This document shows, piece by piece, positions 1 to 50,639 of a stretch of 50,639 nucleotides of DNA. A model generated the notes under the pieces. The model ran no database searches and was not told the origin of the DNA. It worked only from the letters and a program-made list of their open reading frames with translations. The number at the start of each line of letters is the position of its first letter. The stretch's first letter is position 1. The DNA is taken from the IMG/VR virus record IMGVR_UViG_3300045999_000972, positions 1 to 50,639 of that record; one strand, given 5' to 3'. The stretch comes from a virus. Lineage: Duplodnaviria; Caudoviricetes. A program made the position numbers and the translations under genes.

Positions 1-259
1 AAAGGAGAGGTGCTTTGCCTTTGACTGGAAACCAGTCGGGCAGTTTGTACTCAAGCCCGTTGCCCTCTTTGGGAAACAGGATACCGAAGTCCTCGACAAG
101 CATGGTCGGCATGTGTCGTTCCACCACTGGCACGTCAAGTTCTTTGGCAACTTGATGCACGATGGTTGTCTTACCGCCACCGGGGCTACCCTCGATACAG
201 AGTGTACGTTGAATGGGGAAGGTGGAACGGATAGTGTCTTTAAGTAGTGAGGCTCGCAT
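1..259 (-). CDS. AAA+ ATPase (MoxR-like), N-terminal part, truncated by window start
   Basis: Manual translation MRASLLKDTIRSTFPIQRTLCIEGSPGGGKTTIVHQVAKEL...; Walker A GSPGGGKT; SD AAAGGA upstream; not in ORF track. Confidence 0.8.
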   Translation of the reverse strand, partial: MRASLLKDTIRSTFPIQRTLCIEGSPGGGKTTIVHQVAKELDVPVVERHMPTMLVEDFGILFPKEGNGLEYKLPDWFPVKGKAPLL

Positions 260-260
260 C

Positions 261-440
261 TTATTGTCCTTTGTAAAGTTTATGGTCAACGCCGTATGTC
301 ACGAAGTACACACCAGTTTCTTGTGTCAACTTACTGCGGTATGTTCGTGCCGATTGCTTGTCAGCGAAGTACATCGGTTGCTTATCTTCATTGCGGACAA
401 GTTGTCCACGGCTATCACGGATTGCGAATAGTCGCTTCAT
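261..440 (-). CDS. Hypothetical protein (59 aa)
   Basis: Manual translation MKRLFAIRDSRGQLVRNEDKQPMYFADKQSARTYRSKLTQETGVYFVTYGVDHKLYKGQ; SD AAGGAG; fills the gap between neighbours. Confidence 0.75.
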   Translation of the reverse strand: MKRLFAIRDSRGQLVRNEDKQPMYFADKQSARTYRSKLTQETGVYFVTYGVDHKLYKGQ

Positions 441-443
441 GGT

Positions 444-677
444 TTACTCCTTAGGGGGAAAGTTGATAAATACACACTCGTTCAAGTGCATCTTGCCTTT
501 GGCATCGGTATAGCTTTCGCCACACCCTGCCATCCACTCGATGGCTAACACTGCCATGAAGGTACAAAAGAGCACCATCACTGCGGCAGTGAACAGCCAT
601 CGAAGGATTCGTTTGATGCTACTCATGACATCAAGTAGGCGGCTAAGCCACCCATGATTAAGCCGTAGAGCATCCAT
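444..677 (-). CDS. Small membrane protein (alternative start at 626)
   Basis: One hydrophobic segment followed by EWMAGCGE; in tandem with the - strand genes. Confidence 0.6.
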   Translation of the reverse strand: MDALRLNHGWLSRLLDVMSSIKRILRWLFTAAVMVLFCTFMAVLAIEWMAGCGESYTDAKGKMHLNECVFINFPPKE

Positions 678-699
678 AAGATGTATCGTTTAAAGCGGT

Positions 700-912
700 T
701 CATGTTGTCCTCTTGGGGTTAAGTTGTTTGAGATGGTTGGGGTCGGTGATAAGCTCATACCCCTGCTTGTTGTTGCAAGCCACTGTAAACTTACGTTGCT
801 TGGCTACTTCCTCACCACACCGCAGGCACGTTGGTCGTGTCATGTTACGGCGCTGAGGTTCTACCCTCACTGCATAGCAGTGTGTACAGATGGGCAAGTG
901 ATAGTCTTCCAT
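700..912 (-). CDS. Zinc-ribbon-like hypothetical protein
   Basis: Two CxxC pairs (CTHC, CLRC); start overlaps the stop of the upstream gene. Confidence 0.7.
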   Translation of the reverse strand: MEDYHLPICTHCYAVRVEPQRRNMTRPTCLRCGEEVAKQRKFTVACNNKQGYELITDPNHLKQLNPKRTT

Positions 913-1280
913 TAAGCCTCCATAGGTTCGGTGGTTAAGATGCGCTCTTTGGCTATGGACTGATAGCCGTTGTTAGCAAGACGTTGCATCCACCGTGTTG
1001 ACAGTAGGATAGGGCGTACACCCATCGGTCTTGCTTGGGTTAGATGCTTAGACGTTGATGGACTGTACTTGTCCTCGTTCTCAAACCACATCCCCTCGGT
1101 GTAGATGTACAAAGGGTGGTGTGTATCGTAAGAGTACACGGTGTAAACTTCATGGTCTGCATCCACCAATGAGTAGATGCCATAGAGGTTACTCCCCTTG
1201 AAGGGTTCACGCTTCTCAACGTAAGGTCTGCATTTGGTGTTGGCTACACGAGGTAAGCCTACAAGGTCTGATTGGTTCAT
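912..1280 (-). CDS. Hypothetical early protein
   Basis: ORF 912..1292 in track; likely ATG at 1280 behind SD GGAGG. Confidence 0.75.
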   Translation of the reverse strand: MNQSDLVGLPRVANTKCRPYVEKREPFKGSNLYGIYSLVDADHEVYTVYSYDTHHPLYIYTEGMWFENEDKYSPSTSKHLTQARPMGVRPILLSTRWMQRLANNGYQSIAKERILTTEPMEA

Positions 1281-1306
1281 ATCATCCTCCAATAAGTTGT
1301 AGAAAG

Positions 1307-1327
1307 GGCAGAGGGGTTACCTCTGCC
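1307..1327 (-). terminator. Intergenic hairpin (terminator or processing site)
   Basis: ggcagagg-ggtta-cctctgcc 8-bp stem just downstream of the 1341..1598 stop. Confidence 0.55.
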
Positions 1328-1340
1328 TTGGTGTGTCAAG

Positions 1341-1598
1341 TTAGAACAACTTGGCTTTAGGTGCATTGGATGTTGCACCTTCTTGCAACACTTCCATACC
1401 TTCCAATGTTTCGCACTTGATGTACAGTGCACCACCTGCTTGTGGTGGGGCTACTACCTTAAAGGTGTTGTTCTTTACACTACCCTTAACGCTCTGTACC
1501 TCAAAGGCAGAAAACGTACCGTTCTCGTTGACCTTCTTGGCTACCACAGTAATGGTGAATGTTACTGGCTTGATGGACTTCTTCACAGTTGCTTGCAT
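1341..1598 (-). CDS. Early protein, paralog A (85 aa, ends KLF)
   Basis: ATG at 1598 with SD AGGAG; clearly similar to 2635..2904. Confidence 0.85.
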   Translation of the reverse strand: MQATVKKSIKPVTFTITVVAKKVNENGTFSAFEVQSVKGSVKNNTFKVVAPPQAGGALYIKCETLEGMEVLQEGATSNAPKAKLF

Positions 1599-1835
1599 TG
1601 TATTACTCCTGAAGTTGATTAAGTTTACATTACATCTTTGACACCACAGCGGTATTGCTGGGGTCAGGACTAGATTGCCACGCTCGGCGAAAAACGCAAA
1701 CACAGGCTGGGCAAGGCTTGGCGGGTGAGTGACCGCTAACTTCGGAGGGTCGGCTGAGTTGTGTAATTTTACAAGGTCATGCCATAATCCATCACCGCGA
1801 GTAACAGATACAAAGACAACTGTCAAATACAAAAC

Positions 1836-2235
1836 TTAGATTGTTAGGAATGTTTAATGAAATCAACAACTTACAGCGGAATAATCTAACTAATCTAAAA
1901 AATCTTGTAAGGTTATGGTGACAACACGCAACAACATGTACCCGCCTTCCTTAACTTTACAGTCTTGACCCTAGATGAAAGGGCGTATGTGTAAATCAGA
2001 TAGATTATTTAGATTATTTAGATTAACTCTACTACTAGATGGCTAAGACCCGCATAAACACTGGCTTCCAACGTGTCAAGTTAAACCTTACAACAATCTA
2101 AATGGGGTAAATGTCTTAGATTGTTCATGGATTAAGCTGTTATGCCCCTATATTACTTTACATTACACGCTAAACTTGTCATGGCTGCACCCCCCGGCGT
2201 ATGGTTTATATATAATATACATAAAATGTAAAGTT
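1836..2235. other. AT-rich non-coding region with iterated AATCTA/TAGATT and an IHF-like site; origin candidate
   Basis: No ORF; 25-bp inverted repeats at 1882-1906 and 2001-2025 (22/25 match); WATCAANNNNTTR match at 1861-1873. Confidence 0.55.
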
Positions 2236-2243
2236 TTAGGTAC

Positions 2244-2266
2244 AAAAAAACCCACCTTTCGGTGGG
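2244..2266 (-). terminator. Rho-independent terminator
   Basis: Minus strand cccacc-GAAA-ggtggg followed by T7. Confidence 0.85.
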
Positions 2267-2273
2267 CTTGGGG

Positions 2274-2369
2274 TTAGAACAGTGCCATTGACAGCCACAA
2301 CAGCACGTAAAGTACTGGTGCAATGATGATGGCGGCTACTTCGGGGTGTTTCTCGCAGAACTTTTCCAT
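2274..2369 (-). CDS. Small membrane peptide (31 aa)
   Basis: MEKFCEKHPEVAAIIIAPVLYVLLWLSMALF; strong RBS AGGAGATATACATG; not in ORF track. Confidence 0.75.
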   Translation of the reverse strand: MEKFCEKHPEVAAIIIAPVLYVLLWLSMALF

Positions 2370-2410
2370 GTATATCTCCTGTAAGGCAGGGGATTTCTCC
2401 CCTGCTTGGT

Positions 2411-2575
2411 TTACTTCATCGTTATCCGTACATCCTGCATCGGGATTCCGTCGTCAATCAACTCTTGTTGGAACTGTAGGGCTTGTTTGTCCCGCTTGAA
2501 CCAGCGAAAGTAGATTGAATCGCCTTCTATCCACTTGACACAGAACTTGTGTAACTCTGCTTTACGTACCTTCAT
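2411..2575 (-). CDS. Hypothetical protein (54 aa)
   Basis: MKVRKAELHKFCVKWIEGDSIYFRWFKRDKQALQFQQELIDDGIPMQDVRITMK; SD GAGGAG; not in ORF track. Confidence 0.75.
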   Translation of the reverse strand: MKVRKAELHKFCVKWIEGDSIYFRWFKRDKQALQFQQELIDDGIPMQDVRITMK

Positions 2576-2604
2576 TGGATTTCTCCTCATGGTTTTAAAA
2601 GAAA

Positions 2605-2627
2605 CCCGACTGCTGTCACCAGTCGGG
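2605..2627 (-). terminator. Intergenic hairpin/terminator
   Basis: cccgactg-N7-cagtcggg stem followed on the minus strand by TTTCTTTT. Confidence 0.6.
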
Positions 2628-2634
2628 CTTGGGG

Positions 2635-2904
2635 TTAGAACAACTTACGCTTTACGGCTGTCGCCTTTGGCTCGTCGTCTGACAGTATCTGCAATCCGTC
2701 TAAGCTCAGGGCTTTCAGGTAGATTGCACCGCCTGCCATTGGGGGTACTGAGGTTTTAAACTCGTTACCCTTGACGCTTTGCTTTACCACTTTGGCGGTT
2801 ATCCCGCTTAGTGTCCCGTTCTCGTTGATACGAGTAGCTGTGATTTCAACCGTCACAGTGACGGGGGCGATTGACCGCTTAGCGGTCGGAGTGCGTTCAC
2901 TCAT
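2635..2904 (-). CDS. Early protein, paralog B (89 aa, ends KLF)
   Basis: ATG at 2904 with SD AGGAG; similar to 1341..1598. Confidence 0.85.
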   Translation of the reverse strand: MSERTPTAKRSIAPVTVTVEITATRINENGTLSGITAKVVKQSVKGNEFKTSVPPMAGGAIYLKALSLDGLQILSDDEPKATAVKRKLF

Positions 2905-2975
2905 GGTATAACTCCTAACAAGGTTAAAGAACATTCCGCTTTCGGCGGGTCGGTGCGAATTGCATCGACAAATTC

Positions 2976-3004
2976 AGATTGCCTAAACTTTACAGAAATG
3001 TCAA
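2976..3004 (-). promoter_or_regulatory. Sigma70-type early promoter
   Basis: TTGACA-N17-CAATCT on the minus strand upstream of the first early gene. Confidence 0.6.
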
Positions 3005-3181
3005 ATACGCCTGAAATCAAGGCTTGGGCGCGGTTCTTTTTTGCTTTGTGGCTTGCTTTGGCTGGAGTCAGACGGGGGGGTACATGGATTGCGTTTTTGC
3101 ACCCCGCCCCTATATAGGTAAACCGCTTAAACCAAGACCCAAAAAAAGGAACGTGTAAAGTTAGCTCAATCGCCAAATCTG

Positions 3182-3212
3182 TTGACACCCAAGTAAGTTG
3201 CTGTGTTATATT
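3182..3212 (+). promoter_or_regulatory. Promoter for terminase genes
   Basis: TTGACA (3182-3187) and extended -10 TGnTATATT (3204-3212); 19-bp spacer. Confidence 0.55.
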
Positions 3213-3218
3213 TCGGAC

Positions 3219-3698
3219 ATGGATACCCTACCACTACACCACACCAAGTGGTCAGATAGGCTGGCGTTCGACATTGCCCTCACACTAGAGGGTAGCGGCG
3301 AGACCTTGCAAGAGGTCATAACACGTCACAAGATAGCCGCATCTGACATTATCAACTTCAACGCCGACCCGGTGTTCTTGAAGAAGGTCGAGCATTATCG
3401 CGGCGAGATTCAAGAGAAGGGCCTGACGTTCAAGCTCAAGGCCCGTGCCCAAGCGGAAGAACTCCTGACAACTTCTTGGATGTTGATTCACGACCCAGCC
3501 GTATCCCCCGCAGTAAAAGCTGACCTGATTAAATCCACGGTCAAGTGGGGTGGCTTAGAGCCGAAGACTGAAGTGGGTACTGAAGGTGGGACTGGTGGAG
3601 TGCGCATCACCATCAACTTGGGGCCAGACCCGAAAGATGCCCGTACGATTGAAGCTGATGTAATTGAGGCCACAGATGTCACTGCCATCGGCGATTGA
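3219..3698 (+). CDS. terS: Putative terminase small subunit
   Basis: Position upstream of TerL, size, helical body and C-terminal GGVRITINLG beta-strand; ATG at 3219. Confidence 0.7.
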   Translation: MDTLPLHHTKWSDRLAFDIALTLEGSGETLQEVITRHKIAASDIINFNADPVFLKKVEHYRGEIQEKGLTFKLKARAQAEELLTTSWMLIHDPAVSPAVKADLIKSTVKWGGLEPKTEVGTEGGTGGVRITINLGPDPKDARTIEADVIEATDVTAIGD

Positions 3699-3882
3699 AT
3701 ACCACTTTACAGAGACGTATGAGGGTATGCGGGCGGCAAGGTTTGCCTCCGCCAGCGAAGCCCACAACATGGAGACCAACCTCAAGTGGCTGAGTCTGTC
3801 GTACAAAACCAAAATCATCAAACACAAACGCAAGGGTAATAGCTACCTTGTGTTGCTAGTGGAGGTACACAGTGGCACTTGA
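3676..3882 (+). CDS. Hypothetical protein
   Basis: Bridges terS and terL with short overlaps; GAGG upstream of ATG 3676. Confidence 0.6.
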   Translation: MSLPSAIEYHFTETYEGMRAARFASASEAHNMETNLKWLSLSYKTKIIKHKRKGNSYLVLLVEVHSGT

Positions 3883-5260
3883 CGTTAACTACACACCGCC
3901 CCCAACGGGTAAGAAATTCATGGCGTCCGACGCCAAGATGCGAGTACTGATGGGGCCAGTCGGCTCGGGTAAGTCGGTCACGTCATCGTTCGAGATTATC
4001 CGCAGGGCCAGTATGCAAGTGCCCAACGCTCAAGGGATACGCCGGACACGGGCGGCGATTGTGCGTGAGACTGCACGGCAGTTGCAGGATACGACCATCA
4101 AAACATTCTTGGACTGGTTTCCACCGGGGCAGTGCGGTCAGTACATGCGCACCACCAAAACTTACTTCTTCAAAGTGGGGGATGTCGAGTGCGAGATTAT
4201 GTTCCGTGCCCTTGACGATGCGGATGACGTAGCCAACTTGAACTCCTTGGAATTGACATTTGCTTGGTTTAACGAGTGCCGAGATATTCACCCCGACATT
4301 GTGGATGCGATGTCTAAGCGTATTGGGCGATTCCCGTCTGCCAAAGACGGTGGCCCAACGTGGCATGGGATGTGGGGCGATACCAACCCACCGACTATGG
4401 ATACGTGGTGGTACTACCAGATGGAAGGGCTTGACCCTAAAGATGGTGTGTCTGCCAACGACAACGGCTGGGATGTGTTCAAGCAACCGTCCGGTCGAAG
4501 CGTGTATGCCGAAAACGTGGAGAACTTACCCGATGGCTACTACGATACCCAAGGTCGCTCGGAAGAATACATCCGTGTCTACATCGACGGCGAGTACGGT
4601 TTGTCGTCTGCTGGTATGCCCGTCTACAAATACTTCAGACCGGACTACCACATGGGCAAGCAAAAGCTCCGCCACATCAACAACGGTGTGCGCCCTATTG
4701 TCATCGGCATGGACTTGGGACTCACCCCCGCCGCAGTCATCGGACAGCAAGACCCCCGAGGTCGGGCGCTGATACTTGGTGAGTGTGTATCGTTTGACAT
4801 GGGTATCCAGCGTTTCGTGCGCACCATGCTCAAGCCCATGATTTATGAGCGGTTCGGTGGTGCACCCATCCTAGTGGTCGTTGACCCTGCGGGTGTGCAG
4901 CGGGCGCAGACTGACGAGCGCAGTGCGGTTGACATCATCAAGGCTGAGGGATTGAAGGTCATCCCTGCCAAGACCAACAACGTGTCAGCCCGACTCAATG
5001 CGGTAGACGACTATCTCATGCGCCAAGTTGACGGCGACCCAGCGTTCTTACTTGACCCCGGGTGCACACAGCTTAAGGCTGCCATGATGGGCGGGTATAG
5101 GTACAAACCCAAGGGTGACGGCGACATCGACAAGAACAAACATTCACACGTAGCTGAAGCGTTGCAGTATCTGATGCTGCACATTGCCTCGGTAGGTGAA
5201 GGACATCACATGCCGCAGCGGCGCGACATTCGCCCTGTTGCATCTGCGGGGTGGACTTGA
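3872..5260 (+). CDS. terL: Terminase large subunit
   Basis: Walker A GPVGSGKS, Walker B-like FAWFNE, DTNPP motif, RNase H-like nuclease IGMDLG and C-terminal SHVAEALQY. Confidence 0.95.
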   Translation: MALDVNYTPPPTGKKFMASDAKMRVLMGPVGSGKSVTSSFEIIRRASMQVPNAQGIRRTRAAIVRETARQLQDTTIKTFLDWFPPGQCGQYMRTTKTYFFKVGDVECEIMFRALDDADDVANLNSLELTFAWFNECRDIHPDIVDAMSKRIGRFPSAKDGGPTWHGMWGDTNPPTMDTWWYYQMEGLDPKDGVSANDNGWDVFKQPSGRSVYAENVENLPDGYYDTQGRSEEYIRVYIDGEYGLSSAGMPVYKYFRPDYHMGKQKLRHINNGVRPIVIGMDLGLTPAAVIGQQDPRGRALILGECVSFDMGIQRFVRTMLKPMIYERFGGAPILVVVDPAGVQRAQTDERSAVDIIKAEGLKVIPAKTNNVSARLNAVDDYLMRQVDGDPAFLLDPGCTQLKAAMMGGYRYKPKGDGDIDKNKHSHVAEALQYLMLHIASVGEGHHMPQRRDIRPVASAGWT

Positions 5261-5313
5261 TATGATGGTGGTACTGCAAGCAGGCAGTTGTCACCTCCCC
5301 TCCAAGGGACTTA

Positions 5314-5345
5314 CCCCCGTCGAGTTCGCTCCGGGGGATTTTTTT
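5314..5345 (+). terminator. Rho-independent terminator after terL
   Basis: cccccg..gag-TTCG-ctc..cggggg followed by a T run. Confidence 0.75.
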
Positions 5346-5348
5346 CGC

Positions 5349-5378
5349 TTGCACTTTATTTTTGAGTATGTGTATACT
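5349..5378 (+). promoter_or_regulatory. Promoter of the structural operon
   Basis: TTGCAC-N18-TATACT. Confidence 0.6.
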
Positions 5379-5431
5379 TCCTGTCATGTGCAACCTACAA
5401 TATGTGGTAGGTTGCGAATCAGGAGGCTGTA

Positions 5432-5623
5432 ATGGCAAAAGTTAAGGTTACGAAGACTTCAAAAATCTTTTCGGACAACGAGAAGATGGACAACAGTGGC
5501 CTTGCTGGTAAGCCTAAGCAGTATGAACCTCTTGAGTGGAAACCACCTGTGATGACTATTAAGGACATCATGGAAGTCCAAGAGTACAAGACAAACAAAC
5601 GCCCTGATACTGAGGAGGACTAA
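5432..5623 (+). CDS. Hypothetical protein (63 aa)
   Basis: SD AGGAGG; abuts the next gene. Confidence 0.8.
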   Translation: MAKVKVTKTSKIFSDNEKMDNSGLAGKPKQYEPLEWKPPVMTIKDIMEVQEYKTNKRPDTEED

Positions 5624-6277
5624 ATGGCAAAAGTTCTATCCTACAGCAACAGTAATCCGAAGATGGGGGCTACGTCTACTCCTGTGAAGGGGTACAAGGA
5701 CGGCGGTATCGTGCGGGAAGGTATAGTCAATGTTAGAGTACCCCCACAAGGTGTTCAAGGTCGTAGTGTTCAGCTTCCACGCCCCGCGACTCCTGCACCT
5801 TCCGCAGCAAAAACAGGTTTAGAGTACGACGCATACGACACCACGATGGAGGAATTTGCGAAAGCTCCTACCGTTGGTTACGGTGAAGCTGCAAAAACTA
5901 CGGCAATGCCTGAGATTGCTAAGCCGACAGATGTGAAGTACTACGGCGAAGAATTTAAAGCTGAAGCTGAAAAGCTCAGCACTGACCGTTGGAACGCATA
6001 CAACCGCCGTATGGCAAATGCTGCGATTCGCACTGGTAACGTGCTTCCCGGTGAAACAAAGTCTGACCCCATCTACACCAAAGTACCTGCACTAACGCAG
6101 AAAGCAGTGCAGATTGCACTACCAAAAGCATCTGAGAAAGCTGCGATACCAAAGCCTTCTCCAACTAGCCTTACAATGGACTCGCTCGTAAAGACCGCGA
6201 CAATGTTGACGCCTAAGAGTACACTGTTGTACGCGAGCGATATGCTCGAATACGCTAAACAACGCAAGAAGAAATAA
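5624..6277 (+). CDS. Hypothetical protein with YKDGG motif
   Basis: SD GAGGAGG; 217-aa ORF before the portal gene. Confidence 0.8.
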   Translation: MAKVLSYSNSNPKMGATSTPVKGYKDGGIVREGIVNVRVPPQGVQGRSVQLPRPATPAPSAAKTGLEYDAYDTTMEEFAKAPTVGYGEAAKTTAMPEIAKPTDVKYYGEEFKAEAEKLSTDRWNAYNRRMANAAIRTGNVLPGETKSDPIYTKVPALTQKAVQIALPKASEKAAIPKPSPTSLTMDSLVKTATMLTPKSTLLYASDMLEYAKQRKKK

Positions 6278-6288
6278 CCGAGGTATCA

Positions 6289-8346
6289 ATGGCTGGCCTA
6301 ACTTTCCTCCGTGTAGTCTCTAACGCTGAACTCGACAAACAAGACGAGGAAGCAGCGGCGCAGGCTTTGCAGGAACGTCAGAACCAACCAATGGTGTTGG
6401 GTCTGTCGCAGCATATTCGTATGTGCTGGGATGTGGCGAAGATTGCCAAGAAGCCTATTGAAGATGAGATGTTGCGTGCGCTACGTCAGCGTAACGGACA
6501 GTATGAGCCTGACAAGTTGCAGCAGATTAAAGCGCAAGGCGGCTCAGAGATTTACATGATGATTACTGAAGTCAAGTGCCGCGCAGCGGAATCTTGGCTA
6601 CGTGACATCTTGCTCGATAGCGGTACTCCACCGTGGGATATTGTGCCCACCCCGATTCCTGATTTGTCTCCCAACGACCGTCGTGAGATTCAAGACATCT
6701 TCGCAAGCGAAGTGTTGACGATGTTGCAAGAGAATCAGAAAGCTCCTACCAAAGAGGAGATGGCACAGATTAAAGAGATGGTCTCGCAAGACTATCGCTT
6801 CAAGATTTTGCAAGACGCACAGAACCGTGCCGACAAAATGAAGTTGAAGATTGAAGACCAGTTTGCCCAAGGTGGTTGGTCTGATTCGTTCAACGACTTC
6901 ATCACTGACCTCGTGACTTTCCCTGCGGCCTTCATCAAAGGCCCGATTGTTCGTCGTCAGCGTACTCTCGGCTGGAAGATGGTTGCAGGTCGTACGACTG
7001 TTGAACCAACTGAGCGTCTCGCTCCTGAGTTTGAGCGTGTTGACCCGTTCCGTATTTATCCTGAGCCGGGCATTACTCGCATTGAAGAAGGTTACTTGTT
7101 CGAGCATCACCCGCTTTCTCGTTCAGACCTGTCAGACCTTATTGGTGTGCCGGGCTATGACGAGGATGCTATTCGTCGTATCTTAGATGAAGGCTCTGGC
7201 CCATCTTGGATTAACGAAGACGTGGAACTCATCAAGAACGAGGAGGAGCGCAAGTTCTACTCGTACATGCGTCCGACCGATGTGTTCGACGCACTTGAGT
7301 TCTGGGGTAAGGTCTCCGGCAAAATGCTTCGTGAGTGGGGTCTGACTGAGGAAGAAGTTCCTGATGAAGCCCAAGAGTATGACGCCAACGTCTGGATGAT
7401 TGGTAACTACGTCATCAAGGCTGTGTTGAACTATGACCCACTGGGTCAGAAGCCTTACTGCAAGACTTCGTTCATCAAGTGCCCCGGCGCTTTCTGGGGT
7501 AAGGGTATCCCTGAAATCATCGAAGACATTCAGAACGTCTGTAACGCAGCGGCTCGTGCTCTCGTGAACAACATGGGTATCGCTTCTGGCCCTCAGGTCG
7601 AAGTGAACCTAGAGCGTATTCCTCCGAACGAGGACATCACACAGATGTCACCTTGGAAGATTTGGCAAGTGACCAACGACCCTGTGGGTTCGAGTGCACC
7701 TGCTGTACGCTTTACACAGCCTGAAGACAATGCCAACACGTTGGTAGCTGTGTACGATAAGTTTGCTCGTCTGGCAGATGACCACTCTGGTATCCCTGCC
7801 TACCTGTACGGCAACACCGATGTGCAAGGCGCAGGCCGCACGTCGTCTGGTCTTTCTATGTTGATGGGTGCTGCTGGTAAAGGCATCCGTCAGGTGGTTG
7901 GTCACATCGACGGTGATGTGATTAAGCCCATTGTCCAACGTCAGTTCGTGTACAACATGCGCTATGACGAGGACGAATCTATCAAGGGCGACGTTCAAGT
8001 CGTGGCCCGTGGCGCAGTTAACTTGGCTGTCAAAGAGACTGTCAACGTGCGCCGCATCGAATTCCTCAACGCAACCGCCAATGAAATCGACATGTCGATT
8101 ATGGGTCGGGATGGCCGCGCCGCGATTCTTCGTGAAGTGGCTAAAGGGTTGCAAATGCCTGTGGACGAACTTATTCCATCTCGGGACAAACTCGCTTATC
8201 AGACCCGCGTAGCAGCGGCTGCGGAGCAAGCTCAAGCACAACAGGCTGCACAGCAGCCCGCTGGAGCAGCACTCCAACCTGATGGAGCACCCAAAGGTGG
8301 AATGGAATCGAATACAGTCATGAATCGTAGTGGAGGTCAGCCGTGA
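6289..8346 (+). CDS. Portal protein
   Basis: 685 aa after the terminase; RVDPFRIYPEP, FWGKGIPE, ARALVNN and GRTSSGLSML motifs typical of podoviral portals. Confidence 0.9.
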   Translation: MAGLTFLRVVSNAELDKQDEEAAAQALQERQNQPMVLGLSQHIRMCWDVAKIAKKPIEDEMLRALRQRNGQYEPDKLQQIKAQGGSEIYMMITEVKCRAAESWLRDILLDSGTPPWDIVPTPIPDLSPNDRREIQDIFASEVLTMLQENQKAPTKEEMAQIKEMVSQDYRFKILQDAQNRADKMKLKIEDQFAQGGWSDSFNDFITDLVTFPAAFIKGPIVRRQRTLGWKMVAGRTTVEPTERLAPEFERVDPFRIYPEPGITRIEEGYLFEHHPLSRSDLSDLIGVPGYDEDAIRRILDEGSGPSWINEDVELIKNEEERKFYSYMRPTDVFDALEFWGKVSGKMLREWGLTEEEVPDEAQEYDANVWMIGNYVIKAVLNYDPLGQKPYCKTSFIKCPGAFWGKGIPEIIEDIQNVCNAAARALVNNMGIASGPQVEVNLERIPPNEDITQMSPWKIWQVTNDPVGSSAPAVRFTQPEDNANTLVAVYDKFARLADDHSGIPAYLYGNTDVQGAGRTSSGLSMLMGAAGKGIRQVVGHIDGDVIKPIVQRQFVYNMRYDEDESIKGDVQVVARGAVNLAVKETVNVRRIEFLNATANEIDMSIMGRDGRAAILREVAKGLQMPVDELIPSRDKLAYQTRVAAAAEQAQAQQAAQQPAGAALQPDGAPKGGMESNTVMNRSGGQP

Positions 8347-8561
8347 TACGTCCTGACCCATCAGTTGTAAAGGCTCTTTCTATCGCTGTGCGTCAGCATC
8401 CAGAGATTCTGGACTGGTTGAAGGCATGGCGTACGCATGAGCTAGAGCAGCTACCATCTGCGATAAACAACGCGGCATTGATGCAGGGGCGATGCCAAGT
8501 TTTGGGCGAGATTTACAAGCTCGCCAAAGAGTCCCCTGAACTAGCGGCAAAGTCTCAATGA
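8343..8561 (+). CDS. Small protein between portal and scaffold
   Basis: GTG start overlapping the portal stop; SD GGAGG; QGRCQ motif. Confidence 0.75.
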   Translation: MIRPDPSVVKALSIAVRQHPEILDWLKAWRTHELEQLPSAINNAALMQGRCQVLGEIYKLAKESPELAAKSQ

Positions 8562-8607
8562 TATGACTCGCCGTCTAATCCACGCATACCGATAGGAGCG
8601 TTTCACT

Positions 8608-9657
8608 ATGGCACTTCCAGAGCAAATTCGTAAACAGACCGAGGCAGTTCAAGAACTGTACGCACAACTTAATGGTGATGGAACCAATGGCGAGGGACAA
8701 AATCCTCAAGCCGACGGTGGAACTCCGCCCAAAACAGATGCTGCTAACAGCACTCCGACCGCCGACGCGAACGCTGACACGAACGGTGCTACTCAATCAC
8801 CCGGCGCTGAGCACGCAAGTGGTGAAGAAAAAGGCTCAGAAGAAAATCTCAACCAAAAATACCGTACTCTCCAAGGCATGTACAACGCCGAAGTTCCACG
8901 TCTGCATAGCCAGAACAAAGAACTCTCAGGTCGTTTGCAGCAGATGGAGCAGTTGCTGGCAACCATCTCAGCACAACAGTCTTCCGCACGTAACATGGCG
9001 CAAACGCAAGTTGACCCACTTGTTACCGAGAAAGATGTTGAGGAATATGGAGAATCGCTTGACGTGATGCGTAAAGTGTCGCGTGAGGAGTTAATCCCTG
9101 TTGCTCAGAAACTTGTGCAGATTGAGCGGATGCTTCAGCAGTTGCAGGTTAACGTCGTGCCACAGGTTCACAACCTCGCACAACGTCAGGCTATGACTGT
9201 CGAACAGCAATTCTGGTCGGAATTGGCTACTGCCATCCCTAACTGGAAAGACATCAACGAAGACCCAGAGTTCCAATCATGGCTTCTTGAGTTTGACCCA
9301 ATGTCGGGTATCAGTCGTCAAACCATCCTAGAGGATGCACAGCGCAGCCTCGATGTACGTCGAGTTGGTAGTTTCTTTAAGTCTTGGCTTGAGATTACTG
9401 GACAAGCCAATGTTGCTCAAAACACCCGCCGGAATGTGTCTGCTTCCGAGTTGGAACGCCAAGTTGCCCCCGGTAAAGGGCGCAGCACAGGTAACCCAAC
9501 AGGAACAAACGCCAAGACCTACAGCCCTGATGACATCAAAACCTTCTTCAACGATGTTCGTCAAGGTAAGTACAAAGGGCGCGAAGCAGAGCGTGACCGC
9601 ATTGAACGCGATATTTTCGCTGCACAGCGAGAAAATCGCATAACTGTAAACGCTTGA
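8608..9657 (+). CDS. Putative capsid scaffolding protein
   Basis: Acidic disordered N-terminus, coiled coil, C-terminal AQRENRI; directly before the capsid gene. Confidence 0.75.
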   Translation: MALPEQIRKQTEAVQELYAQLNGDGTNGEGQNPQADGGTPPKTDAANSTPTADANADTNGATQSPGAEHASGEEKGSEENLNQKYRTLQGMYNAEVPRLHSQNKELSGRLQQMEQLLATISAQQSSARNMAQTQVDPLVTEKDVEEYGESLDVMRKVSREELIPVAQKLVQIERMLQQLQVNVVPQVHNLAQRQAMTVEQQFWSELATAIPNWKDINEDPEFQSWLLEFDPMSGISRQTILEDAQRSLDVRRVGSFFKSWLEITGQANVAQNTRRNVSASELERQVAPGKGRSTGNPTGTNAKTYSPDDIKTFFNDVRQGKYKGREAERDRIERDIFAAQRENRITVNA

Positions 9658-9673
9658 TTAGAGGAGTAATATC

Positions 9674-10582
9674 ATGGGATTTCCCGTAGCTGCTGGTCGT
9701 CCGAATTATTCGGGCAACTTCATTCCAGAGATTTGGTCTGGCAAACTTATTGAGAATTTCTACGACGCCACTGTGCTCGCAGCAATTTCTAACACCAACT
9801 ATGAGGGCGAGATTCGCCGCATGGGTGACACGGTTAACATCCGTACCACTCCTGAAATCTCTATCAAGACTTACGTTAAGGGCCAAACCCTGAGCGTTGA
9901 GAATCCTGATAAGCCAAAGATTCAGTTGGTTATCGACAAAGGCGAGTACTTCGCTTGTATCGAAGACGACGTGGACAAGGTTCAGTCTGACGTGAACATG
10001 ATGGACACTTGGTCTAAAGACGCTTCTGAGCGTATGAAGATTAAGATTGACCAACGCGTTCTGACAGACATTCTTCCAGACATTTCTGCTTTGAACAAAG
10101 GCGCAACTGCTGGTCGTATCACTGGCAACATCGACTTGGGCACAACTGGTACTCCAATTGCTATCACCAAGACTAACGTGCTTGACTACATCGTAGACAT
10201 GGGCACTGTGCTTGACGAAGCTAACTGCCCTGAGGGTGACCGCTTCCTGATTATTCCTGCCAAGATGGCTGGCATGATTAAGAAGTCTGACCTGAAAGAC
10301 GCATCTTTGACTGGCGACAGCGTGTCTGTGTTGCGTAACGGTCGCTTGGGTATGATTGACCGCTTTACTGTGTACATGAGCCACAACTTGTCTGTGACTT
10401 CTGGCAAGTTCAGCATCATTTCTGGTCACAAGATGGGCTTCACTTTTGCCTCTCAAATGACTGAGATGGAGTCTTTGCGTGCTGAGTCTACTTTCGGTAA
10501 CGTCATCCGTGGCTTGCAAGTTTATGGCTACAAAGTGGTGAAACCTGAAGCATTGGCTCAAGGTATCGTTACTTTGGCATAA
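9674..10582 (+). CDS. Major capsid protein
   Basis: FIPEIWSGKL, YEGEI..GDTVNI and C-terminal RGLQVYGYKVVKPEAL motifs of HK97-fold capsids; SD GAGGAG. Confidence 0.92.
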   Translation: MGFPVAAGRPNYSGNFIPEIWSGKLIENFYDATVLAAISNTNYEGEIRRMGDTVNIRTTPEISIKTYVKGQTLSVENPDKPKIQLVIDKGEYFACIEDDVDKVQSDVNMMDTWSKDASERMKIKIDQRVLTDILPDISALNKGATAGRITGNIDLGTTGTPIAITKTNVLDYIVDMGTVLDEANCPEGDRFLIIPAKMAGMIKKSDLKDASLTGDSVSVLRNGRLGMIDRFTVYMSHNLSVTSGKFSIISGHKMGFTFASQMTEMESLRAESTFGNVIRGLQVYGYKVVKPEALAQGIVTLA

Positions 10583-10587
10583 ACCAT

Positions 10588-10605
10588 GAGGGGCTTCGGC
10601 CCCTC
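10588..10605 (+). terminator. UUCG hairpin after capsid gene (weak U-tract)
   Basis: gaggggc-TTCG-gcccctc. Confidence 0.7.
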
Positions 10606-10631
10606 TATTGCAACTTTTTAGGAGATTTGAA

Positions 10632-11111
10632 ATGGCGACTATTACCGACTCTTTGGGCTTTAACAAAGGCTCTGCTGGATTCCGTGCCGAGGGCTTGAAC
10701 AAAGTTACTCGTATGGAAGTTGTTCTTGACTTTGCTGCGATTGCTGCTGCTCGCGCTGCTGCTGGTGCTGCTGCATTGGCATCTGGCGATGTTATTGAAA
10801 TCATGCCTATCCCAGCTAAGACGCTGGTGATGCGCGTTGGTTACGACGTTACTACTGCCGAAGGTGCTACTGCAACTTTCGACTTGGGTGACGGTTCTGA
10901 CACTGACGGTTATTTGAATGACATCAGCTTGAACAGCGTAGCGTCTGGCGCTATGGCGCTTACTTTGGCTGAAGCTGCACCGAACACGGTTGCTGGCTAC
11001 ACCAATGGTAAGTACTACAGTGCTGCTGACACTATCGACCTCTTGTTGAACTCTGCCAGCGTTGACGCTGCTAAGGTTCGCATCTGGGCTTTGGTACAAG
11101 ACTGCGCATAA
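10632..11111 (+). CDS. Putative capsid decoration/cement protein
   Basis: ATG 10632 with SD AGGAG; beta-rich, Ala-rich, directly after the capsid gene. Confidence 0.65.
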   Translation: MATITDSLGFNKGSAGFRAEGLNKVTRMEVVLDFAAIAAARAAAGAAALASGDVIEIMPIPAKTLVMRVGYDVTTAEGATATFDLGDGSDTDGYLNDISLNSVASGAMALTLAEAAPNTVAGYTNGKYYSAADTIDLLLNSASVDAAKVRIWALVQDCA

Positions 11112-11116
11112 AGAAT

Positions 11117-11139
11117 GGGGGCTTCGGCCCCCTTCTTCT
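11117..11139 (+). terminator. Terminator hairpin
   Basis: gggggc-TTCG-gccccc then ttcttct. Confidence 0.7.
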
Positions 11140-11147
11140 AGGGGAAT

Positions 11148-11438
11148 ATGATGAATCTAAAAGCAAAACAACTGACCGCATCTGGTCTTGTGACTGGTAA
11201 GCGTGCTTTGTTTAAGCAACTAATTGTGTTCCATCCTAACTCTAGCGATACTGCGATTGAGTTTTATGACCGAACAACTGCCCCCACTGGCGGAGAAGTG
11301 CACTATCAGTTTGATGTGTATGGTAAAGGCACAGACAGCATACCGTTTGTAGACCCCGGCATCTTGTTCGATGATGGAATTTACGTTGTGTTTACCGCAG
11401 TCGATACGACTGTAACTGTTATTTACGAGGAGGTGTGA
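11148..11438 (+). CDS. Small beta-rich virion protein
   Basis: PGILFDDGIYV motif common in small phage structural proteins. Confidence 0.7.
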   Translation: MMNLKAKQLTASGLVTGKRALFKQLIVFHPNSSDTAIEFYDRTTAPTGGEVHYQFDVYGKGTDSIPFVDPGILFDDGIYVVFTAVDTTVTVIYEEV

Positions 11439-11701
11439 TGGCTACCAAAGACTCTCGACTAGAGCGGGCTGGGGTATCTGGTTACAACCAGCCTAAACGT
11501 ACTCCGGGGCATCCGACTAAAAGCCATGTTGTTGTGGCAAAGTCCGGCACTGAAGTAAAGACAATTCGCTTTGGGCAGCAGGGCGTGAGTGGCGACAAAG
11601 AGGCGACGGCTCGTCAGAAATCATTTAAAGCCCGCCATGCGAAAAACATTGCCAAAGGCAAAATGTCTGCGGCATACTGGGCGGACAAGGTGAAATGGTG
11701 A
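11438..11701 (+). CDS. Small basic protein (DUF5754-like)
   Basis: TIRFGQQG...FKARH...SAAYWADKVKW pattern; SD GGAGG. Confidence 0.75.
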   Translation: MATKDSRLERAGVSGYNQPKRTPGHPTKSHVVVAKSGTEVKTIRFGQQGVSGDKEATARQKSFKARHAKNIAKGKMSAAYWADKVKW

Positions 11702-11850
11702 AAGAAGTTTGGGACAAACCAAGACCTAAAGGACTCGGTAAATCGAAGCCTTTGACGCCAGAGCAGAAAGCGAAGGCGAAAGCGGCGGCTAAGAAAGCGG
11801 GGCGTAAATACCCCAACTTGGTCGATAATATGAGAGCAGCAAAAAAGTAA
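11695..11850 (+). CDS. Small Lys-rich protein (51 aa)
   Basis: MVKEVWDKPRPKGLGKSKPLTPEQKAKAKAAAKKAGRKYPNLVDNMRAAKK; fills the gap exactly; not in ORF track. Confidence 0.75.
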   Translation: MVKEVWDKPRPKGLGKSKPLTPEQKAKAKAAAKKAGRKYPNLVDNMRAAKK

Positions 11851-11860
11851 GGAGAGTTGC

Positions 11861-12106
11861 ATGGCACGTTACCTGCGAAACAAGAAAGACGGTTTCATTT
11901 ACGATTACACTGAGCTATTGGCTGAAAACCCAATGGTCGAGGAAGTAACTGAAGAAGAAGCCTTCCCTGAGAAGTTCATTCCGAAGAAGCAAACTGGTCG
12001 TAAGACAGGTCTGAAGTTGGAAACTCCTGTGGAAGAAATTCCAGTTGAGCCTCCTGTTGTCAATGCAGAACTTAACGCAGAAGCGTCTAGGGGATTACCC
12101 GAATGA
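11861..12106 (+). CDS. Hypothetical protein
   Basis: SD AAGGAG; coupled to the next gene. Confidence 0.8.
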   Translation: MARYLRNKKDGFIYDYTELLAENPMVEEVTEEEAFPEKFIPKKQTGRKTGLKLETPVEEIPVEPPVVNAELNAEASRGLPE

Positions 12107-12753
12107 TACTCAATGATGTAGTCACAGAGGCCCGCCGCCTTATACAAGACATCAGCGCACCGCAACGCTACAGTGATGCGGTGTTGTTGGGCTTTGCCAA
12201 TCAAACGCTGAAGCGTATGTCTGTATTGCGTCCTGACCTCTTTGCCTATATCGGGGAGATTCCTTGCACGGCTGGGACTGTCATTCAGTCCCCTCCGTCG
12301 GATTCCCTTCGCATCATCGAGATTTTCCAAGTCAAAGACGGTGCGGGTGTAACCGAGGTTGACCGTAATTCGCTTGACCAAACATACCCCGGCTGGATGA
12401 ACGACACCGCTGCTGCGGCTGTTAACTGGATGCGCCATGTGCGCAACCCCAACAAGTTCTTCATCTACCCCAAAGCCCCCGCAGGACAAGTCCTTATCGG
12501 GGAATATGCACAGACCCCTCCCAATTACACTGGTAGTCAGACAGTAGAGTTACTGCCTGATGCGTTCTTCCCCGTTGTGGTTGACGGTACTGTGTTCTTG
12601 GCTGAGTCGGTTGACAACGAGCATGTGAACTCTAACCGTGCCCAGTTGTTCCAGCAGTCCTTTACTCAAGCGTTGGGTGTAAGTGCACAGGCTAGGTCGC
12701 TGACCGACACGGAAGAAGCGGGTCTACCTAATGAACAGGTAATCGCATCATGA
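12103..12753 (+). CDS. Head-tail adaptor (tail tubular protein A-like)
   Basis: Size, position, N-terminal helix pair and FFIYPKAP motif. Confidence 0.65.
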   Translation: MILNDVVTEARRLIQDISAPQRYSDAVLLGFANQTLKRMSVLRPDLFAYIGEIPCTAGTVIQSPPSDSLRIIEIFQVKDGAGVTEVDRNSLDQTYPGWMNDTAAAAVNWMRHVRNPNKFFIYPKAPAGQVLIGEYAQTPPNYTGSQTVELLPDAFFPVVVDGTVFLAESVDNEHVNSNRAQLFQQSFTQALGVSAQARSLTDTEEAGLPNEQVIAS

Positions 12754-13403
12754 GTACTCGCACATTTCTCTCGTTGGCTACACGCCTTGCGGCAAGTGTG
12801 CCGGGCTGCCCTCAGCCAATCTTAGAGCAACATATTCGTGATTCAGCGATTGAGACTTGCGAGCGTACGCTTGCATGGCGCTACGAGCAGCCTTCCATTC
12901 GCTTGACCCCCGGGGTGTATGAGTACCCCTACAACAACCCGTTGCAGACTGAGGTACACGCTTTTATCACTGCTGCTGTCAATGGCTCACCACTTGAGCC
13001 TCTGACTCTTGAGCAGTTGTATATGAAGTACCCCAACTGGCCTGACCTTGACCCTGACCAACGCTCAGACCCTCGGTTCATTTGCCAGCTTGACCCAGAT
13101 AACTTTGTTCTTGCCCCATTGCCAGACGACACCAAGGCTTATGACCTTAAGATGATTGCGGTTCTCAAGCCTTTACGTACCTCGACTGGTATGGACAAGA
13201 CCATCTTTGATGACCTAGAGAACGTCATCATGCACGGTGCGTTGCAGCATCTTCTTGTCATGCCCAACAAAAACTGGAGTGACCGTGAGTTGGCTACGTA
13301 CCATGCCAAGCAATATCTTTCTAAAATAACTGAGCGCAGAGCAAGAGCGAACATCGGTGCGGCACGAGCCTCGATGTCTGTTCAGATGCGCCCTTTCGCG
13401 TGA
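12750..13403 (+). CDS. Second adaptor/tail tubular protein
   Basis: VPGCPQP...HGALQHLLVMPNKNWSD pattern of podoviral adaptors. Confidence 0.65.
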   Translation: MSTRTFLSLATRLAASVPGCPQPILEQHIRDSAIETCERTLAWRYEQPSIRLTPGVYEYPYNNPLQTEVHAFITAAVNGSPLEPLTLEQLYMKYPNWPDLDPDQRSDPRFICQLDPDNFVLAPLPDDTKAYDLKMIAVLKPLRTSTGMDKTIFDDLENVIMHGALQHLLVMPNKNWSDRELATYHAKQYLSKITERRARANIGAARASMSVQMRPFA

Positions 13404-13410
13404 GGACACT

Positions 13411-13746
13411 ATGGCTGCTGATGTCATTCGTTTAGTAAAAGGCGACGAGAGACCAGTCATCGTTCTGACGTTGACCGATGATGTAACTGGTTCGCCTATT
13501 GATTTGTCCCTTGGTACAACTACCGTTGTTGTTAAGTTCCGGGAAGCTGGCACTACGACACTACTGTCTACTATTCCTTGCTCAAAGCTCAGTGGTGGAA
13601 CAACCGGGCAGGTGCAGTTTGACTTTCTAAATGGGGTACTTGACGTAGACCCCGGCATGTATGAGGGTGAGATTACAATTAACTTTAGTGGACAAGTACA
13701 GACTGTGTACGACACTCTGCGGTTCACGGTTAGAGAGAACTTCTAA
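13411..13746 (+). CDS. BppU N-terminal-like small tail protein
   Basis: LVKGDERP..LTD..PIDL..GMYEGEITI pattern; ATG 13411 with SD GAGG. Confidence 0.6.
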   Translation: MAADVIRLVKGDERPVIVLTLTDDVTGSPIDLSLGTTTVVVKFREAGTTTLLSTIPCSKLSGGTTGQVQFDFLNGVLDVDPGMYEGEITINFSGQVQTVYDTLRFTVRENF

Positions 13747-15242
13747 TGGCAAATATACGAGCCGCTGCTGTTGCAACTACCGTTCTGTCGGCAGCAGTAG
13801 CTGCTTCGACGGTATCTGCTGCTGTTAGCACTCGTAGTATTTCTGCCACCCAATATGTTGCTCCACAGATTACTGTGTCTGCGTTTGTTGTTCCGACTGT
13901 TACGTTAGAAAACCAAACAATCAACATTTCTGACTTTCCACAGATTTCGATTGGGCAAGTCACGATTGACATAGCGACAGCTACCGACGACGTGGCGTTG
14001 TCGTTTGCTAAGGTATTGACTGATGAAGTTATTGCGACGGATGCAATCAATCGCATGTTCTACGGCAATATCGACTTTGACCCGACTGACCCTGACGCCG
14101 ACCCAGACCCTATTACCGTAGCAGATGTAGATGTAAAGAACGTAGGGAAAGTCCTTACAGATGCTGCCGCAGCGACAGACGTAAACGCTAAGACTATAGG
14201 GAAACCCCTTACCGATACAGCAGCCGTAGCGGATGCTATCAATACCAAACATGTTGGTAAGGCTTTGACTGATGCTGCTACAGCGACAGACGCCATCAAC
14301 ACATTCAACACAGTTAAAGTTGTTGTTGATAGTGTGACGCCTGTCGAAGCACTAACCAAAGAACTTACTCGACCCAATGTTGCTGACTCAGTGACTACGG
14401 CGGATACCTCCTTCCGTTCGCCGGGGTTGGGTAAGACCGACTCGGTGGCGGCTGCGGATACATTTGGGCCATTCAATATAGGTACAAACCCTAGCGACGC
14501 AGCTACTGCAACGGACGCCGTAAACACATTTGCGGTTGCCAAGGTATTGACCGATGCGGTCACGATGACTGACTTCATCGCTAAGACTCCGGGTTACAAC
14601 TTTGACTTTGATATTGTTGACGCGGACGCTGACCCAGACCCAGTAACGATGTCTGAGGTAATGGCAAAGTCATTTACCCGCCCCAACATCACTGACACGG
14701 CGACTGCCTCTGATGCAGCAGCAAAAGATTTCACCCGTCCTAACGTAACGGATTCTGCGACTATGGCAGACGCAATGGCTAAGTCTTTTGAGACAGCCCG
14801 TGCAGACGCCGTGACAGCAGAGGATGTAGCAACTCGAAGCTCTGTGAAGGTTCTGACCGACGCTACGATTGGGGCTACTGACGTACTGGTTACTTCTACT
14901 ACCAAGGTAGCGACTGACTCCGTAACTGGTTCAGACGCTATCAATGTGTTTGCCGTCACGAAAGCATTGACTGATGCTGCTACGATGGCTGACTCGATAA
15001 GCGTTCTGTTGATTCCGGGTATCACTACACCGTTGTTCGACTGGGCATTTATCTCAGATGACAAGTTCACCTACTTCCCTGTACCGGGGGTACTGAACGC
15101 ACATCTAATCCATCAACCGCTCGTAAACGGCGAGTTTGTGCTGACAACTGACCCCAATGCTGGTATCGTATATACCATCCGCACGGAGTCGTACAGCTAC
15201 ATGTTTGCTGGTTACGGACTCAACGAGAACCAACTTAACTAA
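13746..15242 (+). CDS. Repetitive Thr/Asp/Ala-rich structural protein
   Basis: Many roughly 18-aa K.LTD.A.A.D repeats. Confidence 0.75.
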   Translation: MANIRAAAVATTVLSAAVAASTVSAAVSTRSISATQYVAPQITVSAFVVPTVTLENQTINISDFPQISIGQVTIDIATATDDVALSFAKVLTDEVIATDAINRMFYGNIDFDPTDPDADPDPITVADVDVKNVGKVLTDAAAATDVNAKTIGKPLTDTAAVADAINTKHVGKALTDAATATDAINTFNTVKVVVDSVTPVEALTKELTRPNVADSVTTADTSFRSPGLGKTDSVAAADTFGPFNIGTNPSDAATATDAVNTFAVAKVLTDAVTMTDFIAKTPGYNFDFDIVDADADPDPVTMSEVMAKSFTRPNITDTATASDAAAKDFTRPNVTDSATMADAMAKSFETARADAVTAEDVATRSSVKVLTDATIGATDVLVTSTTKVATDSVTGSDAINVFAVTKALTDAATMADSISVLLIPGITTPLFDWAFISDDKFTYFPVPGVLNAHLIHQPLVNGEFVLTTDPNAGIVYTIRTESYSYMFAGYGLNENQLN

Positions 15243-15251
15243 GGAGTTATC

Positions 15252-15692
15252 ATGCTTCACGATACTATCAAAATGACTGGAGACCTGAAGATTGTCCTCA
15301 AGGACGAGAACGGCCAAATCAAACACGAACAAGAGGTAAAAAACCTTGTTGTGACTGTAGGTAAGAACTTTATTGCGTCTCGCATGAAGGACACAACTGA
15401 CACTGCCATGACACACATGGCTGTTGGCTCTGGCACTACGGCTGCTGCTGTAGGCGATACGACACTAGGTACTGAACTTGGTCGTGTGTCTTTGACTTCG
15501 ACTACTGTAACGACCAACAACGTGGCGTATGTTGCGACATTTCCAGCAGGTACTGGCACTGGTGCTGTTACTGAGGCGGGTCTGTTCAATGCCTCTAGTT
15601 CTGGCACGCTGCTTTGCCGTACGGTATTTTCAGTCATTAACAAGGGCGCAGCCGATACACTCGGTATTACTTGGACTGTGACCGTTAACTAA
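15252..15692 (+). CDS. Tail/fibre-associated structural protein
   Basis: KNLVVTVGK...HMAVGSGTTAA...GAVTEAGLFNA motifs common in tail modules. Confidence 0.75.
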   Translation: MLHDTIKMTGDLKIVLKDENGQIKHEQEVKNLVVTVGKNFIASRMKDTTDTAMTHMAVGSGTTAAAVGDTTLGTELGRVSLTSTTVTTNNVAYVATFPAGTGTGAVTEAGLFNASSSGTLLCRTVFSVINKGAADTLGITWTVTVN

Positions 15693-15703
15693 GGAGTAGG
15701 GAG

Positions 15704-16981
15704 ATGCCCCTTAAACTCACAAACAACGCGTTTGGCACACTTGCAGCGGGGATTAACTCGTCTGCGACTAGCATTACGTTGACTACTGGGCAGGGTGCAC
15801 GCTTCCCTACGTTGTCCGCTGGCGATTACTTTTACGCCACTTTAGTGGATACATCCAATAATTTGGAAATCGTAAAGTGTACTGCCCGTTCAACTGACGT
15901 ACTGACAATTGTACGTGCGCAAGAGTCTACTACGGCTCGTGCGTACAACACTGGTGACCGTATCGAAATCAGAATTACTGCGGCAACTTTTCTAGAAGCC
16001 GCAGGTGTGACGGACGGAGACAAAGGTGATATTACTGTTAGTGCTTCCGGTGCAACGTGGACTATTGACAACGGAGCGGTAACTGCGGCTAAGATGGCCT
16101 CTGGTGCTGCGTTATCTAACCTAGGGTACACTCCCGCAAATAAAGCAGGTGATACTTTTACTGGAACTGTTATTGTTCCAGAGATGAAACTTGGCGGTGG
16201 CACTTACGCGAACAATCAGAAATTTCAAATCGCCGATGCAAACGGCGAGACTGGGCTTTCAATATCCTGTCAGTCTACTAATGGTAGGCAGTGGGAATGG
16301 ATTTCTGGGGGGTCTGGCGGAGCGTTTGTTGGGGGGAGGTTCGGGCTTTATGATAGGACTGGTAGTACAGCCCTTGTGCATTACGATGGTAGAACCGGAA
16401 CTACTGCTGGTGGTACAACAGGTATTGGTGTTGGTTTTAGCAATGCTGGTATTTGGATTGACCGTGGCTGGTCAGACAATCCGTCGATTACTGTTGTTTC
16501 GACTAACGGCCCCGGCAACACCAATCAAGGAACGCTCCGTATCCACGGGACAAATGCAACCTACGCAAGCTATCCTTCTTCCGCTGGGGCTGATTTTTCT
16601 TGTAACCTCCAAGTTGATGGAACAATTACATCTTCCGACCGCCGCAAAAAAACACAGATTCAAAACATTAGTAACGCGTTAGATACTGTTAAGCAATTAC
16701 AAGGAGTTTCTTACTACCTTGTGAACTCTAACTTAGATATTCAAACGCATATGTCTGATGCGGGTGGGCGTAAATTTGGGTTTATTGCACAAGATATGCA
16801 AGCCGTAATACCGGAAGCCACTGTTGAACACCCTATGGAGCCAAAAGAAAATGGTTGGTGTGATGCTTTCGGTTTGGACTATGGTTCTATTACGGCGGTG
16901 TTACTTGAAGCTGTCAAAGAACAACAGCAGCAGATTGAAACTTTGAAGACTGAAGTAGCTGCATTGAAGGCAGGAGCATAA
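15704..16981 (+). CDS. Tail fibre with C-terminal intramolecular chaperone (peptidase S74-type)
   Basis: SSDRRKKTQIQ...GFIAQD...LDYGSITAVLLEAVKE followed by a coiled coil. Confidence 0.88.
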   Translation: MPLKLTNNAFGTLAAGINSSATSITLTTGQGARFPTLSAGDYFYATLVDTSNNLEIVKCTARSTDVLTIVRAQESTTARAYNTGDRIEIRITAATFLEAAGVTDGDKGDITVSASGATWTIDNGAVTAAKMASGAALSNLGYTPANKAGDTFTGTVIVPEMKLGGGTYANNQKFQIADANGETGLSISCQSTNGRQWEWISGGSGGAFVGGRFGLYDRTGSTALVHYDGRTGTTAGGTTGIGVGFSNAGIWIDRGWSDNPSITVVSTNGPGNTNQGTLRIHGTNATYASYPSSAGADFSCNLQVDGTITSSDRRKKTQIQNISNALDTVKQLQGVSYYLVNSNLDIQTHMSDAGGRKFGFIAQDMQAVIPEATVEHPMEPKENGWCDAFGLDYGSITAVLLEAVKEQQQQIETLKTEVAALKAGA

Positions 16982-16983
16982 AC

Positions 16984-17337
16984 ATGGGATTAAAAGTCAC
17001 CAACAACGCCTTTGGCACACTGAACGCTGGTATCAATAGCAGCGCAACGACTATTGTTCTCTCGGCAGGGCAAGGCTCTCGTTTCCCTACGCTGGCTGCT
17101 GGTGACTACTTCTACGCCACCTTGATTGATACAACCAACAATCTGGAAATCATTAAGGTCACAGCAAGAAGCACTGACACCATGACGGTTGTGCGTGCGC
17201 AAGACAACACGACAGCCCGCGCATACAGCACGAATGATAGATTTGAGTTGCGTCCAGTTGCAGCACTGTTCGCAGAATTTGCCGACAAGGCATCAACAGG
17301 TAAAGCGATTGCAATGGCAATCGTATTCGGAGGATAA
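16984..17337 (+). CDS. Short tail-fibre protein, paralog of the preceding fibre N-terminus
   Basis: About 100 aa highly similar to the N-terminus of 15704..16981. Confidence 0.8.
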   Translation: MGLKVTNNAFGTLNAGINSSATTIVLSAGQGSRFPTLAAGDYFYATLIDTTNNLEIIKVTARSTDTMTVVRAQDNTTARAYSTNDRFELRPVAALFAEFADKASTGKAIAMAIVFGG

Positions 17338-17340
17338 AAC

Positions 17341-17694
17341 ATGGCAGCCCCAAACATCGTAAACGTAGCAACCATCACAGGTAAAACGGCGGTGCAAGCT
17401 GTCGGTACATCCGCAACCGCAATCGTTACCAACTCAAGCGGCAGTGGTAAGGTGTTTAAAGTCAATGCGCTTTATGTATCTAACGTAGATGGTGCGAACG
17501 CGGCAAGTATTACCGTTGATTTGTTCCGCTCTAGTACTGCGTATCGCCTATTGAGCACTATCACAGTTAACGCCAGTGATTCCTTGGATGTTCTTACTAA
17601 GGCGTTCTACCTTGAAGAAGGTGATACGCTTCGGTTAACTGCATCTGCGGCGGGGGACTTAGAAGCTGTATGCTCTTATGAGGAGATTTCCTAA
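17341..17694 (+). CDS. Small beta-sandwich tail-associated protein
   Basis: SD GGAGG; MAAPNIVNV...YLEEGDTL...SYEEIS. Confidence 0.75.
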   Translation: MAAPNIVNVATITGKTAVQAVGTSATAIVTNSSGSGKVFKVNALYVSNVDGANAASITVDLFRSSTAYRLLSTITVNASDSLDVLTKAFYLEEGDTLRLTASAAGDLEAVCSYEEIS

Positions 17695-18497
17695 TGCGAA
17701 GAATAGCAAGAGACTCCGCAAATAATTTTGTACTTAGGAGTGCAGGAGATATTGCAACGGGGCAGGATTTAAACTCCAATCTGTTTGCAAATAGTGTTTT
17801 CTATTCACTGGCCCCTACAAACGCGCCGCACAATAACAACGGCGTAGGTATGTATTTATCTACGGTTGGGCAGCCGAAGACATCGCAGAGCGATGCTACC
17901 AGTGAACGGGCTGCGCAACTGTACTTTGGTGACACGCCACTTTCTGGTTTGTACTACCGTGTTAAACAGGGTACAAGCGGGTGGCATCCTTGGGTTGCCC
18001 TAAACACAGGGCATCGCCTCGCCGGGTACACAACTACTGACGCACAGACCTATGCAAACGATACAAACGGGTTTACTACGTTAGAAACTACGTTTGCTAG
18101 GGTTAATCCGGCTAACACATCTCGGTTTTTAGTTATTGCAACAATCAACGGTGCGGCTGACGATGATGGTCACGCCCGTCTTGAGTATTACGATGGCAGT
18201 AGCTGGAGTAGTCCTGACGCTCTTATCGGAAACACACTAGGTAACAGAGGTTCGTTTGGTGACTTCTCTGTTGTGCGTGCAGGTGTTCTAGAAAACAAAC
18301 AGACCGTACAGTACACGGCTACGCTCATACACGCTCCTGCGTCTACATCAACAACGTTGGGGTATCGAGTTCGGGTAATGGCAGAAAACTCTGCGGGCTG
18401 TTACATCAACCGCCCGATGGGTAACGACGGTGGGTTTAACACTAACACTAGCCGTTCATCTTTGATTGTCTACGAAATATCCGGAGCTTTGCCATGA
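17694..18497 (+). CDS. Putative receptor-binding/tail fibre protein
   Basis: Position; YYRVK..SGWHPW fibre-type motif; C-terminal SSLIVYEI. Confidence 0.65.
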   Translation: MRRIARDSANNFVLRSAGDIATGQDLNSNLFANSVFYSLAPTNAPHNNNGVGMYLSTVGQPKTSQSDATSERAAQLYFGDTPLSGLYYRVKQGTSGWHPWVALNTGHRLAGYTTTDAQTYANDTNGFTTLETTFARVNPANTSRFLVIATINGAADDDGHARLEYYDGSSWSSPDALIGNTLGNRGSFGDFSVVRAGVLENKQTVQYTATLIHAPASTSTTLGYRVRVMAENSAGCYINRPMGNDGGFNTNTSRSSLIVYEISGALP

Positions 18498-18886
18498 TTG
18501 AAGATATTTTTAGTGCGACTAATAGGGCCATTACGGCGTTGTCCCCGGACTTTAAGTACAGCCTGTCCGCAGCTAAAAATGCTGACGGGCTAATCATCAA
18601 CGAAGTGGACTGGGATAGTCTTACCCCTTCACCAAATAACACTGCGCCGATTCCTACAAAAGAAGAAATTATCGCTAAGCGGCAAGAAATTGCTGCTGGT
18701 GCGCCGATGCGTAGATTGCGTGCTGTTCGTGACCAGAAACTAGCCGAGACCGATTGGGTAGTTACTAAGGCTTTGGAACGTGGTGAAACTGTCCCTGCTA
18801 ACTGGGTAACCTATCGCCAAATCCTACGTGACATAACCAGTAACTATTCTTCACTAGAAGATGTAGTGTGGCCGACCAAACCATGA
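18494..18886 (+). CDS. Tail fibre assembly chaperone
   Basis: LRAVRDQKLAETDW...YRQILRDIT...WPTKP signature. Confidence 0.85.
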   Translation: MIEDIFSATNRAITALSPDFKYSLSAAKNADGLIINEVDWDSLTPSPNNTAPIPTKEEIIAKRQEIAAGAPMRRLRAVRDQKLAETDWVVTKALERGETVPANWVTYRQILRDITSNYSSLEDVVWPTKP

Positions 18887-19065
18887 TGGATAGACGCAGA
18901 CTCCCTCTCGTTATGTTTCCGAACGGCTCGCTTGCGAGATGTGAAACTGTGCCTGAGGGCTGCGTCTATGTAGTTGAACCTGAGCTACCGGAGGAGTCTG
19001 ATTTCCCTGCGGTAATTGACCAGACACAAGCTGTTAAGGAGGCCGAGAGTGGCAACGTCGCATGA
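18883..19065 (+). CDS. Hypothetical protein
   Basis: ATGA coupling to the previous stop; fills the gap. Confidence 0.55.
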   Translation: MMDRRRLPLVMFPNGSLARCETVPEGCVYVVEPELPEESDFPAVIDQTQAVKEAESGNVA

Positions 19066-19228
19066 ACTTGAAGTACAACTTACCTCCCATGAGGCTGTCT
19101 GTGCTGAACGCTACCAAACATTTATCCAACGGGTAGACCGCTTGGAGTCGTTGATGGTTAAAACCGCAGGTGCTCTGATAGTCGGCATGGCGGGTATCCT
19201 TGTGGCTATTATTTTTAGAGGAGTATGA
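19049..19228 (+). CDS. Small coiled-coil plus TM protein (holin/XhlA-like)
   Basis: GTG at 19049 with SD AAGGAGG; HEAVCAERY motif and C-terminal TM helix. Confidence 0.7.
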   Translation: MATSHELEVQLTSHEAVCAERYQTFIQRVDRLESLMVKTAGALIVGMAGILVAIIFRGV

Positions 19229-19230
19229 AC

Positions 19231-19386
19231 ATGCCCGGAATGATGAACAAGAAGCCTGTTGCAAAGAAAGCTGCTGGCAAGCCTATGGGCTACGCTAAGG
19301 GCGGCATGACTTTCAAACCGTGTGCTGGTTGCCCAAGCCCTGCTAAGTGCAAGGCAATGGGTAAGTGCATGAAGAAAGGTAAGTAA
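19231..19386 (+). CDS. Small basic Cys-containing protein with YAKGG motif (51 aa)
   Basis: MPGMMNKKPVAKKAAGKPMGYAKGGMTFKPCAGCPSPAKCKAMGKCMKKGK; SD GAGGAG; not in ORF track. Confidence 0.75.
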   Translation: MPGMMNKKPVAKKAAGKPMGYAKGGMTFKPCAGCPSPAKCKAMGKCMKKGK

Positions 19387-19388
19387 TC

Positions 19389-19883
19389 ATGCGCACGTGG
19401 GTTCGTAATCTGCTGATTCTCTCGCTGGGTGTTGCCGTCGGGTTACTCATACTTAATGCGAACTCACAAGATACCAACATGAATATGAACTACAAGGGGC
19501 AGCCAGTACCTACTGCGATGGCCCCGAGTATGTCAGCCTTCTCACAAGATGTTTGTGGTATCCCAGTCTCAGGGGCAGTTAGCTCTACGGTGATTGGTTT
19601 TTCTGGTGGTACGGTGTACACCGACGCAAACTGTGAGCGTATCAAGATTGCCAAGACTCTGAACGACCTTGGCCTAAAAGTGTCAGCCGTAGGTGTTTTA
19701 TGTGCAGACGACAGAGTGTGGGATGCCATGATGATGTCAGGTACTCCATGTCCGATTGATGGCTTAATAGGTGATGCTGCTAGGGATGAGTGGATAAAAC
19801 GACACCCTAAGAAGTTTGAAAAACTCTATGGCAAAGTTCCTCCTCTTACTGCTGCTACCACTAAGCCTGCTGAGGCCAAGTGA
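19389..19883 (+). CDS. Secreted/membrane-anchored Cys-containing protein
   Basis: N-terminal signal or TM segment; four Cys; GTPCP motif. Confidence 0.75.
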   Translation: MRTWVRNLLILSLGVAVGLLILNANSQDTNMNMNYKGQPVPTAMAPSMSAFSQDVCGIPVSGAVSSTVIGFSGGTVYTDANCERIKIAKTLNDLGLKVSAVGVLCADDRVWDAMMMSGTPCPIDGLIGDAARDEWIKRHPKKFEKLYGKVPPLTAATTKPAEAK

Positions 19884-20910
19884 TGCGCTGGCTCAGGCTT
19901 GCTATTGCACGACTCCTTGGCAGCCCAACTCCATCTATGGAGGTAACACCTGTACAGCCAACGCCGACTGCTGGGCCTGTCAGCCCGGAGCCTATAGCCC
20001 AAGCTGGCAACAAGCCTTCTGTGGAGGAGGATACACACCTCCACCCCCTCCCCCGCCCACCTGCACAACCACGTTCGCGGAAAAAACCGAAAGCTGCCCC
20101 CCAAACTACAGCGGGGTCAAAAAGTACAAGCAAGAAGTCAAAACCTGCACAGACGGGCAAGTCACCAACTACGGGTGGCAACTCTACGCAGACACCTGCA
20201 CGCCGAACCCGCCGACATGCCAAGTAACTACGAACTCTCAGACGCTCCAATGTCCGACAGGTTATACGGGCAGTATCACGCAGATTCAAACGTCAGCATG
20301 TCCAAATCCTTATGGGCAACCCGTCATAGCCCCGTGGACGACAACAGCCAACACTTGCGTCAAGAGCGTTACCAACCCAACAAACGTCGCTTCTCCAGTA
20401 TCCCCAGTCAGTCCATTGAACCCAGCCAGCGTAATAAGTCCGACTGCGACGGCAGTCATCACGCCAATGTCGAGTGTGTCTGCACCTCAACAGATGCAAA
20501 CCCCGCAGGATGTAGGTGCGGCTTTGCCTCCGGGCCAAGTATTGGCAACGACCTCGACAACAGAGTCCGCACCCCAGAGCCAAACCAGCACGGCAACTTC
20601 CGCTGCCCCGACAGCGGGAAGCTCTGCTCCTCAGACGTCTGCGACGGGTGGTGTAAAGGAGACTCCTAAAAATGCGGGTAGACCTGCTCTTAGTATCGGG
20701 GGGCTGAGTCCTGTTATGACATTGGAATTTTTTGTGAAACCCGGCATAATACAACCTAATGTTTTTCCAACATTAAACATAGGTGCGGACTTGCCACCTG
20801 AACTACGGCAAAACCACCAGTTTCTTATGGAACTACTGAGCGGCCATCTTCCAGACCAATCAGGAATGTTTAACAAGATGGCTAGAGATGCAATCGAGTT
20901 GGAGCAATAA
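19828..20910 (+). CDS. Secreted Cys-rich repeat protein
   Basis: Signal peptide MAKFLLLLLLPLSLLRPSDALA; two Cys repeats; Pro/Thr/Ser linker. Confidence 0.75.
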   Translation: MAKFLLLLLLPLSLLRPSDALAQACYCTTPWQPNSIYGGNTCTANADCWACQPGAYSPSWQQAFCGGGYTPPPPPPPTCTTTFAEKTESCPPNYSGVKKYKQEVKTCTDGQVTNYGWQLYADTCTPNPPTCQVTTNSQTLQCPTGYTGSITQIQTSACPNPYGQPVIAPWTTTANTCVKSVTNPTNVASPVSPVSPLNPASVISPTATAVITPMSSVSAPQQMQTPQDVGAALPPGQVLATTSTTESAPQSQTSTATSAAPTAGSSAPQTSATGGVKETPKNAGRPALSIGGLSPVMTLEFFVKPGIIQPNVFPTLNIGADLPPELRQNHQFLMELLSGHLPDQSGMFNKMARDAIELEQ

Positions 20911-20912
20911 AC

Positions 20913-21431
20913 ATGAGCGACTTACAAAAAATAGAAGCAGCGACTGGTAAGCTACAGAAACTGCTTGATTGGGCAAAACAAAACACCATGCTGGCTGGTA
21001 TCGTTGTCACGGTACTCCCAGCAATCGCCTCGGGTGGTTACATTACCATCACCAAGGCCAATGAAATCATTGCGATGTACAACGACTTTAGCACCGTGGC
21101 TACTAACGCCTCGTCCGCTAAGAGTAAAGCAGAGTCCGTTGAGGCTAAGCTGTTGGCAAGAATCGACGCCCTCGAAGATAAGCTATCTGACAAGATAGGG
21201 GTACTTGATACCCGTCAAGCAGAGATGCGCGACTCTCTTGGAAAGCTACAAGACCGTGCGTCTGACGCAACTATCAACGCCCGCGAAGCCAAGATAATGT
21301 CGGAGTCCACCCAGAAAGAACTACGTGCTGGCTTGGCTGCTCAGAAGACTGAACTGGATGTAACGTCCAGTACTTTACGCTCTGAGATGAACACCTTGAA
21401 GCGTGCAACAACCAACCGACTGGGGCAGTAA
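20913..21431 (+). CDS. Membrane-anchored coiled-coil protein
   Basis: One TM segment then a long heptad region. Confidence 0.75.
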   Translation: MSDLQKIEAATGKLQKLLDWAKQNTMLAGIVVTVLPAIASGGYITITKANEIIAMYNDFSTVATNASSAKSKAESVEAKLLARIDALEDKLSDKIGVLDTRQAEMRDSLGKLQDRASDATINAREAKIMSESTQKELRAGLAAQKTELDVTSSTLRSEMNTLKRATTNRLGQ

Positions 21432-21883
21432 TGAAGACGGAAAAGGAAATCAAAGCACTGGCGGCAATCAGCATCTCTATCTTTGCTGCCTTGTTAGCTA
21501 TCAATACGCTGATTGCTGGGTCTAACTCAGGTAAAGTTTTGACCAATACCATTGAAGCTAACAACGTGTGGGCTTGGTATCAAGCCAAGAATATCCGTGG
21601 TGTCATCTATGAAACCGCAGGTAAGAAGGACGATGCCAAGCGTATGGAAGCTGATAAGAAAGAGTTGGCTGATAAAGCCAAGGCTCTTGAGGCTGAAAGA
21701 AATGTAGCCAAAGCTCGTAGCCCGTGGTTTACTTATGCAGGTAGCCTGCTGCAAATTGGTATCGTGCTATCGACTGCTGCGATTTTGGCGATTGCTATGC
21801 CGCTTTACTGGGCGTCTATTGCGGTAGGCTCGCTAGGGGCACTATCATTTGTCAACGGGTACTTTATGTTGTGGGGGTTTTAA
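21431..21883 (+). CDS. DUF4337-like membrane protein
   Basis: AIFAALLAI-like TM, WAWYQAKNIR and LLQIGIVL motifs. Confidence 0.7.
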   Translation: MKTEKEIKALAAISISIFAALLAINTLIAGSNSGKVLTNTIEANNVWAWYQAKNIRGVIYETAGKKDDAKRMEADKKELADKAKALEAERNVAKARSPWFTYAGSLLQIGIVLSTAAILAIAMPLYWASIAVGSLGALSFVNGYFMLWGF

Positions 21884-22360
21884 ATGGAAGCACTACTAGG
21901 AATTTTGAAGTCAGCAGCACCAGCACTTGCTACGGTTGTTGCTGGCCCGATGGGTGGTATGGCTGTCAAGGCGATTGCCGAGAAGCTGGGTGTTGCAGAT
22001 ACGGTTGAGGCTGTTACTCAAGCAATGCAAGATGACCCAGAGGCTGCTGCCAAACTGGCACAGATTGACCTTGAGCAGTTCAAGGCAGAAGCTGCTGACC
22101 GTGCTGATGCACGAGCCATGCAGATTGCAGCCATCCAGTCTGATGACCCGTTTGTACGCCGCTATGTGTACTACTTCATCACCTGCTGGTCTATCTTCTC
22201 GATGATTTTCATCCCGTCTATCGTGTTCATGGACATCCCTGAAGGTAACGAGCGTTTTGCAGATACCATTCTTGGATTCTTGCTCGGCACGATGGTTGCC
22301 TCCATGTTTAGTTTTTTGCTCGGCTCATCTATGGGCAGTCGTCTAAAGGATAAGAAATGA
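21884..22360 (+). CDS. Holin (GTA 3TM-like)
   Basis: APALATVVAGP.GG, DRADARAMQ, two TMs, FLLGSS; directly before the endolysin. Confidence 0.75.
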   Translation: MEALLGILKSAAPALATVVAGPMGGMAVKAIAEKLGVADTVEAVTQAMQDDPEAAAKLAQIDLEQFKAEAADRADARAMQIAAIQSDDPFVRRYVYYFITCWSIFSMIFIPSIVFMDIPEGNERFADTILGFLLGTMVASMFSFLLGSSMGSRLKDKK

Positions 22361-22821
22361 ACCTCTCCGCTAACTTCACACTTAACGAGTTGACCAAAAG
22401 CGAGACTGCTCTGCGTCAGGGTTTAAACAACGAGCCTACGCCTGAGGTCACTGCGAACCTCAAGGTGCTCTGCGAGAAGGTGTTGCAACCAATTCGTGAC
22501 CACTACGGCAAGAGCGTCAAGGTTAGCTCCGGCTACCGTGCGCCTGAAGTCAATGCTGCCGTTGGTGGCTCAAAGACTTCTGACCACTGCATGGGGCAGG
22601 CTGCCGACATCGAGATTGCTGGTGTACCTAATCATGAGTTGGCTGAGTGGATTCAGAACAACCTAGCGTTTACCCAAGTCATTCTGGAGTTCTACACCCG
22701 TGGTGTTCCTGACTCCGGCTGGGTGCATGTGTCGTACGTACCAAACAACTTGAAGAAGCAATCCTTGACCGCCGTTAAAGAGAACGGCAAGACTGTGTAT
22801 TTGCCGGGTCTCCAAGCATAA
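22357..22821 (+). CDS. Endolysin, peptidase M15A-type
   Basis: LSANFTLNEL, SSGYR, SDHCMGQAAD, WVHVS zinc-binding motifs. Confidence 0.9.
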   Translation: MNLSANFTLNELTKSETALRQGLNNEPTPEVTANLKVLCEKVLQPIRDHYGKSVKVSSGYRAPEVNAAVGGSKTSDHCMGQAADIEIAGVPNHELAEWIQNNLAFTQVILEFYTRGVPDSGWVHVSYVPNNLKKQSLTAVKENGKTVYLPGLQA

Positions 22822-22830
22822 GGGTTTACT

Positions 22831-25449
22831 ATGGCAGCCGTAAAGATAGTCAAATTTTTAGGTGAAGCTCCGAAGATTGCTTCGGAGTTGTTGCCTGACG
22901 CCGCTGCTCAGATTGCGTTTAACGTCAAGCTGTACTCTGGCGATTTGATTCCATATCGTCTGCCATTCCTTGCTGGTAACGTAGACCGTGTTGGTGAAAT
23001 TAAAACTCTGCACGCTTTACGTAACCCTGACACTGGAGCATTGGTTTGGTTGACTTGGGCAACTGACGTTGACATCATTACCGCCTCTGCTTCAGAAGAC
23101 CGAGAGCAACGTTTCTACTATACGGGCGATGGCGTACCTAAGGTCAGCAACTATGAGTTGGCTACCCAGACTGGTGTGCCTTACCCAAACAACTCGTACG
23201 ACCTAGGTCTGCAACTTCCTGAGACGGTGCTGACTACAACAGCTACATCGTTTTCTCAGAAAGAATCTGTCAATCGTGCTCGTGATGCTGGTAACTATGC
23301 CACGGTGGTGACCTCGGCTGCGCATGGTATGCGCACGGGTATGATTATCACCATCAGCGGTTTCCCTGCGGCAACTTCTTCTGTTGCTACATTCAATGCG
23401 ACCAACGCTGAAGTGACCGTAGTTAACGACACGACCTTCACGTATTTCAGTCCCGGCGAGCAAGTAAGCACTACAGGTGATACCAGTGGGCGCATCTCAT
23501 TGGCTGGTAACACAGTCCCTCGGAACTATGTATATACATGGTATACACCGTGGGAAGAAGAATCTATTGCCTCCGAACCATCTGACAACTTGTACATCAA
23601 AGAAGGTCAGCTAGTCACAGTCAGCAATTTGCCGACTGCTAAACCTACTGGCAGTAACTTTGTGCGTGGTGTGCGCTTGTATCGTACGCTTGCTTCGTCT
23701 GCGGGTACAGAGTACTTCCGCCTTGCCACCTTGTGGTTTCCAACGGGTACATCTCGCGTTAGCCGTACAGGCAATGTGTCGCGGGTACGTTTGAACAACC
23801 ACCACAATCTGGCTATTGACGACCGTTTCAAACTTAGCGGTTGTACTGATTCATCGTTCAACATTACAGGTGGTGTCGTACTTGACATTATCGACGACTA
23901 CACGTTCACATACGCCCAGACAGCAGGTAACGTAGCTGACAAAGCTGAGACTGCTGGCACGGTGTACCACGATGTTGCTGAGACTTTGGATAAGCCTGCT
24001 CGTTACTGGGGCGATGGTAGTTACACCTTCACCGATGACTTTGACTCTCGGAGTTTGTTTGACTCACTGGGGACAGCCGAATATGACCCACCTCCTGAAA
24101 ATCTTAAAGGTCTTATCGCAGCACAGAATAACATTCTGGTTGGTTTTGATGGCAATCAGTTATTCTTTTCCGAGCCAAATGTTCCACATGCTTGGCCTGC
24201 CAAATACGCGCTGACGTTTGAATACGACATTGTAGGTGTCGCTTCCGTAGGCGGATACATCCTCGTCATGACAGACGAGTACCCATACCAAGTCTCAGGT
24301 AACAGTCCTGCGACGATGGCGTATGCACGTATCGACACACTCTACCCCTGCTTGTCAAAGCGTTCTATTGTGAACATGGGTTATGGCGTAGCGTACGTGA
24401 CGTTTGGTGGACTGGCTGTGTACAACCCATCGGGTGGTATGGACTTAATTACGAAGTTCGTGCACGACTGGGACACTTGGCCTGAAGCAGTTGACTTACC
24501 CAATGTGACGGGTCGTTTCTACAACGGTAAGTACTTTGGCTCTGACGGTACAGCCTCGTTCATCTTCGAGCGTGACGACCGTATCGGCGGCTTCTTTGTG
24601 CAAATCAACTACAAATTTACTGCTGCGTGGTACGACCCCCAAGGGAACGCCCTTTACTATATTGCTGACAACCTCGGCAATATCTACGAGTGGGACAAGG
24701 TAACCCAACCTCTATCAGCGGCAGAGTGGAAATCTAAAACCATTGTGACCAAGGACTACATGAACCTTGGTGCGGCTCGCATTATTGCTGACTACGCTAC
24801 GCCTGACGCTGAAGCAGAAGCGATTGCTGCGTACAACGCTGGCGTGCCTGCGTTTAACCTCGGGATTTGGAACGACTACAACCATACATCTATCTCGGTG
24901 TCATACGCTCGCACATCGAACGTAGCGACGGTTGTAACAGCCGCTGCTCACCAACTACAAACAGGTTGCCGTGTGAGTGTGACCGGATTTGTAACCCCAG
25001 TCGGGGCTACGTTTAATACCAATGACTCGGTTGTAACCGTCATCAATGACACAACATTCACCTACGCTGATGTGGGCGGAGATGTTGGTACTACATCTGA
25101 CGGTTCTGCCACGATTGAGTGCTTGAAAGGTCTTGGCGATATGAACGGCCCATATGACCGTATTGATAGTCAGGGCAACCGCATCACCAATTTTGGCACG
25201 CTTAATTCTGTGGTCATCAATGGTGACAACTTGACACGTACGTTTAAAACTATTGAAGGTACATTGCCAATTACCTTCCGCCTGTGGGTGGATAAGCAGC
25301 TTGCCTTCCAAGCCACAGTATCTACAGATGATGTGTTCCGTCTGCCGTCAGGATACCGCTCTGATACCTTTGAGGTGGGCGTGTCTGGTTCTGCGCGAGT
25401 CCGAGCCATCCACATTGGCGAAACCCCATTTGGATTGAGGACAGCATAA
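22831..25449 (+). CDS. Tail nozzle/stabilisation protein (tubular protein B-like)
   Basis: 872 aa; LFFSEP..PHAWP and WKSK motifs; three internal small beta-domain repeats. Confidence 0.7.
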   Translation: MAAVKIVKFLGEAPKIASELLPDAAAQIAFNVKLYSGDLIPYRLPFLAGNVDRVGEIKTLHALRNPDTGALVWLTWATDVDIITASASEDREQRFYYTGDGVPKVSNYELATQTGVPYPNNSYDLGLQLPETVLTTTATSFSQKESVNRARDAGNYATVVTSAAHGMRTGMIITISGFPAATSSVATFNATNAEVTVVNDTTFTYFSPGEQVSTTGDTSGRISLAGNTVPRNYVYTWYTPWEEESIASEPSDNLYIKEGQLVTVSNLPTAKPTGSNFVRGVRLYRTLASSAGTEYFRLATLWFPTGTSRVSRTGNVSRVRLNNHHNLAIDDRFKLSGCTDSSFNITGGVVLDIIDDYTFTYAQTAGNVADKAETAGTVYHDVAETLDKPARYWGDGSYTFTDDFDSRSLFDSLGTAEYDPPPENLKGLIAAQNNILVGFDGNQLFFSEPNVPHAWPAKYALTFEYDIVGVASVGGYILVMTDEYPYQVSGNSPATMAYARIDTLYPCLSKRSIVNMGYGVAYVTFGGLAVYNPSGGMDLITKFVHDWDTWPEAVDLPNVTGRFYNGKYFGSDGTASFIFERDDRIGGFFVQINYKFTAAWYDPQGNALYYIADNLGNIYEWDKVTQPLSAAEWKSKTIVTKDYMNLGAARIIADYATPDAEAEAIAAYNAGVPAFNLGIWNDYNHTSISVSYARTSNVATVVTAAAHQLQTGCRVSVTGFVTPVGATFNTNDSVVTVINDTTFTYADVGGDVGTTSDGSATIECLKGLGDMNGPYDRIDSQGNRITNFGTLNSVVINGDNLTRTFKTIEGTLPITFRLWVDKQLAFQATVSTDDVFRLPSGYRSDTFEVGVSGSARVRAIHIGETPFGLRTA

Positions 25450-25796
25450 TGAGCCGATTCACAGCCATACCTTCTATACCTACTGGTAACGTCACTGAGT
25501 GGCAAGGGCAGATTCTGCGTGCCATGAAAGAAAACGTGGAACTCCTAGCAGGTATCCGAGGCGAGGCTGACTTGGCTAGTAAGGCAGTCACTCGAAGCCA
25601 ACTCCGTGTAAACACCGCACCCAACCCAACATTTTCTCGTGTCTCTGCGACGGGTAAGGGGTATACTATTAGCGGGCAAAACGTGCCGGATTTGGACGAC
25701 TACGGAAAGTTACTTAACGATGTTCAACTTCTTGCAAATGATGTGGCGAACTTACGGAATACCGTTAATGCGCTCATCGCCCAATTGAAAGGATAA
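25449..25796 (+). CDS. Small virion protein with C-terminal coiled coil
   Basis: Coupled to the previous gene; heptad C-terminus. Confidence 0.7.
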   Translation: MSRFTAIPSIPTGNVTEWQGQILRAMKENVELLAGIRGEADLASKAVTRSQLRVNTAPNPTFSRVSATGKGYTISGQNVPDLDDYGKLLNDVQLLANDVANLRNTVNALIAQLKG

Positions 25797-25799
25797 ATC

Positions 25800-26783
25800 A
25801 TGGCTGCACCGAACCCAGTACTGTCTATTTTGAATATGCAACCGAAGGCTCCGGCCTCGTTGCCACAAGCGGCGCAGCCTACCCCTCAGGGGCCAGCGTC
25901 AGTAAACCTGTCAAACGTGCCTGCTCCGGTTATGACGCCTTCAGCGGCAATGCCTGCTGACCTTCCTGCGTCTACTACCTCACTTGACCTCCCTGCATCG
26001 TTGCAAGGTTTGCTTGGTTCAGGTAGCCCGCAGATAGCTGTTAACGAGCCTGCGGTAATGCAACAAACGCAACAACTGGCACAGACTGGTACAGTTGCTT
26101 CTAACCCCAATGCTCCTGCGTTGGACTTCCGTCTACAACCTACATACGCGGAGGGCGGTATGGTCGGACAAAATGGTATGCCTGTGCGTCCTGCTGGTAT
26201 GCAAGGTGGTCAACAACAATCAATGTCTCCTCAGATGTTGGAGATGCAGCTTCAAGAATTTATGCGTAAGAACCCGCAGCAGGTTCAGCAAATCGCAAAC
26301 GGCATCATGGCTGGATTCCAGTCAGGTGAAATTACTCCTGAAGAACTGAACATGGCAGGTCAGTTGGCTATGACTGCCCTTCAGAATCCTGAGATGTACC
26401 AGTATGTACGTCAGTTTGCTATCCAACAGGGTATGGCGACCGAAGAAGATTTGTCCCCTACATATGACCAAGGTCTTGTGTTCGTTCTACTCTTAGCCGT
26501 TCGTGTTGCGCAACAACAGACAGGCGGTGCAGGTGGCATGGGCGGTATGGGTACGCAAACTGGTATGCCTGAGCAGCCAGTGATGAGTATGGCAAACGGT
26601 GGTTATGTGTCGATGGGTGACCATGCTGCTGCTGGCGGCAAAGTTGTTGGCCCCGGTACTGGTACTAGCGACAGCATCCCAATCCGTGTATCCGCAGGCG
26701 AGTACGTTATTCCGGCTAAGATTGTTCAGGCTAAGGGTAAAGACTTCTTCGACTCACTCCTCAAGAAATATCAAAGCGCATGA
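25800..26783 (+). CDS. Internal virion/ejection protein with GPGTGTSDSIP motif
   Basis: Q/M/P-rich; GGKVVGPGTGTSDSIP..SAGEYVIP. Confidence 0.7.
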   Translation: MAAPNPVLSILNMQPKAPASLPQAAQPTPQGPASVNLSNVPAPVMTPSAAMPADLPASTTSLDLPASLQGLLGSGSPQIAVNEPAVMQQTQQLAQTGTVASNPNAPALDFRLQPTYAEGGMVGQNGMPVRPAGMQGGQQQSMSPQMLEMQLQEFMRKNPQQVQQIANGIMAGFQSGEITPEELNMAGQLAMTALQNPEMYQYVRQFAIQQGMATEEDLSPTYDQGLVFVLLLAVRVAQQQTGGAGGMGGMGTQTGMPEQPVMSMANGGYVSMGDHAAAGGKVVGPGTGTSDSIPIRVSAGEYVIPAKIVQAKGKDFFDSLLKKYQSA

Positions 26784-27268
26784 GCACACTTCCAGCAGGG
26801 TACGACCCAATACCGTTAGATGACTTCGAGCCTTTGCTCCTGTCTACGAAGGAGCACTTCGACGCGTATTGGCCTTCGACTAAGCCCCTGTTGGAGCGTT
26901 GCATCAAACGCGCCATGCACGGCGAGATGTCCGTCGAGGACATTTACAACGCTGCACTTCAAGGCAAGATGTATATCTTTGTCGTGAAATCTGATAAAAC
27001 AATTACTAAGAGTGTGAAGCTGGCGCTCGCAATCGAAATTATTCCTTACCCTAAGTTGGCTGCAATGAACATCGTTGCGCTGGGTGGGAATGACTTGGAC
27101 GCCCTACACGATAAGTATTGGAAGATGCTTTGTGGTTGGGCTTATATGAACAGTGTCCGTGCTATTGAGGGATGGGTTTCCCCAGCAATGGAGCGGGTAA
27201 TTTCTCGTTATGGTTTTAAGCCTGTGTATACACACATGCGACTTGAATTGACGGAGGCTATGAAATGA
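26780..27268 (+). CDS. GNAT-like protein of the podoviral ejection module
   Basis: Size and position before the ejection proteins; IEGW...RYGFK motif. Confidence 0.55.
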   Translation: MSTLPAGYDPIPLDDFEPLLLSTKEHFDAYWPSTKPLLERCIKRAMHGEMSVEDIYNAALQGKMYIFVVKSDKTITKSVKLALAIEIIPYPKLAAMNIVALGGNDLDALHDKYWKMLCGWAYMNSVRAIEGWVSPAMERVISRYGFKPVYTHMRLELTEAMK

Positions 27269-28926
27269 ACGCAACTAAATTTGTCCGTATGCCAACCAGC
27301 AAACAGATGCTGGCTATGGGTATTCCTGAACTGCCCGAAGCGGCTTTTGGTGGCGACCTGCCTCCGATGCAACGTAAGGCACTTGTCCAAGCTATGGGTA
27401 TTCGCCCACAAGGTGGCGGTGGCGGTGGTCTAAAAGCGGTGGTCGGCCTTGTTGCCGCTGTTGCGATTCCATTTGCTGCACCTGCGATTGTCGGTGCGAT
27501 TGCTTCTAGTACAGCGATTGCTGCTTCGATGCCGTTTGTTACTGCGGCTCTGAGTACTACGACTGGTGCTGTGATTGGCTCTGCGATTGTGGGTGCTGGT
27601 CTAGGTGCTGTGTCTGCTAAGGTTACAGGGCAAGACGTGGGCCGTGGCGCACTGTTTGGTGCAATCGGTGGTGGTATCGGTGGTTATTCACAAGCTGGCA
27701 GTATCACAGCCCAAGGACAGAACGTTGGTACTGGCGCTACTAGCCTTACTGCCGCAGGCACTCCTGCTCTACCAACAACCCCAACGGCAAACGCTGTTGT
27801 AACTAACGTGGGTTCTGGTACTGGCTACTGGTCTCCTGAAGTCGGGGCGTTTATTGACCCCACAACTGGAAGTAAAATTGCTGCCCAAAACATTGCTTAC
27901 GGCGGTACTGTTGACAGTGCACTAGCTAGTCAGTTAAGTGCTGGTTCTGTCAGTACTCAGGGTCTTGCCGATGCAATCAATGCGTCCGGCACATTGGCTG
28001 TTAACACCCCCGGTGCAATTGGCGGTAACGCTGCTGCATTTGGTGCTGGCGGCGGTGTCTACTATGACCCGACTAATGCTATTGCTGGCGGTGGCCCTGT
28101 TTACGCACAAGCTGGTTTGCAAGCTACTCCTGCAATGGAGCAAGCTGCTGCTAACGCTGCTGTGCGGTCAGGTCAGATGGTCAACGTAGCTGCAAAAGGA
28201 ACTACCCCTGCACAAACTATCGCCGCTCCTGCTGGCGGTGCTACTGCGGCAGGTGGTGCTACTGCTGCCGCTCCTACGACATTTAGTGAGGCTCTTAAAC
28301 AGAAATTTACTGACCCGCGTAACCAAGCAGACTTGTTCCTCCGTGCTGCTGGCCAGATTGCTGGCTCTACGATTGCTGGTGATGGCTTGTCTGATGAAGA
28401 AAAAGCTCTGCTCCAACAGCAAACGGCTGAACTTCGTCAGTTGCGTGAGACTAATCAAGAGTTGTTTAACCAGCGTTTAGAAGAAGCTCAGAACATGATT
28501 GGTGAGTCTAAGTACTTTGACCCGGCCTACTTCGGTATGCAAAGCCAACGTGCTGTTCAGACTGCTGGCTCTCGTGCGAAACGCGAAGCCCTTGGCAAGT
28601 TTGGTAACCAGCGTGCTGGCTTGCGCCGTGCTGAAGAACGCCGCTTTGACTTGGGTATTTCGACTGGTGGTCAGACTGCTTACCTCCAAGGTGCAGATGC
28701 TGCACAGCAAAACAGACTTCGTACTCAGAGTGCTGGCCTTAGCGTATTACCTACTTCGGGCAATGCTTCTTCGTTGCAGTACGGCTCTTACGTTGGTGGT
28801 TTGTACGATGCGGCAGACCGCCGTCGTCGTCAGGCTGCTGGTGACATCGGTGACCTATTCGGGACATTCACGGGTGGAGAAAAAGCATCTAGTACTGGTT
28901 TGACTTTAAACATCGGTCGCGGTTAA
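27265..28926 (+). CDS. Internal virion (ejection/pilot) protein
   Basis: Gly/Ala-rich hydrophobic N-terminal half, Gln-rich coiled C-terminal half. Confidence 0.7.
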   Translation: MNATKFVRMPTSKQMLAMGIPELPEAAFGGDLPPMQRKALVQAMGIRPQGGGGGGLKAVVGLVAAVAIPFAAPAIVGAIASSTAIAASMPFVTAALSTTTGAVIGSAIVGAGLGAVSAKVTGQDVGRGALFGAIGGGIGGYSQAGSITAQGQNVGTGATSLTAAGTPALPTTPTANAVVTNVGSGTGYWSPEVGAFIDPTTGSKIAAQNIAYGGTVDSALASQLSAGSVSTQGLADAINASGTLAVNTPGAIGGNAAAFGAGGGVYYDPTNAIAGGGPVYAQAGLQATPAMEQAAANAAVRSGQMVNVAAKGTTPAQTIAAPAGGATAAGGATAAAPTTFSEALKQKFTDPRNQADLFLRAAGQIAGSTIAGDGLSDEEKALLQQQTAELRQLRETNQELFNQRLEEAQNMIGESKYFDPAYFGMQSQRAVQTAGSRAKREALGKFGNQRAGLRRAEERRFDLGISTGGQTAYLQGADAAQQNRLRTQSAGLSVLPTSGNASSLQYGSYVGGLYDAADRRRRQAAGDIGDLFGTFTGGEKASSTGLTLNIGRG

Positions 28927-28936
28927 GGAGAGCATC

Positions 28937-31048
28937 ATGGCTCTAAATTTCGGACAACTGGTCAGCGGGGCTGGAATTGTTGCGAATCGTCAGCGGCAAG
29001 CTGAAGACGCAATGCTCCAGCAACGCCAGACTTTGATGCAAGTACAAGAAGCGAATCGCTTGATGGAGATTCGTGCGCGTATGGGCGAAGGTGCGGTTGA
29101 CGCAGCCAATGTTGCTATGCCAGAGTTTGTGCAATCCCCGGGCACTGTCATTGGTAACCCCAATGCCGCTCCCGCTTCCGCTCCCGCTTCCGCTCCCGCT
29201 GCCGCTAACGCAGCGCCTGTAGCTGCTGCTCCTACACGACCTGTAACACAACCCTCCAATGCCGTACCTAGTGCGGTTAGACCACCTGCTGCTCTTGCTG
29301 TATCACAACTTCCTGCGGCTGCGCCACGTAGTGTTGACCAGTTGGCTAACGTACCGACCGAGCAGTTGACTGCTGCTGAGTTCCAAGCTCTATCTCCACA
29401 AGCAAGACTGCAACGCTTGCAGAATTTAAACCGTGACCGACAAGCTGCGCTTGACCGCACACAACTAGGCAAAGCTCCTGCGGCTGCGGCTGACGTAATT
29501 GCTGGTGGCCCATACAACGCTATTGCTGGTGGTTTGACTTGGGCTGGTAACGCTCTCGGTGTCCCACGTATCGGTCGTGCTCTTGGCATTTATGACTCTG
29601 ATGTCACTCGTGTTGAAGTACCAAAAGTGGGCACTGGTTCTGCTACGCCTTACTACGACATGGTTCGTCAGGCTGAGGCAGCCAATCAACCCGTTAATGA
29701 AGCGCAACTGCTTGAGCGTTTGAGAACTGGCGAAGCTACCCGTACACGGGCTGCCCAACAAAAGTACGAAGCAGACATCAAAGCTGCACCGCAGACCTTC
29801 CAGAAGTTAGAGGAAAAATACAATCTCCCCACTGGTTTGCTCAACGCTGTGATGATGGCTGAGTCCCGTGGTATTCCTAACCAAACATCTCGTGCTGGTG
29901 CACAAGGCTACTTCCAGTTCATGCCTGATACTGCGAAGCAGTACAAAGTCAAAGTCAACGACCTGAACTCTGAAGCAGATGGTGCGGCACGTTTGCTGCG
30001 TGATTTGCTGAGGTCATCCAACGGTGATTTGCAGACTGCTTTGGCTGCATACAACTGGGGTATTGGTAACGTGCAACGTCAAGGCATGGATAAGATGCCT
30101 GCGGAAACACGCAACTACATCCCTAGGGTTCTGTCCTTTATGGGCGGTAATCAAGCTCCGACAACCGCTGCGCCAGTTAAGACAGTTCCCCAAGCGGTAG
30201 CCACTGGTACTGCTACTGAAGTTGCAACTGCTGCGTCTAATGCTGTACCAGTCCAGCCTTCTAAAGATGGCACGATGTACGGCCCTGCTCAGCTTGACGC
30301 AAGTGCCCGCAACCCGCAGATTCAACAGCTTCTGACGACTCGTGCTGCATTGCAAAAGCAAGTGGCGTTGTTCAACCAGTACGGTATGGGCGACAAAGCA
30401 TGGGAGGCGGTGTCTAAGATTCAGGCCATTGACCTTGGTATGTATAAGAACCAAGCTGACATCGGTGTGTATGAGGGTGCTACTACTGGCAACTTCAGCC
30501 GTGCTATGTCTGTGCTGTCCACCTTTACTGGTGCACCACATCAAGTTCTGCAACGCCCTGATGGCAAGTTCGACTTGTATGTCAATGGTAAAGTTGCTAA
30601 GGCTGCACTCGAAGGCTCGCAAGTTGAACAACTTGTCCGAACCCAAGTGGATTCTGAATATCGCCGACAGCTTGCCAGTCTGCAAGTCGAGCGTGGTACA
30701 GAAGAATTCAAATCCAACTTGCGTATTCGGGAAGAAACCAACAAGGCTGTTTCTAACCAAACGCTACAAACTGCTCGTGAAATTCAACTTGAACTCATCA
30801 AGGGTAACGTCAAACTGGCTGAGAAAAAACTTGAGTTGTCTGGCTTTAAGGCAATCGGCACTAACTCAGGTGACGGCAAAGTAATTTACAGCAACGGCGT
30901 TGGTGACATCTTTGTGGTTGATACACAAAACAAGACAGCGACCATCAACGGTGCTACAGTAGACCTTGGCGTAAACGCTCAACGAGTGTCTGGTGTTGAT
31001 AGGAGCATTTGGAGTGCGGTGAACGCTCCTCAACAACAAGGTAGGTAA
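28937..31048 (+). CDS. Internal virion protein with lytic transglycosylase (SLT) domain
   Basis: AVMMAESRG, GAQGYFQFMP, ALAAYNWG and ETRNY motifs. Confidence 0.88.
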   Translation: MALNFGQLVSGAGIVANRQRQAEDAMLQQRQTLMQVQEANRLMEIRARMGEGAVDAANVAMPEFVQSPGTVIGNPNAAPASAPASAPAAANAAPVAAAPTRPVTQPSNAVPSAVRPPAALAVSQLPAAAPRSVDQLANVPTEQLTAAEFQALSPQARLQRLQNLNRDRQAALDRTQLGKAPAAAADVIAGGPYNAIAGGLTWAGNALGVPRIGRALGIYDSDVTRVEVPKVGTGSATPYYDMVRQAEAANQPVNEAQLLERLRTGEATRTRAAQQKYEADIKAAPQTFQKLEEKYNLPTGLLNAVMMAESRGIPNQTSRAGAQGYFQFMPDTAKQYKVKVNDLNSEADGAARLLRDLLRSSNGDLQTALAAYNWGIGNVQRQGMDKMPAETRNYIPRVLSFMGGNQAPTTAAPVKTVPQAVATGTATEVATAASNAVPVQPSKDGTMYGPAQLDASARNPQIQQLLTTRAALQKQVALFNQYGMGDKAWEAVSKIQAIDLGMYKNQADIGVYEGATTGNFSRAMSVLSTFTGAPHQVLQRPDGKFDLYVNGKVAKAALEGSQVEQLVRTQVDSEYRRQLASLQVERGTEEFKSNLRIREETNKAVSNQTLQTAREIQLELIKGNVKLAEKKLELSGFKAIGTNSGDGKVIYSNGVGDIFVVDTQNKTATINGATVDLGVNAQRVSGVDRSIWSAVNAPQQQGR
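29166..29200 (+). repeat. In-frame 12-nt tandem repeat (APAS)n
   Basis: ccgctcccgctt repeated about 3 times. Confidence 0.8.
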
Positions 31049-31056
31049 GGTGAATT

Positions 31057-34000
31057 ATGGCGACTAAAGCCCCGCAGTCATTTGAAAATCCTCTTTACTC
31101 TGACTCTGGTGGCTCAGTTGCCAGTCAGATGAGTCCGTATACCTTCCTGAATCCTGCCTCCTCTACGGGGGCAGATGCGCTTCAGAAGGGTCTTGCCGAC
31201 ATCGCAACGATGGGTCAGACTGCACAGCGGTTAACGCAGTTTGAACTGCCGCAGGTCAAGCGTCCTCCTGCTATTGCGTACAGCCCATCACAGAAGAAGT
31301 TGTTTGTACAAGGTGTCACCTTTGACGAGGATGACTCCGATATGACTCTGCGTGCGGAGCAGTTGCTTGACCGCCCTTCGGTGGGTATGCCACAAGGTGG
31401 TGACTGGGTAACGCTTACGCCTCAGGCATATGGTCAGATTGCCAACACAATCCGCAACCCCGGTCTTGGTCGCCTTATGTCCAAGAACTTCGGTATTGGT
31501 GTTGACCAGTTGCAGTTGCTCGCTGGTCGTGGGCTTCAGCTTGCTGGTGCAGAACAAACTGGTCAGGCTATCGTTGACCGCCAAATGGAAGACCTGCGTA
31601 AGAACCTTCCGTTCCGTCGTGAATTCACTGAGATTGATTCCACCAAGGGTGCTATCGAGTGGCTGGCTGCAACGGTTGCCCAACAAGGCCCGAACATCCT
31701 TGAGTCCGTAGGTACTGCGGCTGCTGGTTTCTTTGCTGGTACTGCCGCAGGTGGCCCGTTGGCTGGTGCAGGTGGTGCACTCGCAGGCTTGGCAGGTAAA
31801 ACTGCCTTCAAACAATCTGTACTCGCTGCCCTGAAGAAACGTGCAGCAGGTGAAGCTCTTGACGCAACTGAGACTAAGTTGCTACGTGAAGCCGCAGGTA
31901 TTGCTGGCGCAACGATTTTAAGTGTGGGTCAGAACTACGCCACTGGTGCGGCTGACATCTATGGTGAGTTCCGTGAACAAGGTTCTGGTGCTGATGATAC
32001 CAATGCTCGTCTTGCCGCTCTGTCTGGCGCAGTCCCCTATGCCGTCCTCGAATCTGTCCCTGAGTTCATTCTCGCCTCCCGCTTGTTTGGTGCTGGCGGT
32101 CTGTCCGCACGAGGTGGCGCACGGAACTTACAAGATATACAAGGCAAGACTTTCCTCGGGACGCAAGGCTTACGTGGTACAGAACTGCTCAAGCGAGGAG
32201 CAAAAGGTGCAGTCGTTGGCGGTACATCTGAAGGTGTAACTGAACTAGGACAAGAGAGCTTGCTCGTTGGTATGACGGGTCAAGACTTTGCTGACCCTGA
32301 TGTACAGAAGCGACTCATCGAATCCTTTGCTGCTGGTTTTGGTGTCGGTGGAACGATTGGTGCTGGTGCGAACCTACGACGTGGCCCTATCGGTAAACAA
32401 CCTACCAACTTGTTGAACCCCGGGCAGACTACTGACCCAACACCTAGCGACTCTCGTGAGATTGCTCCTATGGGTGGCCCAAGCCCCGCTGGTGGTATGG
32501 GCGCACGCCCTGACTTTGTGGCTGGTGCTGAAGGTGTACGCCGCTCAACTCCGGGTGACCGCATCTACACAGGTGAAGTTCAGCCTAACCAGTTCGGTGG
32601 TGCACAAGGTGTTCTTGACCTCGGTGGTATCCCTGTGGCAGAAGCCAAGGCTCGCAGTATGCAGGGCAATGTGCAACCACAACGAGTATGGGATGTAACC
32701 ACTCAGTCCTTCCGTGATGTCACTCCTGAAGAACTAGCCGCTCAAGTTGGCCCACAGCAGCAATACACCGACCCTAACCAGTTGGCTTTGCAGTTTGCCC
32801 CTCCTGCTCCTAGCGGTGTTGGGTTTACTGACCAAGCTGCCCCTGTGTTAAACCCTGCTATGCAGCAGGCTATGAATCTGGCGCAGAGTCGTCAGGCTCA
32901 GGCACAAGCTCAGTCGGCTGCTCTTGCCCAGCGAGAGGCAGACCTCAATAAGTTGCAAGTGCAAGCGGAAGCGCAGCGCCAACTCGACATTGCTCAACAA
33001 GCGATGGACGCGGCCCGGGCACAGCAGCAACAGACACAACAACAACTTCCTACGAAACCGCTGCCCGTGCGTGCACCCCAGCAGTTGGAATTGTTCAGTC
33101 GTAAAGAAGCTCCACGTCCTTCGCGTGCCGAGGGTCTACGCCGTGGTGTTGGTACACAACTTCCTGAACCAACCACTCCCGTGTTGCCTGTTCAAGACTT
33201 GCGCCGCAGTGCTCAAGTTCCGATGTTCACGCAGCAAGGTCAGCCTTCTGTGGCCGCCCTCAAGAGTGCAGGCACACGACAACAAGTTGTCCCAACAGTG
33301 CAGCAAGGCGCTACCCAGATTGCTCCGACAGGTGCTCCTGTTACTGCGGTTACTTCTGAAGCAGCCAAGGGTGCGGCACTCAAGAAAGAAAAGTCTGGCA
33401 CTATCACCTTTGAAGACGGCTCTGTATATACAGGGCAGTTGAAGAAGGGCGAGCCTAACGGTCAGGGTACTTTGATTTACTCCGACACATCCACTTACAC
33501 TGGTCAGTTCAAGAACGGTAAGCCTCAGGGCACTGGTCGCTTTGAAGATGCTGATGGCACGGTGTTCGATGGTCAGTTCGATGATGGTGACTTTGTTCAA
33601 CCAGAAGGAGAAGCAGATGCCGTTCAAGAGCCAAGCCCAGCGGAAGTACCTGTACGCCAACGAACCAAAGGTGGCAGCGAAGTTCGCAAAGGAGACACCG
33701 AAGGGGGCAAAGCTCCCGCAAAAGGTCAAGCCCTCAAAGCCAAAGAAAAAGTAGCCACTGAACCTACCGAGCCAACTGAGCCTACTCCTCCTAAGGGTGG
33801 TAAGAAGACCCTGAAGAAAGAGCCGAAGAAGACTGAGGCGAAAGCTGAAGCCGCACCGAAAGCAGCGAAGTTGCAGAAAGGCCCGAGTGGTTTGGCTGCA
33901 ATGGTTGGTCAGCTTATGGCTGCAACAGAGCAAGGCGCTGTGGTTGAAAGTCAGCCTGCCAAACGTGGTGCGCCAGTAACCTCGGCTGAAACCTTAGAGG

Positions 34001-37000
34001 CTAATGAAGAACTTGACTTGGCTATTGAGACTGCTGAAACAACTAAGAACGCAGCCAAATATGCTGAGGCTCTGTTTGATATTGTGTCTGCCTATGCCTA
34101 TGGAACAGAACGCTCATACCTACTGAAGACATCCACAAAGTTCTTGACGGATGAAGGTGGTGTACCGAAGGGTGACTATGTAGCCGCCTTACGTGAAGTT
34201 GCGTTGGACGCAGACGCCATCAAACCAAATTCCCGTCTGTATGGTTTGCTGGCTGATGCTGGCTTGCTCAACGATGTGAACGTCATGGCGAATGTACGTG
34301 TGCCCGGTGCTAAGGCAACGCAAGAAGCTGTGGTTGGTGAGGTCGTTGGTGCGAACTCTGAGATTACTGCTGAGGAAAGTCTTGCCAACTTCATTGACTC
34401 CAATCCGCAGTGGCCTAACCGCAAGCAGTTGGTTGACAAGCTCAAGAAACTGTACGCCAAGATTGATGACGACACCTTTGCAGTTGGTAAGCGTGGGCGC
34501 ATCAAGGACTTCTTTGACGCTGATGGAAACCCGTTGGTGACCCAACCTGCTGGTACGTCTTACTTCATCCCCAACACTGTGGCTGAGGAGAAGACTACCA
34601 AGTCTGATTTCGTATCCAAGCATGAGTCTGCACGCAAAGAGTTGCGTGACCTAGAAGATACCGAAGACCAAACGACACTGGATGACCTTCAGTTCGACCC
34701 GTTCTATGACCGCAAGCCTAACAGTGATGACGACTGGCGTGCCTTCCGTTCGGATGGTAAACCTCTGACTCCTATGAAGGCTGGCCCACTGCGCTTGTTC
34801 GCAGCCCGTGTCATCTCCAAGTACGCTCGTAAACCACGAGTGGCTGTGTTCGCCAACATCCAAGACATGAAGCGTAGCAACCCTGCCCTGTTTGAAGCGG
34901 CAGCAAAGGCACGTAAGGATGGCGACATCGAAGCGGTTAATGCCGCAGGTATGGCTTGGGGTGACAACGTGGTTCTGTTTGCAGACCTCATCCACTCTGA
35001 AGAACATGCTCGCTTCATCATTGCTCACGAGACTCTTGGTCACGTTGGCTTCCGTGGTTTGTTCAGCAGCCAAGCACTCGACAAGATTCTGCGGTTCGTT
35101 GCAGATGCTGACCCTCATCTCACACATGAGGCAAACATCTATGCGAACGGTAAAGGAATCCCATTCCTCGAAGCAGTCGAGGAGGTGTTGGCAGACCGTG
35201 CTGCTGCCATCGACAATAACACAGTCCTTCGTTTTTGGAACTGGTTGAAAGACCAACTCAACAAACTAGGCTTCTCGTTCAACGAGGATGCAGCACGCTA
35301 CCTCATCGGTCTATCACGCAAGTACATCCGTCAAGGCGTTGGTCGTAGTGAAGTAAACACCTCTGGTCTGTTCAAAGAAATCAACGAGGCACTGGCTACT
35401 GAGCAGTCTGACATTGAGGTGTTGCGCTTTGCCCAGTCTGCTGCTCAAGGCTCTGCCTACTTCGCACAGAACTTTACAAACCGTGACTTTGCCATCTACG
35501 GTGGTATTTCCCGCTCTATCCAAGACATCGTTGGGGCTTCTCAGAAAGCCGCTGAACTGCGTAAGCAGGGTGTTGGTACATGGAGAAACATTGGTAACGT
35601 AGCTCAGAAAATTCTTGATGGTATCCAAACGCAAGACAACATGGCTCGTAAGTCCAAGGGTTACTTCAACATCTTTAGGTTGTTGCAAGACCAAGCGGCT
35701 CGTCAGACTGAACTCAAGACTCAGTATGCTGAGATAACTAAGATTGCCCACGAAGCTAAGTTCCTTGGTTTCGGTGATGGCTTAACGCCTGAGCAAAGTG
35801 TCCGTGCTGGTGAACTGATGGCGTATGCAACGCTGTTCAAGATGAACCAAGTCTCGGATACCAAGGTCGCACAGATGGACAACATCGTGTTCTATGACCC
35901 TGACAACCTTGAGCCTGTGCCTAAGGTAAACGTGGAAGGATACAACCAGTTGAAGCAGGTTGGTCGTATGACCCCTGAGGAATTCCGTAACGGCTTTAAG
36001 ATTCAACAAGGCACTGAAGAACGCCCAATGACTGCCGAGTACAAAGCGGAACTGGGTGCGCAGCGGGACAGAGAACTTGCCATCATGGAAGCAGGTAAGG
36101 ACAAAGAGCTTGCCCGTCTGCAAAAGAAACTGGCTGGGGCTGCCAACGAAGAAGCTAAGCTAGAGTTTGGACTGCGCATCAAACGTCTTGAGAACAAGTA
36201 CGCCAGCAACGTAGAGAGCACCAAGCGTTTTTATACCAAGCAGATGAACGAGAAGACCTATGAAGCTCCTCGTATGACAGACTCACTTGACTGGTTCAAA
36301 GATGTTGATGGTACTGTAATTGAGAACGACGACGGCACTGTGACCTACACTGGTAAGAGCCTTGAGTATCAGGTGTACTTGCAGTTCCATGACGCCATCT
36401 CCAAGTCTGCCGCTGACGTGCTGATTGGTAAGTACCTCGGTGCTATCCATGAACAGAAGCGAGCCGTGAGTACTGGTATTGGCGTAGCGTTTAACCAGTC
36501 GTTGACTGCACAGGAAACCAAGTTCATTGAGGATGTGGTTGAGCAATACGACCGTATGCGTCTGAAGGATTCAGGCTACAAGAACAACCGCTTTGTGATG
36601 AGCGAAGCTGCACAGGAAGATGCTGACGATTGGTTGAACTACAAGTTCGGTCGTGCGTTCTACACTGACCTTGCTTTGAACGACATCACTTCGATGATTG
36701 AAGGCTACACTGCCGCAGAGGTTGACACGCTTGTGCGTGGTATGCGTAAGAAGTTGCGTACCAAGGTTGACCCTGACCTCGATGATGTGAACAGCAGTTC
36801 GATTTGGGCACTGGTACATCGTGTTGAAGAACGTGCGATGTTTGCCGCCTCTATCAATGACGACCAGTTCTACGCCAAGCGAACCATCGCTGGCTCATAT
36901 GTTCCTCTCATCCGTGAAGGTGATTGGCAAGTTCGTATCCAAGCCTACAAGACTGTCAACGGACAGGATGTTCCTGTTAAGTTGCGTCAGGGTCAGCAAG

Positions 37001-39318
37001 ACTCGTTGTTCTATGGCAAGGCTGGTAATCAGAAAGATGCTATGGAACTCCAGTCAGAACTGGACAACATCTTTGTAGGCGAGCACGACATGCGTGACGC
37101 TGATGGCAATATGCAGACAGTTAAGTTGCGAGCCATCGTATCGGCAGCAGAGCAGACTCCTGCCCTTGTGGACATCCTCCACTATGACGAAGTGATGTAC
37201 TCACTCAGCCGCTTGGGTATCAACATTACCCCTGAGCAACGCACGACCTTGGTTCAGAAACTCACATCACAGAACACCCGTGCTCGTGCAAACCTGAAGC
37301 GTTCGGGTGTAGCAGGCTGGGATAAAGATGTTGTCAAGAGTGCGTCGGCTTATCTGGAGCAGCAAGCCTATGTTGCAGCCAACAAAGAATTCCGTCACCA
37401 GTATGACGAAGTGCTGGACAACCCATACAACTGGCAAGGTGACCCAACTCGTTTGGAAGAACTGCGTGTCAAGTGGGAAGGCAGCACTGGCGAGGCTAAA
37501 GAGATTGCAGCCCGTGAGTATTTCCAAGAGAAGTTCTACTACGACAACGCCGTTGAAACTATTGACGGTAAGCGGGTAGAGCGTGGCAACTGGTACAAAG
37601 AACGTGCCAAGTCTTTGCTCGACTGGAAAGAATCCACAGGTGACATCGTTCACGCTGATGACATTTGGACAAACAACGAGTGGTCTGTTGCGGCTCGTAC
37701 ATGGGCGGCTCTTGCCCAACTCGGTGGCTCTATCGCTACTGGTGTGACGCAGATGATTTCGTTGCCGACCAACTCATGGGCGTACCTCTCAGCTTTCAAT
37801 CCGAAGAATGGCTTTGGCCTCGGACTGGGTGCAGGTCGTGCCGCCACATTGTTGTTCGACTATGGTCGTAAAGCAGGTAGCTTCCGCTATGCCAACCTTG
37901 ACTACATCAAGGCACAGATTAAGGAACTCCAAGACAATGGTAAGGACAAGAACAAAGACGGCTTGACGTTTGCCGAACTGAACTTCCTCCAAACCATGAC
38001 TGAGGAACAACGCCTTGATGCGGCACAGTTCAATGCTTTGACTGGTACTAGCCGTGGTCGTAAGATTACTAGCACCCCAATTGCGCAAAAATTTGTTCAG
38101 GTATGGATGTTCCCGTTCAGCTACTCCGAGCAGTTCAACCGTCGAACAACGCTCCTAGCAGCCTATCGTGGTGAGTATGACCGCCAACGTGCATCCGGCT
38201 TAGACCACAACCAAGCTGACCTTGCCGCTCGTGAAGCAGCTTCTCGTGCAGTTGATGCTACCCAAGGTGACTACGCTCAGTACAACCGCCCTGCTTTCTT
38301 CCGTGGTGGTTTGCAGTCGTTCGTCTACATGTACAAGCAGTACCCAATCCTGATGGTTCAGTTGTTGAAAAACATGAACTACGAAGGTCGCATCATCATG
38401 CTCGGGTCGTTGCTCTTGCTGTCTGGTGTGCGTGGCATACCGGGTTCTGACGACATCTTGGACATTGTTGACGGCATCGCACAACGCCTTGGCTTGAAGG
38501 TCGGCTCGATTGAAAAAGAGTTCGCCCGTCTGACCCGTAGCGTATTCGGTGATGAGTTGGCAGCAGAGATTAACCCAATCATGATGCGTGGTTTGCTTGA
38601 CCACTTCACTGGTCTTTCATTCTCGAACCGTTTGGGTCTTGGCGACATCATCCCCGGCACTGGTCTGCTTAAGCCATCGGCTACCAAGCAGGAGATTCTG
38701 CGTGAGGTGGTTAACATTGCAGGTGCACCAACATCTTTCTTGGTGGGTACGTTTGAGTATGCGTTCAACACATTGCCTGCCGTAGCCACAGGTCGTAAGG
38801 GTCTAGGTGCTTTGCTGACTGATAGTCCTGCGACTGCCATCAAGAACTTGGGTACTGCCTTTAAGTTCTACGACACTGGTGCGATTGTTGACACCAAGGG
38901 ATATGTTGTAGCGCAGAACGCAACTGGCTGGGAAATACTTGGTAAGGCTCTCGGTTGGTATCCATCCCGTGCACAGGCACAGATGGACTGGTTGATGGCT
39001 GACTCACAGGAACAAGCCTACATGTCCATGATTAAGACTGAGGCTACCCGTCAGGCAGTCGCCGCTCGTTTGTCGGGTGACGCTGAAGCTGAGAAGGAAG
39101 TCAAAGAGTACATCAAAGACTGGAACGAATCCACCAAGGGTACACGCTTGGAGATTCGCAACTTCGACAAGGGATTGAACCAAGCCTTCCGTGAAGCCAA
39201 GAAGCCACTCGCATTGCGTAGCCTCAAGTCGTCATCGAAAGGTGGTAGGGCAGAAGCCAAGGAGTTGCTACGCATCTACGGCGTAGACGAGGAAACCCTT
39301 TCGGGCATCCCCGACTAA
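31057..39318 (+). CDS. Giant internal virion protein, polyvalent-protein type (MORN repeats, zincin-like motif, PLxRFG-like motif)
   Basis: 2753 aa, last late gene; MORN repeats about 33397-33600; HETLGH at 35026-35043; YVPLIREGDW at about 36898-36927. Confidence 0.8.
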   Translation: MATKAPQSFENPLYSDSGGSVASQMSPYTFLNPASSTGADALQKGLADIATMGQTAQRLTQFELPQVKRPPAIAYSPSQKKLFVQGVTFDEDDSDMTLRAEQLLDRPSVGMPQGGDWVTLTPQAYGQIANTIRNPGLGRLMSKNFGIGVDQLQLLAGRGLQLAGAEQTGQAIVDRQMEDLRKNLPFRREFTEIDSTKGAIEWLAATVAQQGPNILESVGTAAAGFFAGTAAGGPLAGAGGALAGLAGKTAFKQSVLAALKKRAAGEALDATETKLLREAAGIAGATILSVGQNYATGAADIYGEFREQGSGADDTNARLAALSGAVPYAVLESVPEFILASRLFGAGGLSARGGARNLQDIQGKTFLGTQGLRGTELLKRGAKGAVVGGTSEGVTELGQESLLVGMTGQDFADPDVQKRLIESFAAGFGVGGTIGAGANLRRGPIGKQPTNLLNPGQTTDPTPSDSREIAPMGGPSPAGGMGARPDFVAGAEGVRRSTPGDRIYTGEVQPNQFGGAQGVLDLGGIPVAEAKARSMQGNVQPQRVWDVTTQSFRDVTPEELAAQVGPQQQYTDPNQLALQFAPPAPSGVGFTDQAAPVLNPAMQQAMNLAQSRQAQAQAQSAALAQREADLNKLQVQAEAQRQLDIAQQAMDAARAQQQQTQQQLPTKPLPVRAPQQLELFSRKEAPRPSRAEGLRRGVGTQLPEPTTPVLPVQDLRRSAQVPMFTQQGQPSVAALKSAGTRQQVVPTVQQGATQIAPTGAPVTAVTSEAAKGAALKKEKSGTITFEDGSVYTGQLKKGEPNGQGTLIYSDTSTYTGQFKNGKPQGTGRFEDADGTVFDGQFDDGDFVQPEGEADAVQEPSPAEVPVRQRTKGGSEVRKGDTEGGKAPAKGQALKAKEKVATEPTEPTEPTPPKGGKKTLKKEPKKTEAKAEAAPKAAKLQKGPSGLAAMVGQLMAATEQGAVVESQPAKRGAPVTSAETLEANEELDLAIETAETTKNAAKYAEALFDIVSAYAYGTERSYLLKTSTKFLTDEGGVPKGDYVAALREVALDADAIKPNSRLYGLLADAGLLNDVNVMANVRVPGAKATQEAVVGEVVGANSEITAEESLANFIDSNPQWPNRKQLVDKLKKLYAKIDDDTFAVGKRGRIKDFFDADGNPLVTQPAGTSYFIPNTVAEEKTTKSDFVSKHESARKELRDLEDTEDQTTLDDLQFDPFYDRKPNSDDDWRAFRSDGKPLTPMKAGPLRLFAARVISKYARKPRVAVFANIQDMKRSNPALFEAAAKARKDGDIEAVNAAGMAWGDNVVLFADLIHSEEHARFIIAHETLGHVGFRGLFSSQALDKILRFVADADPHLTHEANIYANGKGIPFLEAVEEVLADRAAAIDNNTVLRFWNWLKDQLNKLGFSFNEDAARYLIGLSRKYIRQGVGRSEVNTSGLFKEINEALATEQSDIEVLRFAQSAAQGSAYFAQNFTNRDFAIYGGISRSIQDIVGASQKAAELRKQGVGTWRNIGNVAQKILDGIQTQDNMARKSKGYFNIFRLLQDQAARQTELKTQYAEITKIAHEAKFLGFGDGLTPEQSVRAGELMAYATLFKMNQVSDTKVAQMDNIVFYDPDNLEPVPKVNVEGYNQLKQVGRMTPEEFRNGFKIQQGTEERPMTAEYKAELGAQRDRELAIMEAGKDKELARLQKKLAGAANEEAKLEFGLRIKRLENKYASNVESTKRFYTKQMNEKTYEAPRMTDSLDWFKDVDGTVIENDDGTVTYTGKSLEYQVYLQFHDAISKSAADVLIGKYLGAIHEQKRAVSTGIGVAFNQSLTAQETKFIEDVVEQYDRMRLKDSGYKNNRFVMSEAAQEDADDWLNYKFGRAFYTDLALNDITSMIEGYTAAEVDTLVRGMRKKLRTKVDPDLDDVNSSSIWALVHRVEERAMFAASINDDQFYAKRTIAGSYVPLIREGDWQVRIQAYKTVNGQDVPVKLRQGQQDSLFYGKAGNQKDAMELQSELDNIFVGEHDMRDADGNMQTVKLRAIVSAAEQTPALVDILHYDEVMYSLSRLGINITPEQRTTLVQKLTSQNTRARANLKRSGVAGWDKDVVKSASAYLEQQAYVAANKEFRHQYDEVLDNPYNWQGDPTRLEELRVKWEGSTGEAKEIAAREYFQEKFYYDNAVETIDGKRVERGNWYKERAKSLLDWKESTGDIVHADDIWTNNEWSVAARTWAALAQLGGSIATGVTQMISLPTNSWAYLSAFNPKNGFGLGLGAGRAATLLFDYGRKAGSFRYANLDYIKAQIKELQDNGKDKNKDGLTFAELNFLQTMTEEQRLDAAQFNALTGTSRGRKITSTPIAQKFVQVWMFPFSYSEQFNRRTTLLAAYRGEYDRQRASGLDHNQADLAAREAASRAVDATQGDYAQYNRPAFFRGGLQSFVYMYKQYPILMVQLLKNMNYEGRIIMLGSLLLLSGVRGIPGSDDILDIVDGIAQRLGLKVGSIEKEFARLTRSVFGDELAAEINPIMMRGLLDHFTGLSFSNRLGLGDIIPGTGLLKPSATKQEILREVVNIAGAPTSFLVGTFEYAFNTLPAVATGRKGLGALLTDSPATAIKNLGTAFKFYDTGAIVDTKGYVVAQNATGWEILGKALGWYPSRAQAQMDWLMADSQEQAYMSMIKTEATRQAVAARLSGDAEAEKEVKEYIKDWNESTKGTRLEIRNFDKGLNQAFREAKKPLALRSLKSSSKGGRAEAKELLRIYGVDEETLSGIPD
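33617..33754 (+). CDS. Nested small basic protein (45 aa) in the +1 frame of the giant gene
   Basis: SD AGAAGGAG 6 nt before the ATG; MPFKSQAQRKYLYANEPKVAAKFAKETPKGAKLPQKVKPSKPKKK. Confidence 0.7.
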   Translation: MPFKSQAQRKYLYANEPKVAAKFAKETPKGAKLPQKVKPSKPKKK

Positions 39319-42179
39319 ACAACCTTGAGTTGTCCGTGAGTTAAGTCAGACACGGAGTGGTCGGCGTCATCCAAGATTCCCATTAAGCGTGGGTGATTGA
39401 GGTTGATACCGACCACATAACATTGTGGAATCTTAATACCAACATCTTTACCGAAGTACGCCTTCTGTGACTTGGGTGTAGCAACGATACCCTCGACCTC
39501 GAACTCTTGGACAAATGCCTTGTAGTCATAGCCACGATTGCTGAGCCACCTACGCAACTTGGTTCGCTCGATGAGGACAGTGCCGCTTTCAAACTTGCCA
39601 TCGTACGTCTTGCGGTACAGGTCGTAGCGCACCATGATGTCAGCAATATATGGTCGGTTGTTATCCCGCATTGGCTTCTGACCGGGGGTGTGCATGACCG
39701 TCAAGGTCGCATCCATATGTTCGTTGATGAATTCGCCCAGTGCATCGAACGCATCCATGCGGTTGGAAGCGGCAGACACCTTCATGGATTTCAGTTCACC
39801 CAGTGCCCACTCAGTTGCGTCTTCGTAGTCGTACTGGATAAGCCCGTACTCTTTGGCAAGGCGGTTGCCCAAGTCAGCAAGCACCACACCTATTTCCCAA
39901 AAGCGTTCGTCACCGCTGAAGTTCACACCATACTTCTTGGGGAACTCATTGATGGCATGGTCGAGCATAGCCTTGATACCGTCAACACCCAATGGCATCA
40001 GCCGCCGAATGAACTCGTGCCCTGCCGCACCATAGTTACCCATCAAGAACGCATGAATCTGACGACCCACTTGGCTACCTGATGTGAACAGTGGGTGTGG
40101 GTGGACATTGAACTCAAGCAGTCGAGCGAGCTTGGCATCCGTAGCGTGACCACCTGCGTACAACATACTGTGCAACGACTCGTTGGTCGATACAGTCATG
40201 GTGGTTGCCCACTCTTTGGTCGCACGTTCTTCTGCACTGCGGTTCAAACGAGCCTTGTCCCTACCCTGTGATGTCCAGTAGATTAGGTCGCCTGCTTCCT
40301 CACGGTCAAGCATTGTCAGTTCATCCACCGTCATGGGTAAGTTGCCATGCAAGGACAAGCGTGAGAACAAACTGTTCTGTGTAAACTTGCCACCGAAGTG
40401 GAGTTGGTCGGGGTTGCCCCACACTGACTGCATCATGTACTGACCGAGCGTCTTACCGCCACCAGTCTTCCCGTACAGGGACAGTATCAAACCCTTCAAG
40501 CCACTGACCTTGAGCAGTGGTGTTGCAAACGAGAAGCCAATCAGGAACTTGTGGAGTTTCAAGTCAGCAGTCTCAAGGACACGGGTGAAGTTAGTCCACT
40601 CTTGCAGTGAACCCTTTGTACCGTACATGTCCTCAGAAATCCTGCCGATACCTTGAGCAAGGTTGATGGTCTCTGTATTGATAGTACCGCTGGAGTCACG
40701 GCGCAGAAGCGTGTTGCCAACCACGAACTCGTTGTACTCTGACTTCCATCCCATTGATGAATACAGGTTCGTGAGTCCTCGGCGTTGCTTCAATTCCTCC
40801 ATGTATGAACGTAGAAGCATTTGGAAATTTTCCGTCTGTGACTTGTTGTAGAGAAGGATGCCTTGGTCTGCAATAGCGGTAGAGAAGTCACGACTACCCT
40901 GTGCCAAGTTCGCCTGCCGTAGTGCCAGTTCAGTCCAACCAACGTGCGGTCGATTCCACATGAACCGTACTACCTCGTATCCAAGTCCTTCGTCTCTGCC
41001 GTATCCCACTGGGTACAAGTCGAACTTGCATACGTCAATGTCCGTCTCCTCAACCACCATCTTCATACCATCTGTGGTTCGCTTGAATGGTTTGGGTACG
41101 GGTACAACTGCGGCAATCGGGTCAACCAATGCCGCCATAGATTTCACTTCAGCCAACTGTGTGCCCAGTCTTGCAGGGCTACCAATCTTGTCCTTGAACT
41201 TACAACCTTTACATCCGTCAGGGCGTTCGATACTAAACTTCTCGCAGGTTGTCGGGCCTGTCGCTCCGTTCTTCCAGTTGATGACCTTCGATACAACTTC
41301 TTGTTCGTTGAATCCTGAGTACTGCTCACTCCACTTAACGGCGGTAGCTTCGGGGTCAGCACAGAAAGCGGCGACTCCCATGACCTTCCACCACATTGGC
41401 TCAAGCACATCGTTCTGATTTTCTACTGCCCACTTAATCTGTTGGCAACCTGCGACCACCTTGTCTGCAATGGCAGGTTGGTATTCATGCTTGACTGCTA
41501 AGTTATCTAGCAACGAGTTGGTACGTGTCTGTCCTACGGGTGGCTCATAGGATGAGCTACCTGCAAACTTCTCAAGTACCGACCACAGTTGTGCGTACGT
41601 CACATCCTGCGCATCACGTATCAACGTAGCGGTACGACCACCTTTGGGATTGACACACCCAATCGGTCTAAGAATACGAGCGTTGTCACCAGTCACGCCA
41701 ATGTCAGGCGTGAACCCATTAGCCACACATGCTTCCTTCAAAGCGTTGGCGAGTGGCTTCCACTGTGCAGGCGCAATCGCATCAGCCAGTATCCAGTAAA
41801 CATGTAGCCCGTTGCCTGACGAAACAATCATCGGCATCGGTAGCCCTACTGCTTGAACAAAAGCAACAAGAGCCTGCGCTCCCGCCTTTGCGTCAATGAA
41901 CGGTTTGGCTTTGCCGTTCTTACCTATCCCGCAGTCAACGTCAATGGCAAGCACCTTCGTGCGCTCAACGAACTCCTGCTTTCTGCGCTTCTCCGTGAAC
42001 GTGGAGATTGCGTAGTATGTGTTCTGCCCTCTGTCATTGAGAGCCTGTGCAACCTGAGCGAGTTTTTCTACCGAATCAAAGTAGCCATGTCTTGGTGCAG
42101 GGTTGTCCCCTTCAAAACTAGCTATGCAATACAAGCCTTCACTTGGTAGTACTCGCTGAAAAAAACTCAGCGTGTCCAT
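39315..42179 (-). CDS. DNA primase-helicase (AEP-like N-terminus plus DUF927-type helicase)
   Basis: IDVD and SSGNGLHVYW primase motifs, Cys cluster C..C..C, Walker A GKTGGGKT, Walker B MTVDE. Confidence 0.85.
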   Translation of the reverse strand: MDTLSFFQRVLPSEGLYCIASFEGDNPAPRHGYFDSVEKLAQVAQALNDRGQNTYYAISTFTEKRRKQEFVERTKVLAIDVDCGIGKNGKAKPFIDAKAGAQALVAFVQAVGLPMPMIVSSGNGLHVYWILADAIAPAQWKPLANALKEACVANGFTPDIGVTGDNARILRPIGCVNPKGGRTATLIRDAQDVTYAQLWSVLEKFAGSSSYEPPVGQTRTNSLLDNLAVKHEYQPAIADKVVAGCQQIKWAVENQNDVLEPMWWKVMGVAAFCADPEATAVKWSEQYSGFNEQEVVSKVINWKNGATGPTTCEKFSIERPDGCKGCKFKDKIGSPARLGTQLAEVKSMAALVDPIAAVVPVPKPFKRTTDGMKMVVEETDIDVCKFDLYPVGYGRDEGLGYEVVRFMWNRPHVGWTELALRQANLAQGSRDFSTAIADQGILLYNKSQTENFQMLLRSYMEELKQRRGLTNLYSSMGWKSEYNEFVVGNTLLRRDSSGTINTETINLAQGIGRISEDMYGTKGSLQEWTNFTRVLETADLKLHKFLIGFSFATPLLKVSGLKGLILSLYGKTGGGKTLGQYMMQSVWGNPDQLHFGGKFTQNSLFSRLSLHGNLPMTVDELTMLDREEAGDLIYWTSQGRDKARLNRSAEERATKEWATTMTVSTNESLHSMLYAGGHATDAKLARLLEFNVHPHPLFTSGSQVGRQIHAFLMGNYGAAGHEFIRRLMPLGVDGIKAMLDHAINEFPKKYGVNFSGDERFWEIGVVLADLGNRLAKEYGLIQYDYEDATEWALGELKSMKVSAASNRMDAFDALGEFINEHMDATLTVMHTPGQKPMRDNNRPYIADIMVRYDLYRKTYDGKFESGTVLIERTKLRRWLSNRGYDYKAFVQEFEVEGIVATPKSQKAYFGKDVGIKIPQCYVVGINLNHPRLMGILDDADHSVSDLTHGQLKVV

Positions 42180-42219
42180 ATGTTCCCCGTTAATGGGGGG
42201 TGGTTAGCCCCCCAGTACC

Positions 42220-42507
42220 TCAATTAAAACGCTTCATACATTCATCAAGACGTTCTTTCCTCTGCTTCTGTTCCATTGCAATCACATCAGGGGTAGGCCA
42301 TTTGTCCTCGACCATGATGGATAGCAACTGCTTGAGCACAGTCCTTACCGTTTCATCGTTGGCTTTGCGGAGAACCTTGCCCCGCACCCAACCATAATAC
42401 GTCATGCGACTGACTCCGAACAGGGAAGCCATGTCGTTGGTTGTCAACATCATGTGCTTCCGCAACGCCTCGACCTTTGTAAAGTCAATGGGCGGGTTAG
42501 GCGTCAT
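42220..42507 (-). CDS. XRE-type helix-turn-helix protein
   Basis: LRKHMMLTTNDMASLFGVSRMTYYGW. Confidence 0.8.
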   Translation of the reverse strand: MTPNPPIDFTKVEALRKHMMLTTNDMASLFGVSRMTYYGWVRGKVLRKANDETVRTVLKQLLSIMVEDKWPTPDVIAMEQKQRKERLDECMKRFN

Positions 42508-43483
42508 CTGCGTTCACCTCACCAACAAGAGCGGCAATCTCATCAGCCAGTGATGCGGCAGATGGAGCAGTCGCAGTAGCGGCAGGAGTAGCCTTAGCCT
42601 GCGGTGCAGGTGCAGGGGTCGCCGCCTTTTTAGGAGCACCAAAACCACGCTTCGGAGCGGCAGATTCTTCTGCCACGGGGGTAGGAGCAGGTTCAGGTTG
42701 AGCCGCCACGGGAGCGGGTTTCGGTGCAACTTGTTGTGGTGCGGCAATCTTTGGCACTGCTGGGGCCGCAGACGTACGCAACTCACCTGTGATTTGACGC
42801 ACTTCCTCAGAGCCAAACAGCCTGTCAACTTCTTGCTGTGTGTCGGCATCCAAGAAACCACCGAAGTCGAACTTCAGTTTCGGGAACGATGCGTCAGTGT
42901 CAAACGATACACGAGTACGGACAATCTCAGCAGGGATACCACGCAGAGACAATTCCTTTTGGTATTTACCCAAGCCTTGCAATGCGGCAGGAGTAACTTG
43001 CAACAGGTAAATCGGGCCTGTTGGGTCATCAGCAGACACAACTGCCAAACGCTTTTGGTCAGAGCAGGCTTTGATTTGTTTGCCTTGTGGTGTTACCTTG
43101 CTACCCCATGCGTTCTGTGGGCAAGACGCACACAAATCGTTTTGTGGTTCAGTGGCTTGTGCATCAGGGCCGACACCATCCAAAGAGAAACAGTCAGGGC
43201 TAGATGGTTCGCTCTCAGGAGTCCACGCCTTGGCATACCAAGTCTTAGACAAGCGAGGGTTAGCACCCACGATGACCACATCCAAAGTGGTGGAGTCAAG
43301 CACAGTCTCAGTACCACCTTCAGCGATACGGAAGCGACTGCCTTTGATAGAGATACGTGCAGTGGATTCAACACCACCGCCGATACCGCCACTCAAGGAC
43401 TGTGACAAAACAGAAGGGACACCTACACGTTGAGCGAGGTGGGCGGGAACTTGCACGTTGGCAAGAGTGATTGCGTTGCTCAT
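42497..43483 (-). CDS. Putative ssDNA-binding/recombination protein
   Basis: RISIKGSRF, PDCFS.DG..P, CASCPQNAWGS, KAC motifs; Pro/Ala linker and acidic C-terminus; replication context. Confidence 0.55.
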   Translation of the reverse strand: MSNAITLANVQVPAHLAQRVGVPSVLSQSLSGGIGGGVESTARISIKGSRFRIAEGGTETVLDSTTLDVVIVGANPRLSKTWYAKAWTPESEPSSPDCFSLDGVGPDAQATEPQNDLCASCPQNAWGSKVTPQGKQIKACSDQKRLAVVSADDPTGPIYLLQVTPAALQGLGKYQKELSLRGIPAEIVRTRVSFDTDASFPKLKFDFGGFLDADTQQEVDRLFGSEEVRQITGELRTSAAPAVPKIAAPQQVAPKPAPVAAQPEPAPTPVAEESAAPKRGFGAPKKAATPAPAPQAKATPAATATAPSAASLADEIAALVGEVNADDA

Positions 43484-43507
43484 AGATATTCTCCTTTAGT
43501 GAGCGGG

Positions 43508-43912
43508 TTAATCATCAACACGGGTTGCGGGTTTGCGAATGTTAATTTCCAGTTTCGTACCGTAGTTAACACCGGGGGGTACTGCCTTGTTCGCTTCAAT
43601 ATATCCACGGACAGCTATCTTGCTGATGCGTTTCTCTAACATGTCGAACGCTTCTTGTGTCCGAATGAAATCGAGTACGGCATCCCAGTCAGCTACGTTG
43701 GCATAGTCAGTGGTTGTCAGGAACGCAGTGCCATGCTTGGTCTTGAACGATGTCACACCTTGCACGTCAGCCTGTTCCTTAATCCATGCTTCCAACTTCT
43801 CCATCTTTGCTTTGATGGTAGACACACGGTCTTTCACCTCAGCTTCAATAGATTCCTTTTGCGACCTTAACTTCATGTAGGTCGCTACTACATCATCTAC
43901 GTTTACAGTCAT
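43508..43912 (-). CDS. Conserved phage replication-module protein
   Basis: Coiled-coil N-terminus, VADWDA and VPPGVN motifs. Confidence 0.7.
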   Translation of the reverse strand: MTVNVDDVVATYMKLRSQKESIEAEVKDRVSTIKAKMEKLEAWIKEQADVQGVTSFKTKHGTAFLTTTDYANVADWDAVLDFIRTQEAFDMLEKRISKIAVRGYIEANKAVPPGVNYGTKLEINIRKPATRVDD

Positions 43913-43916
43913 AGTG

Positions 43917-45470
43917 TCACCTATTAGTCTGTTGTTGAATTAAATCAAGAAGCAAGCCTTGCAACTTCTGCTTGTTCTTCAATCGTTCGTACATCTTGTA
44001 CTCAAGGTCTGTCGCCTCGATGTGGATGACGTTCGATACATGCTTCTTGCCGATACGCTCGACTCGACCATTCGCCTGAACATATTGTTCGTTGCTAGTA
44101 ATCGGGCCATACCAGATGATTGTTGACGCACTCGTGAGCGTTAAGCCGTGTGCCATCGTCGCAGGATGAGCAATCAGAACATGTGGGTCTTTAGCATGTT
44201 GAAAGTCATGGAAGATTTGATTGCGCTTGGATGAGGACACCTCACCATTGACAACACCAACCGACCAATGCTTGCTCAACTCTTTCTCCAACATGTGTAG
44301 AGTACCCGTCAGCGGTACAAACACAATCACCTTTTCCCCTGCTTCCTCTATTACCTCCTTCACAAGATTGATGCGGGGCGCACAATCCAATTCAATGTTC
44401 TGTCCATCATCACCATAGGCTACACCGCAGGCAATCTGAACCAACTTCTGAATCTTCACTGCTTCATTAACCGCCGTGATAGTTCCATCGGAGGTCATCT
44501 CTGTAACAAAATGCCTGAGCATTTGTTGGTAATGCTTCTTCTGTTCCGCAGTCAGTTCCACTTGGCGGGTTTGAATCACCGTGTCAGGTAAATCAAAGCA
44601 CTCGTCTCGTGTGTACCGTACCGCAGGTTGCAGAATATGTTTCACAATGTCCACCGACTCAGGCCGAGGGACAAACTTCCACTGCCCTATCTTCATCATC
44701 ACTTGCTCACGGAAGGATGTGAATGTCTTGGTGCAGTGTGGACTGTTCACCAACTTGGCTAGTGCCCACGCATCTGTCGGGTCGTTCGGTGTAGGTGTGC
44801 CAGTCATCAACCACAAACGTGTTGACGGGTTAGCATCCATCCACTTACGGAATATCTTGAACCGTTGTGTCGATGGGTTACGTAGCACCGCCGCCTCATC
44901 GACAATCACCAAGTCGAACATGCCGATGGCATCCTGAGCAATGATGTTGAAGCCGTCATGGTTGATGATGTAGAACTGTACATCCTTTGACAACAACTTC
45001 TTGCGCTTCTCTGCCGTGCCATGCAACACCACGAACTTGCGGTGTGGGAAACCAGTAAAGATTGCATCACCCCATACACGTTCCAGTGTGGACAATGGCG
45101 ACAGTATCAGTACCTTCCTTACATGCTTGGCTTTGATGAGGTAGTCAGCCGCCCACAAAGAACTCTGCGTCTTACCTGTACCGATTTCATTCAGCACGAG
45201 TCCGCGTTGGTTGAGCGTCAAGAACGCAGCAGTATCTTTCTGATGGTCATACGGTGTGTACTGACCGGGCCAGTCGTAGTAATGTAGGATGGGGGATGGT
45301 GCTTTGATGCCTAGGTTGTTTAGCACCTTGACTTCATCCAACCTGTGGGGAGCAACCACAAGGGGTATGCCTCGGACTTCAATAGTCTTGGCAGTCGGGA
45401 TGCTATCAAGCACCCGATTGGGGTTGTTCAATTTCAGAGCAAGTGTCCTTGCCTGTTCCACTACCAACAT
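43917..45470 (-). CDS. SNF2-like SF2 helicase
   Basis: EIGTGKT, IVDEA, MTGTP, HGLTL and QANGRVERIG motifs. Confidence 0.92.
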   Translation of the reverse strand: MLVVEQARTLALKLNNPNRVLDSIPTAKTIEVRGIPLVVAPHRLDEVKVLNNLGIKAPSPILHYYDWPGQYTPYDHQKDTAAFLTLNQRGLVLNEIGTGKTQSSLWAADYLIKAKHVRKVLILSPLSTLERVWGDAIFTGFPHRKFVVLHGTAEKRKKLLSKDVQFYIINHDGFNIIAQDAIGMFDLVIVDEAAVLRNPSTQRFKIFRKWMDANPSTRLWLMTGTPTPNDPTDAWALAKLVNSPHCTKTFTSFREQVMMKIGQWKFVPRPESVDIVKHILQPAVRYTRDECFDLPDTVIQTRQVELTAEQKKHYQQMLRHFVTEMTSDGTITAVNEAVKIQKLVQIACGVAYGDDGQNIELDCAPRINLVKEVIEEAGEKVIVFVPLTGTLHMLEKELSKHWSVGVVNGEVSSSKRNQIFHDFQHAKDPHVLIAHPATMAHGLTLTSASTIIWYGPITSNEQYVQANGRVERIGKKHVSNVIHIEATDLEYKMYERLKNKQKLQGLLLDLIQQQTNR

Positions 45471-45474
45471 GTCA

Positions 45475-45783
45475 TCACCTGTAAAGTTTTTCTTCTATCG
45501 CTTGTTCCAATGAAGCAATGGAATCTTGGTCATAGACTAAGAACCACCACCCACCTGCGCTTTGTATCTGTTCACCACACTGCACTTGCAATACCGTAGG
45601 CTTCTTTGTCCTATCAGCTTTGACTTCAATCCCAACAAACTTACCCTTCACAATCGCAATGATGTCGGGGATACCTGCCTTACCAAATCCATTGTTGGCA
45701 GGGAAGAAGTACCACACTTGGTGGGTCTTCAGTACCTCGACAACCTTACGTTTTATCTTGCCTTCGGGTGTCATAGCACTCAT
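45475..45783 (-). CDS. VRR-NUC domain nuclease
   Basis: TPEGKIK, GIPDII, GIEVKA; alternative start at 45774. Confidence 0.88.
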   Translation of the reverse strand: MSAMTPEGKIKRKVVEVLKTHQVWYFFPANNGFGKAGIPDIIAIVKGKFVGIEVKADRTKKPTVLQVQCGEQIQSAGGWWFLVYDQDSIASLEQAIEEKLYR

Positions 45784-45809
45784 TGTAGTCTCCTTTACAT
45801 CGCTGTCAA
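45782..45809 (-). promoter_or_regulatory. Sigma70 promoter for the helicase/primase operon
   Basis: TTGACA-N16-TACAAT with an A-rich UP-like element. Confidence 0.7.
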
Positions 45810-45825
45810 GTTTTATTTTATTAGG

Positions 45826-46485
45826 TTAAACCCTAGCCGAATCACAGTCGTGTCGAGCAGGGCAGAACCTGCATAGACCTGATGGTTTGGCAGGCCAGTT
45901 GTCATGCTCAAGGCTCGTGTGAATACGTTGTATACGCTTCATAATCTCAGCCCATATAGGGTTGATGTCGATGCGGTTGTACACCTCGGTGTCCATCTCC
46001 ATAGTCTTGAGCCACACCAGTGAAGTCTTAACTCTCTGTACCTCGGGGAAGTGTTTAAATACTTGGGCGGCGAACAGTTGCATTTGGAATTGGTCAGCGT
46101 TTCGCTTGCCTGTCTTCCAATCCATCACGTTGGCATCGTGCCCATTGATTACAAGGATGTCAAGTTTAGAACGTATCCATGCGTCAGCATCCCACCAACC
46201 TGTTGGTGTAAGGTTGTCACTGAGGACTAGCTCCTTCTCGATGTGAAGTTCACCCCCCTTGGCAATCCGTTCGACCGATGAACACAAGGGTTCGTAGTGG
46301 GCAATCTCTTGTGGCAACAAGTTGTTGGACTTGAGCCGATGTTCGAGGTACTCATGGATTCTTTCACCATACTTACTGGCTTCGCCACCTGCGTCAACAA
46401 CATCTTTGACAACACGCTGACGGAAGTAGCGGTACGGACAGTTCTCATACAACTTAATGGATGAGTAGGAGTGACTAAGGCGCAT
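45826..46485 (-). CDS. PD-(D/E)XK exonuclease (Cas4/RecB-like)
   Basis: SYSSIKLYENCP, G..IH, KLD..DWKTGK, Q.QLFA, C-terminal CRFCP..C. Confidence 0.88.
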   Translation of the reverse strand: MRLSHSYSSIKLYENCPYRYFRQRVVKDVVDAGGEASKYGERIHEYLEHRLKSNNLLPQEIAHYEPLCSSVERIAKGGELHIEKELVLSDNLTPTGWWDADAWIRSKLDILVINGHDANVMDWKTGKRNADQFQMQLFAAQVFKHFPEVQRVKTSLVWLKTMEMDTEVYNRIDINPIWAEIMKRIQRIHTSLEHDNWPAKPSGLCRFCPARHDCDSARV

Positions 46486-46546
46486 AGGTTGTAGCCCCTC
46501 GGGGTGTCCTTGGGGTTCTCTGTTTAATTGGAAAGTCCAGTGTACA

Positions 46547-46780
46547 TCACTCGTGCATACGGCGCAAGATGTCGTACTTCAGAATCTCCAACTGGGCAAT
46601 CACTTCCGTTACGCTCTCCATTTTGGTGGAGTAGCGGGTGTACATGTCGTCTGCCTTAAGCATGATAAGAACATCAGTCGCACCCCCCTCCTCTACCCGT
46701 GCCAGTGCTGACTGCAACATGGCAACAACTTCCTCTTTACGTTTATTCCCTACTACATCAGTCAAGTTTGTTATGTTCAT
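46547..46780 (-). CDS. Hypothetical protein
   Basis: Likely ATG at 46780 with SD AAAGGA. Confidence 0.65.
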   Translation of the reverse strand: MNITNLTDVVGNKRKEEVVAMLQSALARVEEGGATDVLIMLKADDMYTRYSTKMESVTEVIAQLEILKYDILRRMHE

Positions 46781-46943
46781 TTCGATTCCTTTTGTTATCA
46801 ATCATCATGTCGCACCCCTTTTCGTCATCCCCCAATGGGACAACTACAAACCATGACTGTCGGTCACTGGTAGGGGCGGTGTATCTAAAGCAATCACCAC
46901 GCACAGGGCATCCAAATCCTTTGCATTTGGTAATGTCAACCAT
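46758..46943 (-). CDS. Small Cys-rich protein
   Basis: DITKCKG..CPVRGDCFRY; coupled to the polymerase stop. Confidence 0.7.
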   Translation of the reverse strand: MVDITKCKGFGCPVRGDCFRYTAPTSDRQSWFVVVPLGDDEKGCDMMIDNKRNRNEHNKLD

Positions 46944-48826
46944 CAGGTATCTCCATAGTTCTCTGCGTGACCTGCTTCACAAGCCACTGGTAAGTCGGCA
47001 CACCAGCTAGGTGCGGTAGACATAATCGTGACAAGATGTTGCTCTGCCTCTGTCGCATGTGTCGCCGGGGCTGTGATGATAATTTCATCGTGTACTTGGA
47101 AAGCCACATGGTAGTGCCGACCAATGGCAGTCATCTGTTCGGACACCACGATACGAGCCATCGCTTGGATGATGTTCTCTGTGACCTTACCCCCATAGAT
47201 TTTTGTCCACGAGATGTCGGACACCTGACCACTCATCACCCTGTCAGTCACCGCCTTACGATATGTTCGTGCGTCACCGATGTACTCGTAGTTGCTTCCG
47301 TTGGCACGGAGCGCAGGGTATCGAATGTACAAACCGTTCGGCAGCCGTATGCCTTGCTCGTCATACGTCAACATCTTTGCGATTGAGCCTGTCTGTCGTG
47401 ACACGATACCACCCAGTGCGCTTCCACACTTCTGCCATAGGGCAACAATCTTGTGGTTCTTCTGTCGGTACAAGCGAACGATACGTTCTGCTTCGGCAAG
47501 TTCAATCTTCACACTGATACCGCCTTGCCCAATCTCTAGGGTACGTCTAAACTTCTCAGCACCCATGCCGTAGCCCAGTCCCAAGATGCAGGTCTTACCT
47601 ACGAACCGTTCAATCTTGTCAGCCTTCGTGACCTTGCGACCATAGACTTCAGATGCGAACTCACTATATACATCACGACCTTCGGCAAACGCACCGACCA
47701 AATCATGTTGCTCTGCTACCCAAGCTACCATGCGGGCCTCAATCTGTGACGAATCACATGCCACAAGAACTTGTCCGTTGGGTGCTTTCAATGCCCGTCG
47801 GATTGTGTTGTTCCCACGAGCGGGTAAGTTCTGCAAGTTCAGCTTATCCCCACCTGAGAACCTGCCTGTGTGCGCACCATAATAGTTGAGCATGATTGGC
47901 AGGCGACCGCGCTCGGACACACCAATCAAATTCTCGGTGCGAGTTTCTTCTAGAGTGGACTTCACGCCGAGCCTTGCGGCGACCGCAACCTGAACCTTCT
48001 CATTAGGATGTTCGAGAAGTTCGATGAACGCTTTGTCAGTCTTACCGAACGCAAATGTTTCCTTGCCTGTGCGTGCGCTCACCTTGGTTGGTGGCTCGAC
48101 CCCGAGGTTGGTGAGGTACTTCGCAAAGATTTGGTTACTCATCAACGTCTTGGTGATTGCTTCGTCACTGATACCAGTGAGTCCCATGTCAGTGATGAGG
48201 GTGCGCTTCCTTGTTTTGACTTCCTCAAGATGTTGCTCTAAGAGTTCCCTGTCAAGTTCAATGCTAGGCTCGGTGTACATGCGTAGCGTTTGGTCAATGA
48301 CCATCAACTCACTGGTTGGGAAACCCTTGCTCAGTTTCTTGAACAAGTTGTACGTTAACTCCACATCGTTCTTGCAGTACTCACCGTACCGTGCCATCTC
48401 GTCAGGTGTGAACGCAGATTTTCTTTTACCTAATGCGTTAAGAACTTCCTCGCCCTTCTGACCTAGCCCATAGTAGGTAGCCAGTGCTTTGAGTGAACCC
48501 CCCACAGTCATTTGGTGGAGTGGTCTTGCCATTGATAGAGTGTCGAGCCACAACTTTGGTTTGATTCCAAAGTGCCATGACAGGATAGCCCCATCGAACG
48601 CAGTATTGTGGCAAAGGATTGCCTTGTCGGTGTAGTCAAGACTGTTGAGGAACTTACCTACGTTGTCCCCCGAGTACCAGTCTGTCGGGTAGTTGTTGAC
48701 CTTGATGCCTACCCCGATGACCTCAAACAAATTGCTACGAACATACTGCTCGGTGGTCATCTTAGACAGGGAGTAGTCCTTGTCGTAGTAGGTTTCAAAG
48801 TCAATGGTTACGATGTCCATTGTCAC
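46943..48826 (-). CDS. DNA polymerase, family A, with 3'-5' exonuclease
   Basis: Exo motifs DFET, HNTAFD, YCKND; HTGRFSG; motif A DSSQIEAR; motif B KTCILGLGYG; motif C VHDE. Confidence 0.95.
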   Translation of the reverse strand: MTMDIVTIDFETYYDKDYSLSKMTTEQYVRSNLFEVIGVGIKVNNYPTDWYSGDNVGKFLNSLDYTDKAILCHNTAFDGAILSWHFGIKPKLWLDTLSMARPLHQMTVGGSLKALATYYGLGQKGEEVLNALGKRKSAFTPDEMARYGEYCKNDVELTYNLFKKLSKGFPTSELMVIDQTLRMYTEPSIELDRELLEQHLEEVKTRKRTLITDMGLTGISDEAITKTLMSNQIFAKYLTNLGVEPPTKVSARTGKETFAFGKTDKAFIELLEHPNEKVQVAVAARLGVKSTLEETRTENLIGVSERGRLPIMLNYYGAHTGRFSGGDKLNLQNLPARGNNTIRRALKAPNGQVLVACDSSQIEARMVAWVAEQHDLVGAFAEGRDVYSEFASEVYGRKVTKADKIERFVGKTCILGLGYGMGAEKFRRTLEIGQGGISVKIELAEAERIVRLYRQKNHKIVALWQKCGSALGGIVSRQTGSIAKMLTYDEQGIRLPNGLYIRYPALRANGSNYEYIGDARTYRKAVTDRVMSGQVSDISWTKIYGGKVTENIIQAMARIVVSEQMTAIGRHYHVAFQVHDEIIITAPATHATEAEQHLVTIMSTAPSWCADLPVACEAGHAENYGDT

Positions 48827-49293
48827 TTCCTTTCTATTATTGAAGTCATGCGCTTTTGTCTGCGCTCATTTTCTACAAGGGCAACTGCCCTCTCCATGTC
48901 TTTGATGGTGATGACTTCCATCTGTGCGTCATGCAATTCCATCAGGGTATTGAGTGCCTTCATCTCAACCCCCCATAGGACAAAGCGGTTGGTCTCAGCC
49001 CCCCTCCTTGCAATGTCGAGCAACGCAGTACTTCCATCTCGCAATACATCTTTGTAGTCAGTACCAAACCCCAAGCGATACAAGGCTTCAGTGATGTTCG
49101 ACATACTGATTAGCTTGTCCATGTCCTCACGAGTAGCCTTGCCCTGTGTAAGACTAGACATCGAGAGATGGTTCTTTATCTTTAGGTCAAGCAAGAAGCT
49201 ATCGTGCTTACCCACTGGGGTCATGCCCTCAAGCACATACCCCACTGGATTAACTAGCACTTTCTTTGGTCGGTACTTACTGCGCTTACGCAT
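48823..49293 (-). CDS. Hypothetical protein
   Basis: 156-aa ORF coupled to both neighbours; basic N-terminus MRKRSKYRPK. Confidence 0.75.
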   Translation of the reverse strand: MRKRSKYRPKKVLVNPVGYVLEGMTPVGKHDSFLLDLKIKNHLSMSSLTQGKATREDMDKLISMSNITEALYRLGFGTDYKDVLRDGSTALLDIARRGAETNRFVLWGVEMKALNTLMELHDAQMEVITIKDMERAVALVENERRQKRMTSIIERK

Positions 49294-49403
49294 CAGCGTC
49301 TTTCAAAGTAGTAAAGGACAAGGCAGAAGATTACGAAAGCAACTACCAAAAACCCTATCCCCATCAGCATGAACTGAAAGCCAAAGATAATGGCATCAAT
49401 CAT
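49293..49403 (-). CDS. Small membrane peptide (36 aa)
   Basis: MIDAIIFGFQFMLMGIGFLVVAFVIFCLVLYYFERR; overlaps both neighbours; not in ORF track. Confidence 0.65.
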   Translation of the reverse strand: MIDAIIFGFQFMLMGIGFLVVAFVIFCLVLYYFERR

Positions 49404-49818
49404 CGTTACCTCTTACCTCAACAAGTTTGTCGATGTAGTGACGTGCCTTCTTGATGTCATCAATCCCACCCTTAGCATCACAACGTGCAAGATATTTGAT
49501 TGCGTTACCACGCAAGAACCCTGCAAATTGTTCGGGTGTCATCCATGATTCCATTGCCTTCCAAGGTTGTACACCCATGTTCTTGTAGTGGTCGCCACCT
49601 ACCTGTAAGTTATCAGCCTTGTTGCTTGGCTTGAACTGCGTAACTGCATCAGTGATTTGGTCATTGACTTGACCTAGCATAGACCCACTAAGCACCCGCT
49701 TGCGTATGCCATACACCGATGGCATAGCTACCTTGAACTTAGCACCAACAACTTTAGGTACTGCACTTGGGTTTGCCAAGAAGTACTCTGCCACCTTCAT
49801 TGATTTAGATTTTTTCAT
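49396..49818 (-). CDS. DUF3310 (SaV-like) domain protein
   Basis: QVGGDHY...GFLRGNAIKYLAR..KGGIDDIKKARHY. Confidence 0.88.
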   Translation of the reverse strand: MKKSKSMKVAEYFLANPSAVPKVVGAKFKVAMPSVYGIRKRVLSGSMLGQVNDQITDAVTQFKPSNKADNLQVGGDHYKNMGVQPWKAMESWMTPEQFAGFLRGNAIKYLARCDAKGGIDDIKKARHYIDKLVEVRGNDD

Positions 49819-50018
49819 TTGCCTTTTCCTACTGAGTTAAGCCATGCACATTCTTCTTCAAGCAGTTTGACCCGTGCATGTAATAGGTCAATTTCTTTTT
49901 GTTGTTCATGCCATGCGGCATCCCATACTTCTTTACTCCACCCACCATCATTCTCAGTAGCTACGCTACCAATGAAGTGGGAGTAAGCACCATCACGTTT
50001 GAGGGTATCAGTCATCAC
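49815..50018 (-). CDS. Hypothetical protein
   Basis: Coupled ORF; WDAAW and a coiled coil. Confidence 0.65.
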   Translation of the reverse strand: MMTDTLKRDGAYSHFIGSVATENDGGWSKEVWDAAWHEQQKEIDLLHARVKLLEEECAWLNSVGKGK

Positions 50019-50639
50019 ATCTCCTTAAGGTGGATTGTTTCCTTGTACACACCGAACTTACGGCGCAAGTCAAGACTGTATGTACTACACAGTCTGTCTG
50101 CTTCTGCTACTACCTCTTTGACAGTGATAGCAGTTTGATAATAGCCACGGCTTACCGACTTGATGATACCTTTGAGTAGGTCAGTAGGACATTCGCCATC
50201 TCTGAGTGAAGTGTATAGCATATCTTGCCATGCTTCACTGTTCCAGTCGGGTTGTTCCCAATCGTATCGGGAAACCCCTACTCGTTCTTTATCAACTTGT
50301 TGTATCAAAGATTCTAGTACACCCATACGAGCACGTACCTTGATAGCAGACTTGAACTTACGCAACTGTCGTAGCCATGTCAGTTTGTTCTCTTGGTCTA
50401 CCTCAGTATCTTTGAGTGAAGGCTTGGCATTGATAGGCTCATAGGTATTGAGGTCAAACTGTAAGCCATCAAATAGTTCGTATCCTTCTACATCTTTAAA
50501 GTAATGCCACGCATAGGGTTCACTCTTAACTTTCTTGTAGTCCTCATACTGGGGAGTAGGCTTGACCACATATCTACCAGTACCCTTACGCACCCACAAG
50601 AATGGGATAGCACGTTGCAATGCTTGGCTTAAGGTGTCC
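50015..50639 (-). CDS. Hypothetical protein, N-terminus probably outside the window
   Basis: Frame open to the window end; at least 201 aa. Confidence 0.7.
   Translation of the reverse strand, partial: DTLSQALQRAIPFLWVRKGTGRYVVKPTPQYEDYKKVKSEPYAWHYFKDVEGYELFDGLQFDLNTYEPINAKPSLKDTEVDQENKLTWLRQLRKFKSAIKVRARMGVLESLIQQVDKERVGVSRYDWEQPDWNSEAWQDMLYTSLRDGECPTDLLKGIIKSVSRGYYQTAITVKEVVAEADRLCSTYSLDLRRKFGVYKETIHLKEM

What the first reader, a model, noticed from the sequence alone, without database searches (positions are those of the whole stretch)
33603..33754. Complete small gene overprinted inside the giant virion-protein gene
Seen: a strong SD (AGAAGGAG, 33603-33610) precedes an ATG at 33617 in the +1 frame of the 2753-aa ORF. 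It encodes MPFKSQAQRKYLYANEPKVAAKFAKETPKGAKLPQKVKPSKPKKK (stop 33754). The host frame here is a low-complexity linker (EGEADAVQEPSPAEVPVRQRTKGGSEVRKGDTEG) directly after the MORN repeats. From recall, not from a search: MPFKS.AQR.YLYA..P.VA..FAKETPKG.KLP resembles a family of small stand-alone basic phage ORFs. Inference: a real gene was captured inside a disordered linker, or the linker is the by-product of an overprinted gene. This would co-express a basic DNA-binding peptide with the ejection protein, and gene callers would miss it.
Basis: partly seen in the sequence, partly recalled or inferred. Interest (0 to 1): 0.85.

Follow-up and report, generated by a model that had tools for sequence, protein, structure and literature searches.

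The report
Small gene nested in giant gene
A complete 45-residue basic protein gene from a very large phage family sits in a shifted reading frame inside a giant virion-protein gene, in a slot where related phages carry this gene, a different small gene, or nothing.

Summary
AGAAGGAG lies at 33603-33610 and an ATG at 33617. A 45-codon ORF ends at 33754, in the +1 frame of the 2753-aa ORF 31057-39318.

The peptide belongs to a very large family of small basic phage proteins. A profile search found 4360 cluster representatives at E<=1e-3. The module is nearly always the first ~40 residues of the protein.

In IMG/VR the gene is free-standing in most loci. It is nested, always in the +1 frame, in 30 of 85 loci found with the peptide.

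Among relatives found through the giant protein alone, 67 loci cover the site. Of these, 41 hold this gene and 19 hold a second, unrelated small basic gene at the same place and frame. Five hold neither, and two hold a divergent copy.

Between close relatives the exchanged DNA is exactly the small ORF.

Nested copies keep a start codon. Changes silent in the small frame outnumber changes silent in the host frame by 111 to 47. The mRNA around their starts is unusually unstructured. They contain no slippery heptamers.

Best reading: a pre-existing gene embedded in a linker and translated by internal initiation. Translation was not shown directly. Function is unknown; I infer a protein that works in the phage head and binds DNA.

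The closest known analogues are Rz1-in-Rz and the out-of-frame HNH insertion called ShiLan. I rate it a new variant of a known kind.

The parts
31057..39318 (+). Giant 2753-aa virion-protein gene (the host frame). It has a Gly/Ala-rich N-terminal part, MORN repeats, a low-complexity linker and a C-terminal PLxRFG domain.
   Evidence: ORF list and translation. NCBIfam NF032893 PLxRFG at residues 2293-2712, E 2.6e-45, 155 bits against a cut-off of 100. phrog_11358 E 3.7e-40. It follows an internal-virion-protein gene (phrog_511) and an internal-virion/transglycosylase gene.
33382..33588 (+). MORN-repeat region of the giant protein (residues 776-844), immediately upstream of the nested gene.
   Evidence: Pfam PF02493 E 2.2e-9 with 2 stretches. 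phrog_7324 at residues 776-844.
33603..33610 (+). Shine-Dalgarno-like AGAAGGAG, 6 nt upstream of the internal ATG. In the host frame it encodes part of P-E-G-E.
   Evidence: Sequence. A GGAG/GAGG/AGGA core at -18..-4 occurs in 10 of 29 nested copies and 26 of 55 free copies. Background is 12-13% of 15-nt windows and 10-14% of other +1-frame ATGs in the same giant ORFs.
33617..33754 (+). Nested 45-codon gene in the +1 frame (P0001). The AlphaFold2 model shows two short helices (residues 6-15 and 17-26) and an extended Lys-rich tail.
   Evidence: family. (AlphaFold2, pLDDT 86.6). (the same nesting in related giants). (substitution asymmetry).
33616..33756 (+). Exchangeable cassette. It is the segment replaced by a different nested small gene in the closest relatives. 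The 5' junction is at G-ATG-CC and the 3' junction at the small ORF's stop.
   Evidence: Protein alignment of the giants. Nucleotide alignment of the window with L096, L087 and L091. Against L087, identity in 30-nt windows is 63-90% in the upstream flank and 77-97% in the downstream flank, mostly 83-97%. It is 7-53% across the cassette.
37933..39192 (+). PLxRFG domain of the giant protein.
   Evidence: NF032893. tblastn of the C-terminal 853 aa finds 42 phage records at 24-29% identity. Their annotations include PLxRFG domain protein, DarB-like antirestriction protein, structural protein and methylase.

Best explanation
Window 33617-33754 is a real protein-coding gene embedded out of frame (+1) in the linker of a giant PLxRFG internal-virion gene.

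Shown here:
- It belongs to a very large family of small basic phage proteins.
- The nesting, always in the +1 frame and 750-1160 residues from the giant's N-terminus, recurs in two lineages of giant genes.
- Purifying selection acts more strongly on the small frame than on the host frame.
- The site is a slot. Close relatives carry this gene, or a second unrelated small basic two-helix gene (consensus: MPLKKGSSNKVVSxNVKKIMDEYKAGGKLGxSPRPKSKAAALKQAVAASLSSAGRSKKx), or neither. The exchanged DNA is exactly the small ORF.

Inferred:
- Ribosomes initiate internally on the late mRNA of the giant gene, at the SD/ATG (or at an unstructured A-rich leader in AT-rich phages). They make a ~5 kDa protein separate from the giant protein.
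- The giant's linker residues here are the by-product of reading a pre-existing gene in its -1 frame.
- The small protein acts in the head or ejection module, most likely as a nucleic-acid-binding head-internal protein. I give this about 35%. The two families are interchangeable.
For: Family: 134 of 140 candidates at E<=0.01. 4360 representatives at E<=1e-3. phrog_1375 E 2.7e-4.

Nesting found with the peptide: 30 of 85 loci, all with the small frame at +1 of the host frame. 29 start with ATG and 1 with GTG.

Nesting found with the giant's N-terminal part alone: of 80 loci, 13 do not cover the site. Of the other 67, 41 hold the MPFKS gene (31 ATG, 10 GTG) and 19 hold the second gene (17 ATG, 2 GTG). 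Two hold a divergent MPFKS-like ORF, and 5 hold neither. All are in the +1 frame, 752-977 residues from the start of the giant frame.

Second giant lineage: 23 of 32 loci are nested.

Selection: in 12 independent nearest pairs, 111 changes are silent in the small frame and non-silent in the host frame. 47 are the reverse. The opportunities are 1883 and 2453. Mean pairwise differences at small-frame codon positions 1/2/3 are 0.334/0.217/0.463, so the host's third position is the least variable.

Initiation signals: the SD core is enriched. The stretch -35..+25 around nested starts folds less stably than the average 60-nt window of the same giant ORF, with mean z +1.48 and 27 of 29 above 0. No sigma-70-like promoter lies in 32800-34200.

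Dual-coding signatures: 0 of 29 nested copies hold an X_XXY_YYZ heptamer after codon 20, against 28 of 55 free copies. Nested copies are 11 GC points above their locus; free copies are 2 points above.

Cassette.

Mutual exclusion: the window has no copy of the second family. None of 5 genomes with the second cassette holds an MPFKS gene; 3 of those 5 are at least 96% complete.

Head-module link: in two syntenic GenBank phages the gene between the portal gene and a GroES-like gene, a 309-aa gene and the capsid gene differs. It is MPFKS-type in 023Pt_psg01 and second-family type in DSL-LC04.

Linkage to the giant gene: in L080 and L084 the small gene starts 1-2 nt after the giant's stop. In L068 it overlaps the giant's end by 17 nt.
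Against: No call shows translation or the protein itself. No Ribo-seq, proteome or RNA data were examined.

The window's own start region is only mildly unstructured (z 0.83).

An SD core is absent from 19 of 29 nested copies, mostly in AT-rich phages.

The peptide-selected sample is biased towards intact copies. The giant-selected sample corrects this, but its loci are related to one another, so the counts and the Wilcoxon p value are not independent trials.

The substitution test ignores transition/transversion bias.

Five of 67 giants lack any cassette, so the nested gene is dispensable for the giant protein.

Function: no Pfam family matched. No structural match was found. Neighbours of free-standing copies are diverse. 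P-RSP2 carries its copy about 7 kb into the genome among small genes, not in an evident head module.

Homology between the two giant lineages was not shown (hhalign probability 12.6%). A single origin of the nesting is therefore unproven.
Confidence: 0.85

Rival explanations
1. Silent relic. A small gene was once captured between two genes that fused. It is no longer translated, and its apparent conservation comes from constraint on the giant's linker or from recent common ancestry.
For: No direct evidence of translation exists. 5 of 67 giants do without any cassette. 19 of 29 nested copies lack an SD core.
Against: Host-frame constraint predicts most variation at the host's third codon position, but that position varies least. 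Changes silent in the small frame outnumber the reverse 111 to 47, against opportunities of 1883 to 2453. A start codon is kept in 30 of 30 and in 60 of 60 nested copies, across peptide identities down to about 47%. Start regions are unstructured. For L006, L007 and L008 the nested segment is the only part of the giant detectably similar to the window's giant.
Confidence: 0.05
2. Selfish insertion. The cassette is a mobile element of the ShiLan type: an out-of-frame gene that its host reads through. It spreads on its own account and serves no phage function.
For: Close relatives differ by presence, absence or exchange of the cassette, with sharp junctions at the ORF ends. Cassette type is decoupled from flank similarity: downstream of the cassette the window is closer to L087, which has the other cassette, than to L096, which has the same one. 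A published precedent exists for an out-of-frame HNH insertion in a phage methylase (PMC11855218; abstract and outline read).
Against: The products are 45-60 aa two-helix proteins with no nuclease or recombinase match. Both families are mostly ordinary free-standing genes (55 of 85 and 73 of 80 loci). Both are strongly conserved. In syntenic phages they occupy a fixed place in the head module. Exchange by homologous recombination between conserved flanks is sufficient to explain the pattern.
Confidence: 0.07
3. Frameshift product. The small frame is reached by programmed ribosomal frameshifting, not by initiation. This would give either the giant's N-terminal part with a basic tail, or an MPFKS-tagged C-terminal part.
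For: The family module is nearly always an N-terminal module on proteins of 45-575 aa, so an MPFKS-tagged C-terminal part would fit the family's architecture. The tails are Lys-rich.
Against: 0 of 29 nested copies hold an X_XXY_YYZ heptamer in the small frame after codon 20, against 28 of 55 free copies. ATG or GTG is conserved exactly at family position 1. An SD or an unstructured leader precedes it.
Confidence: 0.03

Closest known systems
Rz1 embedded in Rz (spanin genes of lambda and many phages).
   Same: A complete small gene lies in the +1 frame inside a larger late gene. Related phages show all three arrangements. Here they are embedded (30 of 85 loci), overlapping the 3' end by 17 nt (L068), and immediately downstream (L080, L084).
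   Different: Here the host is a 2200-3860-aa virion protein, not a lysis protein. The embedded protein is basic and soluble-looking, with no lipoprotein signal. The embedded gene family is far wider than the host gene family. The slot accepts two unrelated genes. No interaction between the two products has been shown.
ShiLan-type out-of-frame HNH endonuclease insertions in phage methylase genes (PMC11855218; abstract and outline read).
   Same: The host gene reads an inserted segment through without stops. The segment encodes a complete protein in another frame, whose stop lies at the end of the insertion. Close relatives differ in whether they carry it.
   Different: The nested product here is a 45-aa non-enzymatic basic protein with no HNH or other nuclease signature. 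It is a member of a mostly free-standing family. I found no sign of homing.
PHROG phrog_1375 (function unknown). Pfam DUF3008 (PF11450) is the nearest named family.
   Same: phrog_1375 matches P0001 residues 3-35 at E 2.7e-4, and matches 7 of 10 long family members. The ESM Atlas puts a DUF3008 cluster nearest among named clusters, score 0.86.
   Different: The Pfam model itself does not match: 0 hits at E<=1 for P0001 and none for 30 members at E<=10. An Atlas score of 0.86 is below the level that the tool treats as more than a lead.
Large polyvalent or DarB-like PLxRFG virion proteins (F116-like Pseudomonas phages, vB_PalP_Y7).
   Same: The giant host gene carries the PLxRFG domain (NF032893, 155 bits). 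It sits after the internal-virion-protein genes.
   Different: GenBank relatives are only 24-29% identical over the C-terminal part. The only GenBank record seen with the nested gene is MW202828.1. Its giant lacks a PLxRFG match.

Membership tests
MPFKS small basic phage protein family (unnamed; alignment A2) | Significant sequence match over the whole ~40-residue module | tested here: met
   phmmer E down to 5.4e-18. A hmmsearch with the A2 profile scores the window ORF 87.3 bits. A2 contains P0001, so that score is partly circular; one search is not.
MPFKS small basic phage protein family (unnamed; alignment A2) | Module begins at the initiator Met (family position 1 is M, followed by PFKS) | tested here: met
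   M1, P2, F3, K4 and S5 are invariant in the 30 sequences of A2. In one search the match begins at residue 1 or 2 in most of the 150 listed proteins. The window ORF starts MPFKS.
MPFKS small basic phage protein family (unnamed; alignment A2) | Two short helices followed by a basic tail | tested here: met
   AlphaFold2 with A2: pLDDT 86.6, helices at 6-15 and 17-26, extended tail. This is a prediction only.
PHROG phrog_1375 | HMM match | tested here: met
   E 2.7e-4, 22.3 bits, residues 3-35 against profile positions 17-49 of 70. PHROGs has no curated cut-off, so the match is weak.
Pfam DUF3008 (PF11450) | Match to the Pfam model at or above the gathering score | tested here: not met
   No hit at E<=1 for P0001. 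No hit at E<=10 for 30 members. The only link is an Atlas feature score of 0.86.
Out-of-frame embedded gene (Rz1-in-Rz type architecture) | Whole ORF lies inside a larger gene on the same strand in another frame | tested here: met
Out-of-frame embedded gene (Rz1-in-Rz type architecture) | Own translation start signals | tested here: met
   SD AGAAGGAG with a 6-nt spacer. SD enrichment and low mRNA structure across nested copies. These are sequence signals only.
Out-of-frame embedded gene (Rz1-in-Rz type architecture) | Both products are made and work together | not testable with these tools
   No expression or interaction data. No complex prediction was run.
ShiLan-type read-through insertion element | Host frame stays open through the insertion, and close relatives differ in carrying it | tested here: met
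ShiLan-type read-through insertion element | Encodes a homing endonuclease | tested here: not met
   No Pfam, NCBIfam or structural match to any nuclease. The protein is 45 aa.
PLxRFG domain proteins (NCBIfam NF032893), for the giant host gene | Model match above the curated cut-off | tested here: met
   155.1 bits against a cut-off of 100, residues 2293-2712.
Pfam DUF6496 (PF20106), for the alternative cassette in relatives | Match at or above the gathering score | tested here: not met
   1 of 4 peptides matched, at 17.6 bits against a cut-off of 24, E 0.0052. The other 3 had no hit.

The most novel reading that the evidence does not exclude
The linker of these giant ejection-protein genes is a dedicated dual-coding docking site. 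Phages plug pre-existing small head-module genes into it and swap them by recombination. The small basic protein is then made from the same late mRNA as the giant protein and is loaded and ejected with it, as a two-part DNA-delivery device. On this reading, the part of the giant protein that overlaps the cassette arose from the shifted frame of an older gene. That reverses the usual direction of overprinting.
Probability: 0.2. Interest if true: 0.85.

Novelty: new variant of a known kind. Interest (0 to 1): 0.78.

Why it matters
Out-of-frame embedded genes are textbook rarities in phages, and annotation pipelines forbid them. This one has four unusual properties:
- It is conserved across more than a hundred uncultivated phage contigs and two lineages of giant genes.
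- It belongs to a family with thousands of members that has no Pfam model and no literature I could find.
- Its site behaves as a slot with interchangeable contents.
- The direction of overprinting appears reversed: the old gene is the small one, and the new reading is a stretch of the giant protein.

Practical consequences:
- Gene callers miss this gene when it is nested. They also miss it in several GenBank phages where it stands alone.
- The nested segment is the best-conserved part of otherwise fast-evolving giant genes. It could mislead homology-based comparison of those proteins.
- The finding gives a clean natural system for studying dual-coding constraints. Nested copies avoid slippery runs, have raised GC, and encode an acidic or polar host-frame reading.

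The function of two very common small phage proteins is open. The finding links both to the head and ejection module.

Tried and rejected
Chance ORF: rejected by homology.

Pfam DUF3008 membership: I recalled it, then tested it. The model does not match. Only an Atlas lead at 0.86 remains.

PDB sequence search with A2: the top hits, designed beta-propellers named Cake and Bagel, come from many repeats of 4.5 bits each over a 19-residue motif. I rejected them as spurious.

Foldseek against PDB: nothing at E<=0.001.

Frameshift fusion: rejected; 0 of 29 nested copies hold a slippery heptamer.

Internal promoter: none found by the sigma-70 scan in 32800-34200. The scan covers only one promoter type.

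Remnants of a nested copy inside giants whose small gene lies downstream (L080, L084, L068): none found.

Homology between the N-terminal parts of the two giant lineages: hhalign probability 12.6%, so not shown. MW202828.1's giant has no PLxRFG match.

Idea that the many 4-8 kb contigs carrying the second family are microviruses: Phage_F (PF02305) matched 0 of 5. However, the control genomes did not ring either, so the search is uninformative. CheckV completeness of 2-8% shows these contigs are fragments.

Conserved neighbours of free-standing MPFKS copies: diverse, with no universal neighbour. The upstream 1130-aa gene of L174 gave only partial, uninformative hits.

Megablast of the giant gene against GenBank phages: no match.

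Literature:
- 'MPFKS' occurs in 7 papers. Six were listed. From their titles, five are unrelated to the family. I read the passage in the sixth, the phage paper, and the match is an unrelated C-terminus. I did not see the seventh paper.
- 'PLxRFG' occurs in 5 papers. Four were listed, and none of those titles or abstract starts concerns a nested gene.
- 'DUF6496' and 'DUF3008' occur in 0 papers.
- Two broader searches on overlapping genes in phages gave only the ShiLan paper as a close analogue. Other listings were seen as titles and abstract starts only.
- Supplementary files were not consulted.

Not run: complex prediction, sequencing-run search and read laying. I had no specific partner domain to test, and RNA reads cannot show which frame is translated.
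Full report
**1. The observation**

The sequence is as described. AGAAGGAG lies at 33603-33610, followed by six bases and ATG at 33617. The stop TAG is at 33752-33754. The product is the 45-residue P0001.

The ORF is in the +1 frame of the 2753-codon ORF 31057-39318. That ORF carries MORN repeats just upstream (residues 776-844) and a C-terminal PLxRFG domain (NF032893, 155 bits against a cut-off of 100).

The window is a whole IMG/VR virus record of 50,639 bases, estimated 92% complete, with one copy of the small gene. Its large genes are:
- a T7-type portal or adaptor;
- a tail fibre;
- an internal virion protein;
- an internal-virion/transglycosylase protein;
- the giant gene;
- on the other strand, primase/helicase, helicase and DNA polymerase.

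The giant gene is therefore the last gene of a podovirus-like structural block, in the position of an ejection protein.

**2. Is it a gene?**

An open alternative frame is not evidence by itself here, because several others overlap the giant gene. Homology is the evidence.
- phmmer found 134 called proteins of 24-79 aa at E<=0.01 among 140 candidates.
- A profile of 30 of them (A2) found 4360 cluster representatives at E<=1e-3 and 864 at E<=1e-10 among 1.84 billion proteins.
- In nearly all listed hits the module occupies residues 1 to about 40.

About half of the 150 listed proteins are small (45-100 aa). The rest carry diverse C-terminal extensions of up to 575 aa. Examples:
- a VRR-NUC domain (P0125, precomputed PF08774);
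- DUF5661 (P0199 and P0247 above the cut-off);
- a P-loop region below the cut-off (P0131).

No Pfam model matches the module. phrog_1375 matches weakly. The nearest named Atlas cluster is DUF3008 at 0.86, which is only a lead.

AlphaFold2 with A2 gives two short helices and an extended basic tail (pLDDT 86.6). No structural neighbour was found in the PDB.

**3. Free-standing and nested copies**

tblastn against GenBank phages found free-standing copies in three phages: Prochlorococcus phage P-RSP2, Synechococcus phage S-CBS2 and phage C75C1. All three lie in unannotated gaps. A fourth copy lies inside the 3860-aa CDS of MW202828.1, again in the +1 frame and not annotated.

Combining the best 80 loci with the four GenBank loci and the window gives 85 loci.
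- 30 of the 85 are nested in a long frame on the same strand.
- 29 of those frames exceed 1000 aa; one is 396 aa.
- In all 30, the small frame is +1 of the host frame.
- 29 start with ATG and 1 with GTG.

Three further loci have a homologous giant gene immediately upstream of the small gene. In two the giant's stop lies 1-2 nt before the small ATG. In one the two genes overlap by 17 nt.

**4. A sample not chosen by the peptide**

I searched IMG/VR with the N-terminal part of the giant protein only (A6). Of 174 pattern matches, 107 were confirmed and the best 80 kept. Scoring them with profiles of both small families gave:
- 13 loci that end before the site;
- 41 loci with the MPFKS gene nested;
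- 19 loci with a different nested ORF of 57-61 codons;
- 2 loci with a divergent MPFKS-like ORF (E about 2e-5);
- 5 loci with neither.

All 60 clear cases are in the +1 frame, 752-977 residues from the start of the giant frame, and all begin with ATG or GTG.

A similar search for the second, AT-rich lineage of giants (A9) gave 23 nested MPFKS genes in 32 loci. Six of the nine loci without a hit clearly cover the site. No copy of the second family appeared in this lineage.

With the nested segment masked, the giants from the peptide search fall into two blastp-connected groups of 18 and 11. Every HSP joins N-terminal part to N-terminal part or C-terminal part to C-terminal part (134 and 162, plus 6 spanning). 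Within each group the site is therefore syntenic. Profile comparison did not show the two groups to be homologous.

**5. The slot**

The closest relatives of the window are 80-92% identical in the N-terminal part of the giant protein. They differ in what the site holds. L090, L096 and L097 hold the window's gene. L087-L089 and L091-L095 hold the other gene.

In the nucleotide alignment, similarity between the window and L087 changes sharply at the ORF boundaries.
- Upstream it is 63-90% per 30-nt window, up to G-ATG-CC.
- Across the small ORF it falls to 7-53%.
- Just after the stop it returns to 77-97%.

Downstream of the cassette the window is closer to L087 than to L096, which has the same cassette. 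The cassette therefore moves independently of its flanks. L102 and L118 have a short unrelated stretch at the site.

The second family is also a widespread free-standing phage gene. 346 of 600 matches were confirmed in IMG/VR. Of the best 80, 73 are free and 7 nested, again in the +1 frame. It is predicted to form two helices with a basic tail (pLDDT 77.8). It reaches DUF6496 only below threshold.

The two families exclude each other in the genomes examined.

**6. Selection and expression signals**

Mean pairwise nucleotide differences at small-frame codon positions 1, 2 and 3 are:

| Copies | Position 1 | Position 2 | Position 3 |
|---|---|---|---|
| Nested | 0.334 | 0.217 | 0.463 |
| Free | 0.337 | 0.241 | 0.637 |

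The host's third position is the small frame's second position, and it is the least variable.

In 12 independent nearest pairs, 111 changes are silent in the small frame but not in the host frame, and 47 are the reverse. The opportunities are 1883 and 2453.

Further signals:
- An SD core is present in 10 of 29 nested and 26 of 55 free copies, against 10-14% in controls.
- Copies without an SD core have A-rich leaders.
- The 60 nt around nested starts fold less stably than the average window of the same giant ORF (mean z +1.48, 27 of 29 positive). These loci are related, so the p value overstates independence.
- Nested copies contain no slippery heptamers (0 of 29, against 28 of 55 free copies).
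- Nested copies are richer in GC than free copies relative to their genomes. I read both features as adaptations to dual coding.

**7. Mechanism and function**

The best-supported mechanism is internal initiation on the mRNA of the giant gene. It yields a separate small protein. The giant protein reads the same DNA as a low-complexity linker.

The small family is far broader than the giant genes. For L006-L008 the nested segment is the only detectable similarity to the window's giant. The small gene is therefore the older reading and the linker the derived one.

Function is inferred only. Both families are small, basic and helical.

In two syntenic GenBank phages the gene between the portal gene and a GroES-like gene, a 309-aa gene and the capsid gene differs. 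It is MPFKS-type in 023Pt_psg01 and second-family type in DSL-LC04. In giant-bearing phages the gene is embedded in, or abuts, the presumed ejection protein gene.

I therefore favour, at about 35%, a nucleic-acid-binding protein of the head interior or of DNA packaging or delivery. Against this, neighbours of other free copies are diverse, and the P-RSP2 copy lies among small genes about 7 kb into that genome.

**8. Comparison with what is known**

The architecture parallels Rz1 in Rz, including the embedded, overlapped and separated variants (recalled, not read here). It also parallels the ShiLan out-of-frame HNH insertion (PMC11855218; abstract and outline read).

It differs in four ways:
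- the kind of host gene;
- the non-enzymatic nested product;
- a nested family that is much wider than its host gene family;
- the alternative contents of the slot.

Searches for the family's motif and for the two DUF names found no relevant paper. I rate it a new variant of a known kind.

Noticed in passing
L001 1501-1623 (HQ332139.1), L004 1501-1611 (GU936714.1), L003 1501-1605 (OQ984151.1): Free-standing members of the MPFKS family lie in unannotated gaps of three GenBank phages: P-RSP2, S-CBS2 and C75C1. These records miss a conserved gene.
   Followed up: partly
L004 1187-1935 and L003 1566-1754: In S-CBS2 and C75C1 the MPFKS gene sits in a run of other very basic small ORFs. These are S-CBS2 gp045 and gp046, and a 55-aa Lys-rich ORF in C75C1 that overlaps an annotated 62-aa gene in another frame. 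They may form a cluster of small basic proteins.
   Followed up: no
window 32924-33442 (+) and 33136-33933 (-): Long alternative-frame ORFs (172 aa in the +1 frame, 265 aa antisense) overlap the giant gene near the nested gene. I found no homology evidence for them and did not test them further. Similar long +1 ORFs occur in relatives and look like by-products of composition.
   Followed up: partly
P0125, P0131, P0199, P0231, P0247, P0188: The MPFKS module is the extreme N-terminus of many longer proteins with unrelated C-terminal parts. These include VRR-NUC, a P-loop region, DUF5661 with glycine-zipper stretches, and long low-complexity regions. It behaves like a portable N-terminal tag.
   Followed up: partly
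L272, L275-L278 and L002 1501-1632: One branch of nested copies in the AT-rich giants has an inserted stretch with two conserved cysteines between the two helices. These copies score only E 1e-5 to 6e-4 against the family profile.
   Followed up: no
H7-H13, Streptomyces phages near 27334-27414: Weak tblastn matches (52% identity over 27 residues, E 0.1-0.6) straddle the boundary of two annotated genes (47 and 48) in seven Streptomyces scabiei phages. This may be another unannotated or overlapping copy.
   Followed up: no
L036 6607-6933 and 6 other loci: A 90-108-aa protein recurs near free-standing MPFKS genes in 7 of 55 loci. It matches part of phrog_220, 'minor head protein and DNA pilot' (E 1.1e-8).
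   Followed up: no
L279 4145-5593 and L280 2643-4046: The conserved 309-aa head-module gene next to a GroES-like gene is annotated 'kinesin-like protein' in 023Pt_psg01 and two Planktothrix phage records. This looks like an annotation artefact. Its position suggests a scaffold or head protein.
   Followed up: no
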